A DNA stretch of 63,510 nt, filler included, from Octopus bimaculoides (taxonomy: Eukaryota), in NCBI RefSeq assembly GCF_001194135.2. It is 7 parts of 7 records of this genome, joined end to end, with 100 filler letters (N's around TTAATTAATTAA, not from the genome) between each part and the next. Parts side by side here need not be neighbours in the genome. Positions count along the whole stretch, not along the records: positions 6,712 to 24,655 come from NC_068988.1; 6 more parts are not named here. One strand, written 5' to 3'. The notes beneath the pieces were generated by a model that had not been told where the DNA came from, searched no databases, and was given only the letters and a program-made list of their open reading frames with translations. Below, piece after piece: positions 1-63,510 of this stretch. The translations under genes and the position numbers were made by a program. Position 1 is the stretch's first letter. The number at the start of each line of letters is the position of its first letter.

Positions 1-14650: not shown

Positions 14651-15107
14651 TTACTATATTTCTGCTGAAATACACTGCCTTCGTTTCAGTTAATTTTGAA
14701 AATAATGAAGAATTTATTAAAAATAACTTTCGCAGTTATTAAGTTAGTGTTTAGAAAATAAGTTAACATGAAATTTCAATGGAAGGATTTAACTGAGATC
14801 CACTTTACAAGAGAAAGTTCTTATCAAGGTAACAGAGGCAGGCTGATATCAAAAGGGTTAGAGGGAACAATCCCAGGTGATATGGTGGTATCAATTCTTA
14901 CTGGGTCAACTAGTAACTTGGTGAACTGAGGTAATGTTGAATAATGTGTCCTCCACCACAGAAGCATACACACACACACACACAAAGGAACAACAACCAC
15001 AAATTTGATCAGAATGACCCCAGGGCCAACTCCCCAGTGCATGATGATAAATGTAGACATATACACATGTCTCTCTTGTGGAATCTATGGAAACTAATGA
15101 CACTTAC

Positions 15108-15202
15108 CATAACATAAACATAAGCATATATAGATGCCCCATGGTGAAAGAAATAGAACACTTCTCCTATAGTTTTATAATGAACAGTCATGATTATAAG
15201 AT
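15108..15202 (-). CDS. TLCD4: TLCD4 exon (D-LIIMTVHYKTIGEVFYFFHHGASIYAYVYVM)
   Basis: Acceptor ttatttttattttcag, donor ATG|GTAAGT, 95 nt with phases 1 and 0. Contains the conserved TLC HH motif. Confidence 0.95.
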
Positions 15203-16318
15203 CTGAAAATAAAAATAAGGAAAAAACAACTCAGTAAACAATCCATGAGAAGGGAAAATAGATATAAATGAAGATTTTTAAATACAGGGGGAAAAAATAT
15301 CCCTTTAAGGACCAAAATACTCAATTTATAACAACTGGTCCTTTAGGAGCCCATGAGGGAGTTTTGCAGAGTTAATCAACCTGTTAGAAATAACAGTCAA
15401 ATCATCCTCAAATCAAACCCAATAATTTTCTAAAACAAAGGACAAAGATGCACAAACCATCATCATTGTTTTATGTCTGGTTTCCATGCTGGCATGGGTT
15501 AGATGGGTCGTTATGGTACAAGTGAGGTCCCTCTTATAATTATTGCCCTCCTGAATAGATCAGGGGATTACAATCCACTATGATCTGGTTTCTGTTGTTG
15601 GATGTTCTGACACCAACTACTTTACACTGTGTCCAAGGAAAACTTGGAGAGTGTAAACAACTTGGTAAAGTACTGGACAATGATACTCCAGTATGGCCAT
15701 GATCAATAAAATAGTAAGAATCAGATAGGAGATTAATGGTTGAGATTTGTGTTGTGTCTGCAGTCAACACATTACACTCTCAATCATATAGCATAGTCAT
15801 TTTAGCTGTAAGTAGGGACCAATGTAAGATAGCACTGTAAAAAATGTACTGCATTTTGTTGGCTTGCTGTACTGAATTCACTCCCACCCACAGAGAAAAG
15901 ACATTTGTGATAAACTAGCACAATTGCCCATTCATTTCATTGGTTTTTCAATGCTAACAAGGGTTGCTGAGAATGTTTTGGAAAGTATATGAGGCAGACT
16001 TATTTTGCAGTCAGGTGTTCTTCTTATCACTAACTCTTACTTATTTCCAAGGAAGGGAGTTTTTAATTTCACAGGTCTTTGAAAACACAAAGTAACCGGT
16101 CATAAAATCAACAAGAAATATAAATATAATTCACCATTTTTCTCAAGCATAACTATAGGATGCACACACACATGCACACATATGTGAATAGTTTCTTACA
16201 GTTTCCCTTTACAAATTTACTTACAAGGCATTGGTTGGTCCAAGGCAATAAAAGACACTTGCCCTAAGTGCTGCAGAGTGGGACTCAGCTTGAAACTATA
16301 CAGTTTAGAAATGAACTA

Positions 16319-16547
16319 AGGTAAAGGTAAAGTTACCTTCTCGAATCATGCCGATTCATAACGGCCAGTTTCCTAGTTTCCATGTATGAATTCCCCACCT
16401 GGATGGGACACTGGTCTGTCGCAGGATTACTCATTTCTGCCAGCTGTGGACTGGAACGTGAAATGCATCACCTGGTCCAGGAATCGAAACTACAGTTTTA
16501 CAATGACGAGTCCAACACCCTAACCACTAAGCCACACACCTCCACAC
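16319..16547 (-). mobile_element. tRNA-derived SINE with 12-bp target-site duplication
   Basis: AGAAATGAACTA at 16307-16318 and 16548-16559. Head GTGGAGGTGTGTGGCTTAGTGG, tail (CTTTAC)n on the minus strand. Confidence 0.85.
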
Positions 16548-17532
16548 AGAAATGAACTACAGTAAACACAGAGCAATGCCTGATCTATCCAGAGACAAAT
16601 TTGTCTTGCAGCTTCTTAATGCTAAAGTAAGTAGAAATCAATGGTAAGAACTGGTTGATTGGAGTAGAGAGAGACATGAAAGGAACAAAAAAGGGGAAGT
16701 GGGGAGATTAGATCTGAGAACACACAAAAAAAGTAGCCCATACATATTGTAAGGTGGTCGACATTAAGAAGGGCATCCAGCCATAGAAAATGTACCAAAG
16801 CTGATACTGGAGCTCAAGCACAGCTCTGTGGCTTGCCAGACTTTGTCAAGTTGTCCAACCTATATGAACATGGAAGACAGATGATGATAATGGTGATGAT
16901 GTACACCAGATTTCACATTTAAGCTGTCACAGAATAGAATTGAACAGTGACATGCTTCAGTACAGAGCCATCCAATTTATAGAAACTGACAAACATTGAA
17001 AGGGTGGCAGCAGAAATTTGTCTGAAAATTGTCAATAAGTTATTAGTTGCCACAGAAGGACAATGTCATAACAAAAATGATCAAACTCAACTTTGGCATT
17101 CAAAGTTATTCTCATTTCATGAAATGATGTTTTGAAATGTTAATATGTCTACAATTTTACATGGCTTGATCTGTTTACAAGGAGATGCCCAACATGGCAG
17201 AGTTTGTATCTCTCTCTCTCTCTCTTTCTCTCTGTATGTAATCTATCTATCTCCAAATTTATATATCCTCATAATTTTACACACACACACACAAATATAT
17301 CCTCATAATTTTACATCCACTTTGAAATGATGATTATGTGTGTGTGTGTAAACTTTATAAAGTTTGAAAAGTAGATTAAATTACTTTTGTTGCGAGAATT
17401 ACTAATATACAGGACAAATTATTGTTTTTCATTTTTATACTTACTATTTGCCACAGCAAACTATTAGATTCTAAAACAGAGAGAGAGAGGGTGGAGGGAG
17501 GAGAGAGAATGAGAGAGAGAGAGAAAGAGAAT

Positions 17533-17603
<71 letters not shown>

Positions 17604-18063
17604 CGCGCGCGTAAAAAATGTGCATAAGTTTGTTTATGTCATGCCACAGAAACACTCAGCCTCCTGCTATTTGTACAAGAAGTGTGTAAGGTCTGGCATA
17701 CGTTTGTCATCTGTAAAGTCAACAGGATTACACATCTATCCAAAGTGGTTTTTCATCAGTAAATTGAGAATAAATAACCAATGGTAGTTTGTTGTGTCTC
17801 ACTCAGCAGATCCCATATTAGACATTTTTCAAATCCTTCTTCCCCAGAAATACAACCCTCAGAAATAATTTGTTTTTCCCACTCACATTTGGTCCTCCAA
17901 ATACTGAAGCTAAACATTCAACTCTAATTGCCCCAACCTGCAAAAACCTGAAGAATTCACAAGCGTTGCTCCTCCCACCTTTGACTAGTCATAAATAAAT
18001 AAATAAATAAATAACTAAATAAATAAAACAAGAAAATCATATTCAACCAACAGGTTTACTCTG

Positions 18064-18400
18064 TTATAAAGACTAACTATTTTGGACTTGTAGGCTGGAA
18101 ACTTTTGGTGGGGGATAACAGTTTATAGATTAGATATGTTAAAATTTGCTTTCCAATTCCCCAGAAACAGCTGTTGGTCTTTATAACCTTACCTCTTCCT
18201 CTTTAATTTTCTCTGTCATTTGTACTCTGTGTAAGTTTGATCTTTTAATATAAAGATCTATATATTTATACTTAAATATTCATCACCTGAAAGTCTTCAG
18301 TCTTTGCTTTCTCTCCATTTGCATGTATACATATATACATATTTTGCATATTAAATCCAAGCTGTTATATTTAATTTGTTTAACCGTATAACTGTCTCCA
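18064..18400 (+). mobile_element. 3' terminal fragment of the Penelope-like family seen at 33.3-34.9 kb
   Basis: CCAGAAACAGCTGTTGG (hammerhead 3' half) followed by the same tail (ttaattttctctgtcatttgtactctgt...atattcatc.cctgaaagtc). No CUGANGA is present. Confidence 0.7.
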
Positions 18401-18439
18401 TGCATATATACGTGCACACACACACACACTGATGGTGCG

Positions 18440-19140
18440 ATGAATAAACTGTTGTCTACATTATGCAAAAATGAAAATAACGCTGACATCTCATTTTAAC
18501 AGATATATTTACCAAAATTACATAAAAATATCTCAAAATACTAAAGAGTATATTTATTCAATAAAATCGCCATTGGCTTCAATCACGGCCTCCAGACGAC
18601 TTCGGAATCTCCTGCAACTCTTCTGGACGATCTCCTTGTTTAAGTTGGTGAATACTGCCATAATCCTTGCCTTCGGTTCATCTTTGGTGTTACAAGGAGT
18701 TTTGTTGGTCTCTTGCTCAACTGTGCCCCCCCCCCACACACACATAATAATAATCAAGGGGGTTGCAGTCTTGGGAGTTAGGTGGCCACATCACCCCAGT
18801 CTGGGGTGATGTGGTCACAGAAATTGTCTGACAGCCATGACTGGGTTCTCCTGCTTGTGTGGCATGTTGAATAGTCCTGTTGCCAGACACAGGGTCTTCT
18901 AGCAGCCACCCTCTTGGCCCAGGACAGCACTGATGTAGGCCTCCGTGTTGAGTATGAGGCCATGTGGGGAAGATGAATGGGGACATAACGTCGCCATCCC
19001 TAGTGATCACTCTAAACACCATGAGGTTGACTGGATGTTTGATTTCTATCACTCTCGGTACATGTCCTCATATTGCACTGTCCTCAGGTTGACACCCAAA
19101 CACTCTGAAGTGTTTGTATTGGAGCTTCCAGCGTGAATAC
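18440..19140 (-). mobile_element. Tc1/mariner (maT/DD37D-like) transposase remnant, frameshifted
   Basis: KHPVNLMVFRVITRDGDVMSPFIFP, RVAARRPCVWQQDYSTCHTSRRTQSWLSDNF and WPPNSQDCNPLDYY...EANGDFIE fall across different frames. Confidence 0.85.
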
Positions 19141-19259
19141 CAAGCAGTACATAATTCCTTGTAGGGGTATTAACAGACAGTTACAATCAAAAGTGTGGTA
19201 GATGTAAATTCAAAGACCCTAAAAAATTCTGAATCAAGTGTAAAGTCACAAACTTTACA

Positions 19260-21180
19260 GGAAGAAACCTGATTTTTTATTGTCCCTTATTCAATTGACT
19301 CTAAGAAGGATACAAAGGCAACTTTGACAGGATTTAAACCCAGATTATAAAGGGATTTTATTATTCACCATAAAAACATTTTGTCTAACACATTATATTT
19401 CTACATGTCCAATAATAATTTATTCTAAGTTAAGCATAAGGTCAGAAATAAGAGGAAGCAGTAAATTAAATCAACTCCAGATGTTAAGAAGTGAAGTAAA
19501 TCTTCTTGGGATGTAAACTTAGAATGTAAAAACAGATAACTAAATACAAGGCATTTCGTCTGACCCTTTAATCCATCAACCTCCGATAAGAATTATTTCT
19601 CTCAAAGGTTTGAGATCAGAATTTAAAGGAAGAAGCATAATCAGTGAAATCAGTTCCAGTCTTCATTGGTACTTTTATATTGGTCTCAAATTTTGGCACA
19701 AAGCCAGCAAGTTCAGGGTATTGGAATAAATCATTTACATCAACCCCAGTGTTCAACTGGTATTATTTTATTGACCCCTGAAAGGATGAAAGGCAAAGTC
19801 AACCGCAGAGGCATTTGAATTCAGAATGGGAAGTTGGACGAAATACCACTAAGTATTTTGCCCCACATTCTAATAATTCTGCAAGCTCACTGCTTTTCAT
19901 TGGTCCTTTTATATTAACCCCAGTAATTGACTGGTACTTTATTCCATTGGCTCTCAAATGAGGAAAGACAAAGTTGACCTCAGTGCGAACTCAGAACATA
20001 AAAGGTTGTGATTAAATACGGAAAGGCATTTTGCCTAATACTTTAAAGACTGTACCAATTCACTACCCTATTAATCTTTCTACACCAGGCATAATGCCTA
20101 AAATGTTTAGAAGAGGGGGCTAGTTGATTACATCAACCCTAGTGCACAACTGTTACTTATTTCATGGACCCTGAAAGTATGAAAGGACGTTAAACGATGA
20201 TGATGATGATCATGATGATGAATATAAAGATGGACGAAATGCTGCGAAGCATTTTCCCCAGTATACTAACAGTTCTGCTAACATGCTGCCTTCCACTACC
20301 TTATTTATAATAATGATAATAGTTTCTAGCACAGGTGCAAAGTTTGAAATTTTGGAGAACGGGTTAATCAATACCATCAATCCCAGATTTGAACAGGTGT
20401 GTTATTTTATCCAAAAGGATCAAAAGAATCAAAGGCAAACTTAACTTTGGTGGAACTTAAACTCTGCTTAGAGAATAAAAGACTGGAACAAATAATGCAA
20501 AGCATTTCGCATGAAATTCTAATGATTCTACTAATTCTGCCATCCTAATAATAATAATTGTTTTGAATAAGGCTAGCAATTTGTATAGAGGGGTCAGTTG
20601 ATTAGAATACAGTACTTATAGCCACTTCATCGGATGAAGAGCGCGGAGAGGGAAACGAGGCACTTGGCTTGAGAAGATCTCGAAGCGTAAGGCGCCCGCC
20701 TGGTTGGATGGCGGACTTCGAAGTGGAGTAGGGGCGGACGTGATCTTTAAGATCAGGGTGGCGTGTGGTATGACGTCAGCGACTGGGGAGCTGACCGGAA
20801 GAGGAAGAAGGGCAGAGGGAGCTTCGATTGGGATTTCATGCCCTTTTCGAACGGGGTCGTTGTGAGGATAGGATGTGCCAAGCGATCGTCTAGGTGTTGG
20901 GAGAAGCAGCTGCTATTTCTAGTGTTCTTCGGGTCGGGCCAGCCGTGAAGATCGGATACCGCAGGACAGACTTGTGCAAAGGAAGGAAACCGAGGTAAGC
21001 TGATTACTTCTACTCGCACGCATACACCACAGAATGGTAATTTGTTTTATCAACCTTGGATGGATGAAAGGTAAAGTTAACCTTGATGAGATTTGAACTC
21101 AGAATGTACAAAGCCGTAGCTAAATACACCAAGGCATTTTTTTCTGATGCTTTAATGATTCTGCCAATCCACTGTCTCAC
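19260..21180 (-). repeat. Head-to-tail train of about 8 decayed copies of one SINE family
   Basis: Repeated ttttattgaccc...ggatgaaaggcaaagt..acc...atttgaactcagaa units, all in the same orientation. Confidence 0.7.
20621..21020. other. GC/CpG-rich island of unknown origin
   Basis: 204 of 360 nt are G or C over 20641-21000 (hand count, 57%) within AT-rich flanks. Contains GGGGCGG, TGACGTCA, ACCGGAAG and a GAG|GTAAGC donor-like site. Confidence 0.85.
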
Positions 21181-22860
21181 CTAATAATAATTTCTTACTT
21201 TAGTAGAAGGTTACAAATTTTTTTGAATAATGGTTAGGTACAGCCATGACTAGATGCATGCATAGCTAGGAGTGGGCATGGTCATGTGGTTGAGAAGTTT
21301 GCTTCCCAACCACATGGTTCCTGGTTCAGTCCCACTGCATAGCACCTTAGGTAAGTATCTTCTACTGTAGTATCAAGTTGAGGAAAGCTTTGTGCATGGG
21401 TTTGGTAAATGGAAACTGAAGAAGCACATCATTTGTGTGTCTGTGTTTCCCTCACGTTTGCTGGTTTAAAAACTGTGGTTTCCTTCCAGTGTTGCTGGCT
21501 CACAGTCCACTGAGAAAGGATATCCAAAATTCTTGACATACATTAACATAAGTTGATTGATTTTTGTAAATAAACAGTTCCTTAAATGGTGCTATTTTGT
21601 TTCCAGTTTATAATCCCAAAACGTCAGGACTGTTTGTTGTTCAATAGACAGGGAGATTATTGCCTCATTTGAAAACAAGTTGGAGTTAGCAACAGGAAGG
21701 GCATAGAGCCATAGGAAAAAAAACTGTCTCAACATACTCTCATCTGACCCATGCAAGCATTGAAAAGTAGACGTTAAAAGGATGGTGATAATGAAAGTGA
21801 TTATGTTAAATATAGTGTAGGCAAGTGTATATGCTGTAGTTTCTAACGGGTATTTTATTTTATCAAAATTGAAGAGAAAGGAAGCAAATTTGGGCTTGGT
21901 TGAATTTCTAACTCGGAAACTAGACACTCGAAAGATATTTAGTAGATTATTCTACTGTCCCACTCCTTTACATTAATAAAAATTTTAGTGTGAACTTTTA
22001 AGCTGTTCAGATAAAAGGTTTCTTTTCTCCCCACCCAGCTCTGATTTCATTCAAACAAGCAGTAATGAAATATAATGCAAATGAAAGGTATCTTAAAAGC
22101 TTGTTTTTGTTGTAGCAAATGGGAGTTTAAATAAGTGTATGCATTTGTGCATGATTGTGTGTTTGTGTGAGTGTGTGCAATTACATGGATACAGGCACAT
22201 TTTTGCAGTCATGAAGTCTGGGATTCCATCCCACAGTATGGCATCTTCAACAAGGATATTTCACTATTGCCTTGTAACTGAAATTAGGTAGATGGAAACT
22301 GTAAGGAAGCTCATTGGGTAAACTATGTCTATAATTAAAAGGGCCACACATTCTGTCACACTGATTCTACCTGGGAATTACATTAACCTTTTTGTTGCCA
22401 TATTTCTGTTGAAATCAAGTTTGAAAATGATGAAGAATAACTTTGTCAATTCTAAACTAGTCTTTGGAACATAAACTAATAAAAAACTTTTCGTGGAAGG
22501 TTTTCAGTTAGATTGCTTGACCCATTAGCATTTAAACCAGCTGTATCCAGCCTAAATAGTTTACATGTTTCATGTCCAAACTGACCAGATCTAGCCTTTT
22601 ACATCTATCCTATAATGTCATCCTAAAAATTAACAATCACATCATTGAAATTTCTAAGTTACAAGATCATGCATGATTAATTCAAAACAATGTGAAGAAA
22701 CAAGCATTGCATTTGACAGAGTAATTTGAATGCTAAAAAGTTATACCTTTTCATTACAATATTTCTAATTAAATACATTGCTTTCATGTCAATTAATTTT
22801 AAAAATAACAAAGAATTCAGTAAAATAACTGTCGTTTTTTAAACTGGTATTTAGAACATC

Positions 22861-23253
22861 GTTGTTGTTGTTGTTGGCACTCCGTCGCTTACGACGTCGA
22901 GGGTTCCAGTTGATCTGATCAACAGAACAGCCTGCTCGTGAAATTAACGTGCAAGTGGCTGAGCACTCCACAGACACGTGTACCCTTAACGTAGTTCTCG
23001 GGGAGATTCAGCGTGACACAGTGTGACAAGGCTGACCCTTTGAATTACAGGCACAACAGAAACAGGAAGTAAGAGTGAGAGAAAGTTGTGGTGGAAGAGT
23101 ATAGCAGGGTTTGCCACCATCACCTGCCGGAGCCTCGTGGAGCTTTAGGTGTTTTTGTTCAATAAACACTCACAACGCCCAGTCTGGGAATCGAAACCGC
23201 GATCCTATAACCGCGAGTCCGCTGCCCTAACCACTGGGCCATTGCGCCTCCAC
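22861..23253 (-). mobile_element. Young full-length tRNA-derived SINE with 12-bp TSD, nested in an older repeat
   Basis: ATTTAGAACATC at 22849-22860 and 23254-23265. Box A TGGCCCAGTGG, box B GGTTTCGATTCCC, (AAC)n tail and many intact CpGs. Confidence 0.9.
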
Positions 23254-23894
23254 ATTTAGAACATCACTTAGCATGAAATCAAATCACTTAAACTTTTCCG
23301 TTACCATATTTCTAATTAAAACCACTGCCTTCATTGCAAGTAATTTTTAAAATAATGAAGAATTTAGTAAAATAACAGATACTATTAAGTTGGTATTTGG
23401 AAAATGAATTAACATAAAATTTTGATATAACTTTGTAGCATTTCTTGCATTCTGAGTTCAAATATGGCTGTGGTTAACTTTGCTTTTCATCCTTTTCAGG
23501 CCAACAAAATAAGTGCCTGTTGAGCATTGGGGTTAATGTAATCGACTAACTGTCCCCTAAATTACAGTGCCAAAACCTGAAACAATCTTATTATTAGCAC
23601 TTATTACATAAAAATACTGAATCAGCGGATTGCATTGTTTCACCATATTGTTTGTAATAATATCTTTTAATTCCCATTCTGGGCCATAGTACACTTTTTT
23701 TTCTTTTTAATTGTAGTAAGGGCATCATGAGGTTATTACATTAAAATTTCAGTGTTCGCTTTCTTTCTCAATGATTCTTCATCTTCAATAAATTTAAAAT
23801 TCTGTTTGGTTCATCACATATAAATCCACATTTATGTGTGCATATATATTCATGCGTGGCTGTATGTGCAAGTGTGAGTGCCTGTGTATACGTG

Positions 23895-23936
<42 letters not shown>

Positions 23937-23944
23937 ATACATAC

Positions 23945-24003
23945 CAGCAACCATGTAGCCAACCACAATGGCACAACTAGTCCTCACCACTGGAGCATCC
24001 CAC
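23945..24003 (-). CDS. TLCD4: TLCD4 exon (WDAPVVRTSCAIVVGYMVA-D)
   Basis: Acceptor ccttctcttttctctctcag, donor G|GTATGT, 59 nt with phases 2 and 1 that fit the next exon. Upstream exons were not found before the scaffold end. Confidence 0.92.
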
Positions 24004-24344
24004 CTGAGAGAGAAAAGAGAAGGATGTTACAGTTAGGGTGGTAATGATGATGATGAAGATGTTGAAGAGGATAATGATAGCGGTGGTGGTGTTGGTTTGG
24101 GAGCAGGCAATAGTAGGGCTTTCAGTGGTGGTGATGACAATGATATTTCTATACAAATGAGCCACAATGGCTATGAGGTTCAGAAGCTGGCCTATTGAAC
24201 AGATGATCATAAATTCAGCTCTTACTACAGCAATTGTGTTGTGTTGTGTCTACATGTGCTCCAATTCTGACAAAAAGGGAAAGAAGAAAAAGGGCTCCAC
24301 CTAATATTTTTTTTAATAGTTCAATAGTTAGTGCTAAGAAGGGA

Positions 24345-24655
24345 GATCAACCTTCAGTTATAGGAAGTGGGTGGATCAAGTGTAGTTTACTGATAGGAAG
24401 TGGGTGGATCAATTGCAGTTCACTGGTAGGAAGGAATGGAGATCAACCATAGTTCACAGGTAGGAATGGAGATCAACTGTAGTTTAGTGGCAGGAAGGAG
24501 GATCAGCTGTAGTTTAGTGGCAGGAAGGAGGATCAACTGTAGTTTAGTGGCAGGAAGGAGGATCAACTGTAGTTTAGTGGCAGGAAGGAGGATCAGCTGT
24601 AGTTTAGTGGCAGGAAGGAGGATCAACTGTAGTTTAGTGGCAGGAAGGAGGATCA
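24345..24655. repeat. 30-bp minisatellite GATCA(A/G)CTGTAGTTTAGTGGCAGGAAGGAG
   Basis: GATC at 24345, 24374, 24407, 24441, then every 30 nt from 24471 to 24651. Confidence 0.95.
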
Positions 24656-24755
24656 NNNNNNNNNNNNNNNNNNNNNNNNNNNNNNNNNNNNNNNNNNNNT
24701 TAATTAATTAANNNNNNNNNNNNNNNNNNNNNNNNNNNNNNNNNNNNNNNNNNNN
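24656..24755. other. Artificial scaffold spacer
   Basis: TTAATTAATTAA at 24700-24711 with 44 N on each side. Confidence 0.95.
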
Positions 24756-24798
<43 letters not shown>

Positions 24799-25299
24799 AT
24801 ATCTGTCACTGTAACAGATTTTTAGATATTTAAATTAACTGAAAATTTTCAAATTTGGTGTATTGGTGTACTTTTTCACGCTGAATCCGGGTTTGTGATT
24901 CATTTATTCCAAAAAAAAATTAGAAAAATGTTATAGGGGCATAAAGTTTAACTATTTTCTCCCCCAATCAGAAAACAGGATTCGTGCGTAATAGTTGTCA
25001 TAAAATGGAAGTAAACATTAGAAGAAGAGGTTTTAGACAAACTGAAAGCTATGCGTATACAAAGTAAGTGGGAACAATATGTGAGAAAATTAGTTCGAGT
25101 GCACATGCAGTTACTTTGTTAGTGGCTCAGAAATTGTTTTTTGCAGAGCTGCTATCCAATACAACAGTAATTATGAAAGCATATCAGATATACACAAGTG
25201 AAAATTACCTACATTCCCATAATACAAAAATTGATATCTGAAAATCCCTTCGAATTAATTTCGATATTAAATAATAAGCTTAGAATATAATCACTCTAT

Positions 25300-26250
25300 A
25301 ACAATGCCTTTTCTGGACAGCCTTACTATATGCCTTCAGGTCTACCCATAGAGACAGCCAAAAATGATTATATTCTTTCCCCAATAAAATTAGATGTGTA
25401 TATCTAAAACATATAATACATTAATGATTAACTAAAAGGAAAAAGGAAAGCAACTAAAACGAAATTACCAAAAAAAGCAGAAAGCAAGTAAGGCTGAAAG
25501 AAAAAAAAATGATAATAAAAATAAAACTTACTTAAGTGCAATAGCATATTAAAAATAACTTTATTAATTAAATATTAATGTTAAAAAACTAAATTGTAGA
25601 ATATAAGCACTTTTGACCAATGCCTTTTCTGAACAACGTTACCACATGACTTCAGTACTGCCCATAGAAACACAGCCAGAAATGTTTATATTCTATCAAG
25701 TGAATTTGGAATTTTAAAGAAAATAAAGATAAAATAACGTTAATTTTTATACAAATTTATTTTCTTGCAATTATTAATAGATTATATGCATTTTTATAAG
25801 CAAAAATTATTGATCTCATAACAAGGAACAACAACTACAATATAATCATCTTGAATTTGCAACATGGCTCACCAAACGATAACAAACTGCAAGACCCCGA
25901 AACTTTCATTGACTAGGCTCACTTTAAGTCACATAGATCTTAAGTTGATGAAAATAATAATAATTGTTGCTAATTGAAATGAAAAATAAACACTTGTGTT
26001 ATGTAATGAATTTAATTTAATTAACAATGGTCAATGACATATTTATTAAAGCATATGTAAATAACTTCAATGCTAATAAATTTTAAATTAGAATTAAAAG
26101 TAATATGAAATATAATCACTTAAAACTGCACCTTTTCTGAACAGCCTTACTACATGATTCAGTACTGCTCATAGAGACACAGTCACAAGTGGTTATATTT
26201 TATTGAATAATTTAGGTTGCTTAAAACATAACTTAATATGAAGTTATTTA
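25300..26250. repeat. Three diverged copies of an approximately 80-bp motif (CCTTTTCTG.ACA.C.TTAC.A.ATG...CCATAGA.ACA)
   Basis: Copies start at about 25303, 25620 and 26131. Confidence 0.75.
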
Positions 26251-26472
26251 TAAAAGCAAGTAATCCCCTCAACCCACATTCCCCAAACCCTTCATTGGAA
26301 AGCTGAAAAATTGGATTATTAAACAACCTTGCTTACTTTATTTTAAAATTGTAGTATTAAGAATCCCAATATGAAAGTAGATCGATTGTCAATGAAATTA
26401 TGAATGTGAAAGATTTATGAGTGTGTAATTTTTAATTTTTAATTGATATGTAAAAACAATAAAAAAAATTAC

Positions 26473-27060
26473 TTTAATGGGACCTAAACTATGAAATTCT
26501 TCGCGGTGTCGTTGATAATTCCTTCCTTACCTCAATGATGCCGGTGACATATATTAAAAGTCTCCTTATAGAATTATATACATCAAAATGTATAGAACTA
26601 TATTTCACCCACAATTTGAGAAACATACACTCATAACTTTTCGTTTTAGAACTTCATTGCATGAGATTGTTAACTGATACACAAAAACAATGGAAAAGTA
26701 TTTCATTTAATGGGACCAAAACTATGAAATTCCTCGCGGTGTCGTTGATAATTTTTTTCGTTACCTCAGTGATCCCGGTGACATATATTAAAAGTCTTTT
26801 TTATAAAACCATATTCATAAAAAGTATAGAACTATACTATCACCCTCAAATTTGAGAAACAAACACTCATAACTTTTTTCTTTTAGAACTTCATTGCGTG
26901 AGAATTGAGTTCTATCATTTAAGCTTAATTAAAATATAGTTTGTTAATTATACTTGGATCCAATTTTTTGCCTTATATTTTCTTCAAGATATTTTACCTC
27001 ACAACTCTTTTTATACAAATTTTTGTTGCATGGGACCAAAACTATAAAATTCTCCATGCT
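26473..27060. repeat. Tandem duplication with 234-bp period plus a partial third copy
   Basis: tttaatgggacc.aaactatgaaatt...ttcattgc.tgaga at 26473 and 26707. The unit start recurs at about 27030. Confidence 0.85.
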
Positions 27061-27360
27061 TGCTTTTATCATTGAAGCTAAGATAAATATATTTTGCTTT
27101 GAAAATAAAAAAGTTATTTAGATCTAAATTTGATTGGTGGCGTTACTTACTCTCCTATAATGTTGCTACAAATTTTGATGTAAACTTCTTTTTTCTACTG
27201 GACCAAATCTTAATTTTCTTATGCTAAAATGTAGCTAGGGACCAGTCTTCTTCAAAAATGTTAACAGTTTTTAATTTAGTTAAGAACTGAATTAGCGACA
27301 AGCTCTGAAAGATGCCGTGTGTGAGTAAATTGCTGCCTTAAGAATACCATAGTTGAATGA

Positions 27361-27750
27361 TAAATGTCCGACTTGCACAGAATATAAATGATATCAAGAA
27401 TTAAAATGGTTGAATAAGAGTTTTACGAGTCCAACAGCTGTTTCTGGGGGCTTGGTGGCCCAAAATAATGACTGTAGCTTGATTTCATCGTTGGATAACA
27501 CCAGTCTCCGTCTTCAGGAAGAATTTTACATTTGGGGTGTTGACAGAATTCTTTCCTGAAGATGGAGATTGGTATTATCCGAAGAATTCTTTCCTGAAGA
27601 CGGAGGCTGGTGTTATCCGATGATGGAATCATGTTACAATTATTATTTTGGACCACCAAACCACAATAAACACCTGCTGGACTCGTAAAATTCTTATTCA
27701 ACCCCTTTAATTTCTGATATCATTTATATTCTGTGTAAGCCGGACTTTAT
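27361..27750. mobile_element. Fold-back element (arms about 27361-27526 and 27583-27750) of Penelope-like terminal units
   Basis: About 165-nt imperfect inverted repeat. A 35-nt internal duplication (27546-27580) repeats the start of the right arm. Confidence 0.85.
27412..27530 (-). ncRNA. Type-I hammerhead ribozyme motif with extended stem II
   Basis: Minus strand: UUC-CUGAAGA (27517-27511)-C-GGAGACUGGUG...41 nt...CACCAAGCCCCC-A-GAAAC-AGCU-GUU (27444-27433)-GGA. The AACAGCUGUU helix III region is palindromic. Confidence 0.6.
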
Positions 27751-28197
27751 TATATGTATACTTATGTATAGTCTTTGTATTAAATGTATTTAATATTTTT
27801 TTGTATTTCGACATGTCTAACTTGCTTGTCTTTACATTTACTCCTCTACCTGCTCAAGTTCAAATCTCTTGAGCACTACGAAGTGCATGCTATACAGAGA
27901 ATACCTGTCTCTCATCTCTCTCCCCCTTTCTCTCTCTCTCNNNNNNNNNNNNNNNNNNNNNNNNNNNNNNNNNNNNNNNNNNNNNNNNNNNNNNNNNNNN
28001 NNNNNNNNNNNNNNNNNNNNNNNNNNNNNNNNNNNNNNNNNNNNNNNNNNNNNNNNNNNNNNNNNNNNNNNNNNNNNNNNNNNNNNNNNNNNNNNNNNNN
28101 NNNNNNNNNNNNNNNNNNNNNNNNNNNNNNNNNNNNNNNNNNNNNNNNNNNNNNNNNNNNNNNNNNNNNNNNNNNNNNNNNNNNNNNNNNNNNNNNG

Positions 28198-28243
<46 letters not shown>

Positions 28244-28524
28244 ATTAAAAAGAGACATGATTTTAAGAAAAACACGCGTCTTCTTGAGTTAGAAGAGGAC
28301 ACCTTTTTCCACCTGTAAAATATCTCAAAATATCAAATGCAACTATTATTTCTCTTTGATTTTTTTGTTGTTTTTTGCTTAAGGTCGTCATTTTCGTCAT
28401 GTTATTCGTTGTGGTAGAAGTGGTCGTCATAGTAATGGTAATGATAGTAGCAGTGGTGGAGCTGATGGCGGTGGTTCTGATAGCAGACGGGAATGTCTCA
28501 TTGCTCTTATTGTTGCTGCTGCTA

Positions 28525-29649
28525 TTATGGGGTACTGAAAAATCGGAAAGAAGATTTTAAAGGAGCTTTATCAAAGACGAATGAAGGAAATGGATTGTAT
28601 TTAAATAGCAGGCAATCTGGCTCGAATATTTCTTTCAGTTTTAATTTTGTTTCGTCCGGGATATCCTGATAAGCTTCCCTTAAAACCATCTTTCGATTTT
28701 CAGAAAGATTCGTATCAGTATTTACAGAATGTTGATGCTTTTGCATTAAAGAAGTCAAAAATTCTTGCTTCGTAATATTTAGCCAATTTTGCGGGGAATA
28801 AGGGAAATTTATGTGAATACTTATGAGACCTTTCATTTGAAGTTTGCGCCAAGTCTTTTGTGCTGCGTTGTAAGGATCGTAGCAAGGGTTTTTCAAGTTG
28901 CTATCACTTGAAAATAAAATATGTGCAGCGTCCGTTAACTCATCCAAAACACTGGCGTTTTTCGCTTTCTGAATTAAATATTTGTGATCTGATAGACCAA
29001 TGAAAGCCATCATTTTTTCGGCATCGTTCTGAAAGCTTTCGAGCTTCCCTATAAAATCGTATTTTATCAGACACGGCTTACAATGAGTATACATAGGCAT
29101 AAAGTGACCGTCTGTGTTAAGTCCATTCGTGATGGTCTTCACGAAATATGTTACAAATTCGGCAAACGTGACATTATTGTAGCATTTTCTTCGAGGACGA
29201 TTGTTTGCGTTTGAAATTTTCCGTAGAACCAACTGCCAACGACTGCTCCTTACAAACAACTTATCGACGTATGCAGATAACAATCGTGAATAGGGCTCAC
29301 GAACGAAAATTATTTTTTTATAGTTCTTCAAAATATTTTCTATTTGTCTGACTGACATCTGGGAGAATCTTTCATTTGGTAACCCGTGGGCGTCCCCTAG
29401 TGTGATTTCGAATGGGTCTTTTAGACTGTGTTTATTGTTGCTAAAGAAATACAACAATCTTTTGAAGAAGGAGCAGCCAACCTTTTCTATGAGACAATGA
29501 ATGAACTCACGGCGCGTATTGACATATATATGACTGTGAAAAATGAACTTGTTGGTATATCCGTAGTATTTACTAGTGTCGTTCTGGCATACTGCATAAA
29601 TGTTTTCTTTAAGCTCTCTTTGACGGCCTGCAATATTCTGTCGCACCAC
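28525..29649 (-). CDS. Carbohydrate sulfotransferase (Sulfotransfer_2 / CHST11-like) catalytic exon, copy A
   Basis: 374 intact codons. 5'-PSB CLIEKVGCSFFKR, 3'-PB FVREPYSRLLSAYVDKL, and HFMP..C.PC..KYDFIGKLE. It starts at a phase-0 acceptor ttttttttag|GTG, so the ORF-track start is not a true ATG. The N-terminal TM exon was not found. Confidence 0.93.
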   Translation of the reverse strand: MVRQNIAGRQRELKENIYAVCQNDTSKYYGYTNKFIFHSHIYVNTRREFIHCLIEKVGCSFFKRLLYFFSNNKHSLKDPFEITLGDAHGLPNERFSQMSVRQIENILKNYKKIIFVREPYSRLLSAYVDKLFVRSSRWQLVLRKISNANNRPRRKCYNNVTFAEFVTYFVKTITNGLNTDGHFMPMYTHCKPCLIKYDFIGKLESFQNDAEKMMAFIGLSDHKYLIQKAKNASVLDELTDAAHILFSSDSNLKNPCYDPYNAAQKTWRKLQMKGLISIHINFPYSPQNWLNITKQEFLTSLMQKHQHSVNTDTNLSENRKMVLREAYQDIPDETKLKLKEIFEPDCLLFKYNPFPSFVFDKAPLKSSFRFFSTP

Positions 29650-30593
29650 CTAAAAAAAACATACTTTACAATAATAATAATGATCTTAAATTTTGGAATA
29701 GGCCAGCAATTTCGAGGGAGCGGTAAGCCGATTACATCGACCCCAGCTCTCAACTGGTTCTTATTTTAGTGACTCTAAAAGGATGAAATCAAAGTCGACT
29801 TGCTTGCAAATGCTGGTTAGGGTTATGCTTCTGTATGTGTAATCATTTTAAAATCTAAGTCAGAATAATAGAAACATTTTGGCATAGAAAATTGAAAATG
29901 TACAGTTATGAAGGTCATCCCTATACAGAATAATGAAGCCTGGAGAAAGCCAATTTTAAATTTGGACAACAGACAGGTACTTTCATACAATCCACTGTTA
30001 TCTAAAATAATTTCAGAATATGTTGAAGTATATTAATACAAGTTAATTTGGATTTCATGAAAAAATATATGATGAAATGAGAAACAAAGAAATTTCGAGA
30101 TTTATCTGCAGCAACAATATGTCTGCGAGGCAAGTTTCAAAAATGGGCATTTTTAAAAAAAAATTTACCATCCAGGATAGAAATCCTAAAATAGGCTACT
30201 GTTTTATTTAGGGATAAGATCGTAATGTTAGACAGAAAAGTTAGACAGGAAGTTAGGCAAAGAAAAGTTAGATGGAAAGTGAAAGCAAGAGTTAGAAAGT
30301 AAATTTAGCTAGGGCGACGAGTTAGAAATTTATCCAGGAAAATTAAATCCTACACGGAGCGATAATTTTTAACACCAATGTATTGCCGTGTAATTAAGAA
30401 ATACGGTTCACGACCACGGCTTTTGTCTTCAGTCCCACTGCATGGCGGCAACTTATACAAGTGTTTTCTGTTATAGTCTCATGCTGACTAGTGTCATGTA
30501 AATGAATACGTACGCAGAAACTGTGTGGAAGCCCGTCGTGTATACGTACATACATGCATATCTATGTGTTTGTATATATATATATATATATAT

Positions 30594-30664
<71 letters not shown>

Positions 30665-30843
30665 TTTATATTTATATTTATATAAGTCACTTCATGCAAC
30701 AAATCTAAAAAGTACTTATCCTGTCCAATTAAAGAAAGGAAATAAGTCNNNNNNNNNNACTTCTGTATTGTTTCCACTTTTACTTTTTACCTATAACCTA
30801 TGATTTATATGAATTTTAACCCCTTTTCAACTATATGTGTGTG

Positions 30844-30895
<52 letters not shown>

Positions 30896-33274
30896 TATAT
30901 AGATATATGTATATATGTATATATGTATATATATGTATGTATGTACGAATGTATATATAAATGTATGTATCTATGTACGTATATATTTTTGGGATGTATA
31001 TTTCTATATATGCATGCATTCTTTTCCTTATTGAAGTTTTAGTGTTTCTTTCCTCCTTACCACTTGATCATCATCCTCTGCGCAATCATTCATCTTTCAA
31101 ATCTTATAAATGTCTTGCACATTTTTACTGGCCCCAGATATCGAGATATTGAGATCGTCTGTATAGGAAATGTAGAACTGCATTTTTCTCCTTCAAAAAC
31201 CCAAGTTCAGCCATATCTTAATCCAGATGGATTGCTACATAGCCTGTTATTCCAATAATGATATGTGTAAAGCTTAAAGTACATTTTATGTTCTGGACTT
31301 GCTCGATCCTCATCAATGATCCACAGATGTCTTTTTTACAGCATTGATGAGAAGAGCTGGTTCGTACATTGAAGTATATTCTTATATTTATTATTTTGGT
31401 TCCAGACAGTAATTACATGCTCATTGTGTTTCAATTGCTGTTTTTATTCTTAGGTTCCTCCCATACTTTTTGATCTGTTGCTCTCAATTCCTTCAACTTT
31501 GTTGCCACTTTTTCACTCTATTTCAGTTTGCTGCAGCAGAGTCAAATTTTATTTCGTATCTCTCTACAACCTCGCTGGTTGTTCTTGTAATTTTTCTCAT
31601 TTTTATGCTGACAAACTTTACCGAAATGGTCGCTAAGCATTTTTCCTTGCTAAGGATGGCGCTTCAGCGTATTGTTACAATCCGGATTTCCTTTGATGTT
31701 AATACAAATTAAAAGCTAAAGCTGCTCTCGCAGCGTGAAAAAATATTATTTCTACGAGTTTCTTAATACTGAAATCTCCACTAGCACTGAGTAGTTTTCG
31801 TGTTTTTACATTCATTTCGTTAAGTTCTTGTACCGTCTGATTCTGAAAGACCAAACACTATAAAGTTACTGTGAGCGACAAATTTGTTGTAAGCTAAACG
31901 TTCTGATCACCATATATATTTTCTTCACTCCCTTGCTGTATTCATAGGTTATCCTCTCTTTATTAATGGCTCTATCATATCTGACATTCTCAACCCAACC
32001 AAAATACTTGTAGTTCTCGCCCAAAAGAATAGACTGTGTTATTAAACCGATTAAGTTTAGTTTCGAGGGATGCATAACAAATTTTCCTCACTTTACAACC
32101 AAAAGGCACATTTGACTTCATCAAAATTCATTGAAATGTGAAATATTGTGTAATGAGATCTATTTACTTTTTCCTGTGGCTAATACTTGGCTTACACAGC
32201 TCCAGGGTATCTACAAAGATAATATGAGAGATGATTCTGGATCAGGGAATCCCACCACCGTTTTTTTATAAACACTATGTCTTGTGAGCTGGTATTATAG
32301 CGGAAAAAAAGAGGAGCAGTACAGACAAGATATCTCCCTGCAGAATTACTTGTTACTAATGCATGGTGTCACATTAATAGTCTCCGTAGATTTCTCAAGA
32401 CTCCAGCATACAAGTTTCTTTTACTTTTATCTTTAATAGCATGATAACGTCTGCTTGCCCACTTTCCTTTACCTTTCCCCTAATCATTGTATCCAGCATG
32501 TTATGCCTATATTTATAGATATTTTCATGTTACATTTCATATTATGAATGAGCATGCTCTTACGTCTTTGTTAATTCCAGTAGTTTATGATACCTACCAT
32601 TTTCACTGTACTATATTATAATAAAATTTTCGAAATGATGCTTTGGATGTGGATCACAACCTCGGCATTTGTTCAAACAGATTTGACATCAGTTGTTACA
32701 TCATTTAGCCGTTTTACTTGCTTCTCCGTTCTTTCCCTGTACGTAACCATTATTTAAAAATCAAATATTGAGCAATTAGTTAGGTCATTGATAATGATGT
32801 TACTTGATAGGGGTATATTTTTTCTGATGTCAAAATCAGAAAGAGTCATCCTGGACAAATACTATTCTTTTACGCTTCGCAAATATCATAACCGGGTTAG
32901 AGCGCTGCTCCAATCCATTTATGCTTTTTCTTATTGCTATTTTCAGATTGCACATACAGAAACTGTGTCGTTCTGTCTTCCTGTGAATCAATTATATACC
33001 CTTCAGATATCCTCGTCAATATGAATAAGGAGTCCACTGCAGTTTACAAAGTACCACTGAATGTATGCATGTATATATTAATTATGGATGGATGTATCAA
33101 TATATATATGTGCATGTAAGCATGGATGCGTGTAAGTATATAGACATGTATGTATGAATGTACGCATGCCTACAAGTATGTACGTATAAATGTTGTAGAA
33201 ACGAGTGCATTTATACATGTATGCACGTATGTATGTGTATATGAATGCACACTTGCACGCATGTATATATGTAT

Positions 33275-34940
33275 ATATGTAGAGGCAATTATGCGGATAA
33301 ACAAAGTAGATGTATTAACTATAATAGTTTGGATGTAAAATATAAGATATGTATATATGTATACATGCAAAACGAAAGAAAGCAAAAGTTGTGGACTTTC
33401 AGACGATGAATATTTAAGTATAAATATATAGATATTAATAGATCCATTTTCCACAGAGTACAAATGACAGAGAAAATTAAAGGGTTGGACGAAAGGTGTT
33501 ATAAGTCCAACAGCTGTTTCTGAAGGCTCGGATGTCCATGATAATGTTGGTTGGTGTAGTTCATTACAATATGCGGCCGTAATGGATGCAATCAATGTTG
33601 GATAAGACGAGCCTCCGTCATCAGGGTGGAGAAGATCTTACATTTCGGACCTTAATGCAGAGAAGTTCAAAGATGGAATGATTGAATGTGGAGAGCTAAA
33701 TGTATTAGAGGGGGGAGTAAGAGGGCCGGGGGATTATAGCAGTGTTAAGACAGAGAGGAGATAAAAGAGCTAGTTCAGGAAGAGGGTGGGGATAAGTAAT
33801 AGGGTATTAAGGGAGGTGGTAGTAGAAGTGGAGAGTTGAGAAATGAATGCGAGGGGTAGGATAGATAGTAATTGCAGGGTGGTCAGTTGGGTTGAGTTTG
33901 TCTATAGGTGTCAAAGTTAAGGGATAGTAGCTATAGAATTATTCAAAGTTGAGATAGTGAGAAAAGGAACGGCAATTATTTGAGGGAGAGAAGGTATCTA
34001 ATTACAGGGAGATTACTAAGGTATGTAGAAAGGTATGAGAGAAGATGGAGTGAAGTGAAGAGTTGGTGGTCAAGATAACAGTGGTTAATACAATAATGGA
34101 TGTGGGTTGGTATTGGAGGGGGAGTACTGAGGAGTGCAGAGGTATATAAAATTGAATTGAGGGAGGTGAATAGAGAAGGAGTGAGACGTTGACAGGTAAG
34201 TATCTAATTAAGTGAGACAGACGTTGACAGGTAAGTATCTAATTAAGTGCTTTTGGTTGAAGAGGGAAAATGATTGAACGGGGAAAGAATACCACTCGTG
34301 AGGATAAGGAGACTGTGAGGGAAGTGGGATATGGTGGGTAAGAGGAATTTGCAAGGGTAATCATGAGAAGGGATAATTTAATAGAAATGGTGGTATTAAT
34401 GGAGGGGGTAAGTTGCTAGGTTGGCCTTGTCGTACCTCGAGGTTAATTAAAATTAAGGCTAATTATGGTTATGGGATTACGTAGATTTAATAAAATGGGA
34501 AAATGGTGAGTAGAATCTGTGTCTACAAGAGAGTATTGCATCTGAGAATCTATTAAGTAATAGGGGTTATGTTTGCGAAGGATGGTTAGCGATTCCCTAA
34601 AATACAATTCACAAATACCGATATTTGCATTGTATAGGGGAGTCTGACTTACGATGGATCAGGATAGGGTATAAGGAACATTTTGAGATTTGAAGTTCTG
34701 TACATATGTTGCTAAGGAGGTAAATAATTTAAATTTTCGATTGTCGTTTGTACTCTGTTTAAGTTGGATCTATTAATATAAACATCTATATATTTATACT
34801 TAGATATTCATCGTCTGAAAGTCCCTACTTTTGCTTTCTCTCGTTTTGCATGTATACATATATACATATTTTGTATCTCATACCCACACTATTATAGTTA
34901 ATATATCTAATTTGTTTATCAGCCTGATTGCCTCCATATC
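33275..34940 (-). mobile_element. 5'-truncated Penelope-like element with inverted terminal units and a GIY-YIG C-terminal remnant
   Basis: About 205-bp inverted arms (33275-33480 / 34730-34940). Minus strand 34739-34500 reads FTSLATYVQNFKSQNVPYTLS*SIVSQTPLYNANIGICELYFRESLTI, then frameshifts to LLNRFSDAILSCRHRF, resembling the PLE endonuclease C-terminus. Confidence 0.75.
33495..33645 (-). ncRNA. Type-I hammerhead ribozyme motif with 77-nt loop II
   Basis: CUGAUGA (33624-33618)-C-GGAGGCUCG...CGAGCCUUC-A-GAAAC-AGCU-GUU (33520-33509)-GGACUUAUA. Upstream UGUAAG...UCC can pair as a bulged stem I. Confidence 0.62.
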
Positions 34941-35543
34941 TGCTCAACTTGATCCCTCTTATAACCATTCTTTACCCTGTGGAATTGATCCCCTGTAAAG
35001 ACATCGGAGTCTAAGTTAGAATCTTATGAGCACTACTGCCTTCTACACTGAGAATGTCCGGGCTATATGCATATACGTATGCATGCATACATGAAAGAAT
35101 ATTAGCTTTGGGACTTATTTAAGCAAGTCAAAACCAAAATGCTAAGTCTTCCTTGTTTTTAGTCAAGAATGTATTAGTAATTTCTTGATATGCTGATGCA
35201 AACTGAGTGTGCTTATATGTAGACGAATATTAGAATGTATTCACAGTGATGCAATTGATAAATATGTATAAATGTATATATATAAATATATGTATATGTA
35301 CTTCAAAATGGATGCGTGGTGTTCAATCATATAATAATATAAATAATATATAAATATAAATGTATACATGCATACATATATGTACATACATATATATGGT
35401 AAATCTATTGGGTTATTTCTGAAATCTTTATCCAAAAACCTGAAAGCGTAACCTGTATTGTGTGTGTATGGAAAGATAGTTGCTTATCTGCTGCTCATTA
35501 AAAAGTGAAAGAAATTGGAATGCGATGATTTCTTAATGCACTT

Positions 35544-35579
<36 letters not shown>

Positions 35580-37144
35580 TTCAAAAAACAAAAAAAAACA
35601 ATAACAAAAAAACAACAAAGTGAGGACGTGATACGGATAGTGTTATNNNNNNNNNNNNNNNNNNNNNNNNNNNNNNNNNNNNNNCGGAATTGCACTTATG
35701 TGCATGCATTAAGGGATGGGTGATATAAAAACAAAACTTAGTTCAATTTCAAAAATGCACTTTTCACTATCAAATCCCCACCACCACCACCATCTCGAGT
35801 GTTACCACCTCCATTTCCACCACCGCCACTACTACCATCATCAACCCTCTCTTTCCCTCCTTTCTTTCCCCTCTCTCACTCCCTCTCTCTCCCCCTCTCT
35901 CTCTCTCTCTCTCACTCTCTCTCTCTCTCTTTCTCTCTGCCTTTCTTTAACTACACCATCAGCACATGTCCCCTCTGCTAAAATTATATTTTTAACTCTT
36001 CCCCTCTACCTCCAACTAACATTTTTAACCACGTGATAAATATTACGTTCCCCCTACCTCATGTCATGGATGCTTCTCTCTCTCTCTCTCACTTTTCAAC
36101 TTATCCTCTTTTTTGCTCTCCTTTTTCTTCCTCCTCTCTTTCTTTTCAACTAATCATGTGAAAGCTTTACAATTACATCACCTCTACCTCGTCATGGACA
36201 CTCCTCTCTCCCTCTTTTTCTCCCTTCCTCTTCTCTCTCTCTTTCTTTTCCTTCTCTCTCTTTTTCTCTCTCCTTTTTTTCCCTCTTTTTTCTCTAATCA
36301 CGTGAAAGCGTTACCGAAGGTCTAAGTAACGCAATGACAAGCAGAATTATTGTAAGATTACGTGTGTGTGTATGTGTGTGTGTGTTGTGTGTGTGCGTGT
36401 GTGCCATATGCACTTATGCGATCATGTGAGCGTCTATATGTATGTGGGAGGGTGTATATTTTTGTATTCATTCTAAGAACCTTAAATGTAGATCTTTTAG
36501 AATGTTCGGATTTAAAAGATAAGAGTCAGTTGCTGTGTTCTGTCTTGGAATACCCCAACATTTTCAGGTTTCTTTGATACGAATCACTTATTAGATTGGA
36601 CAGTGAACACCTAATGAAATTGATCAGGAATTTTTTTCTCGTAATTTGAATTCAAATCTGAAATGCTTTTCCTTGACCAACTCATGTTTTCTAGGTACCA
36701 CTTGTTTTCATATAGAAAATAAAAGTGATCATTTATTTCAGTTTGGGAATTTGTTCAATATGAATTATTTATAAATGCATGAATAAGTAACTGTCTTAAT
36801 AAGTTACCGAAATTAATCGATTATGTATTTAAATTAATAAAATGAATTAATTTCTTTAAAAATGTGTTAAAGTATAAATGCAGAGTCCACTGGTGGTGTT
36901 CTGTCATGGAGACGTTGTATTATTTTTGATATTTCAAAAGTGTTCTTTCAGATAGTTTTGTGAGTGGAGGTGTGTGTATGTGTGCATGTGTGTGTGCGCG
37001 TATGTGTGTGCGCGCGTATGTGTATACGTGTGTGTGTCTGTATGTGTGTGCGTGTACATATATAATTAGTTTGTAGATTTGTGAGGATAGGTTTAAAAAT
37101 GGAGATACACGTATGTATACATGTATGTATATTCACATATTCAT

Positions 37145-38305
37145 TTAGACATCGTCAAAGTTAAAATACGTAAAGGGGCCTGTTGAGATGCGTTTATCGG
37201 GATCAAATATGATGTCCGGTTTGATCGGATAATCCCATAATTCACATTCACTGCTGAATAGTTTTGCGAGATCTTCCAAGTCTTTCTTCGGTACTGAATA
37301 ATACGCTTCCAAAAATGGAAATTTCCGTGTTTTATGACAATCTGGATCACTAAAAGAATTATTGCTGTATTTCGTTAAAATTGAAAGAAACTGAGTTTTG
37401 TTAAGGGACAGTAATTCTTCTTTTGTTATTGTCAAATTAAATTTGTAACAGATAAGTCCTTTGATTTGAAGTTTGCGCCACATACGCCGCGTGAAGTTAT
37501 GTATATCAAAGCATGGGTTTTTGTTAAGCTTTTTATTATTTTTTAAGCCAGATACTATATTGACAACGTCCTCGAGTTCATCTTTGATAGTTCCACTATC
37601 AATCTCATCCAAGATAGATTGGTATTCTACATGAAGCTTACTAAAAATAGTTGCTGCGTCTGTTTTGAAATTTTCAAGCTTTCCTATGAAATCATATTTC
37701 ACTGAACACGGATTAGTTATGAAGTGCGTCGGCATAAAATGACTATCCATGGATTTACCTTCAGATATTTGAGACACAAGATAACGTATCAAGTCCGTTA
37801 ATGTAGCGTCAGTGCCACATTTTTTTGATTTGTCTGGAGCTGAAGGTCTACTTTCCTTAATTAGTTTCCGACTAAATCCACTCCAATAGTCATAACGCGA
37901 GAAAACCTTATCGACGTAACTTGAGAATAAACGCTTGTAAGGATCGCGGACAAATAAAACGAATTTATATTCTCCCTGAACTTTTTCCAGTTGTTTTTCC
38001 GTTAACATTTTGGTAGTGTTCAATGGAAGACCGTGGGCAGCACCTAACGAATAAATAAAGGGGCTGGAAATAGATTTATGACTGCTAATGTAATACAAGA
38101 AACGCTTAAAAAACGAACAACCGCTTTTAGGGGTGAGACAGATGACAAATTTGTACTTGTGTATGACGACAGCCGAATTTAAATAAGTATTGTTTCTGTA
38201 GCCATTGTAATGGGAGAAATTTTTTGAGCACAGTCTCTGAATGTTCTCTTTTATATCGATAGGAGTCGGAGTCGATTCATCTGACACAACGAGCGACGAT
38301 TTCAC
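37145..38305 (-). CDS. Carbohydrate sulfotransferase (Sulfotransfer_2 / CHST11-like) catalytic exon, copy B
   Basis: 386 intact codons. CLTPKSGCSFFKR, FVRDPYKRLFSSYVDKV, HFMP...PCSVKYDFIGKLE. Phase-0 acceptor ctgcttttaatttttag|GTG. Confidence 0.93.
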   Translation of the reverse strand: MKSSLVVSDESTPTPIDIKENIQRLCSKNFSHYNGYRNNTYLNSAVVIHKYKFVICLTPKSGCSFFKRFLYYISSHKSISSPFIYSLGAAHGLPLNTTKMLTEKQLEKVQGEYKFVLFVRDPYKRLFSSYVDKVFSRYDYWSGFSRKLIKESRPSAPDKSKKCGTDATLTDLIRYLVSQISEGKSMDSHFMPTHFITNPCSVKYDFIGKLENFKTDAATIFSKLHVEYQSILDEIDSGTIKDELEDVVNIVSGLKNNKKLNKNPCFDIHNFTRRMWRKLQIKGLICYKFNLTITKEELLSLNKTQFLSILTKYSNNSFSDPDCHKTRKFPFLEAYYSVPKKDLEDLAKLFSSECELWDYPIKPDIIFDPDKRISTGPFTYFNFDDV

Positions 38306-38523
38306 CTAAAAATTAAAAGCAGAAAAAAAGATATTTATATTTATAACTATCATATAAGCATATTAATAGAGGTTTGATAATGCAAGTACATATACAAATG
38401 GTGGCTCAAAAGACTTTTCATATAATGTGTGTGTGTCTGCGTGTATATGTGTGCGTGCATGCACGTGTGTGCGTGCATGAGTATTTGTATATATATGTGT
38501 GTGTGTGTGTATGTGTGTGTGTG

Positions 38524-38573
<50 letters not shown>

Positions 38574-38585
38574 CGTGTGTGTGTG

Positions 38586-38634
<49 letters not shown>

Positions 38635-38761
38635 GCACATGGATGCGTGCGTGTGTATGTGTGCGTGTGTATGTGTATGTGTGTGTGTGTGTACATATAT
38701 CCGATAACGGAAAAAAGCGCTAAAAGTGTAAATAATTTTTTGTATTTCATGTATTTAATAT

Positions 38762-39691
38762 ATAGGGTCAGCCTATAAATAATGTGGGGTTTTTCCATTG
38801 CATGAACTAAAAGTCGGGGTGGGGGAGACAGGTTAGACTACCTGCAACAACTTGCTATAAAACCAGGTAGTAATTTTACCTTGATACTTATTCTTAGTGC
38901 AAGTTTTGAATTGTACAGTTCGATTTTAACAGTTATTGTTTCAAAGTTATAATGGAAGTGACGAAGGAACATATTCAGTATATTTTGCTTTTTATGAATT
39001 CAATAAAGTACGAGGAATATCAAGGCAATATAGAGGGATCGGATAATAAGCGTAAGCAACGGAAAGTGCGGGGAATGTTAATGCAGTATATGTAGATTGG
39101 ACAATAAGCGTAAGCCAATGTCAACGTTGGTTCCAGAAATTGCGGAAGATCTATAGAGCTCAGCGAGGACGTCCTGCAAACCCTAGTGGAACTAAATCCC
39201 ATCGTAACTGTTGAGGAACTAGCAGGGAATCTTGGATTTGGTTATTTACCCGTTCATCGACACCTACATGCGATCGGAAAAGTCTGCAAACTGTGTCAAT
39301 GTGTTCCTCACAAACTTCCCGAGTCTAATCGCACTCAGAGAGTGAATGTGTGCTCTTTTTGTTGTCACGTCATACGAATGAACCTTTTTGGGGACCGAAT
39401 AGTGACTGGCAAAGGGAAATGAGTTCTCTATAAAAATGTCAAGCACCGGAGACAGTGGATAGGGAAAGGAGAAACACCGGCATCCCAGGCTGAAGATGGT
39501 TTTCAACCACTTAAGATGTTGTTATCTGTTTGGTGGGATATGAAAGGTTTCATCCACTTTGAACTTTTAAACCCAAACCAAAACAAAGGAGATCTCTGCG
39601 TAACAAAGGAGATCTCTGCGTAACAAAGGAGATCTCTGCGTAACAAAGGAGATCTCTGCGTAACAAAGGAGATCTCTGCGAGCAGCTTGAG
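38762..39691 (+). mobile_element. Mariner transposase remnant
   Basis: MEVTKEHI start, CVPHKL (WVPHEL-like), RIVTG and LSVWWDMKG motifs, with multiple frameshifts. Confidence 0.85.
39582..39680 (+). repeat. 20-bp minisatellite (AACAAAGGAGATCTCTGCGT) x5 inside the mariner
   Basis: Five exact units, the last lacking its final T, resuming into transposase-like gcgagcagcttgag. Confidence 0.95.
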
Positions 39692-40242
39692 NNNNNNNNN
39701 NNNNNNNNNNNNNNNNNNNNNNNNNNNNNNNNNNNNNNNNNNNNNNNNNNNNNNNNNNNNNNNNNNNNNNNNNNNNNNNNNNNNNNNNNNNNNNNNNNNN
39801 NNNNNNNNNNNNNNNNNNNNNNNNNNNNNNNNNNNNNNNNNNNNNNNNNNNNNNNNNNNNNNNNNNNNNNNNNNNNNNNNNNNNNNNNNNNNNNNNNNNN
39901 NNNNNNNNNNNNNNNNNNNNNNNNNNNNNNNNNNNNNNNNNNNNNNNNNNNNNNNNNNNNNNNNNNNNNNNNNNNNNNNNNNNNNNNNNNNNNNNNNNNN
40001 NNNNNNNNNNNNNNNNNNNNNNNNNNNNNNNNNNNNNNNNNNNNNNNNNNNNNNNNNNNNNNNNNNNNNNNNNNNNNNNNNNNNNNNNNNNNNNNNNNNN
40101 NNNNNNNNNNNNNNNNNNNNNNNNNNNNNNNNNNNNNNNNNNNNNNNNNNNNNNNNNNNNNNNNNNNNNNNNNNNNNNNNNNNNNNNNNNNNNNNNNNNN
40201 NNNNNNNNNNNNGGGAGGAGGAGGAGGAGGAGGAGGAGGAAC

Positions 40243-40716
40243 CAAACTAAAACTAGAACAACAGCGGACCATGATAAAATGATGGCAAGAAGAGCCCCTT
40301 CATGGCAAATACTGGGCTAAACTAAATGCAAAAGAAATAGACAGAGAAAAATCGCAGCAATGGTTGAGAAGCCCAGGACTCAAAGCAGAGACTGAAAGAC
40401 TTTTAATTGCAGCACAAAACCAAAGCCTCCCCACCAGAAATTACCAAAAACATATAATGAAAAGGAAAATAACAAGAAACAATAAATCATATTATCTCTG
40501 GCTGCCCAGTCCTGGCTAAGAAGGAGTATAATCACAGACACGACAGAGCTGGGACCTATATACACTGGAAGCTATGCCAACACTATGGAATAACAACAGA
40601 AAAAAGATGGTATAAACACACGCCAGAAAAGGTCACAGAAAACGAGAAAGCAACCATACTCTGGGATATGCCAATACACACAGATAGAGAAATTAAGGGA
40701 AATAGACCAGATATAG
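40243..40716 (+). mobile_element. R4/Dong-like non-LTR retrotransposon fragment (restriction-like endonuclease region)
   Basis: Translates as HRHDRAGTYIHWKLCQHYG...WYKHTPEKVTENEKATILWDMPIHTDREIKGNRPDI, an RLE-clade motif series. Confidence 0.8.
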
Positions 40717-40816
40717 NNNNNNNNNNNNNNNNNNNNNNNNNNNNNNNNNNNNNNNNNNNNTTAATTAATTAANNNNNNNNNNNNNNNNNNNNNNNNNNNN
40801 NNNNNNNNNNNNNNNN
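40717..40816. other. Artificial scaffold spacer
   Basis: TTAATTAATTAA at 40761-40772 with 44 N on each side. Confidence 0.95.
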
Positions 40817-40849
40817 ATTTAATGTCTGCTTTCCATGCCATGTAGCATG

Positions 40850-42236
40850 GTTGTTTGTACACATGCGTCATAGTCTAGCTTTTACTCTGAGCAAGAGGCC
40901 CTTTGTCACCAACAGAAGTAGGAACTCTCTGAACTTTGCCCAGGCTATTCTTATTCTAGCAGCTAAACTTTCAGAGCATCCATCCCCGCTACTGATTTGG
41001 TTCCTTAGGTAATGGAAGCTATCAACTGCTTGTAGTTTTTCTCCCTGGAATGTGACAGAAGCTGTTCTCTGCACATTTTCAGTGTTTATAGCACCTGAGC
41101 ATCTGCTACATACAAAAACTAACTTCCTAGTTACCTTCCCTTTGATATTGTTGCACTGCTTATGTGTCCATAGCTTACACTGGGTACATCTTCTGGAGTT
41201 TCTACCTACACCTTTTCTACAGATCGAGCAGGGCCATCTACCTGAAGGGATTTGAGGTTTGTTTACCTTCCTACTTATCCATGCGAACACATTTCTCTCC
41301 CACGACATCACGATTCTCTCTCACACACTGTCTTGCAACACGAAATACTTCAAGTCTTTGGTCCTCACGGCACAGAACAATGGCAAATTTTTTCTTATAT
41401 GCTTCCCCTCTGACTAAATAAACCTGTCTCCTAGCAGTCTGATACAATTCCCTGCTACCCCCATTCTTCCAGTCCTTCCAAGCCTGTTTCTTTTGTCTAA
41501 TAGCCCTGTCAACACCATTGTTCCACCATCATGTTACCATGGATCGAGGGGGGACTTTGCACCATCCACAGATCTGGTCAGTGGCCCTCAGCAAGTTGTC
41601 CCATAGAAACGTCCAGTTGTCTTCCTCATCATGTGATGCTATATCCCACTCTATTTTGTCAAAAGCTTCGAGTAATACGTCTCTAAATCTCTGTCCATTC
41701 GCAGGATCTTTAAGCTTCCAGACCCTTCTCCTCCATGCTGGTCATCTTCTGGGCATCCATTTAGCCCTGCTCCTGAAGTCGCTAACTACTGGTCTATGTT
41801 GTGGGGTACATTCTTCGCCTGGGAAGGTTTTGGCATTTATAAGCAGCCATCTTTCCCTTTTTCTGGCGAGAATGTAGCCAATTCGGCTAGTGTGTCTACC
41901 AGAACGTTAGGTGACTAGGTGACAGGCAAGTTTCCTGAAGTTGGTATTGCAAACCATAAGATCATTTGCATCGCAGAACTCCAGCAGCCTGGTTCCCTCC
42001 TCATTGCAGGAACCAAAACCATAGCCTCCATGTGAGCCATGGAAGCCCCCTGCATGTTGTTGAACATGTTCATTGAAGTCACCAGCGACAAAGAGAAGGT
42101 CCCTGTCATTCGTCAATGAGGTAATCTGCAAGAGGGTGTCATAAAATCGGTCTTTCTGTCTATCAGGTAGCCCCGGCTGAAGGGCATAGGCTGAGGTAAT
42201 GGTTGCTAATCCATGATGTAGCACTAATCTAAAGAT
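40850..42236 (-). mobile_element. RTE-type LINE remnant: APE endonuclease joined directly to a Cys-rich finger and C-terminus (RT missing)
   Basis: SAYALQ...FVAGDFNEHV...NEEGTRLLEFCDANDLMVCNT (APE), then WPCSICRKGVGRNSRRCTQCKLWTHKQC and GEKLQAVDSFHYL. Confidence 0.85.
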
Positions 42237-43888
42237 NNNNNNNNNNNNNNNNNNNNNNNNNNNNNNNNNNNNNNNNNNNNNNNNNNNNNNNNNNNNNNNN
42301 NNNNNNNNNNNNNNNNNNNNNNNNNNNNNNNNNNNNNNNNNNNNNNNNNNNNNNNNNNNNNNNNNNNNNNNNNNNNNNNNNNNNNNNNNNNNNNNNNNNN
42401 NNNNNNNNNNNNNNNNNNNNNNNNNNNNNNNNNNNNNNNNNNNNNNNNNNNNNNNNNNNNNNNNNNNNNNNNNNNNNNNNNNNNNNNNNNNNNNNNNNNN
42501 NNNNNNNNNNNNNNNNNNNNNNNNNNNNNNNNNNNNNNNNNNNNNNNNNNNNNNNNNNNNNNNNNNNNNNNNNNNNNNNNNNNNNNNNNNNNNNNNNNAA
42601 GAAGAAGAAGAAGAAGAAGAAGAAGAAGAAGAAGAAGAAGAAGAAGAAGAAGAAGAAGAAGAAGAAGAAGAAGAAGAAGAAGAAGAAGAAGAAGAAGAAG
42701 AAGAAGGAAGATGCACCTCTGCAAAGCTAAATTAACCATTTCTTCACATTGAAGATAAATTTTTAACGAAGGAAACTAATGCGGACCGAACATCAAGACA
42801 AAAAGAAACTCGGCAGGTCCAATGGGTATGAATTAAATTTCATAAGTTGAATTTTTTTTTTACTTATATGTTTTTCTATTTTTTCATTCTGTAGTTTGTG
42901 ATTTAATAAAAAAATTATACTTTTAATTTTAGAAAGTTTAAGAATCAACTTCTTTAGTGGGAATCAATTAAAGGTATTTTCATTGTTTTCTATGGATGAT
43001 AATACCCCACTATATGAATTTTTCACTTTAAGCGTCTAGTCAGGAATGAATTAATTCGTAAACATGAGGTCTGTCTGTATATATTCTTAAATAGGTGTTT
43101 ATATCAAAAAAAAGTAGAGGGTGGGTTGTTGTTCTCATCCCTATCAGCTAATTACTGTTCTTGAGGCTGTAATACAAGAGTTCAGAAAGTCTGCTATGGA
43201 GAGATACAGAAACAGTTCCAAACTAGGAAAATGTGTTAAGTCTAAAAGCTTAAAGTGCAACATGACAGAACAAAGTTGCAGTAGCATCAGATGCAGCCCT
43301 GTATTTAAAAAGTGAAGCAAGATTAGAAAAGAAAAAGTAGCCATTTGGTGACAAAATGTCAACACAAATTTTGAAGCGAGACATCATCAGAAATATAAAT
43401 GAGTCATTAGATATACCAATGATATAACATAAAAAGTTTAAAATATAATAAATAACATACAGAATAACAATGACAAGAAGGAACTCATAAAAATAAAATA
43501 AGGTCAACAAGAAGAAAACATAAGTGTGAAAGAACAAAGGACAACAAAAGATACTGAAGGTTGACCACACAAAAAAATAATAGCAAAGAATACCCTCTAC
43601 TCAGGCACTTCTAACTCACTCACTTCTCCCTTTCTCATTCTTTTACCACACATTAACTGCCACTACCAATTTTTCTTCCCTGTCACATCAGCTTTCTGGA
43701 ACTTACATACTGGGGATGCTTCTTCTTTTTTTTTGACAGCTGTTAACTTGCAACCATTTAAGAGTGGCATTAACCATGTCAATATAACCAGTCTTGGAGG
43801 GTCAGTGAATATCATGGAAGCATCTTCTTCCAGAAAAATACAATAAAAGAAAGTGAAGAAAAGGGTTAAGTGAGCAATAATAATTTAC

Positions 43889-43969
43889 CTGCAGGCGATC
43901 AAAGGCACTGTAACGGCGATATATAATGTTTGTAGATCCATCATTCCATGTAACATTAATTACATATAC
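43889..43969 (-). CDS. SH3PXD2A: PX-domain exon of an SH3PXD2 (Tks4/Tks5)-like adaptor (VYVINVTWNDGSTNIIYRRYSAFDRLQ)
   Basis: 81 nt, phase 0-0, acceptor ...tcattacag, donor CAG|GTAAAT. Matches Tks5 VYIINVTWSD...IYRRYSKFFDLQ. Assignment among A, B and NCF1-like paralogues is uncertain. Confidence 0.88.
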
Positions 43970-44227
43970 CTGTAATGATAGAAAACAAATATGAAGATAA
44001 ATTAACATAGTGAAAAAAAAAAAAGATAAGAGGTATGACATATATATAGATTAGAATACGGGGCTGGAACATTGGCAAAAATATAGAATGAAAACCAAGG
44101 AATAAATACAAGCAAATATATGAAAACATAAATCCACAAAAAGCAGAAAAATATAAATTGGTACACAGAAAATATAGGCTAACAGGAACATAAAGCTTGA
44201 GTATTTCAGTAGCAATACAGGTGGAAA

Positions 44228-44560
44228 TCATCATCATCATCATCATTGTTTAACGTCCGCTTTCCATGCTAGCATGGGTTGGACGATTTGACTGAGGACT
44301 GGGGGACCAGGTGGCTACACAAGGCTCCAATCTGTTTTGGCAGAGTTTCTACAGCTGGATGCCCTTCCTAACGCCAACCACTCCGAGAGTGTAGTGGGTG
44401 CTTTTACATGCCACCAGCACGAAGGCCAGTCAGGCAGTACTGGCGATAGCAATGATCTCGCTTGAATGTCTTTTCACGTGCCACTGGCACAAGTACCAGG
44501 AAGGCGACGTTGGTAATGATCACGCTCAAATGGTGCTATTTACGTGCCACTGGCACGCAA
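44228..44560 (-). mobile_element. RTE-family 3' UTR/tail copy
   Basis: Reverse complement of the 52.5-52.9 kb sequence, ending in an (ATG)n tail. Confidence 0.8.
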
Positions 44561-44919
44561 GCCAAACATCCCTAAACAACCCCAAAGTGGGAGCATGAGG
44601 AGAATAAATTTAAAGTTCACAGATGAAATAAAAATATAACTAGATGAATAACTTTTAAGGCCAACATTTCACTGAGTTACCATATAGACAGTCTTTAATA
44701 TTACCTAACTTGGTTATACTAATATTTGAATACTCCAATAATTGACTGGCTGGAATAGTGGTGGTGATGGAAATTCTATTTGTGATGATAGTGATGTTAG
44801 ATGATGGTGACTAGTGATCGTGAAAAAAAGTGAAATGTTAGTCCATATGTTGGTGGTAATGAAAAGAGAATAGTGGTACTGTGATGACAAAATGTTGATG
44901 GATATAATCAATGGATTGA

Positions 44920-45470
44920 TTTGTATGAGTCAAGCATCTGACTTTCATTTGCACAAGGAGCCAGACAAAGCAAGTCCACTGAGAAGCTGAAGATGATTCA
45001 CTTTTTTGACAGCAAGGGCATTGTCTACATTCATTGGGTTCCCTTTGGTCAGACAGTAAACAAAGAATAATTTGTGAAGGTTTTAAGGGAATTCAGAAAG
45101 AGAATTTTTTGCAAAGGACCGGAACACCTGCACCAGGACAATGCACAAGTCATACTGGTAAGCAACTACTTGACAGAGATGGGTATCAAGACAGCCCATT
45201 CCCCTCTCTACAGTCCAGATCTTGCTCCCTGTGACATTTTGTAGTTCCTCAAGCTGAAGGAGACGATGAAGGAGGCTGTAACAAAAGTCTTAAATACCTT
45301 CAGTTTGGAGGACTTACATGGGGCCATCACAAAGTGGTTGAAGCACTATAACAAATGCATTGAAGTCAGAGGATGCTACTTTGAAAGAGGTTAGAGTTTT
45401 TTTTTACTCCTTTGAAATTAATAAATATCTCTCCTGAAAACGTCTCAAAAGTTCTGGAATGTACCTTGTA
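44920..45470 (+). mobile_element. Mariner transposase remnant (C-terminal half)
   Basis: HQDNA and YSPDLAPCD motifs, with stops and frameshifts. Confidence 0.8.
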
Positions 45471-45962
45471 ACTCATTCCAATTAACACACCAAGCTACGA
45501 TAACCATGTGCAAAACTTTCCCTCTTCTTCTCCAACTATCAACCTATCATCATCAAAACATACATTAATGGACACTTTCAATTAATTTTACAAAGTTTGG
45601 AAAGCACAGTGGAAACACATCTGCAAACAGTTAGTAATATAGATTGCAATATAGATAGCATAGTTCTTCAAAATGTTTAAACATATTTACTATTCCAGTC
45701 TACTGAATTCACACTTTCTTTCCTCATTCTAATTTTAGCCTTATCCTTCTCATTTTTTCTTGTGGTCTCTCATGTACCAGCATCCTGATTTTCAAATAGA
45801 ACAAACCATGTGCTCAGAGACCGTAGACTGTGTGCAAACACGAGGCGCATTATAAAAGGCTGCCTAGCTATATGTCTTAATGGCAAGAAACTATTACTAC
45901 CTAATATTTTAAAAGTGATATGTACAAAAATATATACATAAATATATACATATATATATATA

Positions 45963-46831
45963 TGTTCTGTTTTTCATTTTGTCCATGTTTTTTTGTGACG
46001 TCCTGTACCCAGATATGCATCTATATATACATGTACATGTAGGTATGTACATACATGTACGTATATATGCACATACTCACATATTATTTGTATTATTACA
46101 TGATTGAACGCACGCGTCCTTTTTGCAAGTAAGTTTTAACTTTATTTTCTGACGTGACTCTATCTATCTTTGTATCTTTCTCCCCCTCTCGTTCTTCCTT
46201 CTGTTGTTCTTCGCCTCTCCCCTTCACTACTAATTCTCTCTCTCTCTCTTCCTCCCTGTCTCTCGTTGCTCACCTATGTTCAACTTCCTCCCCTTTTTTT
46301 CTCTCTCTACCACTCTTTCTCCTTACCCATCACTGGTCACATGTGACCGGCTACTGCTTTCTTTCTTCTCTTCGCCACTGCCAAGCTAGCACGAACTTTC
46401 TTCTCTCTTCCCCTCAAGTTCGACACATCACAGCGTTCAGTATACAGATATTTTTTACATGTCTGGCCTACAGCCCTTCTTGTTTATTTTCACTGTTTCG
46501 TTTCCCTGTTTTTTTTTTTGTTTGCCACTTAATTCCTCCACATTACAAATTTCATTTAAGTTAATTTGTTTCCGCGGGAAGAGCTATTCTAACAATGCCT
46601 CCTGCCCTAACTCTTCGAAACGCTTAGTTTAGAATAGGGGCAGCTGATGAAGGAAATATTCTCTACGTGGCCTGTTTGTTTTCTGTGCTCTGTTTATGTT
46701 CTGTTTTTCATTTTGTTCACGTTTTTTTATGACGTCCTGTACCCAGATATTCATCTATATATACATGTAGATGTAGGTGTGTACATACATGTACGTATAT
46801 ATGCATATACTCACATATTATTTGTATTATT
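45963..46831. repeat. About 135-bp direct repeats (45963-46098, 46698-46831) enclosing a pyrimidine-rich tract; possible Penelope-like pseudo-LTR structure
   Basis: gttctgtttttcattttgt...gacgtcctgtacccagatat...catactcacatattatttgtattatta is present twice. Confidence 0.65.
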
Positions 46832-47430
46832 ATATACAAATATACATACATATATAAATAAATATGTACATAAATATAAATAAAAAGAGAAAGACACACA
46901 CAGACAGACAGGTAAATCCAGAGACACTCAATACATATGTATATATATTATATATATAATACATATATTATATATATATATATACATATATATATTATAC
47001 ATCTGTCACTATATGTCATTTNNNNNNNNNNNNNNNNNNNNNNNNNNNNNNNNNNNNNNNNNNNNNNNNNNNNNNNNNNNNNNNNNNNNNNNNNNNNNNN
47101 NNNNNNNNNNNNNNNNNNNNNNNNNNNNNNNNNNNNNNNNNNNNNNNNNNNNNNNNNNNNNNNNNNNNNNNNNNNNNNNNNNNNNNNNNNNNNNNNNNNN
47201 NNNNNNNNNNNNNNNNNNNNNNNNNNNNNNNNNNNNNNNNNNNNNNNNNNNNNNNNNNNNNNNNNNNNNNNNNNNNNNNNNNNNNNNNNNNNNNNNNNNN
47301 NNNNNNNNNNNNNNNNNNNNNNNNNNNNNNNNNNNNNNNNNNNNNNNNNNNNNNNNNNNNNNNNNNNNNNNNNNNNNNNNNNNNNNNNNNNNNNNNNNNN
47401 NNNNNNNNNNNNNNNNNNNNNNNNNNNNNN

Positions 47431-47566
47431 AAATATGTGACACTTATTCAGTAGCCATGATAAAACTCTGAGTTTCGGATGCCAGGGCTGCCAACCCCCC
47501 AACCCCCGCCGTGGCATCCGAAACTCGGGAGTTTTATCATGGCTACTGAATAAGTGTCACATATTT
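47431..47566. repeat. Near-perfect 54/55-bp inverted repeat with a 27-nt GC-rich loop (MITE-like)
   Basis: Arms 47431-47484 and 47512-47566 differ by one indel and one substitution. The left arm abuts a gap. Confidence 0.85.
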
Positions 47567-49812
47567 TTACAGATAAATTCCTCTATTTGCATAATATCGA
47601 GGTCTGTTTCTTTCTTTTGCTGCCATTCCTGTCAAATATATATATATATACATATATATATTATACATCTGTCACTATATGTCATTTTTATAACTACTGA
47701 TATGACATAATATGTCACATGTGTTTGTGTATAGTTATTATTGTCCTTTTAGTAAACAAATAAACAAGTAAATTGACATAATACAATGTCTGCAAGTTGA
47801 TCAATACCACCTGTTAATCCCCTCCATTTTCTTATTGCTATAGATATTATATATATATATATATAATACGTATATANNNNNNNNNNNNNNNNNNNNNNNN
47901 NNNNNNNNNNNNNNNNNNNNNNNNNNNNNNNNNNNNNNNNNNNNNNNNNNNNNNNNNNNNNNNNNNNNNNNNNNNNNNNNNNNNNNNNNNNNNNNNNNNN
48001 NNNNNNNNNNNNNNNNNNNNNNNNNNNNNNNNNNNNNNNNNNNNNNNNNNNNNNNNNNNNNNNNNNNNNNNNNNNNNNNNNNNNNNNNNNNNNNNNNNNN
48101 NNNNNNNNNNNNNNNNNNNNNNNNNNNNNNNNNNNNNNNNNNNNNNNNNNNNNNNNNNNNNNNNNNNNNNNNNNNNNNNNNNNNNNNNNNNNNNNNNNNN
48201 NNNNNNNNNNNNNNNNNNNNNNNNNNNNNNNNNNNNNNNNNNNNNNNNNNNNNNNNNNNNNNNNNNNNNNNNNNNNNNNNNNNNNNNNNNNNNNNNNNNN
48301 NNNNNNNNNNNNNNNNNNNNNNNNNNNNNNNNNNNNNNNNNNNNNNNNNNNNNNNNNNNNNNNNNNNNNNNNNNNNNNNNNNNNNNNNNNNNNNNNNNNN
48401 NNNNNNNNNNNNNNNNNNNNNNNNNNNNNNNNNNNNNNNNNNNNNNNNNNNNNNNNNNNNNNNNNNNNNNNNNNNNNNNNNNNNNNNNNNNNNNNNNNNN
48501 NNNNNNNNNNNNNNNNNNNNNNNNNNNNNNNNNNNNNNNNNNNNNNNNNNNNNNNNNNNNNNNNNNNNNNNNNNNNNNNNNNNNNNNNNNNNNNNNNNNN
48601 NNNNNNNNNNNNNNNNNNNNNNNNNNNNNNNNNNNNNNNNNNNNNNNNNNNNNNNNNNNNNNNNNNNNNNNNNNNNNNNNNNNNNNNNNNNNNNNNNNNN
48701 NNNNNNNNNNNNNNNNNNNNNNNNNNNNNNNNNNNNNNNCAACAATATACACAGAAGGAGTTATATTTAAGAATTTACAAAAAATTGGAGAGGAACAGAC
48801 CTATCTTTTTAACGTTTTCTCTCTTGTGTATAGCTAGGGAATGTTTGCTACTTTAAGGGACAGCGAGGGAGGCTGGTTGGGGTGGGGGGAAGGAAGAGCA
48901 ATGTAGAATTAAAAGGATTTTTATGTTTCTGGGTTACTCTGTCATGGTTCAGTGGTTTTTGGGACTGGTCTTAGAAGTCAGAATGGTGTGAGTGTGTGTG
49001 TGTCTCTGTGCATGTCTGCGTGTGTGTGTGTATATACATATGTTTGTGTTTGTGTATGTGAGCTGTTTTCCATTGGTCCCAGAGTTTATTGTGGTGTGTG
49101 TATATGGGTATGTGTGCGTTTCATATTTGGTAGGATGGTGTGTGTATATGTGTGCATGTTTGTGTGTGTGTATGTGTGTGATTAATTATGTTAGGGTGTT
49201 GTGTGTGCGCATGTGTATGTATGTGTTTGTTCGTTTGTGTGCGTCTGTGGGTGTGTATGTATGTATGTTGTTTTGTCCTTGTGACGTGTGTGTGTGTGTG
49301 TGTGTGAGAGAGCAACCATATGTGTCTGTGAGGGTGCATATGTCTGTGTGTGTGCATGTGTATGTTTGTGTGTTTTGTGTTGGTGGGGATGTTTTGTGTG
49401 TGTACATGAGTGTGTGTGTGTGTCTGTCTGTCTGAGTATGTTTGTCTTGCTTGAATTGTCCTTTCGTGTGTGTGTGTGCGCAACCATATGTGTGTGTGAG
49501 CAACCATATGTGTGTGTGAGGGTGCATATGTATGTGTGTGTGGGTATGTGTGAGTGTGAATGTGTGTGTTGCATTTATCAAGGGTTTTGTGTGTCCCCAT
49601 GTGTGTTGGGTTTATCCGGGTGGTGTGTATGTGTGTACATGTGCATTTTGTGTATGTTGGTACTGAGTATACGTTTGTGTGTGTGTGTGTGTGTGTATGT
49701 GGGTCTGGTTTATGTAGTTTCTGGGTGTGAGTGTGCACATGTGTGTGTGAGTGCTATATTTGTGAGTGATTAGCTTTGTTTGTATTTTTAGTGCAGTGTG
49801 TGTATACGTGAT

Positions 49813-49844
<32 letters not shown>

Positions 49845-49845
<1 letters not shown>

Positions 49846-50110
49846 CCCGTGTAAGAGGTAGGCCCAGGAAGACCTGGGCTGAGGTGGTGAGGTAAGACCT
49901 TCGAACATTGGGCCTCACCGATGCGATGACTTCTGACCGAGACCTTTGGAAATATGCTGTGCGTGAGAAGACCCGGCAAGCCAAGTGAGACCTAAATCCA
50001 AGGCTTCTGCCAGGGGTGTAGCCAGCCCACGTATGCGTACCTTTCCTTCTTTGGACACTAAACTCCGCTTGCGAAGACCTGTTGAGGCAAGTGAAATCGA
50101 AACCGAACTA
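49845..50110 (+). mobile_element. RTE LINE 3' end fragment
   Basis: RGRPRKTWAEVV...LTDAMTSDRDLWKYAVREK, paralogous to 51700-51960. Confidence 0.8.
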
Positions 50111-50709
50111 NNNNNNNNNNNNNNNNNNNNNNNNNNNNNNNNNNNNNNNNNNNNNNNNNNNNNNNNNNNNNNNNNNNNNNNNNNNNNNNNNNNNNNNNNN
50201 NNNNNNNNNNNNNNNNNNNNNNNNNNNNNNNNNNNNNNNNNNNNNNNNNNNNNNNNNNNNNNNNNNNNNNNNNNNNNNNNNNNNNNNNNNNNNNNNNNNN
50301 NNNNNNNNNNNNNNNNNNNNNNNNNNNNNNNNNNNNNNNNNNNNNNNNNNNNNNNNNNNNNNNNNNNNNNNNNNNNNNNNNNNNNNNNNNNNNNNNNNNN
50401 NNNNNNNNNNNNNNNNNNNNNNNNNNNNNNNNNNNNNNNNNNNNNNNNNNNNNNNNNNNNNNNNNNNNNNNNNNNNNNNNNNNNNNNNNNNNNNNNNNNN
50501 NNNNNNNNNNNNNNNNNNNNNNNNNNNNNNNNNNNNNNNNNNNNNNNNNNNNNNNNNNNNNNNNNNNNNNNNNNNNNNNNNNNNNNNNNNNNNNNNNNNN
50601 NNNNNNNNNNNNNNNNNNNNNNNNNNNNNNNNNNNNNNNNNNNNNNNNNNNNNNNNNNNNNNNNNNNNNNNNNNNNNNNNNNNNNNNNNNNNNNNNNNNN
50701 NNNNNNNNN

Positions 50710-63510: not shown

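What the first reader, a model, noticed from the sequence alone, without database searches (positions are those of the whole stretch)
20621..21020. Unexplained 57% GC, CpG-rich island splitting a SINE inside a TLCD4 intron
Seen in the sequence: an abrupt 400-bp composition shift with no gap. The flanks look like the two halves of one SINE (...gattagaatacagtactt | aatggtaatttgttttatcaacc...). On + it has GC-box (20731), CRE (20771) and ETS (20794) motifs and a GAG|GTAAGC donor (20995), like an antisense promoter with a first exon. It also has several short palindromes (CTTCATC-G-GATGAAG at 20625, TGATCT-TTA-AGATCA at 20741). One codon register is open on both strands for over 70 codons, as in GC-rich foreign coding DNA. 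Alternatives are a horizontally acquired or contaminant fragment, an LTR or LINE 5' UTR, or a captured promoter. I could not identify it.
Basis: partly seen in the sequence, partly recalled or inferred. Interest (0 to 1): 0.7.

Follow-up and report, generated by a model that had tools for sequence, protein, structure and literature searches.

The report
Promoter-like CpG island inserted in intron
A 400-base, non-coding, CpG-rich stretch with promoter-type motifs sits as an insertion inside an old repeat in an intron of a TLC-domain gene; it is probably an unmethylated intragenic promoter or a very young mobile fragment, but I could not tell which because the host genome was out of reach.

Summary
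Bases 20621-21020 are 55.8% GC with 30 CpGs (observed/expected 1.07). The rest of the piece is 36% GC with CpG o/e 0.24. The island shows no deamination footprint (TpG 0.91, CpA 0.78) and has twice as much G as C on the + strand. It interrupts one unit of a decayed array of roughly 200-bp SINE-like units. It lies in the 8.7-kb intron between two minus-strand TLC-domain exons.

It is not coding: the open frames are as long as chance predicts and Pfam finds nothing. It is not a known or stably folded RNA. It matched nothing in the plasmid, phage or E. coli collections (BLAST), and one exact 23-mer found nothing in the prokaryotic, viral or metagenome scans. It lacks the marks of an LTR, a retroposon or a DNA transposon.

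It carries YY1-like, GC-box, CRE, ETS and CCAAT motifs within 125 bp, and one donor-like site on the + strand.

Best reading (0.4): a germline-unmethylated, promoter-type island brought in by insertion, more likely firing antisense to the TLC gene. Main rival (0.3): a very young unclassified repeat fragment. Copy number, methylation and transcription could not be tested, because the host genome is not in any reachable collection.

The parts
20621..20993 (+). GC-rich, CpG-rich core of the island (56.3% GC, 28 CpGs, o/e 1.07; G 0.38 against C 0.19 on the + strand)
20705..20831 (+). Cluster of promoter-type motifs: YY1-like ATGGCGG 20708, GC box 20731, CRE 20771, ETS core 20795, polypurine run 20797-20822, inverted CCAAT (ATTGG) 20827
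   Evidence: only the CRE is individually rare (0.5% of shuffles). All four main motifs occur together in 0 of 20000 shuffles, but the motifs were chosen after looking.
20625..20639 (.). Perfect 15-nt palindrome CTTCATC-G-GATGAAG at the left edge of the island
20741..20755 (.). Perfect 15-nt palindrome TGATCTT-T-AAGATCA between the GC box and the CRE
20992..21000 (+). Donor-like site GAG|GTAAGC (GT at 20995). It is the only site on either strand with at least 7 of 9 matches to the donor consensus inside the island.
   Evidence: weak on its own (11% of shuffles). It overlaps the 13-mer GGTAAGCTGATTA, which repeats GGTCAGTTGATTA of the left flank (family D8).
20994..21032 (.). Ambiguous right edge (about 40% GC). 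It could be the end of the insert or a diverged piece of the repeat unit.
   Evidence: similarity to the units not significant, p 0.14-0.9
20550..20620 (+). Left (5') part of the interrupted SINE-like unit
   Evidence: (p 0.01 and 0.008 against two sister units)
21033..21200 (+). Right (3') part of the interrupted SINE-like unit
   Evidence: 0 of 500 shuffles against each of the six units
19420..21260 (+). Head-to-tail array of at least seven diverged SINE-like units of roughly 200 bp (about 70-80% alike, CpG o/e 0.32), which holds the island
   Evidence: too diverged for Tandem Repeats Finder
23940..23987 (-). TLC-domain exon upstream of the intron (bounds are those of the tblastn match)
15108..15215 (-). 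TLC-domain exon downstream of the intron (bounds are those of the tblastn match)
9031..9327 (-). Last coding exon of the TLC-domain gene (Pfam PF03798, E 3e-11); a further exon lies at 11375-11479

Best explanation
A non-coding, promoter-type CpG island of about 400 bp entered, or replaced part of, one unit of an old SINE-like repeat array. The array lies in an 8.7-kb intron of a minus-strand TLC-domain gene whose body has been methylated in the germ line for a long time.

I infer that the island stays free of germ-line methylation. That would explain why it has lost no CpGs while everything around it has lost about three quarters of them.

I also infer that it acts as an intragenic Pol II promoter or regulatory island bound by CRE/ATF, ETS, Sp1, YY1 and NF-Y type factors. 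The more likely direction is the + strand, antisense to the TLC gene, with a short non-coding first exon ending at the GT at 20995.

Shown: the composition, the lack of any deamination footprint, the motifs, the interruption of the repeat unit and the intron context. Inferred: hypomethylation, transcription, direction, and a source that is either a mobile element carrying its own promoter or an ectopic copy of a host promoter.
For: The island has CpG o/e 1.07, TpG 0.91 and CpA 0.78. All older sequence in the same intron has CpG 0.13-0.33 and TpG/CpA 1.15-1.6. Even a young 393-bp insertion with a perfect 12-bp target duplication already shows CpG 0.82 and TpG/CpA 1.27.

A young canonical transposon insertion should still have clean ends, and none is seen. 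There are no inverted terminal repeats. There is no simple-repeat or A-rich tail. There are no TG..CA ends, no poly(A) signal and no TATA. Exact flanking repeats do not exceed chance.

A perfect CRE occurs in only 0.5% of shuffles. YY1-like, GC-box, ETS and CCAAT motifs lie with it inside 125 bp.

G exceeds C two-fold on the + strand across the island, and the only donor-like site is on the + strand.

In Octopus bimaculoides, a group of gene-body-methylated genes lacks methylation at the TSS and promoter (PMC9476566). In mammals, orphan and intragenic CpG islands often act as promoters (PMC2944787, PMC8873577).
Against: There are no methylation, transcript or chromatin data.

Copy number in the host is unknown. 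A control query from the window's own young SINE-like element also found nothing in the protein collection, so the empty search for the island ORF carries no weight.

The motif set was chosen after looking. Apart from the CRE, each motif is expected in 5-15% of shuffles (CCAAT in 49%), and the donor in 11%.

The G skew is uniform across the island and does not flip at a central start site. That fits a transcribed segment or a strand-biased repeat as well as it fits a promoter.

The same octopus study reports that transposons are virtually unmethylated. A fresh transposon copy would therefore arrive rich in CpG. The host was also not shown to be a cephalopod.
Confidence: 0.4

Rival explanations
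1. A very recent insertion of a fragment of an unclassified host repeat, such as a strand-biased GC-rich piece of a retroelement. It would have no function here, and it would be rich in CpG only because methylation-driven decay has not had time to act.
For: It interrupts a repeat unit, as an insertion does. The same array and intron have collected other insertions: an older SINE-like element at about 21262 and a young one at 22861-23253. The young element shows that new insertions in this intron are GC- and CpG-rich and about 400 bp long. The uniform G skew suits a piece of a transcribed element. Perfect 5-bp flanking repeats exist (ATACA, AGAAT).
Against: No hallmark of any transposon class was found: no terminal inverted repeats, no TG..CA ends, no poly(A) signal, no tail, no Pfam match in any frame and no tRNA- or other RNA-derived head. 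The 5-bp repeats are at chance level: the search listed about a dozen exact flanking repeats of 5 bp or more, the longest (7 bp) at a position that conflicts with the unit alignment. The only long flanking repeat is imperfect (11 of 13), which would mean age and not youth. There is no second copy in the 18-kb piece, though that is hardly informative.
Confidence: 0.3
2. An ectopic, DNA-level copy of a host gene's promoter and 5' exon, patched into a chromosome break inside the repeat array as a templated insertion. It could be young and need not be active.
For: The composition and motifs are those of a housekeeping-type promoter. No transposon ends or target duplication are seen. The junction edges are untidy: about 15 and 39 bases fit neither the island nor the repeat unit clearly.
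Against: Such events are rare compared with transposon insertions (background knowledge). No parent locus could be looked for. The uniform skew argues against a segment that spans a start site.
Confidence: 0.1
3. An assembly artefact: a fragment misplaced between two similar repeat units by assembly or gap filling, or a contaminant read-through.
For: The scaffold has an N gap inside a microsatellite at 10341-11015, so it is a gapped draft. The island lies between similar repeat units that share GGTCAGTTGATTA / GGTAAGCTGATTA. That is the kind of place where assembly graphs mis-join.
Against: There is no gap or N at either junction. BLAST found no match to plasmids, phages or E. coli genomes. 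One exact 23-mer is absent from the GTDB genomes, IMG/VR and JGI metagenomes. The lack of any reading frame beyond chance argues against prokaryotic DNA.
Confidence: 0.08
4. Foreign or horizontally acquired protein-coding DNA, or a gene or retro-pseudogene for a structured non-coding RNA.
For: Open frames of 97, 88 and 75 codons and two perfect palindromes.
Against: The frame lengths equal the shuffle expectation. Pfam finds nothing in any frame. The 5.8-billion protein collection gave no hit for the 88-aa ORF, the one frame searched. Rfam gives no match even at E up to 10. The folding energy is no better than shuffles on either strand (z +0.90 and -0.63).
Confidence: 0.03

Closest known systems
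Orphan and intragenic CpG islands of vertebrates (PMC2944787; PMC8873577)
   Same: A short CpG o/e ~1 island within a CpG-depleted, methylated gene body, away from any known 5' end, carrying common promoter motifs. Such islands often start alternative or antisense transcripts.
   Different: The host here is an invertebrate-type genome with mosaic, gene-body methylation. The island is only about 400 bp. It clearly arrived by insertion into a repeat. There are no methylation or transcription data.
Unmethylated TSS and promoter of gene-body-methylated genes in Octopus bimaculoides (pattern 'MP2', PMC9476566)
   Same: A methylated gene body with a sharp methylation-free promoter. This gives a known way to keep CpGs next to depleted sequence.
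   Different: Those are 5' ends of annotated genes, whereas this island lies mid-gene. The host of this window was not identified with the tools; that its repeats look cephalopod-like is only my recollection.
Transposon-borne promoters (solo LTRs; 5' UTR promoters of non-LTR elements)
   Same: A compact block of transcription-factor sites delivered by insertion, able to drive sense or antisense transcripts in introns.
   Different: LTR features were tested and not met: no TG..CA ends, no poly(A) signal, no convincing 4-6 bp duplication. A 5' UTR alone is not what 5'-truncating retrotransposition leaves behind.
The window's own young SINE-like insertion at 22861-23253
   Same: About 400 bp, GC-rich, CpG-rich, inserted into a repeat in the same intron.
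   Different: That element has a perfect 12-bp target duplication, a (GTT)n end, balanced G and C, and already a TpG/CpA excess of 1.27. The island has none of these.

Membership tests
CpG island (sequence definition) | At least 200 bp with GC of 50% or more and CpG o/e of 0.6 or more (classic criteria, from background knowledge) | tested here: met
   400 bp, GC 55.8%, o/e 1.07. The stricter 500-bp length criterion is not met.
Unmethylated Pol II promoter island | Lack of germ-line CpG methylation | not testable with these tools
   Only indirect evidence: no deamination footprint (TpG 0.91, CpA 0.78), against 1.15-1.6 in all neighbouring sequence.
Unmethylated Pol II promoter island | Transcription start sites and spliced transcripts | not testable with these tools
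There is only a donor-like site at 20995, which is weak.
Unmethylated Pol II promoter island | Cluster of general promoter factor sites | tested here: inconclusive
   CRE, ETS, GC-box, YY1-like and CCAAT motifs lie within 125 bp. The CRE is found in 0.5% of shuffles, three others in 5-15% each and CCAAT in 49%. The choice of motifs was post hoc.
Solo LTR | TG...CA termini | tested here: not met
   No TG/CA pair at boundaries compatible with the repeat-unit alignment.
Solo LTR | 4-6 bp target-site duplication | tested here: inconclusive
   Perfect 5-mers ATACA and AGAAT flank possible boundaries, but about a dozen exact repeats of 5 bp or more turn up in the search window, as chance predicts.
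Solo LTR | Poly(A) signal, usually with TATA, inside the LTR | tested here: not met
   No AATAAA, ATTAAA or TATA-like hexamer on either strand in 20600-21040.
Non-LTR retroposon, SINE or processed retrocopy | 3' A-rich or simple-repeat tail next to a 7-20 bp target duplication | tested here: not met
   No tail at either end. The only long flanking repeat is an imperfect 13-mer (11 of 13). The true young retroposon nearby shows what is expected.
Non-LTR retroposon, SINE or processed retrocopy | Small-RNA-derived head or reverse-transcriptase remnants | tested here: not met
   ARAGORN finds none; Rfam finds none at E up to 10; Pfam finds none in six frames.
DNA transposon or MITE | Terminal inverted repeats | tested here: not met
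   The best match is 10 of 14 at positions inside the island, with no leading run.
Any repeat family | Multiple copies in the host genome | not testable with these tools
   No second copy in the 18-kb piece. The host genome is absent from the collections, and the positive control failed.
Foreign coding DNA or contaminant | Reading frame beyond chance, or similarity to prokaryotic, plasmid or phage sequence | tested here: not met
   The three collection scans used one exact 23-mer, so they only exclude near-identical sources.
Structured non-coding RNA | Match to an RNA family, or folding better than shuffles | tested here: not met

The most novel reading that the evidence does not exclude
An invertebrate 'orphan' CpG island made by insertion. 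In this reading a mobile or ectopically copied promoter landed in a heavily methylated gene body, has since resisted germ-line methylation, and now drives an unannotated transcript antisense to a TLC-domain gene. That would be a datable example of how methylation-free promoter islands arise in a mosaic-methylated genome.
Probability: 0.3. Interest if true: 0.45.

Novelty: new member of a known kind. Interest (0 to 1): 0.3.

Why it matters
If the island is truly unmethylated and transcribed, it is a clear case of a promoter island delivered by insertion into a methylated invertebrate gene body. It would bear on how such genomes protect or create promoters, and on possible antisense control of a lipid-related TLC-domain gene. 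If it is merely a young repeat fragment, it is ordinary. It is then useful mainly as a marker of a recently active, still unclassified element, and as a caution that CpG-rich patches in such introns can simply be young insertions.

Tried and rejected
- **Coding DNA.** The open frames of 97, 88 and 75 codons equal the shuffle expectation. Pfam finds nothing in any frame. The 88-aa ORF has no homologue and the 61-aa ORF is not on record.
- **Known or structured RNA.** Rfam was run on the whole piece and then on the island alone at E up to 10. Both strands fold no better than shuffles. ARAGORN finds nothing.
- **Contaminant or foreign DNA.** BLASTN against plasmids, phages and E. coli genomes found nothing. 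Exact 23-mer scans of GTDB genomes, IMG/VR and JGI metagenomes found nothing.
- **Transposon ends.** The search for target-site duplications gave only chance-level 4-7-mers. The search for terminal inverted repeats gave nothing. No poly(A) signal or TATA was found.
- **Excess of short palindromes.** Palindromic 6-mers and 8-mers are at chance level. Only the two 15-nt palindromes stand out.
- **Reaching the host genome.** The host's own TLC exon is not in the protein collection; the best hit is 51% identical. A control ORF from the young SINE-like element found nothing. Copy number therefore could not be estimated, and the empty island search is uninformative.
- **Naming neighbouring blocks.** The GC-rich block at 18550-19060 and other ORFs gave nothing in Pfam or PDB searches.
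- **Tandem Repeats Finder.** It does not see the roughly 200-bp array because the units are too diverged.

Full report
**What is there**

Bases 20621-21020 are 55.8% GC with 30 CpGs (observed/expected 1.07). The remaining 16.9 kb of the piece is 36.0% GC with CpG o/e 0.24. The island windows rank first in the piece for both GC and CpG o/e. CpGs run from 20631 to 21019, and the nearest ones outside are at 20508 and 21115. No N lies near the island; the only gap is 10341-11015.

**Context**

A tblastn search with the nearest available TLC-domain protein (P0001, 51-71% identical per exon) places exons on the minus strand. They lie at about 23987-23940, 15215-15108, 11479-11375 and 9327-9031. The last exon matches Pfam PF03798 at E 3e-11. 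The island therefore lies in the 8.7-kb intron between the first two of these exons, and its + strand is antisense to the gene. I could confirm the TLC family but not 'TLCD4' specifically. I could not identify the host. Its own TLC exon is not in the protein collection.

**The flanks**

The stretch 19420-21260 is a head-to-tail array of at least seven units of roughly 200 bp, about 70-80% alike. ARAGORN and Rfam see no small-RNA head in them, so 'SINE' is only a working label.

- The left flank 20550-20620 matches the 5' part of two sister units (p 0.010 and 0.008).
- The right flank 21021-21200 matches the 3' part of all six sister units (0 of 500 shuffles each).
- The two matches are colinear.
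- A split-alignment search puts the break at 20604-20631 on the left and 21011-21035 on the right.

The exact ends cannot be fixed. About 15 bases on the left and 39 on the right fit neither the island nor the unit clearly.

**Is it a transposon?**

None of the class hallmarks is present.

- Exact flanking repeats reach only 4-7 bp. About a dozen of 5 bp or more turn up in the search window, the longest (7 bp) at a position that conflicts with the unit alignment, so they are at chance level.
- The only long flanking repeat, GGTCAGTTGATTA / GGTAAGCTGATTA, is imperfect (11 of 13).
- There are no terminal inverted repeats.
- There are no TG..CA ends compatible with the unit alignment.
- There is no AATAAA, ATTAAA or TATA on either strand.
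- There is no A-rich or simple-repeat tail.

The same intron holds a useful comparator, a 393-bp insertion at 22861-23253. It has a perfect 12-bp duplication (ATTTAGAACATC) and a (GTT)n end. Young retroposon insertions are therefore easy to recognise here.

**Is it coding, RNA or foreign?**

- The open stretches of 97, 88 and 75 codons equal what dinucleotide shuffles give; the longest frame in shuffles averages 96 codons.
- Pfam finds nothing in any frame.
- Rfam finds nothing, even when the island is searched alone at E up to 10.
- Neither strand folds better than shuffles (z +0.90 and -0.63).
- BLASTN finds nothing in plasmids, phages or E. coli genomes.
- One exact 23-mer is absent from the GTDB genomes, IMG/VR and JGI metagenomes.

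The foreign coding DNA reading and the structured RNA reading are both rejected.

**What the composition says**

Everything old in this intron bears the mark of germ-line methylation: CpG o/e 0.13-0.33 and TpG/CpA 1.15-1.6. The young insertion has CpG 0.82 and TpG/CpA 1.27. The island has CpG 1.07, TpG 0.91 and CpA 0.78, so it shows no deamination footprint at all.

Two readings follow. It may have arrived extremely recently from an unmethylated source. In that case a canonical transposon should still show clean ends, and it does not. Otherwise it is protected from methylation where it sits.

The + strand has G 0.36 against C 0.19. The skew is nearly uniform across the island, 0.19-0.46.

**Promoter-like content**

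Within 20705-20831 lie ATGGCGG (YY1-like), GGGGCGG, the perfect palindromic CRE TGACGTCA, CCGGAAG, a polypurine run and an inverted CCAAT.

- The CRE is rare by chance (0.5% of shuffles). The other main motifs are not (5-15%; CCAAT 49%).
- All four main motifs occur together in 0 of 20000 shuffles. The set was chosen after looking, so I treat it as suggestive only.
- Two perfect 15-nt palindromes at 20625 and 20741 are matched in number by 0.45% of shuffles.
- Short palindromes in general are at chance level.
- GAG|GTAAGC at 20995 is the only donor-like site on either strand. Such a site appears on the + strand in 11% of shuffles. It also overlaps the 13-mer that repeats the left flank.

**Reading**

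I commit, at 0.4, to a promoter-type CpG island brought in by insertion. I infer that it is kept free of germ-line methylation and acts as an intragenic Pol II promoter or regulatory island. The more likely direction is the + strand, antisense to the TLC gene.

This fits two known patterns. In Octopus bimaculoides, a group of gene-body-methylated genes lacks methylation at the TSS and promoter (PMC9476566). In mammals, orphan and intragenic CpG islands often act as promoters (PMC2944787 and PMC8873577).

The main rival, at 0.3, is a very young fragment of an unclassified repeat. The same octopus study reports transposons as virtually unmethylated, so fresh copies would arrive rich in CpG. Lesser rivals are an ectopic copy of a host promoter (0.1), an assembly artefact (0.08), and coding or RNA readings (0.03).

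**Limits**

The decisive facts are copy number, methylation, transcripts and spanning reads. All of them need the host genome and its data, and no collection here holds them. A control query from the window's own young SINE-like element found nothing. The empty search for the island ORF therefore says nothing about copy number.

**Verdict**

The anomaly is real and sharply bounded, and it is most likely a known kind of feature. Interest is modest unless methylation and transcript data show that the island is an insertion-born, active orphan promoter.

Noticed in passing
window 22861-23253 (minus strand), duplications at 22849-22860 and 23254-23265: A young SINE-like insertion of 393 bp with a perfect 12-bp target-site duplication (ATTTAGAACATC) and a (GTT)n end on the + strand. 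GC is 51% and CpG o/e 0.82. By eye it has tRNA-type box motifs, but ARAGORN and Rfam do not call it.
   Followed up: partly
window 22741-22859, 23288-23422 and 14642-14776: Three copies of an AT-rich repeat of about 120-135 bp (77-78% identity). Two of them flank the young insertion directly.
   Followed up: no
window 18550-19060 (minus strand): A GC-rich (49%) but CpG-poor (o/e 0.33) block with three overlapping short ORFs in different frames. By eye it looks like a decayed transposase tail, but Pfam and PDB sequence searches found nothing.
   Followed up: partly
window 12112-12900: Another GC-rich (48%), strongly CpG-depleted block (o/e 0.13, TpG 1.59) with several overlapping ORFs of 50-85 codons on both strands and no Pfam match. 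It is probably an old repeat.
   Followed up: partly
window about 21262-21480 (+ strand): An older SINE-like element interrupts the next unit of the same array of roughly 200-bp units. The array has taken several insertions.
   Followed up: no
window 10052-11272, N run 10341-11015: An assembly gap of 675 N inside a long TA/CA-type microsatellite. The many weak Rfam 'miRNA' hits at 6960-7060, 8440-8900, 10050-10340 and 11070-11330 are low-complexity artefacts, all far below their gathering scores.
   Followed up: partly
window 24335-24655: A tandemly repeated segment (78% self-identity at an offset of about 126 bp) that runs to the end of the piece. It gives repetitive open frames on both strands.
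   Followed up: no
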